Shown: piece by piece, positions 1 to 64,000 of the stretch
Layout of the letters: every line of letters starts with the position of its first letter
Position numbering within the stretch: position 1 is the first letter of the stretch
The notes under the pieces: generated by a model
Told to the model about the DNA's origin: nothing
Databases searched by the model: none
The model's input: the letters and a program-made list of their open reading frames with translations, nothing else
Assembly: GCA_964421985.1 (NCBI GenBank)
Contig: CAYQZE010000018.1
Span: 583 to 64,582, forward strand
Origin: an uncultured Dehalococcoidia bacterium
Lineage (GTDB): Bacteria; Chloroflexota; Dehalococcoidia; DSTF01; JACRBR01
DNA length: 64,000 nucleotides
Direction: 5' to 3'
Made by a program: the position numbers and the translations under genes

Positions 1-385
1 GAACTCGGTCTTCGACAAAGGGCGGTCGCTGCAGCTGCCGGTGTACCTCCACGCGGCGGCGTCGCTGCTCGGCCTGGACCCTTCCCAGGGCGAAGCGCAG
101 TACTTCTACGTCAGCCGGGGCGGTGGCTATCGCCGCAAAACGCTCACGGGCGGTGCATTGGCCCGGCAGCAGGGGCAGCAGGGGCAGCTGGAGCAGATCC
201 TCACCACGATCGCGAATGGCGTCGACGGCGGCTTCTTCGCGGCGAATCCGGGCGGAAAGGGGCGGCAGAACTGCGCGTACTGCGAAGTCAGAGATATCTG
301 CGACACGGGCATCGAGCGCATCGCGCTCCGCAAGGCGGATGATTCGCGGGGCGCCGCGTATCGGGCATTGGAGGACGTCGTATGA
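1..385 (+). CDS. helicase-nuclease subunit (AddB/AdnA-like), C-terminal fragment; gene begins upstream of the window
   Basis: Frame 2 is open from the window edge to TGA at 383-385. C-terminal motif CAYCEVRDIC (CxxCx5C) matches the Fe-S-containing nuclease domain of AddB/RecB-type proteins. The stop overlaps the ATG of the next gene (ATGA). Confidence 0.55.
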   Translation, partial: NSVFDKGRSLQLPVYLHAAASLLGLDPSQGEAQYFYVSRGGGYRRKTLTGGALARQQGQQGQLEQILTTIANGVDGGFFAANPGGKGRQNCAYCEVRDICDTGIERIALRKADDSRGAAYRALEDVV

Positions 386-3300
386 CGAATTCGTTCACTC
401 CGTCCGATCGGCGTGTGCGCGATGACATCCGCACGCAGCTGGACGCCAATATCTGTGTCGAAGCCGGCGCCGGCACGGGCAAGACGACCGTGCTCGTCGA
501 CCGCATCGTGGAAGTACTGCGCCGTGAACACGCCGCGGTCGCGCAATTGGTGGTGATCACATTTACCGAGAAGGCTGCGGCGGAACTGGCATCACGTGTG
601 CGGCGCGGGCTGGAGGACGCTCTGCGCGCCGCACCGGATGACGCCGAGCGCGACTGCCTGGCGGCGGCGATCCGCGGGTTGAACCACGCGCACATCGAGA
701 CGATCCACGCGTTCGCGGCGAGCTTGCTGAGGGAGCGTCCGGTCGAGGCGCTGATGGACCCCGGATTCGACGTGCTGGATGAGCTGCCCGCCCAACTGGC
801 GTTCAGCGCAGCCTGGGACGCGTGGCTGACGGATGAGCTAGCGCAAGAACCGCCGTCCCCGGCGCTCCTGAACATCCTCGACCTGAATCTCGACTTCCGT
901 TACGTGCGCGAGGCGGCGGAGCGGCTGAACCGCCACCGGTACGCCCTGCCGCTGCGCGCCTATCCCGCGGCGCCTCGCGACCCGAAGGCGTTGCTGGCCG
1001 CGCTCGGAGAGGCGGCGATCCGCCTGCGCGAACTCGACCGCCGCGTAGGTGCGTTCGAGGATCCGGCCCGGCAGGCGATGCCGGAGTACATCGAGCGCTT
1101 GGAACAGCTGCTCGAGCTGGGCGCAGGAAGCCCCGCGCTGCCCCACGCGCTGGCCTCGATCACATTTCCCGCGACCCACCTCGGGAACAAGCAGCGCTGG
1201 CCACGTCCATCCGATTGCGACGCGGCTAAGGCCGGCATGAAGTTCGTGAAGGGGGCCATCGGCGAGTACGTCGGGGCGCTGCGGAGTGCCGCCACGGGTG
1301 ATCTGGTGCGCTGGCTCGAAGGCTTCGTGCGCTTCTTCGAGCAACGGCGGCGTCGCGACGGCGTCGCCGACTTCGACGACCTGCTGCTCCGTGCGCGCGA
1401 CCTGGTGCGGGATGCGCCGGAGGTCCGGCGTTACTTCCAGGGCAAGTATCGCTGCATCCTGGTCGACGAGTTTCAGGATACCGACCCGGTGCAGGCGGAG
1501 ATGATCGTGCGCCTGTGCGCCGAGGACGGCGGCGAGGCCGACTGGCGGGCGGCGACGTTGCGCGCCGGGGCGCTCTTCGTCGTTGGCGACCCCAAGCAGT
1601 CCATCTACCGCTTCCGGCGCGCCGACATCACCATGTACGACGAGGTGAAGCGCGGCCTGTTCCACGGCGAACGCGCGATCGTCCAGAACTTTCGCTCGGC
1701 GACGCCGATCATCGGCTGGATCAACGATGTGTTCGGGCGGATGATCACCGCGAGCCAGGGAGTGCAGCCGGCCTATGTCCCGCTCGAGCATCAGCCGGCG
1801 TTCGAGGCGGGCGCGGTGGCGCTGGTGCGAGGGACCGTCGCCGCCTCCGCGAAGATCGCCGACGTCCGGTCGGCCGAGGCGTCGGCGCTGGCTGGGCTGA
1901 TCGCCCGCGAGGTGAACGCCGGTAGCTGGGCGGTGAGAGGGGAAGGCAACGGGGATCCGCGTCCCGCGACGTGGCGCGACGTGGGGGTGTTGATCCCGTC
2001 TCGTACAGAGCTGCAGATCTACGAAGACGCCTTCGCCCGCGCACGCATCCCGTATCGGCATGAAGGCGGACGCACGTTTTTCCTCCGACAGGAGGTGCGG
2101 GAGCTGGTCGCCGTCCTGCGCGCCATCGACGACCCGTCGGACGGCGTCGCGGCGATCGCAGCGCTGCGTTCGGCCGGGTTCGGCTGCTCGGACGAAGACC
2201 TGTTCATCCATCGCAGCGAGGGTGGCCGCTTCGATCACGCCGCGCCAAGGCGCACGGGCGTCGCATCCGTCACCTACGCCCTCGGCACGCTGCACGAGTT
2301 CGCGGAGATGCGCCGCACGATGGCGCTTCCGGATCTTGTGCGTGCCGTGCTCGATCGCACGCGGCTTGTCGAGTTCGCGATGCTGCAGCCGCACGGCGAT
2401 CAGGTCGCGGCCAATCTGTTGAAGATGATCGACCAGGCGCGCGCCTTCGCCGATGCCGAGGGCAGCGGATTGCGCGGGTTCACGCGCTGGCTGAAGGACA
2501 ACGTGACGCGCGCAGCCGACCCACGCGCCGGGTCTGGCGGCGACGAAACGGATGCCCTGATCAGCGAGGACACGGATGACGTGGTCCGCATCATGACCGT
2601 ACACGCGGCGAAGGGGCTGGAGTTCCCGGTGGTCGTGCTGGCGAACATGTGCGGCGAACGCGCCGATCTGACGAACGTGATTGCCGTCCGAGACGGGGCG
2701 CCGGGCGCCAGCCTCCACATGAAGTTAGGCAAGAAGGACGACGGCTTCCGCACGCCCGGCTACGACGAAGCGGAGGTAACGGAGGATCTGCACCGCGAGG
2801 CCGAGGAGAAGCGCCTGCTGTATGTTGCCGCCACGCGTGCGAAGGACCGCCTGGTCGTCCCGTTCTTCGACAAAGATCACGGCCACGCCAAGCGGACTGA
2901 GCTGTCGAAGTCGCTGAGCGGCTGGCTGAAGTCCGCCGGGGCGGATCAGGGGGAAGCGATCGCCGCTGGGACGCTGCCGGCCGGCGCGGCGGACCTGCCG
3001 GTCTGGCGCGGCAGCATTCGTTCCGCACGACCTGGCGATATTGCTCGTGTATTGGCGGAGCGCGACGCCTGGCTGGGCGCGCACGAAGCGCTCGTGACCG
3101 AAGGGAACAGGCAGCTGCGCGTGCGCACCGCCACGTCGATGAAGGCCGAGATGGAGCCGCCGTGGGCATCGGACGAGCAGATCCGGCGCAGCCGGGCGGC
3201 GGACTTCGGCACGGCCGTGCACGCGTTGCTCGAGCGCATCGATCTGCGTGACCACGCTGACCTCGCGGAGCGGGCACAGGTGGTGGCCGTGGAGTTCGGC

Positions 3301-3732
3301 ATGCGCGAGCGCGCGGGAGAGATCGAGCGCGTCGCTCGCAATGCGCTCGGCAGCCCGGCGCTCGACCGCGCGCGTGCATCGAAGCGCTTCCTGCGGGAGG
3401 TCGCGTTCACCGCTCCGTTGCCGGGCGATGACGGGGGATTCGGGGAGGGGCGAATCGACCTGCTCTTCCTCGAGGATGGAGCCAATGGCCCCGGCATCAT
3501 CGTCGTGGACTACAAGACCGATACGATCCGGCCCCACGAACTGCGGGCCCGCACCGAGAGCTACCGCCCGCAGGCGCTGGTCTACGCCTGGGCGGCGGCG
3601 GCCGCCACGGGACTGCTGGTCCGCGCGGTCGTGTTCCTGTACGCACGTCTGCCGGCAGAATCGATCGTGCCGGTGGATGCGGCATTCGTGGCGGAGTCCG
3701 AGCGAGCGATGCGGTCGCCTGTGCCTGCCTGA
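382..3732 (+). CDS. UvrD/Rep-family ATP-dependent helicase-nuclease subunit (AddA/AdnB-like)
   Basis: 1116 aa. Walker A GAGTGKTT. UvrD-type motifs: DEFQDT, GDPKQSIYRFRRAD, TVHAAKGLEF, LLYVAATRAKD. C-terminal RecB-type PD-(D/E)XK motif GRIDLLFLED...IIVVDYKTD. Translationally coupled to the upstream partial nuclease gene. Confidence 0.85.
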   Translation: MTNSFTPSDRRVRDDIRTQLDANICVEAGAGTGKTTVLVDRIVEVLRREHAAVAQLVVITFTEKAAAELASRVRRGLEDALRAAPDDAERDCLAAAIRGLNHAHIETIHAFAASLLRERPVEALMDPGFDVLDELPAQLAFSAAWDAWLTDELAQEPPSPALLNILDLNLDFRYVREAAERLNRHRYALPLRAYPAAPRDPKALLAALGEAAIRLRELDRRVGAFEDPARQAMPEYIERLEQLLELGAGSPALPHALASITFPATHLGNKQRWPRPSDCDAAKAGMKFVKGAIGEYVGALRSAATGDLVRWLEGFVRFFEQRRRRDGVADFDDLLLRARDLVRDAPEVRRYFQGKYRCILVDEFQDTDPVQAEMIVRLCAEDGGEADWRAATLRAGALFVVGDPKQSIYRFRRADITMYDEVKRGLFHGERAIVQNFRSATPIIGWINDVFGRMITASQGVQPAYVPLEHQPAFEAGAVALVRGTVAASAKIADVRSAEASALAGLIAREVNAGSWAVRGEGNGDPRPATWRDVGVLIPSRTELQIYEDAFARARIPYRHEGGRTFFLRQEVRELVAVLRAIDDPSDGVAAIAALRSAGFGCSDEDLFIHRSEGGRFDHAAPRRTGVASVTYALGTLHEFAEMRRTMALPDLVRAVLDRTRLVEFAMLQPHGDQVAANLLKMIDQARAFADAEGSGLRGFTRWLKDNVTRAADPRAGSGGDETDALISEDTDDVVRIMTVHAAKGLEFPVVVLANMCGERADLTNVIAVRDGAPGASLHMKLGKKDDGFRTPGYDEAEVTEDLHREAEEKRLLYVAATRAKDRLVVPFFDKDHGHAKRTELSKSLSGWLKSAGADQGEAIAAGTLPAGAADLPVWRGSIRSARPGDIARVLAERDAWLGAHEALVTEGNRQLRVRTATSMKAEMEPPWASDEQIRRSRAADFGTAVHALLERIDLRDHADLAERAQVVAVEFGMRERAGEIERVARNALGSPALDRARASKRFLREVAFTAPLPGDDGGFGEGRIDLLFLEDGANGPGIIVVDYKTDTIRPHELRARTESYRPQALVYAWAAAAATGLLVRAVVFLYARLPAESIVPVDAAFVAESERAMRSPVPA

Positions 3733-3760
3733 CGGGGAAGCCGCCCCGCGGGCGCAGGAC

Positions 3761-3789
3761 GGGCGCCGTCGGTGGTCCGGACGGCGCCC
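3761..3789. terminator. GC-rich hairpin (10-bp stem gggcgccgtc/gacggcgccc, 9-nt loop) in the convergent gap after the helicase gene
   Basis: Perfect inverted repeat read directly from the sequence. No U-tract, so this is a possible factor-independent terminator only. Confidence 0.35.
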
Positions 3790-3901
3790 CGCATGAGTGT
3801 GCTAACCCCATGTGACCGGCGCCGCTTGTGGCGGCAGCACGGTCGTCCTGCGGCGAAGCCAGGATGCGCGCAGACTCGTCTGGTGGCACGCGCGCCCGGC
3901 C

Positions 3902-4948
3902 TCATCGCTCCGCGCGCGAGTTCGGGGCCTCCATGCCAGGGCGAGCGCCCGCGCGCGCGGCACGGGTGAGGATGCGGCCGGCCAGCCCTACGCAACCGGC
4001 GATGAATCCAAGCCCGTACGCGAAGTGGAGACACGCGAAGACGACGGGTAGAGGTGGGACGCGTCGCCAGCCGTGTCGCCGTACAAGAGCGAGTGATGCG
4101 ATGGTGGCGCTGAGAGTATACACCCCCAGGAGGGCCTTGAGCGCGCCAGAGCGGCCAAGAATCGCGGCAAATGCTGTTGCGATCACGGCGCTGACGAATG
4201 CCGCCGGGACGAATTGCCGGGGCCGTGCCTGCGCCGGGTGCCTGCGCAACACCTCCGGCTTGGCGCGGCCGTAGCCGAAGTACTGGCACCAGACGCCGGG
4301 CAGGCCGCCACGCACCGTGTAGGTGGCGGCGATGCCAGGCGCCAGCGTAATGACGCCGCCATGGTCCAGGAGCCGGTAGTTGAATTCGTCGTCCTCGCCC
4401 TTCTCGATGTCTTCTGTGAAGCCGCCGATGCGTTCGAACACGTCGCGCCGATACGCGCCGAACGCGACCGTGTCTGCGGGGCCATCGCCGCCGATGCGAA
4501 ACGCCACGCCGCCGACGCCGAACCGCGACGACATGGCGACGGCGACCGCGCGGCCGACATAGGTGTCACCCTCGGTGGTGAGCGCGCCGCCGACGCAGTC
4601 CGCGACCGTGGTCTCCAGCGCCTCGACGTTGCGCCTGAGGAAGTCCCGCGCGACGGTCGCATGTCCATCGACGCGTACGACGACATCGCCGCGGGCTTCA
4701 GCGAGACCGATGTTCAGCCCGGCGGCCGTGCGGCGCCGCGGGTTCTCTAGCAGCCGCAGGTCCAGCGTGGATTCGGCAGCGAAGCGATAGATGATCGCTC
4801 TGGTCTTGTCGCTCGATTGGCCGTCGATGACGAGGACTTCGAAGCTGCCGCGCGGATAGTCCTGCGCAGCGATGCTGTAGAGACAGCGCTCGATGTAGCG
4901 TTCTTCGTTTCGCACGGGGACCAGGACTGAGACGAACGGCTGCCACAT
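3902..4948 (-). CDS. family 2 glycosyltransferase with C-terminal transmembrane segments
   Basis: GT2 core VSVLVPVRNEERYIERCL...VIDGQSSDKT...DDEF. C-terminal hydrophobic helices. Start ambiguous: ATG at 4948 or GTG at 4990. Confidence 0.75.
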   Translation of the reverse strand: MWQPFVSVLVPVRNEERYIERCLYSIAAQDYPRGSFEVLVIDGQSSDKTRAIIYRFAAESTLDLRLLENPRRRTAAGLNIGLAEARGDVVVRVDGHATVARDFLRRNVEALETTVADCVGGALTTEGDTYVGRAVAVAMSSRFGVGGVAFRIGGDGPADTVAFGAYRRDVFERIGGFTEDIEKGEDDEFNYRLLDHGGVITLAPGIAATYTVRGGLPGVWCQYFGYGRAKPEVLRRHPAQARPRQFVPAAFVSAVIATAFAAILGRSGALKALLGVYTLSATIASLALVRRHGWRRVPPLPVVFACLHFAYGLGFIAGCVGLAGRILTRAARAGARPGMEAPNSRAER

Positions 4949-5260
4949 GGAGGCAGTGTAGCGCCGGAACCTAACCCCCGGTCTGTACACCTACGAGGGA
5001 AGGGGAGCCTCGCAAGTGGATGTGGCGCGAAACGCGATAGGCGTCAGGCCGGTCCCAGCATACGCCTGCGGGCGCCCAACGTTAGGTGCACACCGACGCG
5101 GCCACAACGCTTCGGTTCAATGGCATATCGCGGGAATCATCCCACAGCCAACCGCCTCGATCAAACGAGATTGAACCGCTTCCACCGGAGTAGGCGTCGA
5201 TCGCCCCGACGGGAATCGAAGCAGTACCTGAGAAGCTCTCGCATCGGGTGAGCCGCGCGC

Positions 5261-5761
5261 CTATTCGACGGGGCTGGCTGCCTCGATCGGGCGCGTTTCC
5301 AGCGAGTCAAGCGCGATGCGGACGTTCTTGCCGAACAGCTGCAACTGATCGTCCAGGCGGCGCAGCATCTCGGTGGCGTAGCGGTCGGCTTCGTCCATCT
5401 GTTCGTTCGCCAGCTTCTCGGCCTCGCCCATGCGCGCGCGCGCCTGGTTCTCTGTGTCGAGCAGCATGTGGTCGCAGCGTGCTTCTGCCTCGCGCACCAG
5501 CATGTCGGCGCGCGCCTCGGCAGCCTTCACGACGGATTCGTTCGAAAGGATATCGTCGGCCTGCTCCTCCGCGCGGCGCAGCTTTATCTTCGACTCTTCC
5601 TCCGCGCGCTCGATCATCTCGTCGCGGCGGCGGAGAATGTCCTCCGCCTCCCTGATCTCCGTCGGCATCGCGGCGCGCATCTGGTCGACCAGGTCCAGCA
5701 GACGCCGGCGGTCGACGACGACGCCCGCGCCGATCGGCATGCGCCGGCCCTCGGCGACCAT
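5261..5761 (-). CDS. hypothetical coiled-coil protein (charged E/R/A-rich heptad-like sequence)
   Basis: 166-aa ORF, highly charged coiled-coil-like composition. It lies downstream of coaD-rsmD in the same orientation. No confident family assignment. Confidence 0.5.
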   Translation of the reverse strand: MVAEGRRMPIGAGVVVDRRRLLDLVDQMRAAMPTEIREAEDILRRRDEMIERAEEESKIKLRRAEEQADDILSNESVVKAAEARADMLVREAEARCDHMLLDTENQARARMGEAEKLANEQMDEADRYATEMLRRLDDQLQLFGKNVRIALDSLETRPIEAASPVE

Positions 5762-5823
5762 CTCCTCGAGGCGGTCGATGAGATGTAGAGAATCGATGGC
5801 GCACCTCCCTGTGCTGGCGCGGG

Positions 5824-6294
5824 CTATCCGCGCGCCGCGTACTTCTTCTTCAGCGCGGTCCAGACGTGCGGCGGTACCAGATCGCTCACATCATACCCCA
5901 GCGCCGATACCTCGCGAATGCGGGTGCCGCTTATGTAGAGGTGCTCGAGGCTGGCCATCATGAAGATCGACTCGATCTCGGGCGCCATCTTCTTGTTCAT
6001 CAGCGCCATGTCGAATTCTGCCTCGAAGTCGGTGACGGCGCGCATCGATCGGACAACCACGCTGACGCCCTGCTGTCGCGCGAACTCGACCGTCAACCCC
6101 GAAAATGACGTCACGTCGATGTTCCCGCAATCCGCCACGGCCTCGCGGAGCAAGCTGACGCGTTCGGCGGTGGAGAAGAGGTAGTTCTGCTTCAGATCCG
6201 CGACGGCGACCAGCACGGTATCGAACATCCTCGCGGCGCGGCGCACAATGTCCCGATGACCGTTGGTGACCGGGTCGAACCGGCCGGGGAACAT
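5824..6294 (-). CDS. coaD: phosphopantetheine adenylyltransferase
   Basis: MFPGRFDPVTNGHRDIV...SFSGL...ISGTRIRE, full-length CoaD (157 aa). ATG at 6292-6294 inside a longer upstream-extended ORF. Confidence 0.9.
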   Translation of the reverse strand: MFPGRFDPVTNGHRDIVRRAARMFDTVLVAVADLKQNYLFSTAERVSLLREAVADCGNIDVTSFSGLTVEFARQQGVSVVVRSMRAVTDFEAEFDMALMNKKMAPEIESIFMMASLEHLYISGTRIREVSALGYDVSDLVPPHVWTALKKKYAARG

Positions 6295-6299
6295 CGCTT

Positions 6300-6875
6300 T
6301 CACAACGGAATCCCTTCTGCGGCGTAGATCGCGACGGCCGTATCTCCGTGCGCGCGTCTCTTGAGCAGGCGCAGGCGCCCCAGCGCCTCCGCTGTAACCG
6401 TCTTCTTGTGCTGCTCCAGCACAAGCACGGTCTCCGCATCTACCAGCGGCGAATCCGCGACGGCGGATACGCACGCCAGCGCGCCCTCATCGTAATACGG
6501 CGGGTCGGCGAGGACGAGGGTGTATGGCCCAGAAAGCCGTCCGATCGCACGATCGGCTGTCAAGCGGTGGACGTGGCCGCGCGCTTCCAGGCCCGTGCGT
6601 ATCAGGTTCGCCGAAATGATCGACGCCGTGGCCGCGTCGGCCTCCACGAAGTCCGCGGCGCCGTCGCCACGGCTCAGCGCCTCGATACCGAGCGCGCCTG
6701 TCCCGGCGTAGAGGTCCAGCACACGGGCATAGTCGGCGCCCATCGCGTCCAGCATGTCGAAGATGACGCCGCGGATCAGGTCCGACGTCGGACGGACGCC
6801 CGGGCGGCCCGGGGCGCGCGGCCTCGGCGGGCTCAACAGCGTGCGGCCGCGAGCGCTCCCCGCGATCACACGCAT
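6300..6875 (-). CDS. rsmD: 16S rRNA (guanine966-N2)-methyltransferase
   Basis: MRVIAGSARGRTL...VLDLYAGTGALGIEALSRG...LVLADPPY, typical RsmD. The start is set at the MRVIAG methionine; the 5' extension of the ORF is low complexity. Confidence 0.85.
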   Translation of the reverse strand: MRVIAGSARGRTLLSPPRPRAPGRPGVRPTSDLIRGVIFDMLDAMGADYARVLDLYAGTGALGIEALSRGDGAADFVEADAATASIISANLIRTGLEARGHVHRLTADRAIGRLSGPYTLVLADPPYYDEGALACVSAVADSPLVDAETVLVLEQHKKTVTAEALGRLRLLKRRAHGDTAVAIYAAEGIPL

Positions 6876-6913
6876 CGCGCGCGAGTCGTCGGTCGAGAGT
6901 CGTTGGTCGTGGG

Positions 6914-6960
6914 GATTGAACCACAGAGACACAGAGCCACAGAGATGCCTTGTTGGGTTA
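6914..6960. repeat. TTGAACC + CACAGAG x3 element (period 8), copy 1, 30-40 nt upstream of the rsmD start
   Basis: gattgaaccACAGAGacACAGAGccACAGAGatgccttgttgg. About 55 bp is shared with two copies at 28323-28378 and 28552-28608. Confidence 0.7.
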
Positions 6961-7044
6961 GATGGGAGAGCTGCCTGGGATCGCGCGTTGGGCATTGGGG
7001 GTCGGTCGAGGGTTGTCGGTCGGCGGCGGAACGGGATGCGCAGA

Positions 7045-8718
7045 TCACGGAGGGGTTGTCGCTCCCGGCGCGACATCCAATGAGACAAGCTGCCCTGCCC
7101 GGACGACGCCGTCGCTGACGATCAGCGTGACGGTGTAGGTGCCTTCGTTGGCGGGGGCCGTCCAGGTGACGGCGTCGCCGGTTTGCGGTGTGATGGTGCC
7201 GCTGGCGGTTGACCACGCCGGCGTCAGAAGCTCGCCGTTCGGACGTGATAGTGTGAGGCTGCCCGTGTCAGCCGCCTGTTGCACGGGCGCCCACACATCG
7301 GCTCCACCGCCCTGGGTCGAGACGTCATTGATGGTGACGCCACCGAGGCCGCGCCGCTGCGCCAGGTCCAGCCGGAAGGCCGCGCTGAAGGCGTTGGCAA
7401 CCCAGACCGTGCGCGTGCCGCCACGGCCGGGATACTTGAATGTGACGGAGCGCGCTCCATCGTCCCACGTGAGCCCGCTGGCATTCTCGCTCGCTGCCAG
7501 GTTCTGGGCGACCAACTGCACCTTCGACGACGGCGTCAGATCGCCGGCCGTCTTCACGCTGACTATGCTGGCGCGGCCGAGCGCGTCGTCGAGCGAGAGT
7601 GTGCGAAGGCCGTCGCCGCCCCGTTCGACGCTGAGCGAGCTGATACTGATCAGCACCTTCGTGCGGTCGACTTTGTCGATGATGTAGTCGAGCGCTGCCT
7701 CGGTGTTCTGGAAGTACAGTTCCTGATCCAGCCCCCCGGCCAGCTCGAGCGTATCGGCCGACGTACCGAGTTGCTGCCAGTCGTAGGCGCCGGACTGCAC
7801 GGTGCCGCCTTCCTTCGCGGGCATGGGCAGCGTCAGCGTGAGCGTGCGGCCGTCCGCGTGGAGGGCCTTGGCGACAAGCGCGATGAGGCTCGTGAACTGG
7901 ACGCGCAGCGTGGGGTTGACGCTGCGGTAATCGATGTCGATGCCGGCGAAGTTGCCTTGCTTCACCGCATCGGCGATCGCGGCGGCGTGTTTGGCCTGGA
8001 GGTCTGTGGAACGCAAGATGCTATCAACGACTTCGGGCGCCGGGGCGACGATCGCCGGGACGACCTTGTAGCCCGCGGGCGGGACGGCGGGCGGCTGCCC
8101 GACGATCGTGCCATCGCCGACGGGGATGAACACGATGGGATGGAGCGTCGTAATGACCGCTTCGGCGCGCTTGTCCAGAGTAGCGCCGGCGGACATCGAC
8201 CCGGCCACCTGCAGCGTCGCCTTGCTGCGACGAAGCACGACGACGTTGCCAGGCAGCGCGCCGACGTCGCCACGCACCGCCTCGCCGCTCGCGACGAGCG
8301 TCGCGTCCGAGAGCCGCTGCCACTTGCCATCGATGTAGGTGTACAGCGCGAGGCTCCGCTGCTCGGTCTGCTTTTCGCGCAGCGGCACGGTGATCTTGGC
8401 GGCTCCGCGCTGATCCTGCGGCGCCGCCAGGTCGAATAGCGCAGAGGCCGCGACCAGTCCCGCCGGCAACTTCGGCATGCCGCTGCGGACGGTCGACGTA
8501 TAGGCGTCTGCGTCGCCCGGGCCGCTGGGGATGCCGCCGGTCCCTCCTCCACGACTGAGAATCGAGACCGGGGGCAGCAGCAGCACGAGCAGCAGGATTG
8601 CAAGCCCGACGATCGCGCCGGCGACGTAGATGGCGGCACGGTCGGGCCCGGGCGGTTCGGGGCCGTCGGGTTTCGTCTTCAGGATGCGGTCGAAGGGTCC
8701 GCGTGGTTGCGTCGTCAT
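7045..8718 (-). CDS. membrane-anchored protein with a GH18-like (chitinase-like, probably non-catalytic) domain
   Basis: N-terminal TM helix (AIYVAGAIVGLAILLLVLLL). Central motif FAGIDIDYR resembles the GH18 DxxDxDxE region but lacks the catalytic Glu. Confidence 0.5.
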   Translation of the reverse strand: MTTQPRGPFDRILKTKPDGPEPPGPDRAAIYVAGAIVGLAILLLVLLLPPVSILSRGGGTGGIPSGPGDADAYTSTVRSGMPKLPAGLVAASALFDLAAPQDQRGAAKITVPLREKQTEQRSLALYTYIDGKWQRLSDATLVASGEAVRGDVGALPGNVVVLRRSKATLQVAGSMSAGATLDKRAEAVITTLHPIVFIPVGDGTIVGQPPAVPPAGYKVVPAIVAPAPEVVDSILRSTDLQAKHAAAIADAVKQGNFAGIDIDYRSVNPTLRVQFTSLIALVAKALHADGRTLTLTLPMPAKEGGTVQSGAYDWQQLGTSADTLELAGGLDQELYFQNTEAALDYIIDKVDRTKVLISISSLSVERGGDGLRTLSLDDALGRASIVSVKTAGDLTPSSKVQLVAQNLAASENASGLTWDDGARSVTFKYPGRGGTRTVWVANAFSAAFRLDLAQRRGLGGVTINDVSTQGGGADVWAPVQQAADTGSLTLSRPNGELLTPAWSTASGTITPQTGDAVTWTAPANEGTYTVTLIVSDGVVRAGQLVSLDVAPGATTPP

Positions 8719-8953
8719 CAGCTTCCGCCGCGCTCGCGAGGAGCGCGATCGGGTGTACCTCCATCAAGTCTCTTGCGCTGGCGGCTCGCGGGTCAGGTAC
8801 GGCCGCTGCGGAAGTGTGGCTACCGCGCGGTCGAAGATCAACATGCGCCCCTTGGAAGGCCGCCGCGCCCCTTCAGCCGGCACCAGGAGCCGACGATCCT
8901 CATGGGCAGAACGGTGGCCATGCCGGCGGCGCATGGCGCGGCGGCCGAGGGGT

Positions 8954-8982
8954 TTGGAAGCACTTTACAGGGGTGCGATCTC
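8954..8982 (+). promoter_or_regulatory. sigma70-like promoter for greA (TTTACA, 17-nt spacer, TATATT)
   Basis: -35 TTTACA at 8954-8959 and -10 TATATT at 8977-8982. About 110-nt leader to the greA ATG. Confidence 0.5.
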
Positions 8983-8994
8983 GCGGGTATATTG

Positions 8995-9025
8995 GCCGCG
9001 TCGCGACTGGGGCCCACCCGCCTCA
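8995..9025 (+). terminator. intrinsic-terminator-like hairpin plus T-tract inside the greA leader (possible attenuator / GraL-like small RNA)
   Basis: Stem ACTGGGG/CCTCAGT (7 bp, one G-U) with an 8-nt loop, followed by TTCTTTTGTT. Confidence 0.4.
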
Positions 9026-9098
9026 GTTCTTTTGTTCACGATCGCCACGAATGCCGGCCGAAGAATCGGCGCAACAGGGGAACCGAGGGGATGTTGCC

Positions 9099-9569
9099 AT
9101 GGTGGAGAAGCAGCAACCGATCACAAAGGCCGGCCTGAAGAAGTTCGAGAAGGAACTCGCGCGTCTGGAGAGCGTGGGCCGGCGTGAAGTGGCCGACAAG
9201 ATCCACCAGGCCCACGAGCTGGCCAGCACGCAGAACAACGCCGAATACGAAGACGCCAAGAACGAACAGGCGATGGTCGAGGGCCGCATCGCCCAGCTCC
9301 ACAGCCTGATCACCAACGCGACCATCATCGACGAGGCCGGCGCTCACAAATCCAAGCTTGTGACCCTGGGCAGTCATGTGAAGGTGCGTAGCGAGGGGAA
9401 GTCGCAGGAATACACCATCGTCGGACCCGCCGAAACGGACCCGAGCGAGGGGAAGATCAGCAACGAATCACCCGTGGGCCGCGCGCTGATCGGCAAGAAG
9501 CTGCACGACGAAGTGCAGGTGAGCGTGCCCAGGGGCATCATCACCATGAAGATCACGAAGATCAGTTAA
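9099..9569 (+). CDS. greA: transcription elongation factor GreA
   Basis: 157 aa, MVEKQQPITKAGLKKFEKELARLE...GKISNESPVGRALIGKK. GAGGGG ribosome-binding site 8 nt upstream of ATG 9099. Confidence 0.9.
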   Translation: MVEKQQPITKAGLKKFEKELARLESVGRREVADKIHQAHELASTQNNAEYEDAKNEQAMVEGRIAQLHSLITNATIIDEAGAHKSKLVTLGSHVKVRSEGKSQEYTIVGPAETDPSEGKISNESPVGRALIGKKLHDEVQVSVPRGIITMKITKIS

Positions 9570-9572
9570 CGG

Positions 9573-9593
9573 GTCGCCGGTCGCCGGTCGTCG
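9573..9593. repeat. tandem heptad triplet GTCGCCG-GTCGCCG-GTCGTCG directly after the greA stop
   Basis: Direct read of the sequence. It abuts the REP element at 9593. Confidence 0.7.
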
Positions 9594-9618
9594 TAGGGGC
9601 GGACCTGTGTGTCCGCCC
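9593..9618 (+). repeat. REP element (5'-GTAG + 8-bp GC-rich hairpin gggcggac/gtccgccc)
   Basis: GTAGGGGCGGACCTGTGTGTCCGCCC. Same architecture as the REPs at 41948, 57957 and 58259. Confidence 0.6.
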
Positions 9619-9699
9619 TGTCGGCTAGCGCCTTCCGCCGGCAGATCACTCCATGCTCCATCCTCCCCTTTCCAGCGCCCCGTCCTATACCCTTGCGCT

Positions 9700-11193
9700 A
9701 TGCCGGGCGAGGAAGAACTGATCCAACTCCGCAGGGAGAAATTGGCGCGCCTGCGCGCACGCGGCATCGATCCGTATCCAGCGCGGACGCCGCGAACACA
9801 TTCGGCGGCCGACGCGCTCGCGGCGTTTGGGCGCTGGGAGGCGGCCGACGGCGCGGTGCGCGGCGACGCGCCCACGGCGTGCGTCGCCGGGCGTATCACG
9901 GCGCTGCGCGATATGGGGAAGGCGTCGTTCCTCGACGTTCGCGATGGCACGGAGCGCATCCAGTGCTACCTGAAGAAGGATGTCATCGGAGAGGAGGCGT
10001 ACACCGGCATCGCTGATCTCGACCTCGGCGACTTCCTCGCGGTCAGCGGACCGCTGTTTCGCACCCGCACGCAGGAGATCACCGTCGAGGCGCGCTCGTA
10101 CACGGTGCTAGCGAAGGCGCTGCGCCCGCCTCCCGAAAAGTGGCACGGCATCGAGGACGTCGAGATCCGCTATCGCCAACGCTACCTCGACCTCATGTCG
10201 AACGCAGACGTGCGTGAGATCTTCCGCAAGCGCTCCGCGATCGTCGCGGCGATCCGCCGCTACCTGGACGCGCGGGGGTTCATGGAGGTGGAGACGCCCG
10301 TCCTGCAGGCCGAAGCTGGCGGTGCCGCAGCGACTCCGTTCGTCACGCACCACCGGGCTCTGGATCAAGACTTCTTCCTGCGTATCTCGCTGGAACTGCA
10401 CCTGAAGCGTCTCGTCATCGGCGGATTCGACCGCGTGTACGAGATGGGCCGCATCTTCCGCAACGAAGGCGTCTCGTGGAAGTACAACCCCGAGTTCACG
10501 ATGCTGGAGACCTACGAGGCGTACGCCGATTACAACGATGTTGCGCGCAGGATCGAAGACATGGTGTCGGGCGTCGCGCGAGACGCGGCAGGCGGCACGT
10601 CGGTCGTGTTCGGCGAGCATGTGTTGGACCTGGCGCCACCGTGGAGGCGGGTGACGATGCGCGACGCGTTGGTCGAGCATGCGGGCATCGACTTCGAGGA
10701 GTTCCGCACGCGTGACAAGCTGCTGGAGGAGTTGCAGCGGCGCAAGCTGGGCGACATCGACCCCGGGTGGTCGTGGAGCAAACTGCTCGATGAGGCAGTA
10801 TCGCACTACGTCGAGCCGAAGCTGATCCAGCCGACCTTCCTCCTCGATTACCCGAAGGAGATCTCGCCGCTGGCGAAGAGCAAGCCCGGCGCTCCCGGCA
10901 TTGTCGAGCGCTTCGAGGTGTTCTGCGCCGGGTTCGAGCTGGGCAACGCCTACTCCGAGCTGAACGACCCGACCGACCAGCGCGAGCGTTTCGAGACGCA
11001 GGCGCGACTCGCCGCTGCGGGACTCGAGGAAGTGGAGACGCTGGACGAAGACTTTCTCACCGCCCTGGAATACGGCATGCCGCCCACGGGGGGCTTTGGT
11101 CTCGGCATCGACCGGCTGGTGATGATCCTCACCGGCCAGACGTCGATCCGCGAAGTGATCCTCTTCCCGCAGCTGCGGAAGAAAGAGCAATAG
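9700..11193 (+). CDS. lysS: lysine--tRNA ligase (class II)
   Basis: 497 aa, class II aaRS motifs FMEVETPVLQ, GGFDRVYEMGRIFRNEG, ELGNAYSELNDP, GMPPTGGFGLGIDRL. Conserved greA-lysS arrangement. Confidence 0.95.
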   Translation: MPGEEELIQLRREKLARLRARGIDPYPARTPRTHSAADALAAFGRWEAADGAVRGDAPTACVAGRITALRDMGKASFLDVRDGTERIQCYLKKDVIGEEAYTGIADLDLGDFLAVSGPLFRTRTQEITVEARSYTVLAKALRPPPEKWHGIEDVEIRYRQRYLDLMSNADVREIFRKRSAIVAAIRRYLDARGFMEVETPVLQAEAGGAAATPFVTHHRALDQDFFLRISLELHLKRLVIGGFDRVYEMGRIFRNEGVSWKYNPEFTMLETYEAYADYNDVARRIEDMVSGVARDAAGGTSVVFGEHVLDLAPPWRRVTMRDALVEHAGIDFEEFRTRDKLLEELQRRKLGDIDPGWSWSKLLDEAVSHYVEPKLIQPTFLLDYPKEISPLAKSKPGAPGIVERFEVFCAGFELGNAYSELNDPTDQRERFETQARLAAAGLEEVETLDEDFLTALEYGMPPTGGFGLGIDRLVMILTGQTSIREVILFPQLRKKEQ

Positions 11194-11197
11194 CCCG

Positions 11198-11650
11198 GTG
11201 GACCGCCCGGCCGACGTTCAGGCCGCCATGCGTGCATGGCAGGCCGTCACCGACGACCTCGTTAGCCTTGCTCGCGCGTTTCACCCGCCGCAGCTCGATG
11301 CGCGGAGCGCCTGCGGCGACTGGACGAATCGGCAGCTGCTGGCGCACCTCGCCACCGGCTACAGTGTGCGGATCTCGGCACTGCAGGCCGCGATCGGCGG
11401 CGCACGCGCCTCCGCGATCGATGTCGACCGGGCCAACGCAGCCGATGTGATCCGACTGCAAGGCGCGCCCACGGAAGCGATCATCGCCGACCTCGTGCAG
11501 GTGCGAGGCCGCGTGCTCGAGCTGCTCTCGAAACTCAAGCCCGAACACCTGGCGACACGCACGTCCCTGGGCGGCGGCAAGACGCTCGGGGAGGCGCTCG
11601 GCGGGCTCAGCGCCCACGACCTGCAGCACGCAGCGGAGCTGCGCGGGTAG
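11198..11650 (+). CDS. DinB_2 / mycothiol-maleylpyruvate-isomerase N-terminal-domain family protein (TIGR03083-like)
   Basis: 150 aa. WTNRQLLAHL motif typical of DinB_2/TIGR03083 proteins. Confidence 0.55.
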   Translation: MDRPADVQAAMRAWQAVTDDLVSLARAFHPPQLDARSACGDWTNRQLLAHLATGYSVRISALQAAIGGARASAIDVDRANAADVIRLQGAPTEAIIADLVQVRGRVLELLSKLKPEHLATRTSLGGGKTLGEALGGLSAHDLQHAAELRG

Positions 11651-11883
11651 TCCCCGCGACGCACAGGCGGTGGACTCTACGAGATTCACCGTCGTTCACG
11701 CGTAGCACCATCCACGGAGGTCTGCTCAATCCCGACGGGCGTGGGGGTCCAACACCCCTCCGTGAAATCCGTGAAATCCTTGTTTCCCCTGGTCGACTGC
11801 GGAATCCGCAGCCGGCACCGCTTGAGACTTCATGCCGATCGAGCCACAATATCCCTCACCACCCACAGTGGAAGGGACGCACG

Positions 11884-12594
11884 TTGGATTCGCAGCACTT
11901 CGACTTGCCGGTAGCCGTCACGCTTCGCTTGCAGTCACGCTCGGGCAACATCGACGTCCTCGCGGAGCCGCGCGACGATGTCGCTGTGGAGGGCGACGGG
12001 TTCAACACCAGTGAGGCGGACGGCGGGGCGACGCTGGAGGTCCACGCCGGGCGTGCGGGCTCGAAATCGCTCTCGGTGCGCTGCCCCGCCGGCACGGATA
12101 TCGTCATCGGCACGCACTCGGGCTCGGTGAACATGCGCGGCGAGTTCGGCTGCGTCTCCGTCACGACGATGAGCGGCGGCATCGACGTCGAGCGTGCCGA
12201 TGAGGCCGACCTGCGGACCGCTGCCGGAAGCGTCCGGCTAGGTTCCTGCAGCGGGCGTTGCCGGATGAACTCGATGAGCGGCAGCATCAGCGCCGGCTCC
12301 GTTGGCGCGGCGTCGGCAGGCACGATGTCCGGTTCGATCACGATCGAGCGGGTGGCCGGGCGCTTCAAAGCACGGAGCGTCAGCGGCGCCATCAAGGCCG
12401 CGTGCAATTGCGAGGGCGAGATCGCCGTCAAAACGGTGTCGGGCAAGGTGTATCTGGAATTGCCGAGCGGCACCGCGCTCGACACGCGCTTCAAGACGTT
12501 GTCAGGCAAGGTCCGCAACCCCTTCCCCGCGGGGAACGACTGCCGTCTCGAAGCGATGAGCATCTCCGGGTCGATCGAATTGGTCCAGACATGA
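11884..12594 (+). CDS. DUF4097-like putative adhesin / beta-helical repeat protein
   Basis: 236 aa with repeated SGSI/SGsV beta-helix-like units. TTG start with GGAAGGGA ribosome-binding site. The stop overlaps the next gene start (ATGA). Confidence 0.55.
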   Translation: MDSQHFDLPVAVTLRLQSRSGNIDVLAEPRDDVAVEGDGFNTSEADGGATLEVHAGRAGSKSLSVRCPAGTDIVIGTHSGSVNMRGEFGCVSVTTMSGGIDVERADEADLRTAAGSVRLGSCSGRCRMNSMSGSISAGSVGAASAGTMSGSITIERVAGRFKARSVSGAIKAACNCEGEIAVKTVSGKVYLELPSGTALDTRFKTLSGKVRNPFPAGNDCRLEAMSISGSIELVQT

Positions 12595-13133
12595 TGGCGA
12601 CCACGCCAGTCAGAGCGATGGTCGTGCGCGGCACGGTCATGTTCACCGATATCGTCGGCTTCACCGAATTCACGGCCCTGCGGGGCGATGACGAGGCGCT
12701 CACCCTGCTGGCGCTACAAGAAGAGATCGTGAACGAAGAGCTGGGCGACGACGCCCGGATCGTCAAGCACCTCGGAGACGGCCTGATGATCTGGTTCTCC
12801 GACCCTTGCGCGGCGATCGAGGCCGGGCTGCGCTTGCAGGAGCGGTTCGAGGAAGCCTCTTGGAGTCACGACACTCCGCTTTGGGTGCGCATCGGACTGC
12901 ACTCGGGTCAGCAGTCGCGCCGCGGCGACGATCTCATCGGTCACGACGTGAACGTAGCCGCGCGCATCGTCAACGTCGCGGACACGGGCGAAGTGCTGGC
13001 GTCGGAAGCGACGGTACGCAGCGCTGATGGCGGCGTGCCCAACGTCGCATTCCATCGCCTGGGCCCCGTCGTCATGAAGGGCATCCCCAACCCCATCAGC
13101 CTGTTCCGCGCCGAGCGCCGCGTCCCGGCGTAG
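12591..13133 (+). CDS. class III adenylate/guanylate cyclase (stand-alone catalytic domain)
   Basis: 180 aa. Motifs VMFTDIVGFTEF...LGDGLMIWF...VRIGLHSGQ...GHDVNVAARI. ATG at 12591 overlaps the DUF4097 stop. Confidence 0.8.
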   Translation: MMATTPVRAMVVRGTVMFTDIVGFTEFTALRGDDEALTLLALQEEIVNEELGDDARIVKHLGDGLMIWFSDPCAAIEAGLRLQERFEEASWSHDTPLWVRIGLHSGQQSRRGDDLIGHDVNVAARIVNVADTGEVLASEATVRSADGGVPNVAFHRLGPVVMKGIPNPISLFRAERRVPA

Positions 13134-13217
13134 CTTCGCCGCGACGTTCATGAGCCCCAGACACAGCTCGCGCCGCCCGGCCTGAGGGCGGGACAGCCAA
13201 TCCATCCTCATCAGCCT

Positions 13218-13248
13218 AATTGATATATTCGGTATGGTTGATATAATT
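13218..13248 (+). promoter_or_regulatory. AT-rich sigma70 promoter (TTGATA, 16-nt spacer, TATAAT) with a TTGATATA direct repeat; candidate antitoxin operator
   Basis: -35 at 13220-13225 and -10 at 13242-13247. TTGATATA at 13220 and 13238. About 35% GC against a roughly 68% GC background. Confidence 0.6.
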
Positions 13249-13279
13249 GCGATAATGAGTAGTAGCCTGAGGTGATGCC

Positions 13280-13570
13280 GTGAAACGAACGCTCACAGCC
13301 ATGGAAGCGCGCCGCAAGTTCGGCGAGATGCTGGAGGACGTACGCCGAGGCGATGAGGTGATCATCGAGCGCGCCGGCAAAGTGATGGGCGTGCTGATCC
13401 CACCCGAGCGCTACAGCATGATCGAACGGGATCGCGAGCAGTTCCACCAGCTGGTGGCCGAAGCGCGTGAGCGGTTCGAAGGCGTGCCTGGCGAAGAGAT
13501 CGATCGCCTAGTCGACGAAGCCGTGCGCGACGCGCGCGGTAAGAGCCGCGCAAAGCGCCGCTCCGCCTAA
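13280..13570 (+). CDS. Phd/YefM-family antitoxin
   Basis: 96 aa. MKRTLTAMEARRKFGEMLEDVRRGDEVIIERAGKVMGVLIPPERY matches Phd/YefM. GTG start with GAGGTGA ribosome-binding site. Confidence 0.8.
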   Translation: MKRTLTAMEARRKFGEMLEDVRRGDEVIIERAGKVMGVLIPPERYSMIERDREQFHQLVAEARERFEGVPGEEIDRLVDEAVRDARGKSRAKRRSA

Positions 13571-13987
13571 GTGCGAATCGTCGTCGACACCAACGTCATC
13601 GTTAGCGGTGTGCTGCGCAGCGTCGGCTTCCCGGCTCGAGTCCTTGTCACGAACGATGCGGACGACATCCTCTGGATCACGTCCGAGCCACTCCTGGCTG
13701 AACTGCGACGCGTACTCGCGCGTCCGCACGTCAGGCGAAGACTGTTGTGGGACAATGCGCGGATCGTGTTGTTCGGCGATGTGCTTCGCCGAAGATCCAT
13801 GGTGGTCGTCCCCACTACTAGTATCGCAGTGTCGCGCGACCCGGACGACAACCGCGTACTCGAAGCCGCCGTCGCGGGCCAAGTGGACTACATCGTCACC
13901 GGCGATCGCGATCTGCTCGCACTCCGTTCGCACGCCGGCATACGGATGCTCACGCCGGCTCAGTTCGTAGAATTCCTTCCGGCGTAG
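13571..13987 (+). CDS. PIN-domain toxin (VapC-like)
   Basis: 138 aa. MRIVVDTNVIVSG...ILWITSEPLLAEL...VTGDRDLL, PIN acidic residues present. GTG start immediately after the antitoxin TAA. Confidence 0.8.
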   Translation: MRIVVDTNVIVSGVLRSVGFPARVLVTNDADDILWITSEPLLAELRRVLARPHVRRRLLWDNARIVLFGDVLRRRSMVVVPTTSIAVSRDPDDNRVLEAAVAGQVDYIVTGDRDLLALRSHAGIRMLTPAQFVEFLPA

Positions 13988-13992
13988 CCGTA

Positions 13993-14577
13993 TCAATCAC
14001 CGCTGCCGCAGCGCCGGACGTCGAACGGCGCGATGCCGATGACGCCCCGGCTGCGCGTGCAGCTGCGCGATTCCGTATCGACGATCACGTCGCCCTGTGG
14101 GCCCGTGCGAACGTCGAAGCGGTCGAGGTCGCCGTAGCTGTTGCCGAACGAGAACTTGCCGTCAATCCGCCAGACGGCGCGGCCGCTGTTGCAGTCTTCC
14201 ACGAAGGCACCCGCCGTATCGGGCAGCGGTTCCAGTGTGCCGATGCCTGCGGCGTCCTCGTAGTGCACGCGGCAGTCGCCGTTGAGCTCTTGCTGCCTCG
14301 ACGATCGGTCGTAGAGTGCTACAAATCCGCCGTCGGGGAGATGCACGAGAAAGAAGTGCTGCTGCTCAAACTCGTTGACCGAACCCGGCGGGAACGACGT
14401 GATGTTGCCGGCGATGAAGCCATGTGCGCGCTGGTCCGCCTCGTCGCCCTGGTTGAATATCGTGCCGACGGCGACGACGATGCCGGTGATCACCGCCGCG
14501 GCGATGACGACGCGCAACAGGCAGCCGCCCGCGCTGAACCCGCGTTTCGTTGCGGATGGCTGCGCTCCCGCGCTCAT
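13993..14577 (-). CDS. hypothetical membrane-anchored protein
   Basis: 194 aa with an N-terminal TM helix (LLRVVIAAAVITGIVVAVG). Start overlaps the stop of the upstream enoyl-CoA hydratase gene (ATGA). Confidence 0.5.
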   Translation of the reverse strand: MSAGAQPSATKRGFSAGGCLLRVVIAAAVITGIVVAVGTIFNQGDEADQRAHGFIAGNITSFPPGSVNEFEQQHFFLVHLPDGGFVALYDRSSRQQELNGDCRVHYEDAAGIGTLEPLPDTAGAFVEDCNSGRAVWRIDGKFSFGNSYGDLDRFDVRTGPQGDVIVDTESRSCTRSRGVIGIAPFDVRRCGSGD

Positions 14578-15305
14578 ACGGTGCGACTCGCCACGATGCG
14601 TCTCGCGACCGTCGCTTCGAGCCGCAGCGCGGGCTCCAGCGCCAGGTCCGCTCCGCGCACCATTGCCTCCTTGGCGGCCCGCAGCGCCCCCTCCGGCTGC
14701 GCCGCGAGCCGCCCGGCAACGTCCGTGGCTTCAGCACGGAGCCGCGTCCGCGGCACGACGCGCTGCACCAGTCCGGCTCGCAACGCCGTCATCGCGTCGA
14801 TCGGTTGGCCGCTGAGGATCATCTGACGGGCGAGGCCAGGCGGCACAGTGCGCGGCAGCATCTGCGTACCGCCCGCCGACGGGATGTAGCCGAGCGTGAC
14901 TTCAGGCAGCGCGAACGTTGCGTCCTCAGCGGCGATGCGGATGTCGCAGAACAGGCTCATCTCGCAGCCCGCGCCGAACGCGTAGCCATGCATCGCCGCC
15001 ACCAGCGGCTTCGTGCACGCGAGCATCGCGCCCCAGACGTCCCGATCCTGCCGCGCCCGCCGCGCTTCCACAAACGACGGCGCGCTGCCGAACTCGCTGA
15101 TATCCGCACCGGCCGAGAAAGCGCGTTCGCCCGCGCCCAGGAGCACCACGGCGCGGATCTCCGGATCGTCGCGGACGGCCGCCAGCGCCATCCACATCTC
15201 GTCCCGCACGGCCATGTTCATGGCGTTCAGCACGTGCGGGCGGTTCAGCGTCAGCCAGGCGACGCCGTTGGGAGCCTTCTCGAACAGCAAGGGCGATTCA
15301 CTCAC
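14574..15305 (-). CDS. enoyl-CoA hydratase/isomerase family protein
   Basis: Crotonase-fold motifs LNRPHVLNAMN...RAVVLLGAGERAFSAGADI...MHGYAFGAGCEMSLFCD. GTG start at 15303-15305. Confidence 0.8.
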   Translation of the reverse strand: MSESPLLFEKAPNGVAWLTLNRPHVLNAMNMAVRDEMWMALAAVRDDPEIRAVVLLGAGERAFSAGADISEFGSAPSFVEARRARQDRDVWGAMLACTKPLVAAMHGYAFGAGCEMSLFCDIRIAAEDATFALPEVTLGYIPSAGGTQMLPRTVPPGLARQMILSGQPIDAMTALRAGLVQRVVPRTRLRAEATDVAGRLAAQPEGALRAAKEAMVRGADLALEPALRLEATVARRIVASRTV

Positions 15306-15403
15306 GATCCTAAGGCTAACAGGGGCCGCGAAGGCGAAACAGCCACCGTCAGCGACGTGGCTTCGTTTGATCGCGCACGGCGCGCACCCTACGATGTACA
15401 GCG

Positions 15404-15718
15404 ATGACCATCGACGCCGCGACAGCAATCGCCGACCAGGAGGCCTTTCTCGTAGAGGTCGATGCGTGCCTGGACGAGATGCGGCCGTACGTGCATTCGC
15501 ACGGCGGCGAGTTGAATCTGGTCGAGTGGATCCCGGAGGAGGGCCGGCTTCGACTGCAGCTGGCGGGCTCCTGCCACGGCTGTCCGATGAGCATGGTGAC
15601 GATGAAGCTCGGGATCGAACGCATCGTGCAGGACCGCTTCCCGCAGGTAGCGATCGTCGAAGCGATCAAGGTGGACGACTACGACTACCCCGAACTGGGC
15701 ACGGATCCGGCGACGTAA
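15404..15718 (+). CDS. NifU-like (Nfu C-terminal domain) Fe-S assembly protein
   Basis: 104 aa. GGELNLVEW...LQLAGSCHGCPMS matches the Nfu CxxC domain. Confidence 0.7.
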   Translation: MTIDAATAIADQEAFLVEVDACLDEMRPYVHSHGGELNLVEWIPEEGRLRLQLAGSCHGCPMSMVTMKLGIERIVQDRFPQVAIVEAIKVDDYDYPELGTDPAT

Positions 15719-15723
15719 CGTTC

Positions 15724-16239
15724 ATGAGCGCTGCTCCCTTCTCCTTCGACCAACGCGAGACCATCGATCGCCTGCGCGATTCTGTGGTCACGATCGAATC
15801 GTTCCTGCAACTCGTACCGGCAAAGTGGACGCACACGCCGCCCGATGAAGGTGCCTGGTCGGTCGCGATGAACCTCGCGCACATGATCGCGTATGAGGAG
15901 CAGCTCGCGACGCCGGTTATGGAATCGCTCGCGGACGGTGGCACCGGGCAGGACGTCGTGCCGAGCGGCGGCGAAGGATGGCTTCTCACGAGCGCGCAGG
16001 CCATGGCGGACGCCTCGCTCGAGACGCTAGCCGCGCGGTTGCGCGCGATCCGAGAGCGTCAGATCGCGATCATCGATTCGATGTCACCCGGCCTGTTCAA
16101 CACGCCGCGGACGATGCTGTGGTCCAACCGTAACGGCGGCAAGCCCCTTGCCATCAGCTGGGTGGCGACGAAGACCTTCCAACACACCTGGGAGCATGGG
16201 AACGCGATCCTGCGCGTAGCGATGTTCGCGCCGCGTTAG
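15724..16239 (+). CDS. DinB-family (DinB_2 four-helix bundle) protein
   Basis: 171 aa. Has the metal-binding His-containing helices typical of DinB_2 (HMIAYEEQ...TWEHGNAI). The longer upstream ORF was discounted. Confidence 0.65.
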   Translation: MSAAPFSFDQRETIDRLRDSVVTIESFLQLVPAKWTHTPPDEGAWSVAMNLAHMIAYEEQLATPVMESLADGGTGQDVVPSGGEGWLLTSAQAMADASLETLAARLRAIRERQIAIIDSMSPGLFNTPRTMLWSNRNGGKPLAISWVATKTFQHTWEHGNAILRVAMFAPR

Positions 16240-16266
16240 CCGAACACCAACGAAGGGCGCGCCGGC

Positions 16267-16650
16267 ATGGACGGATACCGCGAATTCTGGAATGCAGTCT
16301 TCTACGGGGAATCGCAGTTCCTGGGTACCTCCGATATCCAGACGTACTGGATCAGATTGATCCTCATCGCCGGGGCGTTCTTGCTCGCCGGCGTCGCATC
16401 GAACCGCCTGAGATGGCTTCCGATTGTATTGACGGCGCTCCTCCTGTCGCTGTATGCGACATCCGTAGCGCCGTTCATGATCTGGGCGGCACGCTGCGGC
16501 GGCTGCGGGGCCTCGTATAGCGCCGACTCGGCGCGATCGTACGAGGCGATACTGATCAATCAGTGGTGGGGCGGGCTCATCGCAATCGCGGTGAGCGCGG
16601 TCTGGATAGGTGCGGCGATCGCACGCGGTCGGCGCGCGCCTCGACCGTAA
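16267..16650 (+). CDS. small hypothetical integral membrane protein
   Basis: 127 aa with 3-4 predicted TM helices. Confidence 0.4.
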   Translation: MDGYREFWNAVFYGESQFLGTSDIQTYWIRLILIAGAFLLAGVASNRLRWLPIVLTALLLSLYATSVAPFMIWAARCGGCGASYSADSARSYEAILINQWWGGLIAIAVSAVWIGAAIARGRRAPRP

Positions 16651-16705
16651 CCTGATCGAGGCGATCCGGTTGGGCAAACACCCACGTGCCGCGCCGGGCG
16701 GATCG

Positions 16706-17650
16706 TCAGAACGAAGCGAACTCGTCCGCGAACAGCGCCGGCGCGCCTCCCGTGTGCAGGAAAACAACCGTGCTGCTGATCCTGCCGCTCTTCACGGCGG
16801 CGATCAGGCCGGCCATTGCCTTGCCTGAATAGACAGGGTCGAGCACGAGCGCCTCGGTACGCGCGGCGAGCCGCACCGCGTACTGCGCTTCTTCCGTGAT
16901 CGATGCGTAGTAGGGGCCGCAGTGGTCGGCGATGATCACGTCGCCGGCGGGCGGCGGGCGCTTGGCCAGCGCGGCGGTCCTGGCGGCCAGCTTCGGCACA
17001 CTGATCGAAAGCGGCGTCTTCGGGCGCGCGACGTCGATGCCGAGCACGCGCACCTCGCGCGGAAGGCCAGCGAGCAGCCCCGCCTGCGTGCCGCCGCTGC
17101 TCGTCGCGTGGACGATCCAGTCCGGCGGCGCGTCCATCTGCGACAGGATCTCGTCCGCCGCGGCGACGTAGCCGAGCGAGCCGACGGGCGTCGCGCCGCC
17201 GATCGGCATCGGGTAGGCGCTCGGCCCGATGCCGGCCGCGATGCGCTTGACCTCCGCCCACAGCGCGTCCCAGTCGTCCGTGCCCGCGAAGTGCAATTCG
17301 GCGCCGAAGATCCGGTCGAGCAGGATGTTGCCCGAATCGTGCGCCGGTGCGTCTCCGCTGAGCACGAGGTGGCACGCCATGCCGAGCCTCGCCGCCGCGG
17401 CCGCGGTCATGCGTGCAAAGTTCGATTGCGCGCCGCCGGCAGTCACCACGGTATCGCAGCCCTTCTCGATGGCGTCCCGCATCAGGTAGTCGAGCTTGCG
17501 CGCCTTGTTGCCGCCCATCGCCAGGCCGGTGAGGTCGTCGCGCTTGATGAGGATGCGCAGGCTCCCAGTCGCCGACGGAGCCAGCTCGGATGAGAGGCGG
17601 GGAGCCTCGTCAAGCGGAGTGGGAAGGTGCGAGAGCGGCCTGAAGCTCAT
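16706..17650 (-). CDS. PLP-dependent ACC deaminase / D-cysteine desulfhydrase family protein
   Basis: 314 aa. LIKRDDLTGLAMGGNKARKLDYLM (PLP lysine motif) and VTAGGAQSNFAR. Confidence 0.8.
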   Translation of the reverse strand: MSFRPLSHLPTPLDEAPRLSSELAPSATGSLRILIKRDDLTGLAMGGNKARKLDYLMRDAIEKGCDTVVTAGGAQSNFARMTAAAAARLGMACHLVLSGDAPAHDSGNILLDRIFGAELHFAGTDDWDALWAEVKRIAAGIGPSAYPMPIGGATPVGSLGYVAAADEILSQMDAPPDWIVHATSSGGTQAGLLAGLPREVRVLGIDVARPKTPLSISVPKLAARTAALAKRPPPAGDVIIADHCGPYYASITEEAQYAVRLAARTEALVLDPVYSGKAMAGLIAAVKSGRISSTVVFLHTGGAPALFADEFASF

Positions 17651-17726
17651 TGCCCCAGTCTGACGCCTCCCAGCCGTACTCGCGAGGGGCTCGGTTCGGC
17701 CCGACAGAACCCTGTAGCTGCGGTGT

Positions 17727-17788
17727 TTGACATCCGTCGGCCCGGGCGCTACGATCTCGTCCGGATGTTAGTGAGTGGCCACTCACTA
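17727..17788 (+). promoter_or_regulatory. promoter (TTGACA, 17-nt spacer, TACGAT) followed by a 20-bp perfect palindrome TAGTGAGTGGCCACTCACTA; candidate TetR operator
   Basis: -35 at 17727-17732 and -10 at 17750-17755. Palindrome at 17769-17788, immediately downstream of the predicted start site. Confidence 0.6.
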
Positions 17789-17807
17789 CGCGTTCCGGAG
17801 CGATACG

Positions 17808-18482
17808 GTGGTCCAGCAGCGGGCACGCAGACTTCCGGCCGACAAGCGCAAGCGCCAGATCATCGAGAGCGCGCGCGGCGTCTTCGCGTCGCAGTCGTAC
17901 GCGCATGTCGGCACCGCCGACCTCGCGCGCGCCGCCGGCATCTCCGAACCGGCGCTCTATCGCCATTTCGCCGGCAAGAAGGAGCTGTTCGTCGCGACGA
18001 TCCGCGCGACAGGGCCGCGACTGCTGAAGATCTGGGAAGACATCTCCGTCGACTACGAAGACCCGATCGAGACGCTGTGGGCGATCGGCGTCTACTACTA
18101 CGACCACCTCGAGTCGCACTCCGCCAACATGAAGCTGCAGTTTCGCGCCCTGTCGGAAGCGGACGACCCGGAGATCCAGTCGGCGCTGCACGATAACTTC
18201 GAAGCGTTCGTCGAATTCGTCGCCGACACGCTGGAGGAAGGCAAAGCGCGCGGCGTCGTCAAGCGCGACGTCGACACGCGGCTCGTCGCCTGGCAGTTCC
18301 TCGGCATCGGCATGACGCTGGACCTGATGAACATGCTGGGGTTCAAGGACGAGATGGATCACGCGCGCGCCGACCTGTGGGGGCGCGTCTACCTGGAGAC
18401 GGTGCGCCGGAAGGACAGCCGCCGCCCGCAATACGCGACGGCCGAGGGCACCCCCCTGCGCGCCCCCGGCGGCAGTGGATAA
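17808..18482 (+). CDS. TetR/AcrR-family transcriptional regulator
   Basis: HTH region RKRQIIESARGVFASQSYAHVGTADLARAAGISEPALYRHF. GTG 17808 with GGAG ribosome-binding site preferred over GTG 17775, which lies inside the operator palindrome. Confidence 0.8.
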   Translation: MVQQRARRLPADKRKRQIIESARGVFASQSYAHVGTADLARAAGISEPALYRHFAGKKELFVATIRATGPRLLKIWEDISVDYEDPIETLWAIGVYYYDHLESHSANMKLQFRALSEADDPEIQSALHDNFEAFVEFVADTLEEGKARGVVKRDVDTRLVAWQFLGIGMTLDLMNMLGFKDEMDHARADLWGRVYLETVRRKDSRRPQYATAEGTPLRAPGGSG

Positions 18483-18537
18483 ACAATGGGCTGCGGCCCG
18501 CGGGGAATCGATCTGGTTCTAAGTTCTTGGGGATCGC

Positions 18538-19755
18538 ATGGACTTTCACGACACGCCAACCGAAGCAGCATTTCGCGCTGAAGTGCGCGCGTTCATCGAA
18601 AATGAGTGCCCGCCCGGCATCAAGCGCCGGGGCTTCCGCGCGGCGTTCGGCGGCGGCGGCTGGGACGACATCCGCATGTCGCGCGAGGAGTACTTCGCGA
18701 CGAACGGCGGTTGGGTGAAGAAGCTGGCAGAGCACGGCTGGATCGCGCCGGCCTGGCCGAAAGAGTACGGCGGCGCCGGGATGACCGTTATGGAGCAGTT
18801 CATCTTCAGCCAGGAGATGTCGCTCGCGGGCGCGCCGCGCGGCGGCAACTTCGGCATCGGCACCGGCTGGGCCGGCCCGACGATCATCCTCCACGGCACC
18901 GAGGAACAGCGCAAGCGGTATCTGCCGGGCATCGTGCAGGGCGACGAGGTCTGGTGCCAGGGCTTCAGCGAGCCGGGCGCCGGCAGCGACCTTGCATCGG
19001 TGCAGACGCGCGCGATCAAGGACGGCGACGACTACGTTGTCAACGGACAGAAGATCTGGACATCGGGCGCGCACGTCGCGAAGTACATGATCCTGCTCGC
19101 TCGCAGCGACCCCGACGCGCCCAAGCACAAGGGCATCAGCTACTTCATCGTCGATATGAAGTCGCCCGGCATCACCATCCAGCCGCTGGTGAACATGGCG
19201 AACAACCACGACTTCAACGAAGTCTTCTTCGACAACGTGCGCGTGCCGGCGAAGAACATGATCGGCGAGGAGAACCGCGGCTGGTACGTCGGCACGACGA
19301 CACTCGACTTCGAGCGCTCCGGTATCGCCACGAGCATCTCGCATTCGCTCATGGTGCAGGATCTCGCGACCTTTGTGCGCGAGAACAAAGGCCAGGGATT
19401 CATCTCGGAGAGCAAGAGCGTAAAGAACGAGATCGCCGACCGGATGATCGAAGCGGGCGTCGAGGAGATGCTGTCGTACCAGGTGATCTCGATGCAGAAC
19501 CGCGGCCTCGTGCCGAACAAGGAGTCATCGATCGCCAAGCTGTTCTCGTCGGAGCTGGACGTGCGGATCGCCGGCACCGCCATGCGCGTGCTGGGCCCCT
19601 ACGGCCAGCTGTGCACCGGCAGCGAGCACGCCCCGGCGGGCGGACGCGTCGAAAGCACATACCTGTACGCGACGACGAGCACAGTCGGTGGCGGAACATC
19701 GGAAATCCAAAGAAATATCATCGCGTCGCGCGGGCTGGGTTTACCCCGCGCGTAG
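18538..19755 (+). CDS. acyl-CoA dehydrogenase, paralog 1
   Basis: 405 aa. GWIAPAWPKEYGGAG, WCQGFSEPGAGSDLAS, C-terminal GGTSEIQRNIIASRGLGLPR. About 60-70% similarity to paralogs 2-5. Confidence 0.9.
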   Translation: MDFHDTPTEAAFRAEVRAFIENECPPGIKRRGFRAAFGGGGWDDIRMSREEYFATNGGWVKKLAEHGWIAPAWPKEYGGAGMTVMEQFIFSQEMSLAGAPRGGNFGIGTGWAGPTIILHGTEEQRKRYLPGIVQGDEVWCQGFSEPGAGSDLASVQTRAIKDGDDYVVNGQKIWTSGAHVAKYMILLARSDPDAPKHKGISYFIVDMKSPGITIQPLVNMANNHDFNEVFFDNVRVPAKNMIGEENRGWYVGTTTLDFERSGIATSISHSLMVQDLATFVRENKGQGFISESKSVKNEIADRMIEAGVEEMLSYQVISMQNRGLVPNKESSIAKLFSSELDVRIAGTAMRVLGPYGQLCTGSEHAPAGGRVESTYLYATTSTVGGGTSEIQRNIIASRGLGLPRA

Positions 19756-19771
19756 AAACATGAACGAGCGT

Positions 19772-19793
19772 GTAGCGCGGACTTCAGTCCGCG
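19772..19793 (+). repeat. REP element type 2 (GTAG + cgcggac/gtccgcg hairpin)
   Basis: GTAGCGCGGACTTCAGTCCGCG. An inverted degenerate copy of the palindrome core lies at 19815-19830. Confidence 0.55.
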
Positions 19794-19892
19794 TGAGGTG
19801 GGAAGCGGCGAACGCGCAGACTGAAGTCCACGCCACAGAATCGCCGAACAGACGACTGACGGCCGACGACCAATTCGAGAGAGGATCAACCG

Positions 19893-21074
19893 ATGAACTT
19901 TGCTGACAGCGCGGAAGAGGCGACGTTTCGGCAGGAGGTGCGCGACTTCGTCAACGCCGAGATCAAGTCCGACTTGAAGACCGGCGATCTGGTGGAGTCG
20001 GGCATGTATCGCGGCGCCTTCGAGCGCCTGAAGGGCGTGCGCGGCAAGCTCGCGAAGCGCGGCTGGATCGCCCCGGCGTGGCCGAAGGAGTACGGCGGTG
20101 CCAGTCTCTCCGTGATGCAGCAGTTCATCATGAACGAGGAGTTCGCCGAAAGCCGTGTGCCGCCCGTCGGCGGCATGGGCGTCTCGATGGTCGGACCGAC
20201 GATCATCACCCACGGCAACGAGGACCAGCGGAAGGAGCACCTGAGCCGCATCCTCTCGGGTGACGTGCAGTGGTGCCAGGGCTTCAGCGAGCCCGGATCG
20301 GGCTCCGACCTCGCGTCGCTGCAGACACGCGCGGTGAAGGACGGCGACGACTACGTGATCAACGGTCAGAAGATCTGGACATCCGGCGCTTCCTACGCGC
20401 ACTGGATGTTCATGATGGCGAGGACCGACCCTGATGCGCCGAAGCACAAGGGCATCAGCTACTTCCTCGTCGACATGAAGTCGCCTGGCGTCGAGGTGCG
20501 GCCGCTGACGAACCTCGCGAATCAGAACATGTTCAATGAGGTGTTCTTCCAGGACGTGCGCGTGCCGGCGAAGAACATCGTTGGCGAGGTGAACCGCGGT
20601 TGGTACGTCGGCACCACGACGCTCGACTTCGAGCGATCGAGCATCGGCAGCGCCGTCGGCCTCAAGCTGCAGCTCGATGAACTGGTGAAGTACGCGAAGC
20701 AAAACGAGAAGACAGGCAGCAGCCGCACCGGCTATCTCTCGTCAGTCAAGTCGGAGCTCGCCGACCGCTACGTCGAAGCGACCGTCGCGAAAATGATGTC
20801 CTATCGCGTCGTCACGATGCAGGCCAAGGGCCTGATCCCCAACCATGAAGCATCGATGACCAAACTCTTCGCTTCGGAGTTGACGCAGCGCATCGCGCGC
20901 ACGGGCGTGAAGGTGCTGGGTCTGTACGGGCAGCTCTACGGCGAAGGCGCACCGATGCGTGGCCGTTACGAGAGCTCGTACATGACGTCCCTCGCATCGA
21001 CGATCGCCGGCGGCACCAGCGAGATCCAGCGAAACATCATCGCGACCAGAGGGCTCGGACTACCGCGGGACTGA
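19893..21074 (+). CDS. acyl-CoA dehydrogenase, paralog 2
   Basis: 393 aa with the same motif set as paralog 1. Confidence 0.9.
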   Translation: MNFADSAEEATFRQEVRDFVNAEIKSDLKTGDLVESGMYRGAFERLKGVRGKLAKRGWIAPAWPKEYGGASLSVMQQFIMNEEFAESRVPPVGGMGVSMVGPTIITHGNEDQRKEHLSRILSGDVQWCQGFSEPGSGSDLASLQTRAVKDGDDYVINGQKIWTSGASYAHWMFMMARTDPDAPKHKGISYFLVDMKSPGVEVRPLTNLANQNMFNEVFFQDVRVPAKNIVGEVNRGWYVGTTTLDFERSSIGSAVGLKLQLDELVKYAKQNEKTGSSRTGYLSSVKSELADRYVEATVAKMMSYRVVTMQAKGLIPNHEASMTKLFASELTQRIARTGVKVLGLYGQLYGEGAPMRGRYESSYMTSLASTIAGGTSEIQRNIIATRGLGLPRD

Positions 21075-21088
21075 CGAGATGGTCGCCT

Positions 21089-21116
21089 GGTGAGTAGTGA
21101 CTAGTGATTGGTGGGT
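21089..21116. repeat. heptad array GGTGAGT-AGTGACT-AGTGATT-GGTGGGT; left terminal inverted repeat of four-helix-bundle cassette 1
   Basis: Four tandem 7-mers with consensus RGTGAYT. Inverted relative to the array at 21499-21526. Confidence 0.6.
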
Positions 21117-21127
21117 TGTCCCATCGC

Positions 21128-21451
21128 ATGGAGAAGGGATACGAGGATCTAGAGGTGTACCGCCGCGGACTCGCCTTGCAGCGACCGGTTCATGCGCTCG
21201 TCCTCCGATTTCCCGACTATGAGAAATACGACCTCGCGAGCCAAATGCGCCGGGCATGCAAGTCGATTCCGACCAATATTGTCGAGGGCTACGCGCGACG
21301 GCGATCTCCAAAGGAATTTTGCAGCTATCTCGCGCTGTCCGTAGGCTCAGCCAACGAGATGGAAGTACATTTCAAGATTGCGAAGGAGCTCGACTACATC
21401 AACGAAGCGGAGTTCGCACACTTCATCGAGGAATATCAGATCATCGGCTAA
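21128..21451 (+). CDS. four-helix-bundle protein (TIGR02436 / 23S rRNA intervening-sequence protein family), probably C-terminally truncated
   Basis: MEKGYEDLEVYRRGLAL...DLASQMRRACKSIPTNIVEGYARRR...SANEMEVHFKIA. TAA at 21449; in-frame continuation (QLTRLIQYWRT) is homologous to the C-terminus of the paralog at 23982-24389. Confidence 0.7.
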   Translation: MEKGYEDLEVYRRGLALQRPVHALVLRFPDYEKYDLASQMRRACKSIPTNIVEGYARRRSPKEFCSYLALSVGSANEMEVHFKIAKELDYINEAEFAHFIEEYQIIG

Positions 21452-21498
21452 CAACTAACGCGGCTTATCCAGTACTGGCGGACAAAAGGCGACGAGTC

Positions 21499-21526
21499 GG
21501 TCACCAGTCACCAATCACCAATCACG
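21499..21526. repeat. heptad array GGTCACC-AGTCACC-AATCACC-AATCACG; right terminal inverted repeat of cassette 1
   Basis: Reverse complement reads CGTGATT-GGTGATT-GGTGACT-GGTGACC. Followed by GAGGAGACCAGACG and the ATG of ACAD paralog 3. Confidence 0.6.
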
Positions 21527-21539
21527 AGGAGACCAGACG

Positions 21540-22721
21540 ATGGACTTTAAGGACACGCCGACCGAAGCAGCATTTCGCAACGACGTGCGCACGTTCATTC
21601 AGGCCGAGGCGCCGAAGCGGAAGCTGGGCCAATCGGTCGAGGAAGCGATGGTGTCCGGCTGGCAGGCGAACCAGGAGTGGTTCCACAAGCTGGGCAGGAA
21701 GGGCTGGATCGCCCCGGCCTGGCCGAAGGAGTACGGCGGCGCCAGCATGACCACCGTCGAGCAGTTCATCTTCAACGAGGAGATGGCGCTCAACAAGGCG
21801 CCGCGCCCCCTGCACCAGATCATCGGGCTGGGCATGGCCGGCCCGACGCTCATCGTCCACGGCACAGAGGAGCAGCGGAAGAAGTACCTTCCGGGCATGT
21901 TGACCGGCGACGACGTCTGGTGCCAGGGCTACAGCGAGCCGGGCGCAGGCTCCGACCTCGCATCCTTGCAGACCCGCGCCGTGCGCGAAGGCGACGACTA
22001 CGTCGTGAACGGCCAGAAGATCTGGACGACGCTGGCGCACATCGCCCGCTACATGATCCTGCTCACGCGCACCGATCCGGATGCGCCGAAGCATCGCGGC
22101 ATCACGTACTTCATCCTCGATATGAAGTCGCCCGGCGTCGAAGTGCGGCCGCTCTACAACCTCGGCAACAGTCACGAGTTCAACGAGGTGTTCTTCGACA
22201 ACGTGCGCATCCCGAAGGACAACGTCATCGGCGAGGAGAACCGCGGCTGGTACTCCGCCGTCACCACGCTCGACTTCGAGCGCTCCAGCATCGGCAGCGC
22301 GACGGGCATGAAGCAGCACGTCGAAGAGCTGATCGACTACGCGACAGAGCACGCAGGCGACCCCACGAGCACGCTCCGGACGAACCCGATGCTGCGCTAC
22401 GAGCTTGCGGACCGCATGGTCGAGACCGAGGTCGCACGGATGCTGTCGTATCGCGTGGCCTCGATGCAAGCGCGCGGGCTGATCCCGAACTACGAGGCGT
22501 CGTCGCTGAAACTGTTCTCGACGGAGCTGAACCAGCGCATCGCGAAGTCGGCGATCCATATCCTGGGGCTCTACGGTCAACTGCGCGGCGACAGCGCGCC
22601 GACGAAGGGCCGCTGGCTCGGCCTGTTCTTGCGCTCGGCGGCGTATCCCCTCGAAGGCGGCACGTCCGAGATCCAGCGCAACATCCTCGCCCAGCGCGGC
22701 CTCGGCCTCCCGCGAGACTAA
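21540..22721 (+). CDS. acyl-CoA dehydrogenase, paralog 3
   Basis: 393 aa. MDFKDTPTEAAFRNDVRTFI...GWIAPAWPKEYGGAS...GGTSEIQRNILAQRGLGLPRD. Confidence 0.9.
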   Translation: MDFKDTPTEAAFRNDVRTFIQAEAPKRKLGQSVEEAMVSGWQANQEWFHKLGRKGWIAPAWPKEYGGASMTTVEQFIFNEEMALNKAPRPLHQIIGLGMAGPTLIVHGTEEQRKKYLPGMLTGDDVWCQGYSEPGAGSDLASLQTRAVREGDDYVVNGQKIWTTLAHIARYMILLTRTDPDAPKHRGITYFILDMKSPGVEVRPLYNLGNSHEFNEVFFDNVRIPKDNVIGEENRGWYSAVTTLDFERSSIGSATGMKQHVEELIDYATEHAGDPTSTLRTNPMLRYELADRMVETEVARMLSYRVASMQARGLIPNYEASSLKLFSTELNQRIAKSAIHILGLYGQLRGDSAPTKGRWLGLFLRSAAYPLEGGTSEIQRNILAQRGLGLPRD

Positions 22722-22749
22722 CGCCCGTGCCGGTGGATGGGAGTCCACG

Positions 22750-23931
22750 ATGCGATTCAAGTTCACGCCAGCACAAGAAGCATTCCGCACTGAGGTCAAC
22801 ACCTTCCTCAAGGAGACGCTGCCGCCCGACTGGGAGGGCGCGGATAACGCGATCGACGACGAGTCGTACGAGTTCGGGCGCGAGTTCCTGAAGAAGCTAG
22901 CGCCCAAACGCTGGATCGCGCCGGCATGGCCGACGGAGTACGGCGGGCTTGCGCTCTCGCACTGGGACCAGGTCATCTACAACGAGGCGATGGGCTACGC
23001 GCGCGCACCGATCATCAACGCGGCCGCGACGGGCTACCTCGGCCCGACCGTCATTCTCTACGGCAGCGACGAGCAGAAGGCGCAGCACCTGCCAGGCATC
23101 ACCTCCGGTGAAGTGGTGTGGTGCCAGGGGTACAGCGAGCCGAACTCCGGATCCGACCTCGCCTCACTGCAGACGCGCGCGGTGATGGACGGTGACGACT
23201 TTATCCTCAACGGGCAGAAGATCTGGACTAGCCAGGCGCACTACGCCGACTGGATGTTCGTCCTGGCGCGCACCGACCCCGACGCACCGAAGCATCGCGG
23301 CATCAGCTACTTCCTCATGGATATGAAGACGCCCGGCATAAGCGTGCGGCCGCTGGTCAATATGGCGAATGGTGCAGGCTTCAACGAAGTCTTCTTCGAG
23401 AACGTACGCATCCCGAAGTCCGGCCTGTTGGGAGAACTCAACCGCGGTTGGTACATCGCGACCACGACGCTCGACTTCGAGCGCTCGTCGCTGACCGGGA
23501 CGGCGCAGTCGCAACGCTCGCTCGAAGACCTGACGCGATTCGCGAAGACGGAGCGCCAGGCGGGCACCGGCGCCCGGCTCTGGGACAGGCCGGCCGTGCG
23601 GCACACCCTCGCCGACCTGTGGGTGTCGCTCGACGTGACGCGCATGCTGTCGTACCGCGTCGTCAGCATGCAGGCGCGCGGTTTGGTGCCCAACTACGAA
23701 GCGTCGATCATCAAGGTCTTCAATACGGACTATGTGCAGCGACAGGCGCGCGTCGGCCTCGGCCTCATGGGCCTCTACGGCGGACTGTGGGGCGAAGGCC
23801 CTTGGTCGAAGCTGCGCGGCCGCTTCGCGAAGTCCTACGTCGCCACGGTCGGCGCGGCGATCGCCGGCGGCACGACGGAGATCCAGCGCAACATCATCGC
23901 CCAGCGCGGTTTGGGCTTGCCGAGGCAGTAA
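22750..23931 (+). CDS. acyl-CoA dehydrogenase, paralog 4
   Basis: 393 aa. WIAPAWPTEYGG...WCQGYSEPNSGSDLAS...GGTTEIQRNIIAQRGLGLPRQ. Confidence 0.9.
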   Translation: MRFKFTPAQEAFRTEVNTFLKETLPPDWEGADNAIDDESYEFGREFLKKLAPKRWIAPAWPTEYGGLALSHWDQVIYNEAMGYARAPIINAAATGYLGPTVILYGSDEQKAQHLPGITSGEVVWCQGYSEPNSGSDLASLQTRAVMDGDDFILNGQKIWTSQAHYADWMFVLARTDPDAPKHRGISYFLMDMKTPGISVRPLVNMANGAGFNEVFFENVRIPKSGLLGELNRGWYIATTTLDFERSSLTGTAQSQRSLEDLTRFAKTERQAGTGARLWDRPAVRHTLADLWVSLDVTRMLSYRVVSMQARGLVPNYEASIIKVFNTDYVQRQARVGLGLMGLYGGLWGEGPWSKLRGRFAKSYVATVGAAIAGGTTEIQRNIIAQRGLGLPRQ

Positions 23932-23942
23932 TGGTGGCCGAG

Positions 23943-23963
23943 AGGTCAGAAGTCAGAGGTCGG
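23943..23963. repeat. heptad triplet AGGTCAG-AAGTCAG-AGGTCGG; left terminal inverted repeat of four-helix-bundle cassette 2
   Basis: Matches 18 of 21 positions of the reverse complement of the triplet at 24347-24367. Confidence 0.6.
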
Positions 23964-23981
23964 AATGTGACAAGCACGAGC

Positions 23982-24389
23982 GTGATCAAAAGCTTTCGTG
24001 ACCTTCAGGTGTACCAGCGCGGTATGTCGTTGCTGAAGCCGGTGCATGAGCTGACGCGCACGCTGCCAGACTACGAGAAGTACGATCTTGCGAATCAACT
24101 TCGTCGCGCCTGCAAGTCAGTGCCCGCGAACATCGCGGAAGGTTACGCGAAGCGGCGCTCAGCGAAGGAGTTTCGCGCCTACCTGACCAACGCGATGGGC
24201 TCCGCGACCGAGATGGAAGTGCATCTGGAAATCGCACGCGAACTGGAATACATTTCGATCGAAGAGGCCGCGCAGCTAATCGACCAGTACCAGATCCTGG
24301 CGAGACAGCTGTACCGGCTCATCGAGAAGTGGCGCACGCTCGAGATCCGACCTCCGACTTCCGATCTCTCAGCCACCGGAACGGATTGA
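23982..24389 (+). CDS. four-helix-bundle protein (TIGR02436 / 23S-IVS protein family), full-length paralog
   Basis: GTG start gives IKSFRDLQVYQRGMSLL..., aligning with MEKGYEDLEVYRRG of paralog 1. C-terminus QILARQLYRLIEKWRT. TGA overlaps the ATG of ACAD5 (TGATG). Alternative in-frame starts at 23931 and 23967. Confidence 0.7.
   Translation: MIKSFRDLQVYQRGMSLLKPVHELTRTLPDYEKYDLANQLRRACKSVPANIAEGYAKRRSAKEFRAYLTNAMGSATEMEVHLEIARELEYISIEEAAQLIDQYQILARQLYRLIEKWRTLEIRPPTSDLSATGTD
24347..24367. repeat. heptad triplet CCGACCT-CCGACTT-CCGATCT within the 3' end of four-helix-bundle gene 2; right terminal inverted repeat of cassette 2
   Basis: Reverse complement reads AGATCGG-AAGTCGG-AGGTCGG. The 7-nt periodicity is out of codon phase, so this is a DNA-level repeat. 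Confidence 0.6.
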
Positions 24390-25570
24390 TGGACTTCCGA
24401 GATTCTCCCGAAGACGCAGCATTCCGGCAAGAAGTACGCGACTTCCTGCGTGATGAGCTGCCGCACGACCTGCGGGCCGCCGATGACGCGATCCTGGGCG
24501 TGGGCATCGGCGAGGATGAGCGCGAGCGCGACTGGCTGCGGACGCTGGCAAAGCGCGGCTGGGTCGCGCCGGCGTGGCCGAAGGCCTACGGCGGCGCCGG
24601 TCTCTCCGTGATGCAACAGTTCGTCTTCAACGAAGAGATGGCACGCGCCGCGGCGCCGCGGCCGAACTGCCTCGCGATCGGCCTCGCAGGGCCGACGATC
24701 ATCGTGCACGGGACCGAGGAGCAGAAGCGCGAGCACCTCTCGGGCATCCTCTCCGGCGAACAGTTCTGGTGCCAGGGATTCAGCGAGCCGGGGTCGGGAT
24801 CGGACCTGGCGTCGCTGCAGACGCGCGCCGTGGAGGATGGTGACGACTACATCATCAACGGCCAGAAGATCTGGACGTCAGGCGCGCACCGCTCGCAGCG
24901 GATGATGCTGCTGGCGCGCACGGACCCGGACGTACCGAAGCACAAGGGCATCAGCTACTTCCTCCTGAACATGAAGTCGCCGGGCATCACGGTGCGGCCG
25001 CTGACGAACATCGCGGACACGCCGAGCTTCAACGAAGTGTTCTTCGACAACGTACGCGTGCCGAAGAGCGACCTGCTGGGCGAGTTGCACCGCGGCTGGT
25101 ACGTGGCGACGACCACGCTCGATTTCGAGCGCTCGGGCATCATCAATGGCGTTTCCCTGCAGCGGCTCGTGCATGAACTCGCTGCGTTCGTCCGCGATCG
25201 CGATCGCGTGCGGGATGACCCCGGCCTGGAAACCGTCCGACACGAGCTGGCGGACCGGGCGATCGAGGCACGGATCTCTATCGTGCTGTCCTACAGAGTG
25301 GCGACGATGCAAGCGAAGGGCATCGTGCCCAACCAGGAGGCATCGATCACCAAGTTGTTCGGATCTGAGCTGGCGCAGCGCATCGCGCGCACCGGTGTTA
25401 AGCTCAGCGGCCTCTACGGACAGCTGCGGGCGGGGTCGGCGCGCGCGCCGTTGGGCGGGCGGCTGGACGCGATGTATCGCATCGCGGTCGGCTCGACCCT
25501 GGCGGGCGGCACGTCGGAGATCCAGCGCGGCGTGATCGCGCAGCGCGGGCTGGGGATGCCGCGGGGATGA
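24389..25570 (+). CDS. acyl-CoA dehydrogenase, paralog 5
   Basis: 394 aa. MDFRDSPEDAAFRQEVRDFL...GWVAPAWPKAYGGAG...GGTSEIQRGVIAQRGLGMPRG. Confidence 0.9.
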   Translation: MDFRDSPEDAAFRQEVRDFLRDELPHDLRAADDAILGVGIGEDERERDWLRTLAKRGWVAPAWPKAYGGAGLSVMQQFVFNEEMARAAAPRPNCLAIGLAGPTIIVHGTEEQKREHLSGILSGEQFWCQGFSEPGSGSDLASLQTRAVEDGDDYIINGQKIWTSGAHRSQRMMLLARTDPDVPKHKGISYFLLNMKSPGITVRPLTNIADTPSFNEVFFDNVRVPKSDLLGELHRGWYVATTTLDFERSGIINGVSLQRLVHELAAFVRDRDRVRDDPGLETVRHELADRAIEARISIVLSYRVATMQAKGIVPNQEASITKLFGSELAQRIARTGVKLSGLYGQLRAGSARAPLGGRLDAMYRIAVGSTLAGGTSEIQRGVIAQRGLGMPRG

Positions 25571-25664
25571 GGCTGGAAGTGGAAGCAGGAAACGGGATGC
25601 GAGAAGCGAGATGCGCGAACCGAAAGCGATCACGAATCGTGCTGTGCGAGCGGGCGGGTCATCG

Positions 25665-26051
25665 ATGAAGCGTATCGGCCTTGCTCTGGCAATCGCGCTG
25701 GCCATCTACGGCCTGGCCGTAGGCGTCGGTTCGCTGCTGTACGCGACCGGCGCGATATCGACCGGCGCGACGCACAACGACTGCGACCGCGCGCTGATCG
25801 CGCGGACGCTCGGGAAGGCGGACGACGACCTGACGCAGCAGGAGTTGAAGGAGGGGACGCAGACGTGCCTCGACGAGCATCAACTGACGAAAGGGCACGC
25901 CTTTCGCACCGAGTATCTGTTCTGGTCGGCGTGGCCTGCCGTCATCTGCGCGGTCGTGTTCCTGGCGTGGCCGGCGTGGGCGCAGATTCTGCGAACGCAG
26001 GAAGACGCCGATCGCGATGCCGAAGCGAGCCGTCAGCAGATGGGGCAATGA
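25665..26051 (+). CDS. small hypothetical membrane protein
   Basis: MKRIGLALAIALAIYGLAVGV... with two TM helices. Start uncertain (25611 or 25665). Confidence 0.4.
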   Translation: MKRIGLALAIALAIYGLAVGVGSLLYATGAISTGATHNDCDRALIARTLGKADDDLTQQELKEGTQTCLDEHQLTKGHAFRTEYLFWSAWPAVICAVVFLAWPAWAQILRTQEDADRDAEASRQQMGQ

Positions 26052-26139
26052 CCGGGTAGGCAACAACAAGGGATGACTTCCGCCTAAGGCGGATCAATTG
26101 CATAATCTGGATCCGAAGAAAGGAAAGGGGAACGCACAC

Positions 26140-27264
26140 ATGGACCTGGGTCTGTCCGAAGAACAAGAACTGCTGAAGAACGCAGCGCGCGACTTCCTGG
26201 AGAAGGAGTGCCCGGAAACGCTCGTCCGCGAGATGGAGGACGACGAGAAGGGGTACTCCCCTGATCTCTGGAAGAAGATGGCTGAGCAGGGCTGGCAGGG
26301 GCTGCTGATCCCCGACGCCCACGGCGGCGCGGGATTCGGCTACCTCGACCTGATCATCCTGATCGAGGAGTTCGGGCGAGCCCTGGTGCCGGGTCCGTTC
26401 ATCTCGACGCAGGTCGGCGGCGTCTTGCCGCTACTCGAGGGCGGGACCGACGATCAGAAGAAGCAGTACCTGCCGAAGATCGCCAGCGGCAACGCCATCT
26501 GGACCCTCGCCTACACCGAGCCCTCCGCCCGCTTCGACACCGAGGGCGTGGCGCTCGAAGTGAAGGAGGACGGCAACGACCTCGTGCTCAATGGCACGAA
26601 GCTCTTCATCCGCGACGCGAACGTCGCCGACTTCTTCACGGTCGTCGGCCGCAAGCCGGGCACGAAGGGCGACGACGGCATCACGCTCGTCATCGTCGAT
26701 GCGAAGACCGCCGGCATCAGCCAGACGCAACTCAAGACCATCGCCGCCGACAAGCAGGCCGAAGTGAAGTTCGAGAACGTCCGCGTGCCGAAAGCGAGCA
26801 TCATCCCGGGCGGCGCCGCCACCCTCAAGAAGGTGCAGCGCAAGGCGACCGTGCTGGAGTGCGCGTACCTCGTCGGACTGGCGCAGATGGACTTCGAGGT
26901 CAGCGTGCAGTACGCGAAGGACCGGATCCAGTTCGGCCGGCCGATCGGCTCGTTCCAGGCGATTCAGCACAAGGCCGCCGACATGGTGACCGACGTCGAC
27001 GGCTCCCGCTTCATCATGTACCGCGCCGCCTGGTCCGTCGACCAGGACGAATCCGACGCCGACATGAACGTGCACATGGCGAAAGCGTGGTGCAGCGAGG
27101 CGACGCGCCGCGTCGTGGCGCATGGCCAGCAGATCCACGGTGGCATCGGCTTTACGAAGGACTACAAGATCCAGCTCTACTTCCGCCGCCAGAAAGCGTC
27201 CGAACTGGCCTGGGGCGACGGCGACTACCACCGCGAGCTGGTGGCGTCGGAGCTGGCGATCTAG
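26140..27264 (+). CDS. acyl-CoA dehydrogenase (distinct sixth ACAD, short-chain-like)
   Basis: 374 aa with classical ACAD architecture (TEPSARFDTEG...QIHGGIGFTKDYKIQLYFRR). ATG 26140 with AAAGGAAAGGGG ribosome-binding site. Confidence 0.85.
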   Translation: MDLGLSEEQELLKNAARDFLEKECPETLVREMEDDEKGYSPDLWKKMAEQGWQGLLIPDAHGGAGFGYLDLIILIEEFGRALVPGPFISTQVGGVLPLLEGGTDDQKKQYLPKIASGNAIWTLAYTEPSARFDTEGVALEVKEDGNDLVLNGTKLFIRDANVADFFTVVGRKPGTKGDDGITLVIVDAKTAGISQTQLKTIAADKQAEVKFENVRVPKASIIPGGAATLKKVQRKATVLECAYLVGLAQMDFEVSVQYAKDRIQFGRPIGSFQAIQHKAADMVTDVDGSRFIMYRAAWSVDQDESDADMNVHMAKAWCSEATRRVVAHGQQIHGGIGFTKDYKIQLYFRRQKASELAWGDGDYHRELVASELAI

Positions 27265-27304
27265 CGCCGCCCGTCGACGACGAAGGCTCGAACCAGCATG
27301 TAAG

Positions 27305-27335
27305 GAAGGGCCGCCCACATCGGGCGGCCCTTCCT
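27305..27335. terminator. 13-bp perfect-stem hairpin (ggaagggccgccc / gggcggcccttcc, loop acatc) between convergent ACAD6 and panE-like genes; bidirectional terminator candidate
   Basis: Read directly from the sequence. Confidence 0.5.
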
Positions 27336-27342
27336 TGCTCAA

Positions 27343-28314
27343 CTAACCGCCCATCTCGGCTTCTACATCGTGCACGCTCACGGATCCCGGTGCGGCGCCG
27401 TCGCGCGCCATGCGCGATGCGATCGCCTGCAGCGCGGCGTTCGCGCGCGTGGCGACGCCGTGCAGCCTGCCCAGCAGGGCGATCTCGCCGTTGAGGTAGT
27501 CGGTCTCGATGCTGCCGGTCTTGCGGGCGAGGCTCTGCCACGACGACCCGCCGGCGCGGGCATGCCCCGCGATCTCGCGCATCGGCGACATCGGCCTGCG
27601 CCGCTCGTTCATCTCGTCGTCCGACGCCCAATCGATGCCGGCGGCGCGATAGCAGGCGATCGCTTCGTCGCGCAGGCGGGCGTGGAGTGCGCGCGTGTTG
27701 CCGCCGAGGCCGCATGAAGCCTGGACGGCGTTGCCGAGGTTCGAGAGCAGCTTGGCGTACTTCCAGCGCATGATATCGGCCGTCGGATGCGCGCTGATGC
27801 CCGACGCGTCGAGGTCCGCGGTGACGCGTGCGATCAGCGCGTCGCTGCCCGACGGATAGCAACCCGCATCGAGCACGCCGCTGACGGGTGCGCAGTGTGC
27901 TTGCACACGCCCGGGATCGAGATGCGTCGCGGGCAGCAGGACGAGCATCCCGTAGACGTTGGCGAACCGCCGCGCCGCCAAACGCTCGTTCTCGACGCCG
28001 TTCTGGGCGCAGACGACGGGCACGTGCGGTCCGGCCGTGGTGTGGAGGTCGGCGAGCGCGGCGGCCGTGTGCTGCGTCTTCATCGTCATCAGCACGACGT
28101 CATCCCCGGTGAACCGCAGCTCGGACGGATGGGCGACGGCGCTGATGCGCAGCGTCGTGCTCGTATCCGGCGTCTCGAGTGTCAGGCCGTGGCCGCGAAT
28201 GGCATCGAGGTGCCGCCCGCGCGCGATCAGCACGACGTCGTGCCCTTGCTGGAAGAGCCGCCCGCCGATGACGCCTCCGACGGCGCCGGCACCGTAGATG
28301 ATGTAGCGCGTCAT
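27343..28314 (-). CDS. 2-dehydropantoate 2-reductase (ApbA/PanE) family protein
   Basis: MTRYIIYGAGAVGGVIGGRLFQQGHDVVLIARG Rossmann N-terminus. The start is set at the MTRY methionine inside the longer ORF. Confidence 0.8.
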   Translation of the reverse strand: MTRYIIYGAGAVGGVIGGRLFQQGHDVVLIARGRHLDAIRGHGLTLETPDTSTTLRISAVAHPSELRFTGDDVVLMTMKTQHTAAALADLHTTAGPHVPVVCAQNGVENERLAARRFANVYGMLVLLPATHLDPGRVQAHCAPVSGVLDAGCYPSGSDALIARVTADLDASGISAHPTADIMRWKYAKLLSNLGNAVQASCGLGGNTRALHARLRDEAIACYRAAGIDWASDDEMNERRRPMSPMREIAGHARAGGSSWQSLARKTGSIETDYLNGEIALLGRLHGVATRANAALQAIASRMARDGAAPGSVSVHDVEAEMGG

Positions 28315-28722
28315 GCTTGATTTTGAACCACAGAGGCACAGAGGCACAGAGGCTTTGGATGATGGTGGATGGTGGAGATCAACGGGGCGGGCAAGAGCGA
28401 TTGGAACGGCCGCCCGAGCGCGAACGGCCTCTCTTCTCGTCTGCGCACCCGGATTGCCGGAGAGGTCTATGTATTCGAACGCACGGCGTACAGCCGATGA
28501 CGCCTCCGACGGCGCCGGCACCGTAGATGATGTAGCGCGTCATGCTTGATTTTGAACCACAGAGGCACAGAGGCACAGAGGTTTTGGTGGGTGGTGGATG
28601 GTGGAGACCAACGGGGCGGGCAAGAGCGATTGGGAACGGCCGCCCGAGCGGGAACGGCCTCTTTTCTCATCTGCGCGCCCGGATTGCCGGAGAGGTCTAT
28701 GTATTCGAACGTACGGCGTACA
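28264..28722. repeat. tandem duplication of a 229-bp unit (copies 28264-28492 and 28493-28722, about 95% identical)
   Basis: The unit spans the first ~17 codons of the panE-like gene, the intergenic CACAGAGG x3 element and the last ~13 codons of the hydrolase-cyclase gene. The junction sits at a shared gccg microhomology. It generates the pseudo-ORFs MTRYIIYGAGAVGGVIG... and ...QRLYAVRSNT. Confidence 0.85.
28323..28378. repeat. TTGAACC + CACAGAGG x3 element, copy 2 (8 nt upstream of the panE-like start on the minus strand)
   Basis: ttttgaaccACAGAGGCACAGAGGCACAGAGGctttggatgatggtgg. Copy 3 at 28552-28608 lies inside the duplicated unit. Confidence 0.75.
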
Positions 28723-30043
28723 GCCGCTGCGGCTCCTCGATGCCTTTGAGCGCATGCTCGCCACGATCGTCGAACGCGACGCCGGCCGACGTACGCCCGA
28801 GCGAGCGCACGACATCGGATACCAAGGTCTCGCCCGGCGCGGATGCGCTCGCAACGCGCGCGGCGATGTTCACGGCGCCGCCGTGGACGTCCTGCCCGTC
28901 GCGGATCACGTCGCCGGCGTGGATGCCGACGTGCAGTTGCAGATCGAGTCCGGCTGCCGCTTCGTGGCACCGCAGGGCACCCGCGATGGCGTCCTTCGCC
29001 GCATCGAACACCGCCATCACGCCATCGCCCAGCACGCGGCCTTCGACGACGCGCCCGCCGGCCGCCGCCAGCGCTTCGCGCACGCCGCGATGCAGCGCAT
29101 CGGATCGCCCGTGAAACGCCGCATCACCGATGCGCTCCGTGATCGCCGTCGAATCGACGATATCGGCGAAGAGGATGATGGCGGTGCCAACCGTGGCCGT
29201 GGGCGTCGCTTCAGTCATTTCGTGGTCCGCCGACGGCTCGCGGCCAAGCACGAACCGGGTGACGGCCCCGGCATCCTCGCGCCAGCCGAGCGCGGTATTC
29301 ATCGTCATCAGTCGTGCCCCGGCGACTCCGGCGACGACGACGCGTGCGAACTCGTTTCCGAGGCCGGAATACTGCTGGATCAGCGTAGGCGCTTGCACCC
29401 GCGCCAGCATCGGCGTGACGTCCTGCTCGCGTAGCGCCGCCAGGTAGCGCCGCAGCGTCGCTGGAGTAGTGGCTGAGCGCATGAGGCGGGCGAGCGCCGG
29501 CGCATCATCGCCACTCGCGTTCGCGGCTGTGAGCGCCGTTGCGTGCGTCAGCGTGTACAGCTCCCACTTCTCATCACCCATGGCCCGGAACGACTCCAGT
29601 CCTTGCATGGTTGGTAGGCGCCGATACCATTCGGCGCCGTTCACAAACGGGGTCGTGAGGATGAGGTGCGTCAGCCGCGTGGGATATTGAGCCGCGTAGG
29701 CGATACACGCGGGCGTGGCGAACACCATGCCCCACAACGCGAACCGTTCGAGCTGGAGGTGCTCACGCAGTGCCTCGAGGTCGGCGACCTGGCTTTCGAT
29801 CGAGAAATCTTCGACGTCACGGTCGGACATGCCCATGCCGCGCATGTTGTAGCGGACGAGATGGAAGCTGTCGCCGACGAGTTGGAGCGACGGCTCTCGC
29901 CACTCCATCTCCCATTGCAGGTCGAGGTGCGCCCAGATGTTGGACGAGAAGACGAGCGGCACACCTTCGCCCATATCGGTATAGGCGATGTGCGTGCCGT
30001 CAGCGCTGCGCACATACTGGACCTGCGGTTGCATGATCGGCAT
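28697..30043 (-). CDS. alpha/beta-hydrolase domain fused to a class III adenylate/guanylate cyclase domain
   Basis: 448 aa. N-terminal alpha/beta-hydrolase fold (HLVRYNMRGMGMSD...ALWGMVFATPACI). C-terminal cyclase motifs ILFADIVDSTAIT...VGIHAGDVIRDGQDVHGGAVNIAARV. Confidence 0.8.
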   Translation of the reverse strand: MPIMQPQVQYVRSADGTHIAYTDMGEGVPLVFSSNIWAHLDLQWEMEWREPSLQLVGDSFHLVRYNMRGMGMSDRDVEDFSIESQVADLEALREHLQLERFALWGMVFATPACIAYAAQYPTRLTHLILTTPFVNGAEWYRRLPTMQGLESFRAMGDEKWELYTLTHATALTAANASGDDAPALARLMRSATTPATLRRYLAALREQDVTPMLARVQAPTLIQQYSGLGNEFARVVVAGVAGARLMTMNTALGWREDAGAVTRFVLGREPSADHEMTEATPTATVGTAIILFADIVDSTAITERIGDAAFHGRSDALHRGVREALAAAGGRVVEGRVLGDGVMAVFDAAKDAIAGALRCHEAAAGLDLQLHVGIHAGDVIRDGQDVHGGAVNIAARVASASAPGETLVSDVVRSLGRTSAGVAFDDRGEHALKGIEEPQRLYAVRSNT

Positions 30044-30108
30044 CGTACCGCGACCGGCCGCGATGCGCCCGAACGGCGCACTTTCGCGCTAATCCGGCTG
30101 CCTGCCGG

Positions 30109-31035
30109 TCAGCCGCTCATCACCGTCGCCAGCCAGAAGTCGGCGAAGGCGGGCGCGTCGACCGAGGTGACGATCTCCGCTTCGTGTCCGGCGGCCGGGT
30201 CGATGAACGTGCGGACATGGCCGTGATGCATCGCCACGGTTACAGGCATCCGACTCGTCGTGACGAAGCGCCGGCCATCATCGACCATGCAGGCGATGGC
30301 GAGCGGATCGTGGAGCAGCGCGACGAACTCGGGCGGGATGATGCCACGGCCGCCGCGCTGGAAGTGCGGGATCCAGATGTCGATCTGGCGCGCCAGCGCG
30401 CGGCAGAGCGCATCGCCTTTGCGCAACTGGTCGAGGTGCGAGGCGGTGAGCCACGTCCCCATGGTCACATCGCACGGCACGTAGAGCGTCGAACCGCCGG
30501 TGTTGAGGGCGCGCAACGACGCCGGCTGGTCGACGTTGAGGTTGTGGTCGACGGTCGGCGGCAGTGTCACGCCCAGGAACTGCACCGGCGCGAACACCCC
30601 TCCCATCACCGTCAGCCGCGGCACCGTCGTCAGGAACCCCGCGTCGCCTTCGAGCGCCGCGGCGATGTTCGACTGCATGCCGACCGTGGCAATCTCGTAC
30701 CCCCGCGCTTCGCACTCGGCCAGCAACAGGCTGACGGCGCCGCGCTCGGAAGGCGCCAGATCGCCCGCCTCGCCGAGCATGGCGTCCTCGTGACCAGCTT
30801 CCGCGCTGCGCAGCGGCTGGCTCTGGATGCCCCGCTCGCCCGCCGCGACCTCGATGTCGTCGCGCCCCGCGAGCAGAAGCAGCTTCCTGGCGATCCGCGC
30901 GCGCCGCACGGTGTCGCCCGAGACGGTGGTTACCGCGCGGAGGTCCAGCGCCGGGTGACGCAGCGCGAACGCGAGGGCCAGCGCGCCGTCCACGTCGGTG
31001 CCGATGTCGGTATCCAGGATGAACGAGAGGGGCAT
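30109..31035 (-). CDS. inosine-uridine-preferring nucleoside hydrolase family protein
   Basis: MPLSFILDTDIGTDVDGALALAFAL matches the IU-NH Asp-rich N-terminal motif. Confidence 0.8.
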   Translation of the reverse strand: MPLSFILDTDIGTDVDGALALAFALRHPALDLRAVTTVSGDTVRRARIARKLLLLAGRDDIEVAAGERGIQSQPLRSAEAGHEDAMLGEAGDLAPSERGAVSLLLAECEARGYEIATVGMQSNIAAALEGDAGFLTTVPRLTVMGGVFAPVQFLGVTLPPTVDHNLNVDQPASLRALNTGGSTLYVPCDVTMGTWLTASHLDQLRKGDALCRALARQIDIWIPHFQRGGRGIIPPEFVALLHDPLAIACMVDDGRRFVTTSRMPVTVAMHHGHVRTFIDPAAGHEAEIVTSVDAPAFADFWLATVMSG

Positions 31036-31114
31036 CGTGAACCTGTCGTACAGGATGCGGAGGCACGGGATCAGCCGCATCAGCCTAAACGCCCGTGACC
31101 GGCCGTCCCAGCGG

Positions 31115-31143
31115 TTGACAAACAAACGTTTGTTTGCTTAGAT
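31115..31143 (+). promoter_or_regulatory. promoter TTGACA, 17-nt spacer, TTAGAT with an 18-bp perfect palindrome CAAACAAACGTTTGTTTG in the spacer; candidate autoregulatory TetR operator
   Basis: Palindrome 31119-31136. GTG start of the TetR gene at 31151 implies a leaderless or near-leaderless mRNA. Confidence 0.65.
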
Positions 31144-31150
31144 CGTTGCC

Positions 31151-31825
31151 GTGAGTACTCTCGTCGCCAACGCCCCGCCCAGCGAGCTCCCCTCCACGCG
31201 CACCGCGATCCTGGACGCCGCCGAGCGGCGCTTCGCCGAGCGGGGCTTTGACGGCGTGTCGGTGCGGGAGATCGCCGCCGACGCGGGACTGAAGAACCAG
31301 GCGAGCCTGTACTACCACTTCGCGAACAAGCAGGAGATCTACGAAGCCGCGCTCGAGCGCAGCGTGGCGTCGATCATTGCGCGGTTGGCGGGCGCTGCGG
31401 ATGTGGCACGCCGCCCGCACGATCCGGCAACGATCGCGCATGATCTCGACCGCGTGCTCGATTACCTCATCGAGCATCCGCACGTCGCGAGGATCATCCA
31501 GCGCGCCGGCCTCGACGAGAGCGCGCTCGTCCGCGGCGTCGCGCAGCGTGCCGTCGAGCCGCTGTACACGCTCGGGGTACGACTCTTGCAGGATGCCGGC
31601 GGCCCCTGGCACGCGGACGAACTGCCGCATGTCGCGGCCGGGTTGTATCACCTGATCTTCGGGTACTTTGCCGACGCGGCGTTGCTGGAGGGCGTGCTGC
31701 ACGAAGATCTTCGCGGCGCGCCGGCATTGGCACGGCAGCGCAAGTTTCTCAGACGCGCCGTGGCGCGATTGATCGGCGCCGCGCCGCGGGACGAGACAAT
31801 GACGCACCAAGGAGACACACGATGA
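31151..31825 (+). CDS. TetR-family transcriptional regulator
   Basis: TRTAILDAAERRFAERGFDGVSVREIAADAGLKNQASLYYHF HTH. Stop overlaps the P450 start (ATGA). Confidence 0.8.
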   Translation: MSTLVANAPPSELPSTRTAILDAAERRFAERGFDGVSVREIAADAGLKNQASLYYHFANKQEIYEAALERSVASIIARLAGAADVARRPHDPATIAHDLDRVLDYLIEHPHVARIIQRAGLDESALVRGVAQRAVEPLYTLGVRLLQDAGGPWHADELPHVAAGLYHLIFGYFADAALLEGVLHEDLRGAPALARQRKFLRRAVARLIGAAPRDETMTHQGDTR

Positions 31826-33033
31826 CCACGGAGACCCGCGTCGATCTGTACAGCCCCAGCACGTACCAGCAGTCGATGCCGCACGAGGCGTTTACGGCGC
31901 TGCGCGGGGAACAGCCGGTCGTCTGGCAGCCGGAGCCGGACGGCACCGGCTACTGGGCCTTTACGCGTTACGAGGATATCGTGACCATTTCGTCGGATAA
32001 CTCGCTGTTCTCATCCGGGCGCGGCGGCACGAACATCGAAGATCAACCGGAGGAGGCGATGGCGCTGCTTCGGACGATCCTGATCAATATGGACCCGCCG
32101 AAGCACACGAAGTATCGCAGGCTGGTGGCCACCGGCTTTACACCGAAGATCGTCGCGCAGACCGAGCCTCACGTGCGGGAGATCACGAAGCGCATCGTCG
32201 ATAGCGTCGCGGCGAAGGGGTCGTGCGACTTCGTGACGGAGGTCGCGGCGAAGCTCCCGCTGGCGGTGATCTGCGAGATGCTGGGCGTACCCGAGGAGGA
32301 CCACGGTAAGGTGTTCGACTGGAGCAACCGGTTGATCGGCTTCGATGACCCCGAGTACCACACGTCGCCGGAAGACGGCCGCGTGGCCGCTACGGAAATG
32401 TTCCTGTACGCGCACGGGCTCGCGGCGGAGCGCAAGGCGCGACCGAAGGCCGACATCATCAGCATTCTGATGGGTGCTGAAGTGGAAGGCGACGTGTTGA
32501 ACGAGGCGGACTTCGACGGGTTCTTCATCCTCCTGTCGGTCGCCGGCAATGAGACGACGCGCAACCTCATCTCCGGCGCCATGCTGGCGTTGATCGAGCA
32601 TCCGGAACAGCGCGCCCGGCTGATAGCCGACCCGGCGCTGATGACGACGGCGGTCGAGGAGTTTCTGCGCTGGGTTTCGCCCCTGATCTACTTCCGCCGC
32701 ACGCTTGCTCGCGATGTGGTGGTGGGTGGACAGCAGCTGCGTGAAGGCGACAAGGTCGCCATGTACTACCCCTCCGGCAACAGGGACGAAGCGATCTTCG
32801 AGGGCGGGCAGGTCTTCGATGTCGCGCGCAGCCCGAACCCGCACATGGCGTTCGGTGGCGGCGGCCCGCACTTCTGCCTCGGCGGGAGCCTGGCGCGCCT
32901 GGAGATTCGCTGCATGTTCCAGGAGCTGCTGACGCGCTTGCCCGACATCGAATTGAACGGCCCGGTGCAGCGGCTGCGGTCGAACTTCATCAACGGCATC
33001 AAGCACATGCCGGTGCGGTTCACCGCTGCCTAG
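31822..33033 (+). CDS. cytochrome P450
   Basis: 403 aa. I-helix AGNETT, EEFLRW, heme-binding loop FGGGGPHFCLG. Confidence 0.9.
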   Translation: MTTETRVDLYSPSTYQQSMPHEAFTALRGEQPVVWQPEPDGTGYWAFTRYEDIVTISSDNSLFSSGRGGTNIEDQPEEAMALLRTILINMDPPKHTKYRRLVATGFTPKIVAQTEPHVREITKRIVDSVAAKGSCDFVTEVAAKLPLAVICEMLGVPEEDHGKVFDWSNRLIGFDDPEYHTSPEDGRVAATEMFLYAHGLAAERKARPKADIISILMGAEVEGDVLNEADFDGFFILLSVAGNETTRNLISGAMLALIEHPEQRARLIADPALMTTAVEEFLRWVSPLIYFRRTLARDVVVGGQQLREGDKVAMYYPSGNRDEAIFEGGQVFDVARSPNPHMAFGGGGPHFCLGGSLARLEIRCMFQELLTRLPDIELNGPVQRLRSNFINGIKHMPVRFTAA

Positions 33034-33156
33034 CAGGGCGACGCAGATGCACCACGGATCTTAACCCGGGATAACCCGGCGTTAACGCACGGGCAGTACA
33101 GTGGAGACGCGCAAGAGCGAAACCAATCGGCAGCGAAGCATGCCGGGTGGTCGGGA

Positions 33157-33206
33157 GGCCGGACGAGGCGGGGCGTCCGGCCTCTCTCCGTGTATTCACG
33201 GAGAGA
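33157..33206. terminator. two adjacent perfect hairpins (9-bp stem ggccggacg/cgtccggcc; 10-bp stem tctctccgtg/cacggagaga) between the convergent P450 and flavin-reductase genes
   Basis: Read directly from the sequence. Confidence 0.5.
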
Positions 33207-33256
33207 CGACCGTCCATCCTCTACCACCCATCGTCCATGGTCGCTACAAGCCGCCG

Positions 33257-33937
33257 TTAGCCCCGGCGCTTGCGGTCTTCTTCTTCCGCCGCGCGCACGC
33301 GCCTCTCCGCCGACTCCTCCTCGCTGACGACCTCCGCAGCGCCGGCCTCGACATCGCGCTTGATGTCCGCGGGTTGCGGGATGCGCGCCTCCAGCACGTC
33401 GCCGAGGATGGCGTAGCGGTTGATCCCCAGGTAGTGCAGCGGACGCTCCTCCGGGTCGGCGAGCAACCACGTCTCGTCGAACGCGTCCTTCTCCGCCTGC
33501 ACGGCGGACACCTTGCCGACGAACAGCGTGTGGTCGCCGATCCGGTAGGCATCCTCGACGCCGCACTCAATCCATCCGACGCAGCCCTCCAGCAGCGGCG
33601 CATCGACGCGCCGCGCCCGAAACGTCGGGAGCTTCGTCAGCTCCAGCTTGCTCAGCTCGGCGCCGGTGACGCTGCCGAGGTACTGCACGTGGTGCAGCAG
33701 CTCGCGCGTCGGAATATTCAGCGCGAACTCCTCGCTGTACTTGATCATGTCGTGCGTGTGGCGGGCCGGATGCACCGCCACGCCGATCAGCGGCGGGTCG
33801 ATGCTGAGCGGCGTGACGAAGGCGGCCGGCATGACGTTCTGCGCGCCGTGCCACGCCGTCGTAATCAGCGCCACGGGCGAGCCGCCGAGCAGCCGCCGGG
33901 CATCGTGTTCGTCGATCGTGTGTCGCATCGCGACCAT
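33257..33937 (-). CDS. flavin reductase-like (FMN-binding split-barrel) domain protein with an acidic C-terminal tail
   Basis: LLGGSPVALITTAWHGAQNVMPAAF...IGVAVHPARHTHDMI resembles the flavin-reductase domain. Start uncertain (33937 or 33964). Confidence 0.65.
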   Translation of the reverse strand: MVAMRHTIDEHDARRLLGGSPVALITTAWHGAQNVMPAAFVTPLSIDPPLIGVAVHPARHTHDMIKYSEEFALNIPTRELLHHVQYLGSVTGAELSKLELTKLPTFRARRVDAPLLEGCVGWIECGVEDAYRIGDHTLFVGKVSAVQAEKDAFDETWLLADPEERPLHYLGINRYAILGDVLEARIPQPADIKRDVEAGAAEVVSEEESAERRVRAAEEEDRKRRG

Positions 33938-33994
33938 CGTACGCGAACGGCGGGCGGCGGTCACGGCCAGCGCCGAACGGATCGCACATCACCG

Positions 33995-34110
33995 TCCGGA
34001 GGTGCGGCTGCTGACGAATCTGGCGAATCAGACGGGGCTTATCCGGTGCTGGCGAACAAGAGGCGGCGCGTAGGCCACCAATCACCAGACACCAATCACA
34101 AGGAGACCAG
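33995..34110 (+). pseudogene. 3' relic of a four-helix-bundle (TIGR02436-like) gene with its terminal heptad array, placed just 5' of larC
   Basis: About 80% nucleotide identity to 21461-21540. Translation ...LLTNLANQTGLIRCWRTRGGA* parallels the C-terminal helix of the 4HB paralogs. Followed by heptads GGCCACC-AATCACC-AGACACC-AATCACA and AAGGAGACCAGAC. Confidence 0.45.
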
Positions 34111-34154
34111 ACCGGCGCTACGGCGCGGTACGATGGTGGACGGAGGATGCGCGT

Positions 34155-35339
34155 GTGACCAAGATCGCCTACCTGGACTGCTTCGCCGGCATCAGCGGCG
34201 ACATGCTGCTCGGCGCGCTGCTCGATGCCGGGCTTAGCATCGATGCGCTCCGCGGCGAACTCGATCGCCTCGACGTCGCGGGCTGGACGCTGCGTGGCGA
34301 GCGCGTGACCCGCGCCGGTATCGCGGCGACAAAGGCGCACGTCGACCTCGCCGAATCGCCACCGCCGCACCGCAGGCTGCCCGACATCCTGGCCCTGATC
34401 GACCGCTCAACGCTGCCTGCGGCCGACAAGCAACGCGCAGCCAGCGTGTTCGAGCGGCTTGCGGTGGCTGAGGCGCGTGTGCACGGCGTCGAACGCGAGT
34501 CCATCGACTTTCACGAGGTCGGTGCGCTCGACGCGATCGTCGACATCGCCGGCTGCGTCGCCGGGCTGCGGCTGCTCGGCATCGAGCGGCTGTACTGCTC
34601 GGCGTTGCCGGCAGGCGGCGGTACGGCGCGCTCGGCGCACGGCACGCTGCCCGTGCCCGCACCGGCGACGCTCGAATTGATCGCTCTGGCGCAGGCGCCC
34701 CTCGCGGCTTCGGCCGGCGACCGGCCTGTGGAGATGGTGACGCCGACGGGCGCCGCTCTGGCGACGACGCTGGCGGTCTTCGAACGGCCGGCGATGCACG
34801 TGACCGCCGTCGGTTATGGCGCCGGCGGCCGCGACCCGGAGGGCTGGCCGAACGTGCTGCGCATCTGGCTGGGCGATGCGATCGAGCCCGCTTCGCCCGC
34901 GATGCTGCTCGTCGAGACGAACATCGACGACATGAACCCGGAGATCTATGGCTACGTGCAGGAGCGGCTGTTCGCGGCGGGGGCGGCCGACGTCTGGTTC
35001 CAGCCGATCCAGATGAAGAAGAACCGCCCCGGCGTACTGCTCTCGGTGCTCTGCGCCATCGACCGGGAAGATGCCGTCGCCGGCGTCCTGCTGCGCGAGA
35101 CGCCGACGCTGGGTGTGCGCGTCAGCGCCGTGTCGCGGCATGAGGCGCTCCGCGAGAGCTTCGACTTCGAATCGAGCCTCGGTCCCGCGGCCGTGAAGAT
35201 CAAGCGCCTGCCTGGTGAGCCAGCGCGCGTTGCGCCCGAGTACGAATCCTGCCGCCGCATCGCCGAAGCACGCGGCATGCCGCTGGCCGAGGTGTACCGC
35301 ATGATCGAGCGCGAGGCGCTGGCGCTGCTGCAGCCCTGA
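34155..35339 (+). CDS. larC: LarC-family (DUF111) nickel-pincer cofactor biosynthesis protein
   Basis: MTKIAYLDCFAGISGDMLLGALLDAG N-terminus and overall LarC/UPF0272 architecture. GTG start with GGAGG ribosome-binding site. Confidence 0.8.
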   Translation: MTKIAYLDCFAGISGDMLLGALLDAGLSIDALRGELDRLDVAGWTLRGERVTRAGIAATKAHVDLAESPPPHRRLPDILALIDRSTLPAADKQRAASVFERLAVAEARVHGVERESIDFHEVGALDAIVDIAGCVAGLRLLGIERLYCSALPAGGGTARSAHGTLPVPAPATLELIALAQAPLAASAGDRPVEMVTPTGAALATTLAVFERPAMHVTAVGYGAGGRDPEGWPNVLRIWLGDAIEPASPAMLLVETNIDDMNPEIYGYVQERLFAAGAADVWFQPIQMKKNRPGVLLSVLCAIDREDAVAGVLLRETPTLGVRVSAVSRHEALRESFDFESSLGPAAVKIKRLPGEPARVAPEYESCRRIAEARGMPLAEVYRMIEREALALLQP

Positions 35340-35479
35340 GCCAGGCGCGCGTCGGATCCCGGACATATTCGTAACGCTGGGCGCATCGGCATGAGGCGGC
35401 GGCTGTGCTGGCGGCCGACGGAGCTTCGACGCACCGACGCTATCCGCGCAGCGCCGGTCGGCGTGCCATCCACATCGAC

Positions 35480-36430
35480 CTAGATCGAGAACTGCTCCTT
35501 GCCCTCGTACACCGCCATCGCCTCGTCGACGCTGTGGCCGCCGTAGGTGATGGCGGAGATGGCGTTCGTCATCTGCACCGCCTCGTGCAGCGGCTTCTGG
35601 TGGATATTGCGCCCCGTGGCGCTGCCGTAGGCGCCCGAGATGAAGATCTGGTCGTGCAGCGTCTGAAGAAACTTGCGCACGTCGGTGCTGCCGCCGCCCG
35701 CCGTGATCACACGCGTGCGTCCGGCCGCCTTGACTGCTTCCTTGAAGGCCTCAGCGGGCGAGCCTTCCTTCGGTTTGCAATAGTTCACCTTGCAAAAGTC
35801 TGCGCCCAGCGTCGCACCCAGACCAGTCGCTCCGGCGATGATGTGCGGGTGCTGTTCCTCGGGTACGGCCGCCCCGCGCGGATAGATCCAGAGCGCCGAG
35901 ACCAGGCCCGCCCGGTGGGCCTGGAAGCAGGCCTGCGCTGCCTCGCGCATCTGCTCCGGCTCGTACGCACTGCCCAGGTAGACGGTGAAGCCCACGGCGA
36001 CGACGTTCACGCCATTCTCTCGCAGCGTCAACGCGTCGCCGACACTGCACCATGCCAGGCTGCGCGGATCCTGCTGCGAGGTCTTGATGAGATGCGATTT
36101 TGAGTTGAGCTTCACGAGATAGGGCACCGTCGGATAATCGCGGGCGTATCGAGCGATCAGCCCGAGCTGCGTCGCGAAACAGCCGATGACGCCATCGCGC
36201 GCGATGCGGAACAGGTGCTCCGGGTCGGCATCGTCGTCCGCGATGGGCGTGCCGTCGCTGAGCGCGCCGTAGAAGTCGTCGTTCAGATGTTCGACCTTCT
36301 GGTCGCCGGCGAACAGCATCAGCCGGCCGGTGCCCTTCGTCATCGTCTGGAAGTTCTGTTCGTAGAGCGCGCGATTTGCGGAGGGCACGTCGGCGGGGAC
36401 ATCGATCCGGTTGGTCGTCATCGTGGTCAT
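35480..36430 (-). CDS. class I fructose-bisphosphate aldolase, DhnA/FbaB family
   Basis: 316 aa, archaeal-type class I aldolase family (PYLVKLNSKSH...FCKVNY...). Confidence 0.7.
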   Translation of the reverse strand: MTTMTTNRIDVPADVPSANRALYEQNFQTMTKGTGRLMLFAGDQKVEHLNDDFYGALSDGTPIADDDADPEHLFRIARDGVIGCFATQLGLIARYARDYPTVPYLVKLNSKSHLIKTSQQDPRSLAWCSVGDALTLRENGVNVVAVGFTVYLGSAYEPEQMREAAQACFQAHRAGLVSALWIYPRGAAVPEEQHPHIIAGATGLGATLGADFCKVNYCKPKEGSPAEAFKEAVKAAGRTRVITAGGGSTDVRKFLQTLHDQIFISGAYGSATGRNIHQKPLHEAVQMTNAISAITYGGHSVDEAMAVYEGKEQFSI

Positions 36431-36715
36431 GTCGGCGCTCCTTCGGTCGCTGTGTCGCGGGTCGTCACTTGCCGGGACGTGATATGCCCGATCGCCGGCA
36501 GCGACCCTGCCCCTTTATTATCGAACTCCCGCCGGGCGATGACAACGGCCGGACCGTACTTGACCGCTTACAGGTACCGAGCGCGGTGAGGGCAGTTCGC
36601 CGCGGGAGGCCGGAGCCGCGGGACGCGCATGACCGCGCACGCACGGCGAGCGGCAGGCCGTTCACGGAGCAGACCGCGCGCGTGCGCCGCATTCCGGGTA
36701 GCGGTGACCGGCGTC

Positions 36716-37366
36716 TCAGCCCCGCTGGAACTCAGCCGCTCCGTAGCCCAGCAGATCGCTGAAATTCTTCGTGACGATATCCGGCTTGTAGTCGACGGCG
36801 TGCTTGGGGTCGAGTGCGTACTTGCCCTGGAGCACGTGGACCGTCGTGAGTCTCGAGCCCAGCGCCGCCTTCGCGCGCATGAGAATGCCGGGCTTATCGT
36901 CGATGAGCACGTAGTGGCCGGCCTTGAACTGCGCTTCTACGGCAGGAAGAAAGCGCTCCTTGTGCGCAAAAATGAACACCCGGCCATCGACGGCTTCGGT
37001 GACGCCGCACTTGTGGATCTTCGTCGGCTGGAACACCGGGTCGCCGTCCGAAAGCACGAGCGGCAGGCCCATCGTCTTGAGGTGCAGGACCGTCTCGATC
37101 GCGCGCGGGTAGACGCGTGCGGAAAAGTCCCAGTCCGCCAGCGCGTCGGTGGCGGCGTCGACGACCGGCAGCTTGTCGCCGGCCACTTCAGCGCGTAGCC
37201 GCTTCATCTGCTCGAAGAAGTCGATGACGTCGAGATCTTTGCGGACGGCTTCGTACAGCTCCCAGAAGCGCACGGCCAGTGCGTCGCCCAGGATCTCAAG
37301 CATGCGTCGTTCGAGGTCCTTCTTCACGCCGTCGTTGTCGAGGATCGTGTTGTCCAGATCGATCAT
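36716..37366 (-). CDS. HAD-superfamily hydrolase
   Basis: MIDLDNTILD (DxDxT motif I). LVLSDGD. Confidence 0.65.
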   Translation of the reverse strand: MIDLDNTILDNDGVKKDLERRMLEILGDALAVRFWELYEAVRKDLDVIDFFEQMKRLRAEVAGDKLPVVDAATDALADWDFSARVYPRAIETVLHLKTMGLPLVLSDGDPVFQPTKIHKCGVTEAVDGRVFIFAHKERFLPAVEAQFKAGHYVLIDDKPGILMRAKAALGSRLTTVHVLQGKYALDPKHAVDYKPDIVTKNFSDLLGYGAAEFQRG

Positions 37367-37490
37367 GAAGACGAGGTCGCGCACGAGATCCCCTTCCGCC
37401 GGCACTTGATGGCGGCCGTCCACGGCAACCATGGTACGCCGCGGCCTCCGTTCAGGCGAGGGCCGAGTGGGCCGAATGGAACAAGTTCAT

Positions 37491-38438
37491 CTACGGCCGA
37501 AGCATCAACGTCCCGGCGACGTACGGGAGGAGCGCGGACAGATCACCACTCGCGCGCAGGAAGATCTGCGCGTCGGGAGCGATCTGCCGGACCGCTCGCA
37601 GCAGACCTCTGGCGTCGGCGATCCAGTCGGCGTCGGTGTAGGTGCGGTTCGTCGCTTTGTTGATCGGATGCGAGAGCAGCACGGCATCACCGCATGGCGT
37701 GAGGGGCGCCGGCACGCACGCGGCGACACCGTCGAGCAGCACGCCGTCGTAGCCCAGCCTGGCGAACTGCCGCGTCCGGACGCCGATGTCGTTGCGGACG
37801 TCCGCGCTGGCCGGGTCGAAGGCATAGCTCGGCCTTCCATTCCATGCGGCGATGTCCTGGTAGGCGTGCACGAACTCGCCGCTGCCGTCGCGCAGGAACC
37901 ACGGGCCGTGCACGCCGTCGTCGGGAGCGACGCCGAAGATCGGCCCGTCGTTGTTCGTCAGCGCGCCGACGTAACGCAACACGCGCAGCCGGGGATTCGT
38001 GGCCTTCATGCTCGCGATCTGCGATGCGTCGAACGCCGCTCCGTCCGGTTGCCAGCGGAGGTCGTCGACGACGATGTCGTGCGCGGCCGCGATGGCGGCG
38101 AGTTCGTCCGGCGTGGCGTCGCGCTTCGGCGGATTGCCGTAGCGGTCACGCCGCGTCAGGTCGAGCGGACGGAAGTCGAGCGCGATCGCCTGCGACTCTA
38201 TCGCCTTCTCCGGGCCCGATGCCCGCTGCGGCCCGCTCGCCCCCGGCGCGGCCGCTGCGCCCTCCCCCGGTGCGTGCGCCACGGCCACGGGCGGAGCCGC
38301 ATCGCTGCCAGCCCCGTAGCTCGCCCGCCCGCGCGGGACGTCGTCCGACGGCAGCACCCGCGCCAGCCCGGCGATGCCGCCGCCGAACGCAACAGCCCCC
38401 ACAAGCACGACCAGCCACGACATCCGGGTAACCCGCAC
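37491..38438 (-). CDS. hypothetical exported/membrane-anchored protein (possible glycoside-hydrolase-like TIM barrel)
   Basis: N-terminal TM/signal anchor MSWLVVLVGAVAFGGGIAGLA. No confident family. Confidence 0.4.
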   Translation of the reverse strand: MRVTRMSWLVVLVGAVAFGGGIAGLARVLPSDDVPRGRASYGAGSDAAPPVAVAHAPGEGAAAAPGASGPQRASGPEKAIESQAIALDFRPLDLTRRDRYGNPPKRDATPDELAAIAAAHDIVVDDLRWQPDGAAFDASQIASMKATNPRLRVLRYVGALTNNDGPIFGVAPDDGVHGPWFLRDGSGEFVHAYQDIAAWNGRPSYAFDPASADVRNDIGVRTRQFARLGYDGVLLDGVAACVPAPLTPCGDAVLLSHPINKATNRTYTDADWIADARGLLRAVRQIAPDAQIFLRASGDLSALLPYVAGTLMLRP

Positions 38439-38570
38439 GCGTAGGTATCGGCAGCGCGGCCGCGCATGTATGGGGGTTCACCTAAGGGAAGCCGCTCATC
38501 GGAGCCTTCGCGGCGCGCGTCCCTGGGGCCGGAATCGCCCTCGCCGCGCCGATTCGCCATACTGCGCCGC

Positions 38571-39374
38571 ATGGAGATCACCGCAGATGCACCGCTGACG
38601 CCGCGTGGCCGCGCCGGCACACGCGCGTTCGGCGATACGCCGTGGACGCCGCGTGACGTGCTGTTCGGCGCGCTGTGGTTCGTTGGCATCTTCGTCGGCG
38701 CGCAGGTCGCGCTGCTGCCGCTGGCCCTGGTGTTCGGCGCGGCGTCCGGGCAGTTCTTCTCGGCGGCGTTCATCTCGAGCGCGGCGGTCGAAGTGTGCAT
38801 CGTCGTCGTGGCGGCGAACTTCACCTTCCGGCGCTACGGCGGCAGCTGGGAGCGGCTGGGCATCCGCCAGCCGGGGCGCTCGGCGATCGTCTGGGCGTTG
38901 GCGGCCTTCGCCGGCGCGCTCGTCGTCTCGTTCGTCTATGCCGCGATCATCGATGTGCTCGACGTGGGCTGGCTGCGGTCCGGATGCGCCGAGCAGGTGC
39001 CGAAGGAGGTGCGCGACACGCGCGCGCTGCTCGCGCTGGCCAGTCTGACGGTGATCGCCTTCGCGCCCGTGTGCGAGGAACTGTTCTTCCGTGGCTTCAT
39101 CGTGCCGGGGATCTCGAATCGCTGGGGGCTGGTCGCCGGGATCGTCGCCAGCGGCGTCATCTTCTCGGGCGTCCACCTGCTGTACAAGTCGTTCGTACCG
39201 ATCGCGGGCGTTGGTATGGTGTTCGCCTACGCGTACTACCGGAGCGGCAACATCTTCACGACCATCCTGGCGCACATCGCCTTTAACAGCCTCTCGATCG
39301 GTCTGATTGCGGCGGGGTCCTGCGACAGCACGTCTTCCATCTCCACCGGCCTGGTGAGGGGGTGGCCGCTGTGA
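38571..39374 (+). CDS. CPBP-family intramembrane metalloprotease (CAAX protease homologue)
   Basis: EELFFRGF and FSGVHL motifs in a polytopic membrane protein. Confidence 0.75.
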   Translation: MEITADAPLTPRGRAGTRAFGDTPWTPRDVLFGALWFVGIFVGAQVALLPLALVFGAASGQFFSAAFISSAAVEVCIVVVAANFTFRRYGGSWERLGIRQPGRSAIVWALAAFAGALVVSFVYAAIIDVLDVGWLRSGCAEQVPKEVRDTRALLALASLTVIAFAPVCEELFFRGFIVPGISNRWGLVAGIVASGVIFSGVHLLYKSFVPIAGVGMVFAYAYYRSGNIFTTILAHIAFNSLSIGLIAAGSCDSTSSISTGLVRGWPL

Positions 39375-40174
39375 GCCGCATCGCGGCGACGTTGGAGCGC
39401 GCCCGCGCGGAAGGGCGCATCGCGCTCTTCCCTTTCATGACGGTGGGGTATCCGGACCTGGACACCAGCATCGCGCTGGTGAAGGCGATGGTCGAGGCCG
39501 GGGGCGAGGGGATCGAGCTGGGGATCCCCTTCAGCGACCCGCTCGCCGACGGGCCGACGGTGCAGAAGGCCTCATACCAGGCCTTGCAGGGCGGCACGCA
39601 CCCCCGCGATGCGCTTGACGTCGTGCGCCGGTTGCGCGCCGCCGGGGTTGCCGTGCCACTGATCCTTATGGGATACTTGAACACCTTCCTCGCCTGTGGC
39701 GAGGAATCGTTTATCTCGGACGCTGCCACGGCCGGCGCCGACGGGCTGATCATCGTCGATCTGCCGCCGGAAGAGTCGGACGCCACGAAGGCGCTGTGCG
39801 AGACGAACGGGCTCGACCTGATCTACCTGCTGGCGCCGACATCGGACGATGGGCGCATTGCAGAGGTCACGTCGAGGGCGTCGGGGTTCATCTACTGCGT
39901 GGGCGTGGTAGGCGTAACGGGCGCCCGGGACAGCATCTCGGCGGAGTTGCCAGGGTTCTTGCGCCGGCTGCGCGAGAAGACTGCTCTGCCGCTGGTAGTA
40001 GGATTCGGCATCTCCAAGCGCGAGCACGTGCAGGCGCTGGAGGGGCTGGCCGACGGGGCGATCGTCGCCAGCGTGCTGATTGACATCGTAGAGTCGTCGC
40101 CTCGCGACGAACAGGTGCAGAGAGTTCGGACGTATGTTGAGGTGCTCACCGGCCGCTCGGAGGCCAGCACGTAG
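39362..40174 (+). CDS. trpA: tryptophan synthase alpha chain
   Basis: ALFPFMTVGYPDL...GIELGIPFSDPLADGPTVQ...GFGIS, 270 aa. GTG start overlaps the upstream gene end. Confidence 0.9.
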   Translation: MAAVSRIAATLERARAEGRIALFPFMTVGYPDLDTSIALVKAMVEAGGEGIELGIPFSDPLADGPTVQKASYQALQGGTHPRDALDVVRRLRAAGVAVPLILMGYLNTFLACGEESFISDAATAGADGLIIVDLPPEESDATKALCETNGLDLIYLLAPTSDDGRIAEVTSRASGFIYCVGVVGVTGARDSISAELPGFLRRLREKTALPLVVGFGISKREHVQALEGLADGAIVASVLIDIVESSPRDEQVQRVRTYVEVLTGRSEAST

Positions 40175-40279
40175 AGCCATCGAAGGTTCCTTGCGGATCT
40201 CCGCCGGCTGCGCGTGGTACTCCGCGGCCGGCGCATTTGGGCCGTATCGCTAGCGGCCGCTCGCGCGTGACGGGCGGTC

Positions 40280-40296
40280 GTAGGCCCCGGCGGGGC
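40280..40296 (+). repeat. weak REP-like element (GTAG + gccccg/cggggc palindrome)
   Basis: GTAGGCCCCGGCGGGGC. Confidence 0.3.
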
Positions 40297-40319
40297 GTAC
40301 GGTCGAAGGCGGAGCATCC

Positions 40320-40706
40320 ATGGGCACGAACGAGGCGATCCGGCTGCGCGGGATCCGCGGTGCGACGACAGTCGAGTCGAACACCAGAGAGGCGATCCTC
40401 GAAGCCACCGGCGAACTGCTCACCGCCATCATCGACGCGAATGGCCTTCAGGAAGACGACGTCGCGAGCGTGTTCTTTTCCGCGACGCAGGACCTGAACG
40501 CCGAGTTTCCCGCACTGGCGGCGCGACACATGGGCTGGTCTCACGTCGCGCTCACCTGCATGCAGGAGATGTACGTGCCGGGCAGCCTGCCGATGTGCGT
40601 GCGGATCCTGATGCACGCGAACACTGCGAAGGCGCTGCGGGAGGTCCAATTCGTCTACCTGCGCGGGGCACGCGTGCTGCGCCCGGACCTGGCGAACGAG
40701 GCGTGA
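40320..40706 (+). CDS. aroH: monofunctional chorismate mutase, AroH class
   Basis: 128 aa. IRGIRGATTVESNTREAIL is the AroH-class signature. Confidence 0.8.
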   Translation: MGTNEAIRLRGIRGATTVESNTREAILEATGELLTAIIDANGLQEDDVASVFFSATQDLNAEFPALAARHMGWSHVALTCMQEMYVPGSLPMCVRILMHANTAKALREVQFVYLRGARVLRPDLANEA

Positions 40707-40889
40707 CCGCCGGGAGCTACGAATGCGACGGCCCGTGGAGGGCACGAAGGGGATCACGAAGAGTTGACCACAGAGGGAACAGCGGCGCGCCCGCTGCGTT
40801 GAGTCAGATAGGGCGCGGACTGCCGAGTCGAACAACGGCTGGAATCACGTCTTCCACCACGAGGTGGAGGATGGAGGAGAGAGAGTCAA

Positions 40890-41930
40890 ATGATGGTAAT
40901 CATGAAGCCGGGACATACCCGAGCGGAGTTCGATGCGGTGATGGGCCGCATCAAGGAAGTGGGGCTGGACGGCCACCCGATCATCGGCGTCGAGCGCACG
41001 GTGATCGGTGTCGTCGGCTTGGATCGGGAACACCCTGAGCTGGCCGACGACATCGAGGTGATGCCGGGCGTTGAAGGGACGGTGCCGATTAGCAGCCCCT
41101 TCAAGCTGTGCAGCCGCGAGTTCCGCTCGGACGATACCGTGGTCAACGTCAACGGCGTGCGCATCGGCGAGGGCACCGTGACCGTGATGGCGGGTCCGTG
41201 CGCCGTCGAGAGTGAAGCGCAGTTGATGGCGACGGCGAAGGCGATGAAGGAGCGTGGCGCGTCGATCCTGCGCGGCGGCGCCTTCAAGCCACGGACGTCA
41301 CCCTACAGCTTTCGCGGGCTCGAGGAAGACGGCCTCAAGCTGCTGGCGCAAGCGCGCCAGGAGACGGGGTTGCCGGTGGTGACGGAGGTGATGTCCGAAA
41401 CGACCGTGCAGTTGATCGCCAAGTACGCCGACATCCTGCAGATCGGCACGCGCAACGCGCAGAACTTCTTCCTGCTCGAAGAGGTGGCGAAGGCACACAA
41501 GCCCGTTCTGCTCAAGCGCGGCCGGTCCTCGCCGATCCAGGAGTGGCTGCTCGCGGCCGAGTACATCCTGGCGAAGGGCAACCGCGACGTCATCCTCTGC
41601 GAGCGCGGCATCAGCACGTTCGAGACGGCGGCGCGGAACACCATGGACATCAACGCCATCCCCCTGGTGAAGGAGATGAGCCATCTCCCCATCGTCGCCG
41701 ACCCGAGCCACGGCACGGGCAAGCGAAAGCTGGTCGGTCCGGTGGCGCTGGGTATGGTGGCGGCCGGCGCCGACGGGCTGATCCTCGAAGTGCACCCTAG
41801 CCCTGAGCACGCGCTCAGTGACGGCGCGCAGTCGCTGACGTTCGACCTCTTCTCGAGCCTGATGCAGAACGTCACCAAGGTGGCGGCCGCCGTCGGCAAG
41901 CGGATGGAGCGCGAAGCGGTGGCTGTGTAA
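40890..41930 (+). CDS. 3-deoxy-7-phosphoheptulonate (DAHP) synthase, type I-beta, with an N-terminal regulatory domain
   Basis: 346 aa. MAGPCAVESEAQL...GAFKPRTSPYSFRGL...DPSHGTGKRK. Confidence 0.9.
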   Translation: MMVIMKPGHTRAEFDAVMGRIKEVGLDGHPIIGVERTVIGVVGLDREHPELADDIEVMPGVEGTVPISSPFKLCSREFRSDDTVVNVNGVRIGEGTVTVMAGPCAVESEAQLMATAKAMKERGASILRGGAFKPRTSPYSFRGLEEDGLKLLAQARQETGLPVVTEVMSETTVQLIAKYADILQIGTRNAQNFFLLEEVAKAHKPVLLKRGRSSPIQEWLLAAEYILAKGNRDVILCERGISTFETAARNTMDINAIPLVKEMSHLPIVADPSHGTGKRKLVGPVALGMVAAGADGLILEVHPSPEHALSDGAQSLTFDLFSSLMQNVTKVAAAVGKRMEREAVAV

Positions 41931-41947
41931 CGGAAAGGTTGTACGTC

Positions 41948-41971
41948 GTAGGGGCGTAGCCTGCTGCGCCC
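41948..41971 (+). repeat. REP element type 1 (GTAG + 9-bp hairpin gggcgtagc/gctgcgccc)
   Basis: GTAGGGGCGTAGCCTGCTGCGCCC. One G-T difference from the copies at 57957 and 58259. Confidence 0.6.
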
Positions 41972-41993
41972 TCGCGAGGATCGGATACATCAC

Positions 41994-42016
41994 GTAGCGC
42001 GGGCTTCAGCCCGCGC
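41994..42016 (+). repeat. REP element type 2 (GTAG + gcgcgggc/gcccgcgc hairpin, loop ttca)
   Basis: GTAGCGCGGGCTTCAGCCCGCGCGG. Paralogous to the copy at 19772. Confidence 0.55.
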
Positions 42017-42036
42017 GGACAACGCACAAAGCATGA

Positions 42037-42078
42037 GGGACGGATGGCCTATGCCGTCCGTCCCTCAACGTTTTGTGG
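42037..42078 (+). terminator. 12-bp-stem hairpin (gggacggatggc/gccgtccgtccc) followed by a TCAACGTTTTGTGG T-rich tract, between convergent genes
   Basis: Read directly from the sequence. Confidence 0.5.
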
Positions 42079-42085
42079 CGATGCG

Positions 42086-42841
42086 TCACACCTCGCGCGT
42101 CTCGGATGCGTAGAACGTCGCCGACATGTGGTCGATCGTCGTGCTCGCGAGCGCGCGCTTCGGCAGGCCAAGCGCGCGCAATTCGTCGGCGATCGCGTGC
42201 GTACCAAGTTGCAGGCTTGCACCACCAAGACGTGCGCCCAGCCCGGTGCCGCCCATCGTTGCGCGCGTCCGGTACAGCGCGCCGTCCCGCAATGCGTACG
42301 ATATCTGCTCGCGCCGGGGCATCGAGCGCGAGCCACCGGCGTGCACGGTCTGCGTGAGGACGTGCTGTCCATCGACCGTCAACACCGACGTGCTGCCGCC
42401 GGCCACGGCGGAGATCGCGATCTCGCTCATGAATTTCGGGAAGCCCCAGATGGTCCGACCGGCTTCGCACGTGAACTCGCCATCGACGGGCAGGTGGTGG
42501 ATGTAGGCGGCGAGGTTGCCTCGCACCATGCTCAGGACGGTCCCTGCGAAGGGTATCGCCCGCGTGCCGCGCTCCCGTACGAAGAAGGTGATCGCGATCT
42601 CGTGGTACCGGCCGAGGTCGTTGTCCCGGTAGTCGACGCTGCCGATCGAGCAGAGCGTGCGCCCGGGGAGGATCGTCGCGACGTGAAGGCCCGTGGGGGC
42701 GACGAGGTGCTGCGCCGCCCTGGCGCTGACCAGATAGAACGCCACAGCCGTGGAGGCGTCGCGCACCTCGACCGGCAGGCGCACGTCACGGCCCTGAATC
42801 CGATGCGTTTCCGCCTGGACGAGCGGCGCCGGCGACGTCAC
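42086..42841 (-). CDS. acetoacetate decarboxylase (ADC) family protein
   Basis: 252 aa from GTG 42839-42841 with GGAGG ribosome-binding site. ADC-like beta-cone family similarity; modest confidence. Confidence 0.55.
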   Translation of the reverse strand: MTSPAPLVQAETHRIQGRDVRLPVEVRDASTAVAFYLVSARAAQHLVAPTGLHVATILPGRTLCSIGSVDYRDNDLGRYHEIAITFFVRERGTRAIPFAGTVLSMVRGNLAAYIHHLPVDGEFTCEAGRTIWGFPKFMSEIAISAVAGGSTSVLTVDGQHVLTQTVHAGGSRSMPRREQISYALRDGALYRTRATMGGTGLGARLGGASLQLGTHAIADELRALGLPKRALASTTIDHMSATFYASETREV

Positions 42842-43011
42842 GCGAAACCTCCAGTCCGCTGGGGCTCGATCATAGCACGGACGCCCCGGCGCGCGCCGAA
42901 GGCTTACCGTGTGGCAACTGGCGTCGTGTGCTCGACGCCGATTGGCCCTCGTCGAGGCGGCCGGGTGTCCGCTACACTGGGGCTGTCCACGCACATAACG
43001 GAGGATGAACC

Positions 43012-43953
43012 ATGGTTGCCACGAATGAACGTTCCCCGCAGACGAGCCCGTCTTCGAACGGCGGTAGCGCGGCCGTAACCGGGACGTGGGCCGTCAAGAA
43101 GGGGCTGGCGCAGATGTTGAAGGGCGGCGTCATCATGGACGTCGTCACGCCGGAGCAGGCGAAGATCGCCGAGGAGGCAGGCGCCTGCGCCGTCATGGCG
43201 CTGGAGCGCGTGCCCTCGGATATCCGCAAAGATGGCGGCGTTGCGCGCATGTCGGACCCGGAGATGATCACCGGCATCATCGCCGCCGTCACGATCCCTG
43301 TGATGGCGAAAGCCCGCATCGGTCACTTCGTTGAGGCGCAGGTGCTGGAGGCGCTGGGTGTCGATTACATCGACGAGTCCGAGGTACTGACGCCGGCCGA
43401 TGAGGAGCATCACATCGACAAGCACCAGTTCAAGGTGCCGTTCGTCTGCGGCTGCCGCGACCTGGGCGAGGCGCTTCGCCGGATCAGCGAGGGCGCGGCG
43501 ATGATCCGCACCAAGGGCGAAGCCGGCACCGGGAATGTGGTGGAGGCCGTGCGACACATGCGCGCGCTGTGGGACGGCATCCGCCGCCTCCAAAACATGC
43601 CGGAGGACGAACTCTTCGCCGCTGCGAAGGAGCTGTCGGCCCCGTATGACCTCGTGAAGTACGTCCACGATAACGGCAAGTTGCCCGTCGTGAACTTCTC
43701 AGCCGGCGGCATCGCGACGCCGGCGGACGCGGCGCTGATGATGCAGCTCGGAGCGGAAGGCAACTTCGTCGGCTCGGGCATCTTCAAGTCGGAGAATCCG
43801 GAGCAGATGGCGAAAGCGATCGTCAAGGCGACCACGCACTTCCGCGACGCCGCGATCATCGCCGAGGTCTCGCGAGGTACCGGCACGGCGATGAAGGGCC
43901 TCGAGATCGGTGCTATTCCGCCGCACGAGATCCTGGCAACGCGCGGCTGGTAG
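43012..43953 (+). CDS. pdxS: pyridoxal 5'-phosphate synthase subunit PdxS
   Basis: GGVIMDVV...AEEAGA...[13 protein letters not shown]...[19 protein letters not shown]...[17 protein letters not shown]. Confidence 0.9.
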
Positions 43954-44203
43954 GCAACCCGGGCACACGTCGGTGCGGGTCAGAGCGGCGGCGTCGTCTC
44001 GGCCCCGCTGATCCGGCCTGGCAGCGCCCGACGATCCCGAATCGACCGGAAAAACAGGCTACGTTGCCTGTAATGTTCGGCCGGGTTCAGCGTTGGAATA
44101 CCGGCGAGCAAGCGAAAGAGCGCTCGTGGACGGCACTCCCGCCGGCGGGGGTGCAGGCACCAATACAGATTCGGCCGGCGCGTCCGATGCTTAGGGTAAG
44201 GCG

Positions 44204-44398
44204 ATGACCATGACCACCAAGACTGCAGAGAATCCGACCAGCTTCGAAGAGGCCGCGGCCGCCCGATGGCTTGCCACGACGCTGGCACAGGCCCGCATCG
44301 ATACCAAGAACGTGCCGTCGGCGGACGCCGTCGACCGTATCCGCGCCCGCGTCTTCGGGCCCGAGCCAGCCCAAAAGGCACGCTCGATCGCGGCGTAA
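44204..44398 (+). CDS. small hypothetical protein (64 aa)
   Basis: ORF only. Preceded by a 250-bp non-coding gap and followed by a strong hairpin. Confidence 0.3.
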   Translation: MTMTTKTAENPTSFEEAAAARWLATTLAQARIDTKNVPSADAVDRIRARVFGPEPAQKARSIAA

Positions 44399-44419
44399 CA
44401 CCCGGCGAACGATTGTTGA

Positions 44420-44448
44420 AGCATGCCCGGTTACGAGCCGGGCATGCT
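44420..44448 (+). terminator. 11-bp perfect-stem hairpin (agcatgcccgg/ccgggcatgct, loop ttacgag) 22 nt after the small ORF stop
   Basis: Read directly from the sequence. No U-tract. Confidence 0.4.
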
Positions 44449-44517
44449 CGCGCCCGCCGCCGAGGATGGAGCGCCCCCCGCTTAGCACGCAAGCCGCGCA
44501 GGCCCGATACTGTAGGC

Positions 44518-45195
44518 ATGCCCCGAGAACCCGATCTGACCGGTATTACGATCGTCGCCCGGCCCACGGCCGAGCTAACCCGCAGCGACCGGGCCACGAT
44601 GTCGGCGCTCTTCGCTATGGCGTACCGCGCCGCGAACCAGCCGTATCTCGAGAAGTCGCTGACCACACTTCGCTTTGCCGCGATCGGGATGCAGGGCGAG
44701 ACGCCGGCCGGACTCGCGCTGGGCGACGTACGCGTGATGGACCTGCCTGGCCTGCCGCAGCAAGCCGTGATCCTCGCCGGCATCTGCTGCATCGATCCTC
44801 GCTTCCGTCGCCGCGGCCTGTTCGGCGCGATCGAACGCGCGGCGGTCCTGGGCGCCGGCATCGTGCCGAACGGCCGCGTGCTCAGTGCCGGACGCATGGC
44901 CCACCCGGTGAGCTTCCGCGTGATGAACCCGGCGACGCGGATCCCGCGCTACGGCACCGCACTGACGCCCTGGCAGCGGGCGGTCGGTCAGGCGGTCGCC
45001 GATGCGTACGGCGTGCCGAAGTTCGACCAGGAGACCTTCGTCTGCCATGGCACGGGCGAGCCCATCGGCTACCCGATCATCGAGATGGATGTCGAGCCGG
45101 AGGAGTGGCGGATCTTCGCGCACGTCAACCGCGATCGCGGTGACTCGCTGCTGGGTCTTACCTGGTCACCGGACGCACCGGAAGGCTGGCTGTAG
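44518..45195 (+). CDS. hypothetical protein, possibly GNAT-like acyltransferase
   Basis: FRRRGLFGAIERA resembles GNAT motif A. Weak assignment. Confidence 0.4.
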   Translation: MPREPDLTGITIVARPTAELTRSDRATMSALFAMAYRAANQPYLEKSLTTLRFAAIGMQGETPAGLALGDVRVMDLPGLPQQAVILAGICCIDPRFRRRGLFGAIERAAVLGAGIVPNGRVLSAGRMAHPVSFRVMNPATRIPRYGTALTPWQRAVGQAVADAYGVPKFDQETFVCHGTGEPIGYPIIEMDVEPEEWRIFAHVNRDRGDSLLGLTWSPDAPEGWL

Positions 45196-45298
45196 TCTCG
45201 GCGGGGCCGGTCTTTACGGCGTGATGCGCCAGCGCCTCCGCGGCGTCATCCCACGCTGCCACCGCGCCGGTCACTCTCCGTCGACGCCGCGCGGAAGA

Positions 45299-45793
45299 CT
45301 ACGCCTCGCGCAGGCCGGCGCGGATGTGAGCGGCATGCTCCGCCAGGTGTTCTACCGGCTTCTGAAACATGGCGGCGATCGTCATAGTCTCGCCCATGCG
45401 CGTAGCGGACAATCGCAGCGTTTCATCATCGAACGCTTCCAGCACTGCCAGGAGCTTCCGCGCGGCGGTGTCAAAATCGGCGCGCACCTCCGCGGAGGTC
45501 GCCTTCCGCGATACGACGCGAACACGCCACTCGTTCATCTTATAGAGGATCGGCCGCACGAACGCGGGCGGATTGAGCGCCTTGCCATCCTTCGCCTTCT
45601 CTATCTGACCGGCCAGGAACGCGGTGCCCGACGCCAGGTGCCATGCGAGTTGCCCGCAGGTGTACGCGGGAAGCCCGCTCTTCGTCTTCCATCCCCCGTC
45701 GCCAATCTGCCCCAGGAGGGTCGCGAATTCTGGCGACATCCCCTCGATCGCGGTCCGGATTGCGACACGGTCTGCTGATACCGTCGCGTCCAT
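45299..45793 (-). CDS. DinB_2 / TIGR03083-like protein
   Basis: 164 aa. CGQLAWHLASG...HLAEHAAH helices typical of the family. Confidence 0.55.
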   Translation of the reverse strand: MDATVSADRVAIRTAIEGMSPEFATLLGQIGDGGWKTKSGLPAYTCGQLAWHLASGTAFLAGQIEKAKDGKALNPPAFVRPILYKMNEWRVRVVSRKATSAEVRADFDTAARKLLAVLEAFDDETLRLSATRMGETMTIAAMFQKPVEHLAEHAAHIRAGLREA

Positions 45794-45874
45794 GTCATCA
45801 CTCCTTGCTGTGTGTCTCCGCACTGCGCGTGCATGAGCCAGCGTAGCGCATCCGGCTCCCCACGCATGCTCTGG

Positions 45875-46960
45875 TCACACACGGTCGCCCGGCATGATCT
45901 TTATGCCCGGCTCTGGCTCGTGATCCTCTTCGACTTCCGCGCCGTTGCCCAGCACGGCATCGACCACCACCGCGCGATCGCCAACACCGGCGTAGGCAGC
46001 GATGATACTGCTGCTGATGCGGGCGCCGTCGCCGATGCGCGCCTCTTCCCAGACGATGCTCGAGGAGATCGTCGCGCCTGCCCCGATGACGGTGTCGTGC
46101 CCGACCACCGCAGGCCCCACGATGCGCGTCCCGGCGCCGATCGACACGCCGTCGCCAATCAGCACGTCGCCCTCGAAGTGCGCGTCGGCGGCGATGGCCG
46201 TCCTCTCGCCGACGGCGAACGTGACGCCGAGGTCGCGCATCGTGCGCTCCAGCAGGAGCCGCGTCGCTGTCATGTAGCGCTCGGGCGATCCAACGTCGAC
46301 CCAGAGGTCCTCCTGAAATCCCTGCACGCGAAGGCCATCCCCGATGATGCCGGGGAAGAGGACGCGCTCCGAGAAGCCGTCGCGCACGGCCGTGTCGTCA
46401 TCAGGAATGCGATCGAGCATCCGCGGCTCCCAGAGCCAGGTGCCCCCGTTGATCAGGTTGCTCGGTTCCTCGCCGCGCGGCGGCTTCTCGACGAAGCTGA
46501 GGATGCGGAGGTCTTCGCTCACCTCGGCCACGCCGTACGTCCAGGGATCGTCTACCGACGCCAGCGACATGCTGAGCGTTGCGTCCGTATCGCGGTGGCG
46601 CGCGATCATTGCCGTGAGGTCTACGTTTGTCAGGATATCGCCGTTGCAGACGACGAGCGTGCCTTCCGCTCCGACGGCCCGCGCCGCCTCCTTGACGGCG
46701 CGACCCGATCCCAGCGGACGATCCTCGTAGGAGTACCGCAGACGCACGCCAAGTGCCCCGCCATCACCGAAGTGTTCCTCGATCTCGCCGGCGCCCTGCG
46801 AGCAGGCGAGCACGATGTCGAGCACGCCGTGTTCCCGAAGGTTGACCAGGCGATATTCGAGCAGCGGCCGGTTGAGAAGCGGCACGAGCTCCTTGCGCCG
46901 CGCGTAGGTGAGGGGGCGCAGGCGCGTGCCGCTCCCCCCGGCGAGAATGACAGCAAACAT
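45875..46960 (-). CDS. sugar-phosphate nucleotidyltransferase with a C-terminal left-handed beta-helix (mannose-1-P guanylyltransferase-like)
   Basis: MFAVILAGGSGTRLRPLT signature, followed by C-terminal hexapeptide repeats. Confidence 0.75.
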   Translation of the reverse strand: MFAVILAGGSGTRLRPLTYARRKELVPLLNRPLLEYRLVNLREHGVLDIVLACSQGAGEIEEHFGDGGALGVRLRYSYEDRPLGSGRAVKEAARAVGAEGTLVVCNGDILTNVDLTAMIARHRDTDATLSMSLASVDDPWTYGVAEVSEDLRILSFVEKPPRGEEPSNLINGGTWLWEPRMLDRIPDDDTAVRDGFSERVLFPGIIGDGLRVQGFQEDLWVDVGSPERYMTATRLLLERTMRDLGVTFAVGERTAIAADAHFEGDVLIGDGVSIGAGTRIVGPAVVGHDTVIGAGATISSSIVWEEARIGDGARISSSIIAAYAGVGDRAVVVDAVLGNGAEVEEDHEPEPGIKIMPGDRV

Positions 46961-46992
46961 GCGAAGAGGATACCGGCGAGGCCGCGGAGGCG

Positions 46993-47634
46993 TTAGGTCA
47001 GGCGCTCGAGCCACGGATGGCCCGCGTACACCGCCGAGATCGCGTCGTGCAGCCAGCCGCGGGCCGCGGCGTCGAGCGCCGCCGCACCAGCATCGAAGTC
47101 GGCGGCGTTGCGATCGATCTCCAGGTGGTTCGCCTTGTAGAGCAGCGCCACCTCTGGGGCGACATACGGGATGCCGTCCGCCGTGACCCGGCCGAGCGCC
47201 GGTAGCGGCATCCGCACGGAGGGCTCTCTACGGAATACCCAGTCGCCATCTTCGTCATCTTCGAGCAGGATCTCGAACGCCCAGGCGGCGTTCGTCGCGC
47301 GCCGCACCCAGAACTGGTGACGCGGCGCCGCCAGCCAGTCGCCGGGCGCCCAGGGCATCAACTCGCCTTCATGAGCTACCTGTACATCCCAGCTGACCAG
47401 GTGCCCCTGCAGGAGTGGCTGGTCACGGCGCAAGATGGCCAGATCGAGGTCGCCGTGCGGGCGCGTCTGACGCCCGAGGAAGAGGTCGAGCGCCCAGCCG
47501 CCCGCCACCCACCAGGGCCCGCCGAACCCGTCCAGCACCCTGCGGACCTCGTCGGGCGAGAGCGCGTCCCATCGATGGGTCGTCACGGAAGCTGGCGCGG
47601 CGTCACGCCGGCGCCTCGCGCTTCTTCGACGCAC
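46993..47634 (-). CDS. nucleotidyltransferase-domain protein resembling the aminoglycoside-2''-adenylyltransferase (AadB/ANT(2'')) family
   Basis: GGWALDLFLGRQTRPHGDLDLAI matches the minimal nucleotidyltransferase (GG...D.D) motif of AadB-like proteins. Confidence 0.5.
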   Translation of the reverse strand: MRRRSARRRRDAAPASVTTHRWDALSPDEVRRVLDGFGGPWWVAGGWALDLFLGRQTRPHGDLDLAILRRDQPLLQGHLVSWDVQVAHEGELMPWAPGDWLAAPRHQFWVRRATNAAWAFEILLEDDEDGDWVFRREPSVRMPLPALGRVTADGIPYVAPEVALLYKANHLEIDRNAADFDAGAAALDAAARGWLHDAISAVYAGHPWLERLT

Positions 47635-49114
47635 GCTTCGGCTTCGGGTCGTCGCTGGTCAGCATGTGACCGGTGCGCACGTCGGACATGCGATCGCCGG
47701 GAAGGATGACGATGAACTCCGTGCCGTCCAACTCCGAGCTGATGGCGCGTACCGTGCCGCCGTGCGCCTCTACGATCTCGCTCACGATCGACAGGCCAAG
47801 GCCGCTGCTGCCGCCTTTGCGTGCGCGTGCGCGGTCCACCTGGAAGAATCGCTCGAACACGCGCGGAAGATCTTCCTTGGGGATGACGGAGCCGGTGTTG
47901 TGGACGCCAATACTGACATGTCCGCCCGCCAGCGTACGGGCGCGGACCGTGATCGTGCCGCCGCGAGGTGTGTGCCGCACCGCGTTCTGCAGGAGATTCG
48001 AGAACACCTGCTCGAGGCGGCGTTCGTCACCGTGCACCTCCGAAACGGGTTCGACGCGCAGCCGCGGCTCGATGCCGGCGTCGCGGATCGCGAACTGAAA
48101 GCGCTCAATCGTGCGCTCAAGAAGCTGGCGTACGTCGACGTGCGCATGCTGCATCGCGACCTGCCCCGACTCGATCTGCGAGAGCAGCATCAGGTCGTCG
48201 ACGAGTGCTCGCATGCGGTTCGACTCCTCGTGGATCGTGCGACTGTACTCCTTGACGTCGTCCGGGCCGCTGACCACGCCGTCCACCATCGCCTGCGAAA
48301 ATCCCTGAATCGATGTCAGCGGCGTCTTCAGTTCGTGTGACACATTGGCCAACAGATCTTTCATCATCCGTTGCGAGGTGTTGACCTGGGTGGCCATCTG
48401 GTTGAACGCTTCCGCCAGACGACCCACTTCGTCCTCTCCTTTGATGGGGATGTGGACGTCGTAGTTGCCGCCGGCCATCTGTTTCGATGCCGCCGTGATG
48501 CGCGCCAGCGGGCCGGAGATCGATCGCGAGATGAAGAACGAGACGACGAACGACACGGTCAGCGCGATGGCCCCCGCGAGCGCGAGGCGCGGCGCGAGAT
48601 CGAGCCAGGCGGAGGCGAGCTTGTCCTGCGGAATCGCGATGATCGCGTCGTACGTAGGGGCGGTGAAGGTGGCGTCCTCTGGCCGCGGCGGGGAGGCGAA
48701 CAGCGTCAGGTGCGTGTCGCCGCGGTCGAAGTTGGACCATTTGTAGGTGATGCCTGCCGCCTGGGCCGACTTCACGCGATTTCCGGCGAACGACAACACG
48801 TACTTGCCCGTCAGGCCGTCATCGACGCTGTCGAACGCCACCTGCAGATCCTGGTCCAGCAGCAGGATGCGCACGCCGGAATCCGCGGCGCGCTGGCGGA
48901 GCTCGACCTTGACTGCGTCGAGCGGCTGGCCGGCGCCCAGCAGCCGCGCCACGCGGTCGTTCACGGGCTCCGCCAGGCGGCCGTAGCGTTCGCGCGCCGT
49001 CTCTTGCTGCTTGTCGCGCAGGAGGAAGAGCGCGCCCGCGCCGGCGAGGAAGACGGCCAGCGCGACCACCAGCGTAAACGAGACGATCAGCCGGGCTCGA
49101 AGGCTACCCAGCAT
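47603..49114 (-). CDS. sensor histidine kinase (two TM helices, HAMP, HisKA, HATPase_c)
   Basis: H-box SHELKTPLTSI. N/G-box motifs NLLQNAVRHTP...GSSGLGLSIV. Confidence 0.85.
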   Translation of the reverse strand: MLGSLRARLIVSFTLVVALAVFLAGAGALFLLRDKQQETARERYGRLAEPVNDRVARLLGAGQPLDAVKVELRQRAADSGVRILLLDQDLQVAFDSVDDGLTGKYVLSFAGNRVKSAQAAGITYKWSNFDRGDTHLTLFASPPRPEDATFTAPTYDAIIAIPQDKLASAWLDLAPRLALAGAIALTVSFVVSFFISRSISGPLARITAASKQMAGGNYDVHIPIKGEDEVGRLAEAFNQMATQVNTSQRMMKDLLANVSHELKTPLTSIQGFSQAMVDGVVSGPDDVKEYSRTIHEESNRMRALVDDLMLLSQIESGQVAMQHAHVDVRQLLERTIERFQFAIRDAGIEPRLRVEPVSEVHGDERRLEQVFSNLLQNAVRHTPRGGTITVRARTLAGGHVSIGVHNTGSVIPKEDLPRVFERFFQVDRARARKGGSSGLGLSIVSEIVEAHGGTVRAISSELDGTEFIVILPGDRMSDVRTGHMLTSDDPKPKRASKKREAPA

Positions 49115-49790
49115 CGCTTTCCACCACCAGCTTGTAGCCAACACCCCAGACGGTCTGGATCTTGACCGATCCTTCGCCGAGCTTGTCGCGGAGCCAGGCG
49201 ACGTGCACGTCGATCGTCCGCGAATCGCCGTAGTAATCGGTCCCCCACACCAGGCGCAACAGCCGCTCCCGGTCGAGGACGTTCCCCTTGTGCTGGGCGA
49301 ACGCCGTGAGCAGGTCGAACTCCTTCGCGCGAAGGGTAAGCGGGCGGCCGTCCAGCGTCGCCTCGCGGCTGGCCACATCGATACGGAGGCCGCCGGCCTC
49401 GACCACGTCGGGCGCGTCGTGTTCGCCCTGGGCGCGCCGCAGGACGGCCTTCACCCGCGCGACGAGTTCGCGCGGGTTGAATGGCTTCGCCATGTAGTCG
49501 TCGGCGCCGATCTCCAGCCCGATGATGCGGTCGATCTCGTCGCCCCGGGCAGTGAGGATGATCACGGGGACGTTGCTGGTCTTCCGGAGCTCTTTGCAGA
49601 CGGTGAGGCCGTCCATCTCCGGCATCATAACGTCCAGGACGATCAGATCCGGCTTGATCGCCTTCGCCTTCTCAAGCGCCTGCTTGCCATCGTGCGCCGC
49701 TTCGACGCGAAACCCCTCGTTGTTGAGGTAGAGCCGCGCAAGCTGGACGATGTTCTTTTCGTCATCGACGACGAGGATCGTTCCCGGCAT
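49104..49790 (-). CDS. OmpR-family response regulator
   Basis: MPGTILVVDDE...DLIVLDVMMPEMDG receiver domain plus winged-helix C-terminus. 11-nt overlap with the kinase gene. Confidence 0.9.
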   Translation of the reverse strand: MPGTILVVDDEKNIVQLARLYLNNEGFRVEAAHDGKQALEKAKAIKPDLIVLDVMMPEMDGLTVCKELRKTSNVPVIILTARGDEIDRIIGLEIGADDYMAKPFNPRELVARVKAVLRRAQGEHDAPDVVEAGGLRIDVASREATLDGRPLTLRAKEFDLLTAFAQHKGNVLDRERLLRLVWGTDYYGDSRTIDVHVAWLRDKLGEGSVKIQTVWGVGYKLVVESDAG

Positions 49791-50263
49791 CGGGCCGCCT
49801 TCTGTACATGCTTTCGGGCCATTATAGACGGAAGGCTCGCCCGCGGACTGCCGGCACACCCCCGCGCTACGCCACGCACGGCGCGACACGTTCGCCCTGG
49901 TTGTTCAGCGTAGCACCGCGGGCCGACCCCGCTCTCCGGCGATCGTGCCAGCCGCCCACGTTACCGCCGCCAGCCGCCCATGCGACGGTTGTAGTCGGCC
50001 CGGACCACGTCCTCGCGGCGCAGCGCCGCCAGTTCGTCCTCCAGCGCCGGTGGGTCGTCTGGCCGCACGAACGACAGCACGCGTCCCTGCCGCAGATACG
50101 GCGCGCCCGGCCACAGGCTCTTTCGATGCCCAGGTGACGGCGATCGCGCCCCGGCGTCTCGATGAATACCGCGTCGCATACGGGATCATCGGCAGAACCC
50201 CTAGGGAACTGCACCTAAGGGCTCGGCTGTCCGATACCAAAGACAGGGATACGAGGCACGGAC

Positions 50264-51031
50264 ATGCTGATTTCCATAGCCCGGCGCAGTCTGGCGGTCG
50301 CTCTGGTCGCGTGCGTTCTTCTGGCGGCTGCGGCCAACCGTCCAGCGCTCGACGCGGCTGCCGCGGGCGGCTGCACCGTGGATGCCGCAATGGACAGCGA
50401 GGAACAGGCGTTCCTTCTGTTAATCAACAACTACCGCGCGCAGAACGGACGGGCCCCGCTCAAGGCGTCCTACATGCTGACGAAGGCGGCGGCCTGGAAG
50501 TCCAGGGACCTCGCCACGAACAACTACCTCGCGCACGACGACCTCAATCGCACGTGGTCCCAGCGCATCGTGGACTGCGGCTACGGGTTCAACACGTGGC
50601 TGGGAGAGAATATCGCGGCCGGCTACGCCACTGCGCAGCAGGTGTTCGGCGGCTGGAAGGCGAGTCCCGGCCACAACGCCAACATGCTCGGTGCGAACTA
50701 CACGGCAATCGGCATCGGCCGCTACTTCCAGCAGGGCAGCACCTACGGCTGGTACTGGACCACGGACTTCGGCGGGTTCAGCGACGGCTGGGCGACGGCC
50801 ACCGGCGCGGTGTCCCCGATCATCGGCGACAGTGAGCCATCATCGGGCCGCCCGCAGTCCGCGATGGCTCGCCGGACTCCACCTCTCCAGGCGCGGCCGG
50901 TGCGCGCGGGCGCGGGCGTGCCGTCAACGCCGCGTGGTCCCCAGTGGAGCTGGCGGCGTCGCGAGACGTCAGGCGGAGCGTCGCGGGATCAAGAAGCTCG
51001 GCCGGCTACCACTGTACGAACATTGGCATGA
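50264..51031 (+). CDS. secreted CAP/SCP (PR-1-like) domain protein with a low-complexity C-terminal tail
   Basis: Signal peptide MLISIARRSLAVALVACVLLAAAA. CAP motifs GHNANMLGANYTAIGIG and YWTTDFG. Confidence 0.6.
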   Translation: MLISIARRSLAVALVACVLLAAAANRPALDAAAAGGCTVDAAMDSEEQAFLLLINNYRAQNGRAPLKASYMLTKAAAWKSRDLATNNYLAHDDLNRTWSQRIVDCGYGFNTWLGENIAAGYATAQQVFGGWKASPGHNANMLGANYTAIGIGRYFQQGSTYGWYWTTDFGGFSDGWATATGAVSPIIGDSEPSSGRPQSAMARRTPPLQARPVRAGAGVPSTPRGPQWSWRRRETSGGASRDQEARPATTVRTLA

Positions 51032-52136
51032 CGACGTGAACGTAGTTGTCGTTGTCGATGGGCCGGATCACGCCCGGCTGCGATGGGCCCGTCGTTTCGA
51101 GCGCGACGCGGCCGCCATCGAGCACCTGCAGCACTTCTTGCAGATACTTGCCGTTGAAGGCGATCTTCGACGCCTCGCCCTCGACGGCCGCGTCTAGCGC
51201 GCCGTGGTTGTCGCCGATCTCTTCGGCCCGGGCCGCTACCGTCATCTGGCCGGGCGCGCCGCCTTCGCCGTTCTCGAACGTGATGCGGACGATACCGCTG
51301 CCGTCGCGCGCGAAGATCGAGGCGATCTTCGTCTCCTGCAGGAAGTCGCGCACCTCGACGACGGCGCGGCTCCCCCATTCGCTGGGGATCAGCCGGCTGT
51401 AGTCCGGGAAGGTGCCTTGGATCAGCTGCGCGACCATCTCGACGTCCTTCAGCTTGAACAGCACCTGTGTCTTGCCGGCGTTGAACGTCACCTGCACGGG
51501 GTCTTCCTGATCCTGCAGCAGGCGGTTGAGTTCCGACAGCGCCCGGGACGGCACGATTACTTCCTGGCGCTCGCTGACCTTCTTTTTGAGCTTGAGCTTC
51601 CGAACGGCGAGCCGAAATCCATCAGCCGCCGCCAGCGTCATCTGGTCGCCCTCCACGACAATATCGACGCCGGTCAACACCGGACGCGAGTCGTCTGTGG
51701 CGGCGGAGAATACAACCTGTGCGATCGCCTCGCGCAGCGTCTTCGCCTCGATCTCCAGCGTGTCGCCTTCGACCGAAGGGATCGGCGGGAAATCGTCGGC
51801 GTCCATGCCGCCGATGGTCGCTTCGTTGCGCGCGCAGACGAGCTTCAACTGCCGGGAGCGTGGCGAGAGCGTGAGCGCGATCTTGTCGGCCGGCAGCGAG
51901 TTCACGAAGTCGGTCAGCAGCCGCGACGGCACGGTAATCGCGCCTTCTTCTTCGATCTGGCCGCCGATCCAGCAACTCAGCGCGATGTCGAGATTCGTCG
52001 CAGCGAGCTTGATGCGGCCATGTTCCGTCGCTATCAGCACGTTCGACGTGATCGGCAGCGTGCTGCGCAGCGCGACCGCCCGCCCAACGATGCCGAGGCC
52101 CCTCGCCAGGTTCTCCTGGAGACACGTAACCTTCAT
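51006..52136 (-). CDS. dnaN: DNA polymerase III beta sliding clamp
   Basis: 376 aa. MKVTCLQENLARGL...three-domain clamp. Not adjacent to dnaA/recF/gyrB in this window. Confidence 0.9.
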   Translation of the reverse strand: MKVTCLQENLARGLGIVGRAVALRSTLPITSNVLIATEHGRIKLAATNLDIALSCWIGGQIEEEGAITVPSRLLTDFVNSLPADKIALTLSPRSRQLKLVCARNEATIGGMDADDFPPIPSVEGDTLEIEAKTLREAIAQVVFSAATDDSRPVLTGVDIVVEGDQMTLAAADGFRLAVRKLKLKKKVSERQEVIVPSRALSELNRLLQDQEDPVQVTFNAGKTQVLFKLKDVEMVAQLIQGTFPDYSRLIPSEWGSRAVVEVRDFLQETKIASIFARDGSGIVRITFENGEGGAPGQMTVAARAEEIGDNHGALDAAVEGEASKIAFNGKYLQEVLQVLDGGRVALETTGPSQPGVIRPIDNDNYVHVVMPMFVQW

Positions 52137-52239
52137 TGCGCTCACCCGTGTAATCACTTTTCGGGGAGTATACGGCGGCGTTTGTCAAGCGACAATAGAT
52201 CAACGCGCTTGATCATTTCAGGGCGCCGGCCTTCTGGGA

Positions 52240-53664
52240 TCAGGCGCCGGCGGCGAACGGCGGCCAGCGATCGGCCCACGGCATCGCCGATTCGAGCTGC
52301 GCCGCGACGCGCAGCAGCACGTCGTCGCGCCCGTACGCGCCGACGGCGTGCACGTCGTCGGGCAGGCCGCCCGGCGTCCAATGTAGCGGTAGCGACAACG
52401 CCGGCTGGCCACTAAAGCTGAAGGCGGGCGGGAAGACCCCCGCGCCGACGGCGCCGCCGGTGAGGCCCAGCGGCCACGGAGGCTGCCGGAGCGTCGGCGT
52501 GATGAGGATGTCGTGGCCCGACGCCCACCAGTCGCGGACCGGTCGTGTTTCACGGACGATCGCGTTGATCGCGTCCGTCAGCCGGGCGCCGGACGTGGGC
52601 GTGGCTTCCGCGGCAACGGCGTTTGGGTCATCGAGGTCGGCAGCGGTGACGTCGCGCCCCACCATGTCCGATAGCCACCCTGGCTGCGAGCGCGACACGG
52701 AGATCAGCGCCTGGACATGCGGGAAGATGCGCAGCAAGAGCCCGTCGAGTGCAGGCGGGTGTGACAGTTCAAGGTGGTGCCCAAGCGACGCCAACGACTG
52801 TCCGGTGCGCTCGACGGCCGCGACGCACGCGGCGTCGGTGCTCATTCCTGTTATGACGTCGCGGCGCATCAGCCCGACGCGCAGGGGGCCAGTCGGCGTG
52901 CCGATCGCGTCGCGGTAGGGCGGCGCGGACCTCACGCTCGCGAAGCTCTCGCCGTCGGCCGGACCGCCAACGGCGTCGAGGATGCCCGCCAGGTCGCGGA
53001 CGCTGCGCGCGAGTACGAACTCCGTCCAGACGCGAAGAAGGTCGACTTCGCCGCTCGGCGTGTCCGTCGGCACACGCCCGCGTGAGGGCTTCAATGTCGC
53101 CACGCCGCAGCATGCTGCCGGGTAGCGCAGCGACCCGGTGCCGTCGCTGCCATGGGCGATGGATATCATGCCGCTGGCGACCGCCGCCGCGGACCCGCCG
53201 CTCGATCCGCCGACGCTCCGCGTGACATTCCAGGGATTACGCGTGGCGCCAAAAGACCGAGGCTCTGTTGTGATCCCGCCGGAGAGCTCCGGCACGTTCG
53301 TCTTTCCAAGGAAGATGAATCCGGCGTGACGGAGGCGATGCGCCAGCTCCGTGGTGTGCTTCGAGCGGTAGCCCGCGTCACGCAGGAGCCGCGTGCCGAT
53401 GTAGTAGGGCGTCCCTTCGACCTGGATGCACGCGTCCTTCAACAACATCGGCACGCCCGCGAACGCCCCGGTGCCGTAGTCGCCGTCGCGCGCTTGCCGG
53501 CGTGCCGAATCGAACATCGGCGTGACGACGGCGTTGATCTGCGGATTCAGCAGCTCGATGCGGGCGATCGCGGCATCGACCATCTCGACCGCCGTCACCT
53601 GGCGCCCGGCGATCAGCGCCGCCTGCGCGGTGGCGTCCAGCTTCCACAGATCGCGCGTGTCCAT
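52240..53664 (-). CDS. amidase-signature family enzyme
   Basis: GGSSGGSAAAVASGM...GSDGTGSLRYPAACCG amidase signature. Confidence 0.85.
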   Translation of the reverse strand: MDTRDLWKLDATAQAALIAGRQVTAVEMVDAAIARIELLNPQINAVVTPMFDSARRQARDGDYGTGAFAGVPMLLKDACIQVEGTPYYIGTRLLRDAGYRSKHTTELAHRLRHAGFIFLGKTNVPELSGGITTEPRSFGATRNPWNVTRSVGGSSGGSAAAVASGMISIAHGSDGTGSLRYPAACCGVATLKPSRGRVPTDTPSGEVDLLRVWTEFVLARSVRDLAGILDAVGGPADGESFASVRSAPPYRDAIGTPTGPLRVGLMRRDVITGMSTDAACVAAVERTGQSLASLGHHLELSHPPALDGLLLRIFPHVQALISVSRSQPGWLSDMVGRDVTAADLDDPNAVAAEATPTSGARLTDAINAIVRETRPVRDWWASGHDILITPTLRQPPWPLGLTGGAVGAGVFPPAFSFSGQPALSLPLHWTPGGLPDDVHAVGAYGRDDVLLRVAAQLESAMPWADRWPPFAAGA

Positions 53665-53735
53665 GCGTCAGGATCGTACGAGCGGAGCGCAGTGGCAGGC
53701 AGGTACGAACGCACCATCTTGCCTGCCGCGCGCGG

Positions 53736-56465
53736 TCAGGACACCACGCGGATACGCGAGCCGTTCCCGCACGTCTCGACGAGGATCTGGTCGGGAAAAT
53801 TGTCGCGATTGGTGAACGCGTCGAGGTGCGATACGACGATCACCTTATCCATGTGCGTCGCCAGTTGCCGCAGCTCATCCACCATCTGCTGCTGGCCGGC
53901 GGCGTCGAGGCTGCCGAAGCCCTCGTCGATGACGATCGAGCGCATGCCGCCGGCCCCCGCATACTGCCCGATGCCCGACGCGATGGCGACCGCGCAGCGG
54001 AACTTCTGTGAGCCGGACAGCACCTTCGGGCTACGTGGCTCTCGCATGCACGTGGAGTCGATCGCCAGCAGCTCCAGCAGGTCGCCCTTGGGGCGCTCGA
54101 TGGCGAGCTGCAGCGTGCCGCCGGTGAGCCGCTGCAGGAACGCGTTCGCGTTGCTGGTGATCGCGTTCAGCGCGTCCGTGATCAGCACGCCCTGCAGCCC
54201 TTTCTTGCCGAGCAGATCGGCGAGCTTCTTCAGTCGCTTGATCCGTACCTCGCCGTGCGCGCGTTCTGCCTGCTTGCGCGCCAGCTCGTCGATGCGCGCT
54301 TCGAGGAGCGTGAGCCGCTGTTGCGCGGCCTGCGCCGTGCGCCGCGCTGCATCCGCTTGGGCTTCCGCGCCGGCGGCGATGACGCGCGCGGTCGCCTCGT
54401 CGATGCGGTGGTCCGCCGGGATCGACGCGACCTCGCTCTGCTTCGCCGCGCGCTCGCCGCTGCAGGCCGCGTGGTCGCGCAGCGCCTCATCGAGGGAGGA
54501 CTTGCGTTGCGGCGCACCAGCGAGATCCTGGCGGTGCGAGCGCAGCGTGGCAAGCGTGCCAGCCGCGTCGTCCAATGCAGGCTCCGCCAGCGCGCCAAGA
54601 CCGCGGGCGACCTCCTCGGCGGCCTGATGATGCCCGACAGCTTCCTGCGTCCGATGCGCCGCCGTCGCCTCGAGTGCCGCTCGCTGGTCGCGGGCCGTCG
54701 CGAGCGCATCGCGCGCTGCCGCTTCTGCCGCGCGCGACGCATCCAGCTGACGTCGCGCGCCCGCAAGCGCGACCTGCAACGACTCGAGTTGACGCACCGT
54801 GCGCGCGTGCGCCTCCTGCGCCGGTCCGACGTCCTTGTTGCGCCCGTTGAGCTTCGCCTCATGCGCGGCGAGCACCGTCGTCGCGCGCTCGTGCTCCAGC
54901 ACGGCGGCTGCGCGCTGTCCATCAAGACGGTGCAGCTGCTGCTCGACCGTCTTCATGCCCTCGGCGATTTCGTCGTGCCGCTGCCGGGCGGCGGCTCGGG
55001 CAGCGGCCGCCCGTTTCTCCGCGGCACGTGCGCCCGTCGCCTGCTGCTGCGCGGCCGCGAGCTGCGCCGTCAGCTCGCCGATCTGTTCCTTCGCCGCCTT
55101 CTTGTCGATCGGATGCCCGCAGCGTGTACAGGTCGATTCCTTTGCGGCGGCTTTGCGGTCGGCCAGCTGTTGCCTGACGGCGCCCGCGGCTGCATCGGCC
55201 TCGGCAGCTGCCGTGCGCGCCGCGTCGAGCGTGGCATCCGCCTGTTCGGCGGCCATCCGCGCGGCGGCGGCATCACGCGCGACGGACTCCCGGCCGGCCG
55301 ACAGCTCGCGGAGCTGTGCGTTCGCTTGCGTCCGCTGCTCGGCGATGGCCGCGACGCGTGCCTGGCCCTCGAGCACCGCACCTGCGATCTGCGCGAAGTC
55401 ACGCGCGTCGCGTTCCGCCGCCGCCGTCGCATCGTGCTCGCGCTCGTCTTTACTCACCTTCTCCGTCAGCGCTCGGACCTGCGCTGCCGCCGCGACGTGC
55501 TCCGCCGTCAGCGCATCGATGTCCAGCGCAGCGGCCCGCTTGCGCGAGTCGTTCGCCGCGCCCTCGGCCTGTTGCGCGTCGGTGAGCAGCGACGCGATCC
55601 GCTGCACGGAGTCGATCGCGCCCTCCAGCGTCTCGAACAGCGCCGCATCCTTCTCGATCTGGTCGCGCTCAGCGATCAGGATCTCGGCTCCGGCAAGCCG
55701 CGCATCGAGCGCCGCGATCTCGCCGGCCAGCCGCGCATGGCGCTGCGCGTCCGCGAGGAGCGTGCGCGCCGCCTGTGCGGCGGCGGCGGCCTGCTGCTCG
55801 CGTTCCAGCGTCGCCGTCAGTTCCTCCCGCAGGCGTATGACGGCGTCGGCATCGACGCCCTCGAATCCTTTGAGGTCTTCCGTGAGCTTGTCGAGAATGA
55901 CCTTCTCCACTTTGTGCGCGTCGCGCGCGCGCTTCTCCAGCGCCTCGTACTCGTGCAGCCCGATCAGGCCGCTGACGATGTCGAATCGCGGCTTCGGGTC
56001 GGCGTCGAGGAAGCGCGTGGCGTCGCCCTGCTGCAACAGAAACGAGGACGTGAACGCCTCGGGCGTCAGTCGCACGATGTGGTCGATGGCGCGTTTCAGC
56101 GCGTCTTCCTTCTGGGTGCCGGGCACCTGCGTCCAGTCGCTCGCGCCGGCGTCCCAGATCCAGAGGCTCTGATCGCGCTCCGCCTCCTTGCGGCCGCGGC
56201 TTCTGCGCACGAGGTAGCGCTGCCCGTCCGTCTCAAACTCGAAGTCGACTGACAGCCGGTCCATGTCTTGCGAGATGAGCTGCGCCGCGTGCACCTTGCC
56301 GAGGCGATGCAGCCCGTAGAGCGCAAACGTGATGGCATCGAAGATGGACGACTTGCCGGCGCCGTTCGCACCGCAGATCGCGATCAGCGGGCCGCCGCCG
56401 AAGTCGGCGACCTGCTCGTCGCGATAGCGCATCCAGCCGCTCATGCGGACGCTCAGCGGGATCAT
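53736..56465 (-). CDS. sbcC: SbcC/Rad50-family SMC-like ATPase with a CxxC zinc hook
   Basis: 909 aa from ATG 56463-56465. Walker A GANGAGKSS. Central coiled coil with CTRCGHP hook. C-terminal signature LSGSQKFRCAVAIA and Walker B VIDEGFGSLD. Confidence 0.85.
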   Translation of the reverse strand: MIPLSVRMSGWMRYRDEQVADFGGGPLIAICGANGAGKSSIFDAITFALYGLHRLGKVHAAQLISQDMDRLSVDFEFETDGQRYLVRRSRGRKEAERDQSLWIWDAGASDWTQVPGTQKEDALKRAIDHIVRLTPEAFTSSFLLQQGDATRFLDADPKPRFDIVSGLIGLHEYEALEKRARDAHKVEKVILDKLTEDLKGFEGVDADAVIRLREELTATLEREQQAAAAAQAARTLLADAQRHARLAGEIAALDARLAGAEILIAERDQIEKDAALFETLEGAIDSVQRIASLLTDAQQAEGAANDSRKRAAALDIDALTAEHVAAAAQVRALTEKVSKDEREHDATAAAERDARDFAQIAGAVLEGQARVAAIAEQRTQANAQLRELSAGRESVARDAAAARMAAEQADATLDAARTAAAEADAAAGAVRQQLADRKAAAKESTCTRCGHPIDKKAAKEQIGELTAQLAAAQQQATGARAAEKRAAAARAAARQRHDEIAEGMKTVEQQLHRLDGQRAAAVLEHERATTVLAAHEAKLNGRNKDVGPAQEAHARTVRQLESLQVALAGARRQLDASRAAEAAARDALATARDQRAALEATAAHRTQEAVGHHQAAEEVARGLGALAEPALDDAAGTLATLRSHRQDLAGAPQRKSSLDEALRDHAACSGERAAKQSEVASIPADHRIDEATARVIAAGAEAQADAARRTAQAAQQRLTLLEARIDELARKQAERAHGEVRIKRLKKLADLLGKKGLQGVLITDALNAITSNANAFLQRLTGGTLQLAIERPKGDLLELLAIDSTCMREPRSPKVLSGSQKFRCAVAIASGIGQYAGAGGMRSIVIDEGFGSLDAAGQQQMVDELRQLATHMDKVIVVSHLDAFTNRDNFPDQILVETCGNGSRIRVVS

Positions 56466-57646
56466 CCGTCGGCTCCTGCCGGCAGAGCGCGCAGTTCTGT
56501 CACCAACTCCAGCAGCGCGGCGCGCTCGTCTTCGGGCATCTGCTGCTCGCCGAGGTAGCGGCGTACCGTTTCCTCGACGTCCGCCGGATTCAAGCCGGCG
56601 ACCGTCGGGACGAGCGGCGCCGCGTCCGTCCACGCGCAGTCGACGTTGCCGTACAGCCGCGGGAAGAGTTGGCGCGCCCGGTCCAGCAGCGGCGCCAGAT
56701 ACGTCCCCTGAGGCACCTGCAGCGTCAGCTTCACGAGCGTCACGTCCGGCCGTGCGATTGTCGCCGCACCGGCCACCAGAGTCGTTTCGTCCGACGCGGT
56801 GATGGCAGCGATCGGAGTCGGGTCGAGCGGCAGCGACGTGACCTCGCGCACGCCGGCCGGGCCGATGTCGGCGAGCAGGACGCGCGGCTGGTAGTCACGC
56901 TCGCCCACATCCATCCGGTCGAGCGCGCCGACGTAGTAGAAGTGCCCGCCACCGAGTTGCTCGGCCTTGTGGATGTGACCGACGACGGTCAGCTCGAACT
57001 CCGGGAAGGCGCCACGCGGCACGACCACATCGTCGCGCGGCGTGATGCGATGCGCCTTCACCGTGGTGCCGGTGACGGTGACATGCGTGAGCAGTACCGT
57101 CGGCAGCCGCTGTTCGGCCGACGCTTTCCGCAGCTCCTCCATCTTCTCGACGAAGAGCTTGGTGAGCTGTTCGTTGCGCTGCGCGACACCGCCCGCATCA
57201 TCGTGCTGGAGTTCGTAGCGCGCGAGCGTGGGGAACGGCAGCATCGCGAAGTTCAGGCGCTCGCCGCGCGCTTCGACGGTGAGCAACTCGGGACGCGTGC
57301 GCAAGGCGATGCGTTCCCCATCGGCGGGCGCGTGCGCACCCAGCCAGGTGCTGGCCATGTCCATGAAGTAGTCGCGATCATGGTTCCCCGCGACAGCGAC
57401 GATGCGCAGCCCGCGCGTCAATGGCCCGGCCAGCGCCTCCATCATCGCCCCGACGGCAGCCCGGGCCGCGCCCCGCTCCTGCGCCTCGAACACGTCGCCC
57501 GCGATCGCCAGCACGTCGACCGCGTGCTCGTCGATGTACGCCGCGATCATCCGGAGCTGCCGCGCCTGATCTGCCAACCGAGGCGCCGGATTCGCGCCGG
57601 CCAGCGAGTATCCCAGGTGCCAGTCGGCGGAGAACAGCACCTTCAT
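56462..57646 (-). CDS. sbcD: SbcD/Mre11-family nuclease
   Basis: MKVLFSADWHLG...AGDVFE...GNHD...calcineurin-like phosphoesterase motifs. Start overlaps the sbcC ATG (ATGA). Stop of the upstream RAYT gene overlaps its ATG. Confidence 0.85.
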   Translation of the reverse strand: MKVLFSADWHLGYSLAGANPAPRLADQARQLRMIAAYIDEHAVDVLAIAGDVFEAQERGAARAAVGAMMEALAGPLTRGLRIVAVAGNHDRDYFMDMASTWLGAHAPADGERIALRTRPELLTVEARGERLNFAMLPFPTLARYELQHDDAGGVAQRNEQLTKLFVEKMEELRKASAEQRLPTVLLTHVTVTGTTVKAHRITPRDDVVVPRGAFPEFELTVVGHIHKAEQLGGGHFYYVGALDRMDVGERDYQPRVLLADIGPAGVREVTSLPLDPTPIAAITASDETTLVAGAATIARPDVTLVKLTLQVPQGTYLAPLLDRARQLFPRLYGNVDCAWTDAAPLVPTVAGLNPADVEETVRRYLGEQQMPEDERAALLELVTELRALPAGADG

Positions 57647-58242
57647 CTGGCGACCTCTGCGCGACCAACGACCGGCGGCGCGGCCTTGCTTAGCCAATAG
57701 TCGAATTCGCGTTCTACGGCGTCGGGTCTCCCGGCCGGATTCTCGCGGTCGAAGGACCACCGCGTGGGGTTGTCGACGATGTACTGGCGGATGCGTCGAA
57801 GCGCGCCTTCGTCCCGAATGATGTGCTCGTGGTAGTTGCGTTGCCACACGATGAACTCACTGCCGGCCAAACGCCGGAGATCCCGAGTCACACGCGCCTT
57901 AAATGAGCGAACGATCGCGCCCAGCGCGCCCGCTTCGACACGAGGCCGCGCATGCTGTAGGGGCGCAGCCTGCTGCGCCCGGTCGGCGGTTGCATCGCGA
58001 TCCCCAAGAAACAAGATGCCATGCACGTGGTTCGGCATGACGACGAACTCGTCGATCTCGATGTACGGATGATGGTTTGGAATGTCCGTCCAAGCGACTT
58101 CTATGATCTGACGCATTCGCAGGTCCGCGAACAATGCTTGGCGACCGCTGGTACAGATCGTGATGAAATAGCCGCCGGGCGTACGGTAGTCGTAGTCCCG
58201 GAGGCGCACGGATCGCCGGTTTGGCGGCACCGAGCCGGTCAT
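57643..58242 (-). mobile_element. REP-associated tyrosine transposase (RAYT; IS200/IS605-like Y1 HuH transposase family, TnpA_REP)
   Basis: 199 aa. RRSVRLRDYDYRTPGGYFITICT resembles the RAYT N-terminus. HuH motif PNHVHGILFL. Catalytic Tyr region RNYHEHIIRDE. A REP copy lies inside the CDS (57957-57980) and another 17 nt upstream (58259-58282). Confidence 0.8.
57957..57980 (+). repeat. REP element type 1 inside the RAYT coding sequence
   Basis: GTAGGGGCGCAGCCTGCTGCGCCC. Encodes ...QQAAPLQ... within a linker of the RAYT protein. Confidence 0.65.
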
Positions 58243-58258
58243 CGCGATCGCCCGTTCC

Positions 58259-58282
58259 GGGCGCAGCCCGCTGCGCCCCTAC
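58259..58282 (-). repeat. REP element type 1 (inverted orientation) just upstream of the RAYT start
   Basis: Reverse complement reads GTAGGGGCGCAGCGGGCTGCGCCC. Confidence 0.65.
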
Positions 58283-58316
58283 AGTGCCTCCGCGATCGTT
58301 CAGGAAGCTGCCCCAT

Positions 58317-60266
58317 CTACATCTCCAGAGACTGCGCCTTGCGCTTGCCGTCCGGCGACGGCGTCACCTTCCCGGCGTCGATGCCGGGCGCGCGCTCGGC
58401 GCCGGCGAGGCAGTCCGGCGGCGTGTCGGTTGCCTCTTCTGGGCGCATCGCCCAGGGCGGGCGCGGCACCTTCACGTGCAGTGCCTCGCGAAAGTTCGGT
58501 GCGACGATGACTTTCTCCTCCGGGCTCAGCCGCAGCGCGAGCTTGCGGTCGCCCTCGGAGAAGCCGCGCCAGATCGCATCCGCCAGCTCCTGCCCGCCGG
58601 AGCGGCCCAGCACGCGCGTCTGGCTGTTCTCGATCACGACGTCCGACACGCGCGACCCCTGCTGCTGCGCGCCGAAGAGGATGATGCCGCGTGAGCGCAT
58701 CTGGCTGGCGACGTACTCGAACAGCCTGGTGATCGCGTCCGATGCGCCGCGCGGCGCGTAGCGGTTGAGTTCGTCGATGACGACGAGAAAGGTCTCGTAA
58801 CGCGCTGCGTGCGGGCCGCTCCGCCACTGCACGAGCTGGTTGAGCGCCGCCGCGATGACGAAGCGCTGCAGGTGCGCGTCGTGGATCGACTGGATGTCGA
58901 TGACGCTGACATCCTCCTGCATCGTCACCAGCGAGAGCGGCGCGCCCTCGATGTCGTCGCGGCGCAGCAGCCCCGACGTCGGTCCGAGCACGCGCGCGAG
59001 CCTGCGCCACAGCGCCTGGATGGTGGAGTTGCTCATGCTGCGCAGGCTGTCGTCGTCGACATCCTTCGACTCAGGTTGCGCCTTCATTTCGATGTAGTTC
59101 AGCAGGTCCTGGAATGTCAGCACCGGGTTGCCGCCGGCGAGGTCGTTCTTGCTGTTGAACGCCCGCTCCAGCGAGTCGGTCAGCTGGCGGCGGGCGGCGA
59201 CGCGCGCGTCGGGTGCGCCGCCCAGCCGCTCCTCCAGGCTCTGCGCCTTCGTGCGGCCGACGGACAGCCGGTGGCTGAGCCAGTTGATCAGCGTGACGAT
59301 GTTATCGTTCGCGCGCGTCTCCTCCGAGAACAGCAGATCGAAGAGGCCGAAATCGATGATGTCCTTCAGTGACCACGAGTACGGCTTCACATCGCCCGGG
59401 CGCTCCGTCGTGATCGGCAGTGGCGCGCCGCTTCGTTGCGATGTCTCGGGCGCGTAGTAGGCGATGCTGCGGAAGATGTCGGGCGACGCCACGCCCATCT
59501 CGCGCCACGTCCGCAGGTCAGCCTCCGTGAACTTGTTGGACCAGCGGTCGAGCCAGAAGAGGTCGAACCCCTTGACGTTGAAGATGATCGCCTTGATCCG
59601 CGGACGCTGGCCGCTTCCCACCATGCCGGCGCCGCGCGTCTTCACGGCGTTGATCGTCTGCGACGCGGCGAGCGTGAGGAACGACGACTTCGTGCCGGAA
59701 CCGGCCGCGCCGTTGACGTTCAGGTGCCCCGACTGCGCGCCCAGCAGGAAATCCTGATCGAGGAATGCTCGGCCCGCGGTGGAGTCCCCGCCGTTGCGGA
59801 TCAGACCGACGCAGACGCCGCGCTCGTCGGCGTACTGGTCGATCTCGTACGCGCGCTCGGCGTCGCGCTCCCCGCACGAAAACACGGTGCTGCCTTCGAT
59901 GGGCGGCGCCAGTTTCGGTGGGAAGGCGTTGACCACGCGCGCCTTTGCGTACGTCACGCCGTCGCGGTCCAGCATCAGGTCATCGGCGATCGGATCGCCG
60001 TCGTGCGCCGCCAGCTCCATGTGCATGGAGCTGATGGTCGAGCGGCGGTAGACCTGCTCGACGACGCCGAACAGCTCGACCTCCGCGCCGCCCATGACCG
60101 TCGGCACGCGCACGATCTGCGTCTGCTCGACGAGCTGCCCGGGCGCCAGCCAGAAGTAGAACTCATCGCCGTTCGCCTCCTGCCCCAGCGGGCAGCCGAT
60201 ACGCCCGACCGCCTGGGGTTCGGGTGCGTCTGGCGTGTGGCCGTTGGCGGAGGAATCCATCGTCAT
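58317..60266 (-). CDS. HerA-like FtsK/HerA-superfamily ATPase (bipolar DNA helicase homologue)
   Basis: 649 aa. P-loop NGAAGSGTKSS. Walker B LVVIDELNRYAP. C-terminal GAQQQGSRVSDVV sensor-like region typical of HerA/FtsK/VirB4 ATPases. N-terminal ~140 aa is consistent with a HAS-barrel. Gene order nurA...herA. Confidence 0.65.
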   Translation of the reverse strand: MTMDSSANGHTPDAPEPQAVGRIGCPLGQEANGDEFYFWLAPGQLVEQTQIVRVPTVMGGAEVELFGVVEQVYRRSTISSMHMELAAHDGDPIADDLMLDRDGVTYAKARVVNAFPPKLAPPIEGSTVFSCGERDAERAYEIDQYADERGVCVGLIRNGGDSTAGRAFLDQDFLLGAQSGHLNVNGAAGSGTKSSFLTLAASQTINAVKTRGAGMVGSGQRPRIKAIIFNVKGFDLFWLDRWSNKFTEADLRTWREMGVASPDIFRSIAYYAPETSQRSGAPLPITTERPGDVKPYSWSLKDIIDFGLFDLLFSEETRANDNIVTLINWLSHRLSVGRTKAQSLEERLGGAPDARVAARRQLTDSLERAFNSKNDLAGGNPVLTFQDLLNYIEMKAQPESKDVDDDSLRSMSNSTIQALWRRLARVLGPTSGLLRRDDIEGAPLSLVTMQEDVSVIDIQSIHDAHLQRFVIAAALNQLVQWRSGPHAARYETFLVVIDELNRYAPRGASDAITRLFEYVASQMRSRGIILFGAQQQGSRVSDVVIENSQTRVLGRSGGQELADAIWRGFSEGDRKLALRLSPEEKVIVAPNFREALHVKVPRPPWAMRPEEATDTPPDCLAGAERAPGIDAGKVTPSPDGKRKAQSLEM

Positions 60267-60688
60267 CGGCGCTCCAGTACCTCACCCCCCGACCCCCTCT
60301 CCACGACGTGGAGAGGGGGGGCAGGAGCACCGAGCGTGCGCAGTATGTCACCGAGAACTTGCTTGATGTTCTCGAGGACGGTGTGGTTGGTTACGCGAAG
60401 AAATCGGATGCCGCGTTGCTTCAGGTATTCCTGACGCGCGAAGTCTTCGTGCACCCGTCGATCGTGCACGGGCCCGTCGACTTCGATGACAACGCCTAGT
60501 TCGACACAATAGAAGTCCACAATGAACCGGCCGATCGGATGCTGGCGACGGAACTTCCATCCGCCCAGCCGTTTGCCTCGCAAACGCTCCCACAACAGCG
60601 CCTCCGCCTGCGTCGGCTCATGCCGCATCGAGCGGGCGAGCTCGCGCTGAGCGGTCCAACTCCGGCCATGCGTTGTGTAGCGTGTCAC
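60263..60688 (-). CDS. DUF559 (Vsr/restriction-endonuclease-like fold) domain protein
   Basis: 141 aa. EALLWERLRGKRLGGWKFRRQHPIGRFIVDFYCVELGVVIEVDGPVH is the canonical DUF559 core. GTG start with AGGAG ribosome-binding site. Stop overlaps the herA ATG. Confidence 0.7.
   Translation of the reverse strand: MTRYTTHGRSWTAQRELARSMRHEPTQAEALLWERLRGKRLGGWKFRRQHPIGRFIVDFYCVELGVVIEVDGPVHDRRVHEDFARQEYLKQRGIRFLRVTNHTVLENIKQVLGDILRTLGAPAPPLHVVERGSGGEVLERR
60293..60319. repeat. 27-bp perfect palindrome CCCCCTCTCCACG-A-CGTGGAGAGGGGG (inside the 3' end of the DUF559 ORF, upstream of herA)
   Basis: Read directly from the sequence. Partner copy at 60710-60734. Confidence 0.85.
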
Positions 60689-60709
60689 AAGAACTCTCCT
60701 CGTGCGGCT

Positions 60710-60734
60710 CCCCTCTCCACGTCGTGGAGAGGGG
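60710..60734. repeat. 25-bp perfect palindrome CCCCTCTCCACG-T-CGTGGAGAGGGG (between the nurA stop and the DUF559 start)
   Basis: Read directly from the sequence. Together with 60293-60319 it brackets a ~440-bp DUF559 unit. Confidence 0.85.
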
Positions 60735-60788
60735 CTGGGGGTGAGGTGCCCCGGCCTGCACCGACGTGTCGCCTTCCCAACAATCCGC

Positions 60789-61880
60789 TCATCTGAACAT
60801 CCGGTGCAGCCGCGGGATCAGCGCGTCCAGGTCGGGCAGGATGGCGTGCAGGTGATCTTCGACCCGCACGATCGGCTCCACGCTGATGCCGGCGCGCGCA
60901 TACGCCAGGTCGCGGTGGCGCAGGCGATACAGGTACGCCGCGAGCCCCGACAGGTAATCCGGCATGTCGTGCGCGTGCGCGCTCTCGACGTACGCCAACG
61001 GCGCCGTCAGGCGGACGATGCCGTACGACGGCGAGGTGCCGGCTTCGCCTGACAGCCGCACGTAGGTGTTCACCAGGTCGACATGCTGCACGGTCCGCAG
61101 GACGAATGCCGGCGTGCGCTCGCCCGGCTTCAGCGCGTAGGTCAGCTCCTGCAGGCCCGCAGGGAGGTACGCCGTCATCTGGCGCTTCACCAGGCCGACG
61201 ATCGGCACGTTGTGCGTCGGCGCGGTCGCGAGGCGGCGTTCGAGCAGGCCGTCCATCAGCGTCGACTTCGCGAAGTCGGCGAGCATGACAGCGCGTTCGG
61301 CTTCCTCCATCGCTTCCATCGCCAGGCTGCGCGTGCCGCGGCGCATCGTATCGAAATCGCCGTGCACCGAGCCCAGCGGGCGTTCCAGCAGGTCGACGTC
61401 GATCGCCCGCAGTGCGTGGAACGCCTCGGCGATCGCGTCGCGCTCGATGCCATCGGAGTACACGCACAGCACCTTGCGCGTGAGCGCCCCGGCGCCGCGC
61501 TTCGTCGCACGCCCGTCGATCTCAAGCGAGGCGGCCGACACGGCGGCGGCGATGATCGGCCTGCGCCGGAAGTCGACGAGCAGCGATCCGACGGTCTTCG
61601 ACTTGATCGAGCCGTCCACGAAGCGCACGGGCGCGTCGTCCGGCGGCGTGCCCGGCGCGATCGGCGCCCAGGCGTGCTGCGGAAGCTCGTATTCGAGTTC
61701 GAGTCCGTCACGCGGCGTGTCGTCCTCGTCGTCCGCCTCGTGTCCGGGAAACGGCGGTACTGACGCATCGTTGAGCGCGCTTGGCGCATACGCCGAGAAG
61801 ATCGTGCGCGGGGGGGCCGATGCGGGCACGAAAGCTCCGGATGCGTTATGTCGCACGTTTGTTCTAGGTGCTTGCTGCAA
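60789..61880 (-). CDS. NurA-like nuclease (RNase-H-fold 5'-3' nuclease partner of HerA)
   Basis: 363 aa. After a low-complexity N-terminal extension, VRFVDGSIKS matches NurA motif I (catalytic Asp in xxDGS). Size and acidic-residue spacing are consistent with a NurA domain. Assignment rests mainly on this motif and on synteny with the HerA-like ATPase. Confidence 0.55.
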   Translation of the reverse strand: MQQAPRTNVRHNASGAFVPASAPPRTIFSAYAPSALNDASVPPFPGHEADDEDDTPRDGLELEYELPQHAWAPIAPGTPPDDAPVRFVDGSIKSKTVGSLLVDFRRRPIIAAAVSAASLEIDGRATKRGAGALTRKVLCVYSDGIERDAIAEAFHALRAIDVDLLERPLGSVHGDFDTMRRGTRSLAMEAMEEAERAVMLADFAKSTLMDGLLERRLATAPTHNVPIVGLVKRQMTAYLPAGLQELTYALKPGERTPAFVLRTVQHVDLVNTYVRLSGEAGTSPSYGIVRLTAPLAYVESAHAHDMPDYLSGLAAYLYRLRHRDLAYARAGISVEPIVRVEDHLHAILPDLDALIPRLHRMFR

Positions 61881-61962
61881 GGATACGACCGCAGCCTTGG
61901 CGATGTAAAGCCATCCGGCCTAGACTCGGGAGCGAACGATGTTTTGCAGATAACGGTGCGCT

Positions 61963-62484
61963 GTGATCACTGAAGTCGAAGTGCGAGAGGCCGGGACCAA
62001 GGGCAACGGCGTCTTCGCGCGAAGGAGCTTTGAGCACGGCGAGTTCATCTTCCGGCGGCGGCACGGGTGTGTCGTCGACGCCCGGGGATTGGAACAGCTC
62101 TCCGCGCAGGATCAGATGCACATCTGCGAGCTCGACTGGGATCGCTTCGCCGTGCTGGTGCCGCCCGGCTGCTACCTCAACCATTCGTGCGATCCGAACG
62201 CGATGCGCAGCGGCGTCAAGGTCTTCGCATGGAAGCGGATCCGCGCCGGAGACGAGATCACGATCGACTATCGGTTGAATGCGTTCGACGGAAGTACCTG
62301 GCCGTGCGACTGCGGCAGCGCCAACTGCTCCGGTGAGGTCGTCGGAAGTTACTTCGCGCTTCCCGCCGAGCGTCAGAGGACGTATCTCCGCTACGCGCCG
62401 CGATTCATCCAGCGCGAGTACCGGCGGCGACAGCATCGGAACGCGGAGACGGTTGCGGTTCAGAAGATGGCGAGGAGTTCGTAG
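61963..62484 (+). CDS. SET-domain protein (putative protein-lysine methyltransferase)
   Basis: 173 aa. GNGVFARRSFEHGEFI, core NHSCDPN, post-SET-like CDCGSANCSG. Confidence 0.75.
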   Translation: MITEVEVREAGTKGNGVFARRSFEHGEFIFRRRHGCVVDARGLEQLSAQDQMHICELDWDRFAVLVPPGCYLNHSCDPNAMRSGVKVFAWKRIRAGDEITIDYRLNAFDGSTWPCDCGSANCSGEVVGSYFALPAERQRTYLRYAPRFIQREYRRRQHRNAETVAVQKMARSS

Positions 62485-63287
62485 ATGTCCAGCGCGAGCC
62501 CAAGGGCGAGAGGCGGACCGAGCGGCGCGAGCGAGACGATGATCGACCGCCGCCCAGCGCCCGTTGCCACGGGCCGAAACCGCCGCATCAGAGACGGCGA
62601 CTGCTGGACGAACAGGAGGTAGACGAACGTCCCAATGATCAACAACGTCTTGGGCGCGTCGCCCGTCTCCGCGATCAGGGCCGCCAACACGATGCCCGTG
62701 GCGGGCACGAGCAGCAGCATGCCGGCGGTTTGCGGCAGGGCCAGTGTGTACGTGACTGCGCCGCCTCGCGCCGCCGGCACGGCGCGTTGAACGCCGTCGT
62801 ACACGGGGGCGATGAGGATGCCGAAGAAGACGAACAACGCAGCGAATATGGCGACGTTGACCATCGGTATGCCGAACTCCGCAAAATCTGGATTGCTGCC
62901 TTCGATGAGCGGCGATCCGAAGATCCCGAGCACGAGGCCGCCGAACGCCAGTCCGCGCCAGCGGCCGGCCCACGCGAGACGCTGCCGCATCGCGGCGTAC
63001 AGCATGCCGCCGAACGCACCCGCGGCGCCTCCGAGCAGCGCGAGGAAGATCGTCCCGCCGACGCTGATCTCGCCTACGGTGAACCCCGCGTCGGTCTCCT
63101 TGCCCAGGTCCGCGTCGCCGGCAATCAGCGCGACGATGCGCATCGCCAGGCGCGAGCCGATGCCGAGCGCCACCATGCCGCAGAGCAGGCCGGCGAACAC
63201 CGACACCGCGACGGTCCTGAGCCCGGCCGCCATCGTCACGAGCCGGCTTTGCGATCCTGATCTGCGTGCTGCGATGACGTCCGCCAT
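62460..63287 (-). CDS. hypothetical polytopic membrane protein
   Basis: Glycine/alanine-rich TM helices. Start uncertain (63287 or 63365). Confidence 0.45.
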   Translation of the reverse strand: MADVIAARRSGSQSRLVTMAAGLRTVAVSVFAGLLCGMVALGIGSRLAMRIVALIAGDADLGKETDAGFTVGEISVGGTIFLALLGGAAGAFGGMLYAAMRQRLAWAGRWRGLAFGGLVLGIFGSPLIEGSNPDFAEFGIPMVNVAIFAALFVFFGILIAPVYDGVQRAVPAARGGAVTYTLALPQTAGMLLLVPATGIVLAALIAETGDAPKTLLIIGTFVYLLFVQQSPSLMRRFRPVATGAGRRSIIVSLAPLGPPLALGLALDIYELLAIF

Positions 63288-63421
63288 ACCGCGCTCCTGA
63301 TTGGACGCGATGATAGCACGCCGGCGTACGACCGCGCGCGACGACCTCCTGCTACCGTCTCGCATGCTGGTCTGTCACGCTGTGCTGTCGGCGCAAGGTG
63401 GAGCGGAAAGCAGGTGTACGC

Positions 63422-64000
63422 ATGCAAGCACGACAGCTCGGACGCACGGGGCTGCGCGTGCCGCCGCTCTGCCTCGGCACCATGACGTTCGGGCTGCAGT
63501 GCGACGAAGCAACCTCGTTCGCCATCCTCGACCGCGCCTTCGAGGGCGGCATCGACTTCATCGATACAGCGGACGTCTATCCGCTCGGCGGCGCGCTCGA
63601 CACGGTCGGGCGCACGGAGGAGATCGTCGGTAGATGGATGAAGGCGCGCGGCAACCGCGACCGCATCGTGCTGGCGACGAAGTGCGCGGGCGCGATGGGC
63701 GCCGGCGCCAACGACAACGGCATCTCGCGTTACCACATTCTGAAGTCGATCGATGAGAGCCTGCGGCGACTGCAGACCGACGTCATCGACCTCTACCAGG
63801 TGCACTCGTTCGACCCGCGCACACCGATCGACGAGACGATGCGGGCGCTGGACGATCTCGTGCGGTGGGGGAAGGTGCGATACACCGGCTGCTCGAACTA
63901 CCCGGCGTGGCGCCTCGGCGATGCGCTCGCTGCCAGCGCGCGGCTCGGCATCGCCCGATACGACTGCCTGCAGCCGCGGTACAACCTGCTCTACCGCGAG
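63422..64000 (+). CDS. aldo/keto reductase family oxidoreductase (3' end beyond the window)
   Basis: MQARQLGRTGLRVPPLCLGTMTFG...GIDFIDTADVYP...LYQVHSFDP are canonical AKR motifs. The ORF runs off the window end. Confidence 0.8.
   Translation, partial: MQARQLGRTGLRVPPLCLGTMTFGLQCDEATSFAILDRAFEGGIDFIDTADVYPLGGALDTVGRTEEIVGRWMKARGNRDRIVLATKCAGAMGAGANDNGISRYHILKSIDESLRRLQTDVIDLYQVHSFDPRTPIDETMRALDDLVRWGKVRYTGCSNYPAWRLGDALAASARLGIARYDCLQPRYNLLYRE

Follow-up and report, generated by a model that had tools for sequence, protein, structure and literature searches.

The window, by which we mean the whole 64-kb stretch of DNA analyzed here, carries a short gene of the DUF559 family between two genes of a host operon, a nurA-like gene on its 5′ side (60789–61880, minus strand) and herA on its 3′ side (58317–60266, minus strand). 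The original prediction had this gene order right; all three genes lie on the minus strand, which corrects the earlier description. Its naming of the neighbors stands for herA, which matches the HerA profile of PDB 7F6D (E = 6e-43) and the PADLOC HerA model (3e-6), but not for nurA, a label for which we found no sequence support in Pfam, NCBIfam, PADLOC, or PDB. We refer to this gene as nurA-like on the basis of its position and of the nurA-like/herA/sbcD/sbcC synteny seen in L001, a sister genome, and in L210.

The DUF559 open reading frame (60263–60688, minus strand) has a GTG start and encodes 141 amino acids. As had been claimed, it is flanked by both palindromes and belongs to Pfam family PF04480 (E = 1.4e-33; 115.5 bits against a gathering cut-off of 20.6); in Pfam, the protein matched DUF559 and MTES_1575 only, with no Vsr match. 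A GGAGA ribosome-binding site, read from the sequence, lies 6 nt 5′ of the GTG (60695–60699, minus strand), and the upstream palindrome (60710–60734) sits just 5′ of it, as described. The nuclease core spans residues ∼8 to 120 (∼60329–60667). At the other end, the reading frame runs through the 3′ hairpin and stops on the herA ATG: residues 121 to 141 are the downstream repeat unit read through, the palindrome being translated at the C terminus as ...PPLHVVERGSGGEV..., and the TGA stop overlaps the herA start within ATGA (60263–60266, minus strand), again in agreement with the original prediction. This ATG aligns with the herA start of L001.

The DUF559 family (PF04480) is very large and functionally uncharacterized; a structure has been solved, 3HRL, and we know of no substrate for the family. 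In PDB profile searches, the protein matched 3HRL (E = 3.6e-33) and the homing endonuclease I-Bth0305I (E = 4.5e-5). Modeling of the protein had been proposed at the outset; in the AF2 model that we obtained, the core has a pLDDT of 83 to 91 and the palindrome-encoded tail falls below 60. Since the tail is predicted to be disordered, we regard it as read-through rather than as a functional domain. Foldseek with this model returned 3HRL (TM 0.89) and 3R3P (TM 0.77), with 1VSR also among the matches, and the catalytic-type columns D58, E69, D71, G72, and H75 (D...E-x-D-G-x-x-H) are invariant. Judged by its sequence and predicted fold, the gene codes for a Vsr/EDxHD-like nuclease of the PD-(D/E)XK fold, and the enzyme is plausibly active given its invariant catalytic columns and a modeled fold closest to 3HRL and I-Bth0305I. 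A DUF559 protein of Caulobacter, VsrA, causes DNA damage and an SOS response (PMC12907096). The PADLOC defense models gave only marginal matches to DUF559, so it is not a recognized defense gene.

Both palindromes reported in the original prediction were confirmed in sequence and coordinates, a perfect one of 27 nt at 60293–60319 and a perfect one of 25 nt at 60710–60734. With up to three mismatches allowed, CCCCTCTCCACGNCGTGGAGAGGGG was found exactly twice in the window, and none of 100 dinucleotide-preserving shuffles contained it. The repeat extends further than had been described, however, and the locus holds an inverted pair of ∼40-nt units at 60279–60320 and 60709–60748. Each unit is polar and consists of a hairpin, 2 to 3 nt, and then GGGGGTGAGGT, and the two 25-nt hairpins are identical when each is read in its own orientation. 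In the unit upstream of DUF559 (60709–60748, plus strand), which bounds the cassette toward the nurA-like gene, the hairpin CCCCTCTCCAC-GTC-GTGGAGAGGGG at 60710–60734 is followed by the spacer CT and the mirror tail GGGGGTGAGGTG; in the downstream unit (60279–60320, minus strand), the hairpin at 60294–60318 (60293–60319 in its 27-nt version) is followed by the spacer GTC and the tail GGGGGGTGAGGT. Both tails are directed away from DUF559, and both units were delimited with our repeat detector and by folding. The stems are 11 to 12 bp long, with a 3-nt loop, a pyrimidine-rich 5′ arm, and a purine-rich 3′ arm, and the G-rich mirror block, judged by the triads G*G:C, A*A:T, and T*A:T, stands 2 to 3 nt past the purine arm in both units (GTGGAGAGGGG-CT-GGGGGTGAGGTG and ...-GTC-GGGGGGTGAGGT). 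Folding with ViennaRNA, which takes Watson-Crick pairs only and leaves the mirror tail unpaired, gave DNA hairpins of −16.4 kcal/mol (z = −2.9) for the upstream unit and −15.9 kcal/mol (z = −3.2) for the downstream unit. Our detector for a hairpin with a mirror tail scores two sites in the window and no more, and it also picks out TMECO#9 of E. coli. An Rfam scan of 57000–62000 at E ≤ 1 returned no relevant family, and we found no evidence for either of the two other roles that had been suggested for the palindromes, namely transcription-factor or recombinase sites.

Because they combine a hairpin, a gap of 2 to 3 nt, and the mirror tail GGGGGTGAGGT, the units are assigned on sequence grounds to the BoxC/PIT/“TMECO” family of intrastrand-triplex repeats. 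What had been read as palindromes are parts of repeats whose family is already known and spread genome-wide, mostly as solo copies, and whose G-rich mirror tail had been missed. Earlier literature on BoxC and PIT includes work by Bachellier in the 1990s and by Hoyne and Maher in 2000 and 2002. Neither window unit fits the strict TMECO pattern CCCTCNCCC-N3-6-GGGNGAGGG-N3-GGGNGAGGG; with the stem CCCCTCTCCAC/GTGGAGAGGGG and the tail GGGGGTGAGGT, they represent a sister variant instead. Repeats of this family have been known in E. coli since the 1990s and occur in thousands of copies in hundreds of genomes; they have been tied to local genomic instability, and Holder et al. found for them no function, mobilizing enzyme, or associated gene and saw no triplex that was stable within duplex DNA or in living cells (Holder 2015, PMC4666352).

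Genomes carrying the exact 22-nt stem number at least 120, from ∼10 phyla, and most of the copies are solo. Our palindrome-selected set comprises at least 120 loci, tandem arrays included, with the source genome represented by the 64-kb window and its two copies. Across these loci and phyla, the units are dispersed, multicopy, and intergenic. In 117 of 141 cases, the purine arm of a hairpin is mirrored more closely by the tail of the same unit than by tails taken from other loci (p = 5e-11). Most solo units (111 of 134) carry a single tail, tandem arrays have a period of 181 or 132 nt, and gene-less inverted pairs exist, among them five pairs in E. coli and long cruciform units in Anaerolineae. 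Only ∼3 of 120 palindrome-selected loci carry DUF559, the other 117 having no DUF559 link, and Pfam analysis of 210 ORFs at 120 mostly solo units revealed housekeeping genes only and no recurrent transposase or integrase.

The original prediction held that an insertion had split the nurA-like/herA pair, and this is borne out by the sister genome L001 (HerA 93% and NurA-like 90% identical to those of the window), in which the junction is empty, measuring 31 nt and containing no palindrome. Comparison of filled and empty junctions, together with a dip in GC over the DUF559 gene (0.59 vs 0.69), places the inserted unit-DUF559-unit block at 60279–60768 (minus strand); its minimum extent is 60279–60748, and toward nurA up to ∼20 more nt are without an equivalent in the empty L001 junction. 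Empty junctions (nurA-herA in L001 and herA-sbcD in L210) are free of any repeat unit, and filled ones hold a unit, the gene, and a unit. This comparison shows that the whole block of ∼470 to 490 bp was inserted into the nurA-like/herA spacer, co-oriented with the operon. In the window clade, its terminal inverted repeats read (GA)GCACCTCACCCC...GGGGTGAGGTGC(TC). No target-site duplication was visible at six filled junctions, at which the exact ends of the element are uncertain. A promoter and terminator scan of the cassette found neither.

In at least six related genomes, the operon contains a close homologue of the DUF559 protein (62–77% identical), as it would if DUF559 were an ancestral functional member of the NurA-HerA-SbcD-SbcC operon with the palindromes as its regulatory sites. 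Other observations largely refute that reading, which we consider extremely improbable. DUF559 copies of the same clade occupy three junctions of the operon (nurA-herA, herA-sbcD, and upstream of a cupin gene) as well as one unrelated site, empty junctions exist, and the same module is found in unrelated operons, between paaD and paaZ in Deinococcus and between sapF and fabI in E. coli. In addition, host genes of the sister genomes are 86 to 99% identical with a dS of 0.37 to 0.8 (∼0.5), whereas their DUF559 copies show a pS of 0.62 to 0.86, which is saturated. With divergence so far beyond that of the host genes, these copies do not represent an ancestral member of the operon, in line with the insertion proposed in the original prediction. 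Their dN/dS of ∼0.07 to 0.28 indicates that the copies are under purifying selection while their synonymous sites are saturated. When L001 and L211 are aligned, the flanks are ∼90% identical, the cassette 65 to 72%, and the repeat units 47/49 nt. Local hypermutation as the cause of this divergence was rejected because the cassettes of the pair L001 and L002 (dS 0.62), which served as an internal control, diverge at the host rate. Taken together, the divergence, the differing junctions, and the empty junctions devoid of a unit indicate block insertion of a cassette that turns over. Such cassettes enter and are exchanged within tight conserved operons, here one for double-strand-break repair, without disruption.

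A search for the palindrome beside other DUF559 genes had been proposed with the original prediction, and the palindrome does recur with them, at other sites and in other phyla. Among 81 DUF559 genes chosen by protein similarity alone, a unit lies within 150 nt downstream of 49, within 250 nt upstream of 50, and on both sides of 41; the background of 0.10 units per kb predicts ∼1.3 to 1.5 genes (P = 2e-66). A relaxed detector finds a unit on any side of 62/81 and on both sides of 50/81, so that, depending on the detector, 60 to 77% of the genes have units within ∼150 nt, in most cases as an inverted pair; about a quarter of DUF559 genes have no unit under the relaxed one. The enrichment is ∼40-fold and specific to the DUF559 family. 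Given the shuffle control and the background-rate test, we reject a chance origin of the palindromes and of the association. The downstream hairpin starts 20 to 23 nt past the domain core in the window, L001, L002, L005, L024, and L072. Hairpin sequences vary between loci and match across both flanks of one gene, and tails-in and tails-out architectures coexist among the flanking units. The arrangement was found in Chloroflexota-type MAGs, Gemmatimonadota, and a deltaproteobacterium, and also in Deinococcus (paaD-DUF559-paaZ, where the cassette has a 51-nt inverted repeat), Neisseria, Azospirillum, and a cyanobacterium. These results show that DUF559 and its inverted units form a conserved module across phyla, one that turns over horizontally or by replacement. 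As to vehicles, DUF559 turned up in 39 records among 72,556 from plasmids and in a single one among 50,697 from phages; since it is rare on plasmids and near-absent from phages, neither is the route of spread. In the literature on DUF559, ycjD, BoxC, and intrastrand triplexes, we found no prior report of a link between this family and the repeats.

One could suppose that the units serve expression of the cassette, with 5′ and 3′ hairpins that insulate or stabilize the DUF559 mRNA, translational coupling to the next gene, and solo units as relics of dead cassettes. In favor of this, both hairpins are highly stable, and the cassette lacks its own promoter and terminator. In the window, L001, L002, and L211, the ORF continues across the 3′ unit and terminates at the ATGA shared with the following gene, and an indel in L211, being 21 nt long, preserves the reading frame; the GGGGGTGA of the tail might also pair with the anti-Shine-Dalgarno sequence. 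The cassettes of L210, L005, and Deinococcus, however, are not ATGA-coupled, and an expression role does not explain why the mirror tail covaries with the purine arm, why units occur in either orientation relative to the gene, why there are single-tail solo units and tandem arrays of 181 or 132 nt, or why an identical 22-nt stem is found across phyla. Work cited in Holder 2015 (PMC4666352), as reported there, further has it that purine-motif triplexes are not formed in RNA and that PIT elements lack promoter or terminator activity. We judge this account improbable.

E. coli K-12 fits the DUF559-plus-repeat pattern, with ycjD between sapF and fabI and 23 repeat units in the genome. Of 5426 E. 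coli genomes, 3378 have ycjD, which stands at the site of a lost eef operon (PMC12817139). The median number of repeat places is 21 in ycjD-positive against 4 in ycjD-negative chromosomes (p = 2e-9, uncorrected and confounded by phylogeny), and the same split by phylogroup is seen in Holder's supplement (Holder 2015, PMC4666352). Some ycjD-negative E. coli nevertheless keep 15 to 26 units, which is what one would expect if units spread or arose independently of DUF559, through structure-driven replication slippage or repair or through another enzyme, and made unstable intergenic hot spots. DUF559 would then be an ordinary Vsr-like repair nuclease gene that hitchhikes, tending to be captured, kept, or shuffled between units. 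That solo units far outnumber DUF559-linked ones (117 of 120 loci), that units are tied to local genomic instability (Holder 2015, PMC4666352), and that Caulobacter VsrA has been interpreted as acting in mismatch repair, as a nuclease linked to a cytosine methyltransferase (PMC12907096), are all consistent with hitchhiking. Yet it leaves unexplained the fixed geometry, with the hairpin 20 to 23 nt past the core, the inverted pairs with matched sequences, the presence or absence of the unit-gene-unit block as a whole, and the ∼40-fold enrichment in one gene family when the neighbors of solo units are random housekeeping genes. Moreover, no cytosine methyltransferase stands beside the window DUF559 gene. 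On balance, hitchhiking appears rather unlikely to us.

The best explanation, to which we give a probability of about 0.5, is an inserted unit-DUF559-unit block in which DUF559 would be the partner nuclease of the repeats. In its favor stand the block insertion, the family identity of the repeat, the association and its breadth, the turnover, the housekeeping neighbors of solo units with no rival enzyme among them, the E. coli split, and the plausible activity of the enzyme. DUF559 would recognize or cut the palindromic unit, be it as a duplex, a cruciform, or a hairpin/triplex, and host recombination repair would then copy the cassette or solo units to new intergenic sites. The near-identical units could serve as portable homology or recognition sites, and solo units may be nonautonomous progeny or targets of DUF559. 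Such a mode would be like that of REP/RAYT, in which a chromosomal gene serves dispersed repeats, or that of a free-standing homing endonuclease, with another enzyme fold; the “selfish or homing-type” nature that the original prediction ascribed to the insertion is likewise putative. Against a partner role, no target-site duplication, defined cleavage site, or donor/recipient pair emerged at the junctions compared, and we know of no transposase that is a PD-(D/E)XK nuclease alone. Single-tail solo units are, besides, not predicted by simple deletion from either cassette architecture. Also counting against it are the coexistence of tails-in and tails-out architectures, the DUF559 genes that have no unit, the units kept by some ycjD-negative E. 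coli, the phylogenetic confounding of the E. coli correlation, the scarcity of the gene on phages and plasmids, and Holder's negative result on stable triplexes.

Because the pairing of gene and repeat recurs across phyla, including in E. coli K-12, DUF559 is the first candidate partner enzyme of these repeats, and the position-fixed, cross-phylum pairing gives the DUF559 family and the repeats each a candidate partner. As a broader and more doubtful proposal, DUF559 nucleases might be dedicated partners of BoxC/PIT/triplex-motif repeats throughout Bacteria, as a nuclease-only mobile cassette or a domesticated REP/RAYT analogue, with the triplex/hairpin unit as the recognition structure. If true, this would be a new repeat-plus-enzyme system built on the PD-(D/E)XK fold, and it would explain the origin, patchiness, and genome instability of a repeat family that has lacked a known function or mobilizer since the 1990s. 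The question is open to direct test in E. coli K-12 (ycjD, 23 units) and N. gonorrhoeae (NGO0050, the protein of PDB 3HRL).

Among known systems, REP/RAYT offers a close parallel: in both, inverted copies of a short palindromic repeat flank a gene that resides on the chromosome (as a single copy in E. coli) and is seldom found on plasmids or phages, the repeat is far more abundant at other sites of the genome, and its abundance tracks presence of the gene. By this analogy, the near-absence of DUF559 from phages and its rarity on plasmids are unlike aggressive mobile elements and like RAYTs. The two differ in that DUF559 has a predicted PD-(D/E)XK fold where RAYTs are HUH-Y1 enzymes, in that the window units have a mirror tail instead of a 5′ GTAG head, and in that the DUF559-linked stem is common to several phyla, REPs being lineage-specific. 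A useful contrast to the DUF559 cassette lies 2 kb away in the same operon, where a RAYT ORF (57643–58242) with GTAG-type REPs displays both the HUH-Y1 and the GTAG features.

With the EDxHD homing endonucleases, the protein shares a related catalytic fold (I-Bth0305I, PDB 3R3P; E = 4.5e-5, TM 0.77). Like free-standing homing genes, the DUF559 gene is small, promoter-less, and located between conserved genes, and in sister genomes a given junction can be filled or empty or carry a replaced allele. Unlike homing endonucleases, it is free-standing outside any group I intron or intein, has the size of the catalytic domain only, with a predicted disordered tail and no separate DNA-binding domain, and is flanked by intact repeat units, with no target site identified in “empty” alleles. 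MITEs and other elements with terminal inverted repeats resemble the cassette in its own terminal inverted repeats and in the short gene-less inverted pairs; in contrast to such transposons and insertion sequences, DUF559 is the sole ORF of the cassette, which encodes no DDE, serine, tyrosine, or HUH transposase, target-site duplications were not observed, and most solo units are single one-tailed half-sites. The Vsr endonuclease shares the superfamily of the window protein and is related to it in fold (1VSR among the Foldseek matches), whereas the window gene has no Pfam Vsr match, adjoins a nurA-like gene and herA rather than a cytosine-5 methyltransferase, and lies in a repeat-flanked cassette.

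The closest likeness of the units themselves is with BoxC/PIT/TMECO, with which they share a C/T-rich arm, a loop, a G/A-rich arm, a spacer of 2 to 3 nt, and a G-rich mirror of the purine arm, as well as being intergenic, dispersed, at times in inverted pairs, strain-patchy, and almost never on plasmids. The window stems are 11 nt long (CCCCTCTCCAC/GTGGAGAGGGG) against the 9-nt CCCTCNCCC of the TMECO regular expression, and this variant occurs in Chloroflexota, Gemmatimonadota, Acidobacteriota, and others rather than in Proteobacteria. Whereas no associated gene was found for the published units, those described here bracket a nuclease gene.

Direct reading of the sequence located two perfect palindromes, of 27 nt at 60293-60319 and 25 nt at 60710-60734, which bracket a 141-aa ORF on the minus strand (60263-60688, GTG start; Pfam DUF559, E=1.4e-33). 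The palindrome pattern, with up to 3 mismatches, occurred at exactly 2 sites in the 64-kb window and gave 0 matches in 100 dinucleotide-preserving shuffles. A ribosome-binding site, GGAGA, lies 6 nt 5′ of the DUF559 start, the last 21 residues of the protein (…PPLHVVERGSGGEV…) are the translation of the downstream palindrome, and the TGA stop and the herA ATG overlap as ATGA. Sequence and Pfam thus bear out the original prediction for the bracketed ORF, its palindrome-encoded C-terminus, and its stop on the herA start. The predicted nurA and herA neighbours held on one side: the downstream gene is herA (PDB 7F6D HerA, E=6e-43), and the 363-aa upstream gene had no support as nurA in Pfam, NCBIfam, PADLOC, or PDB, hence the name nurA-like, which reflects synteny only. 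Next to it, in divergent orientation, lies the gene for a bacterial SET-domain protein (Pfam SET, E=7e-12; 61963-62484, plus strand). Further along the operon, the sbcD/mre11 ORF as mechanically listed (56462-57847, minus strand, 461 aa) is over-extended; sbcD homologues have 394 aa and start MKVLFSADWH, the ATG at 57646. GC over the cassette, meaning the DUF559 gene and its two flanking repeat units, is 0.59 (versus 0.69).

The predicted palindromes are present, but each is only part of a longer, polar unit. The window holds an inverted pair of such units of ~40 nt each (60279-60320 and 60709-60748), in which a hairpin, CCCCTCTCCAC-GTC-GTGGAGAGGGG, is followed by 2-3 nt and then by GGGGGTGAGGT, a G-rich tail that is a mirror repeat of the hairpin purine arm and faces away from the gene. 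As single strands, the two hairpins fold stably (about -16 kcal/mol, z about -3); Watson-Crick folding leaves the mirror tail unpaired. This three-part architecture is common to the window units and the E. coli TMECO unit, CCCTCTCCC-TGT-GGGAGAGGG-CC-GGGGTGAGGG (Holder et al. 2015, PMC4666352), earlier called BoxC and also PIT (potential intrastrand triplex). A detector written for any pyrimidine/purine hairpin followed by a mirror tail returned exactly 2 copies in the window and, in E. coli, TMECO#9, a numbered K-12 copy. As a control for circularity, we picked hairpins close to DUF559 genes whether or not a tail followed; in 117/141, the hairpin's own 3′ flank mirrored its own purine arm better than the flanks of other loci did (p=5e-11). 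Taken together, the shared architecture, the detector result, and the arm-flank mirroring show that the window palindromes are BoxC/PIT/triplex-motif units. They represent a variant form whose stems measure 11 nt and which falls outside the strict TMECO regular expression.

Thousands of triplex-motif copies are known across 262 proteobacterial genomes, with a very patchy distribution among strains, and the authors state explicitly that neither a transposase, an integrase, nor a consensus flanking gene was found associated with the family (PMC4666352). The triplex forms in vitro from a single strand, with none found in duplex DNA or in vivo (PMC4666352 and work cited there). One could suppose that the hairpins, stable as they are, act at the RNA level or on expression, with solo units (copies lacking a DUF559 gene) as relics. 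Promoter and terminator activity was not found for the repeats (PMC4666352 and work cited there), and we consider this explanation quite improbable.

When one genome per species was scanned for CCCCTCTCCAC-NNN-GTGGAGAGGGG, at least 120 loci were found. The matches listed come from, among others, Chloroflexota, Gemmatimonadota, Acidobacteriota, Bacteroidota, Myxococcota, Ignavibacteria, Zixibacteria, Armatimonadota, SAR324, and a CPR bacterium, and the 22-nt stem is identical across phyla. N1-4 and then GGGGGTGAGG follow on one or both hairpin sides in 125/134 copies listed (one side 111, both sides 14, none 9); the solo units listed are mostly single-tailed. Tandem arrays, repeating every 181 or 132 nt, account for some of the copies. 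Among the 120 loci listed, a DUF559 core lay within 150 nt only at L010, L024, and L072, one of them an AT-rich deltaproteobacterial contig, always in the order CCTCACCCCC-hairpin, DUF559, hairpin-GGGGGTGAGG, so the palindrome does recur with other DUF559 genes. The ORFs adjoining solo copies (n=210, among the matches listed) are ordinary housekeeping genes; any one family occurs at most 2 times, and no transposase, integrase, or RAYT (REP-associated tyrosine transposase) family is recurrent.

For the reciprocal survey, the query was a protein alignment restricted to the core, without the palindrome-encoded tails. It yielded 80 metagenomic loci with DUF559 relatives (41-54 % identical) chosen by protein similarity alone, and the association test set comprised 81 DUF559 genes. 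With the strict detector, a unit lay within 150 nt downstream of the core in 49/81 genes (binomial P=2e-66), within 250 nt upstream in 50/81, on both sides in 41/81, and on at least one side in 58/81; a relaxed detector (stems of at least 5 bp) gave 56/81, 56/81, 50/81, and 62/81, respectively. The background in the same loci was 0.10 per kb (strict) and 0.117 per kb (relaxed), with ~1.3 and ~1.5 genes expected downstream by chance. Tails in the 41 strict two-sided cases pointed inward in 18, outward in 13, both ways in 3, and otherwise in 7; hence two cassette architectures, tails-in and tails-out, coexist. Units also lie close to the DUF559 gene in Azospirillum and, beside the PDB 3HRL orthologue, in N. 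gonorrhoeae, and short-stem versions flank DUF559 on both sides in Synechococcus PCC 7002. These results show that a DUF559 gene with an inverted unit pair is a conserved module across phyla. The association might instead arise if DUF559 hitch-hikes at repeat hot spots that are unstable. Against this, the hairpin sequences are widely different between loci and matched across the two flanks of one gene, and we find this account doubtful. In Deinococcus psychrotolerans, DUF559 sits between paaD and paaZ of a phenylacetate operon (NZ_CP034185.1, 298330-298850; L214), where a perfect 33-nt inverted pair lies within a 51-nt inverted repeat running 18 nt past the triplex-motif tails (attcgctttgttcactca / tgagtgagcaaagcgaat). 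The mobile unit may therefore be larger than hairpin-to-hairpin.

The closest DUF559 homologues (62-77 % identical) all have a translated-palindrome tail, and one translates the palindrome in a different frame, which shows conservation at the DNA level. By genomic context, DUF559 lies between the nurA-like gene and herA in the window and L210, between herA and sbcD in L001-L004 and L211, and upstream of a cupin gene and herA in L005; in L207-L209 it occupies an unrelated site. The window's DUF559 clade is thus found repeatedly within the same repair operon, as might be expected if DUF559 were an ancestral operon member. However, the empty junctions (nurA-herA in L001, herA-sbcD in L210) hold no repeat unit, so the unit-gene-unit block is present or absent as a whole. 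This shows that the window feature is a block insertion, upholds the prediction that it split the nurA-like/herA pair, and leaves ancestral membership highly implausible. No target-site duplication was seen around the clade's cassettes in the junction comparison, and all of these cassettes end in (GA)GCACCTCACCCC … GGGGTGAGGTGC(TC). Host genes are near-identical among the related genomes (HerA 86-99 %, dS 0.37-0.8), whereas DUF559 synonymous sites are saturated (pS 0.62-0.86; dN/dS ~0.07-0.28). For instance, L001 and L211 share HerA at 99 % identity and a cassette at the same junction, with ~90 % identity in flanking DNA, 65-72 % in the cassette, and 47/49 nt in the repeat units. This discrepancy shows that the cassette was not co-inherited with the operon and that the module turns over independently of host genes. 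The cassette has been repeatedly inserted or replaced, with the nuclease kept functional and the units almost invariant. Local hypermutation as the cause of divergence is opposed by the L001/L002 DUF559 pair, whose divergence matches that of the host genes (dS 0.62).

Four cassettes have a DUF559 ORF that runs on through the 3′ hairpin to a stop on the following host gene's ATGA (window 60263-60266; L001 4564-4567; L002 614-617; L211 2288-2291); L211 carries an indel of 21 nt, a length that leaves the reading frame intact. These stops may reflect selection for translational coupling that keeps a stable hairpin from blocking the host start. In L002 (1-165), as in L003 and L004, the left cassette unit is truncated (…ttg|CTCTCCACGACGTGGAGAGGGG), and the truncation abuts an ORF end with the C-terminus ..ACMRKLIIILNAMMRDGLPW.., which we take to resemble a putative IS110-family transposase. 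This suggests cassette hairpins as possible IS110 targets.

A RAYT gene (57643-58242, minus strand; NCBIfam NF047646, 82 bits versus a cut-off of 80) is a second insert in the operon, between herA and sbcD. Its GC dips to ~0.55, its associated hairpins lie at 57955-57982 and 58257-58284, and its TGA overlaps the sbcD ATG as ATGA, the same junction type as DUF559/herA. A GTAG-type REP hairpin, CTGTAGGGGCGCAGC-GGG-CTGCGCCC, stands just 5′ of the ORF, and an inverted REP copy is translated in frame within it (..DRAQQAAPLQ..). L005 has a 197-aa ORF at this position. A different, REP-like doublet with a GTAG head, TGTAGCGCGGACTTCAGTCCGCG with a degenerate inverted copy 21 nt off (19771-19837), is probably a second REP/REPIN type in the genome.

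Profile searches matched the DUF559 protein to an 'endonuclease-like protein' from N. gonorrhoeae (PDB 3HRL, E=3.6e-33) and to the homing endonuclease I-Bth0305I in its catalytic domain (E=4.5e-5). AlphaFold modelled residues ~8-120 as a confident core (most blocks pLDDT 83-91) and left residues 121-141 as an unstructured tail (pLDDT 36-59). Foldseek put 3HRL first (TM 0.89) and I-Bth0305I second (TM 0.77), followed by the nuclease domains of AbaSI/PvuRts1I and by Vsr; D58, E69, D71, G72, and H75 are invariant columns. The fold is also matched by several mitoribosomal proteins of the large subunit in Toxoplasma and Tetrahymena, and these hits suggest recruitment of the domain as a ribosomal protein module there. 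Genetic evidence shows that VsrA, a DUF559 protein of Caulobacter, triggers an SOS response (PMC12907096), so at least one DUF559 member is able to damage DNA in vivo. Plasmids seldom carry genes of this type (39/72,556 records), and phages almost never do (1/50,697 records).

In E. coli K-12, the DUF559 gene ycjD terminates within a degraded hairpin (…SPSP*), with a ~45-nt partial duplicate of its own 3′ end and then GGGTTAGGGG on its 3′ side (NC_000913.3, 1351204-1351410; L126), which looks like a relic of a second cassette end; intact TMECO#9 is ~170 nt downstream. The gene is single-copy and either present (3378/5426 complete genomes) or absent, and it lies at the sapF-fabI site of the lost eefRABCD operon (PMC12817139). 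A chimeric ycjD and TMECO query read both features per genome in one search. In an evenly spaced sample, repeat places numbered a median of 21 (range 15-31) in 37 ycjD-positive chromosomes and 4 (range 2-26) in 22 ycjD-negative ones (Mann-Whitney p=2e-9), a correlation that is confounded by phylogeny and only supportive. The supplementary strain counts of Holder et al. (1-2, 19-24, and 27-30 by strain group) show the same split (PMC4666352). Of 94,867 repeat places, only 73 lie on plasmids. We take the strains with 1-2 copies to be B2, those with 19-24 phylogroup A, and those with 27-30 B1.

The DUF559 family and the triplex-motif repeats are each already known; their association is the new part, and full-text literature searches returned no report of it. 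We infer, with a probability of roughly 0.5, that these repeats have DUF559 as their partner nuclease, which would act on the repeat unit and leave host recombination to copy cassettes or units. This case pairs a family of repeats with an enzyme gene, and a decades-old repeat puzzle becomes experiments feasible in E. coli K-12. The block insertion is as predicted, and a selfish or homing-type nature is a possible reading of it, with homing itself an analogy. In function, the nearest parallels are REP/RAYT and free-standing homing endonucleases, and a RAYT with GTAG-type REPs 2 kb from the DUF559 cassette in the same operon provides a side-by-side contrast. Since the DUF559 fold is PD-(D/E)XK and the units have no GTAG head, unlike REP/RAYT, and the gene lies outside any intron or intein, unlike homing endonucleases, the cassette is a member of neither system.
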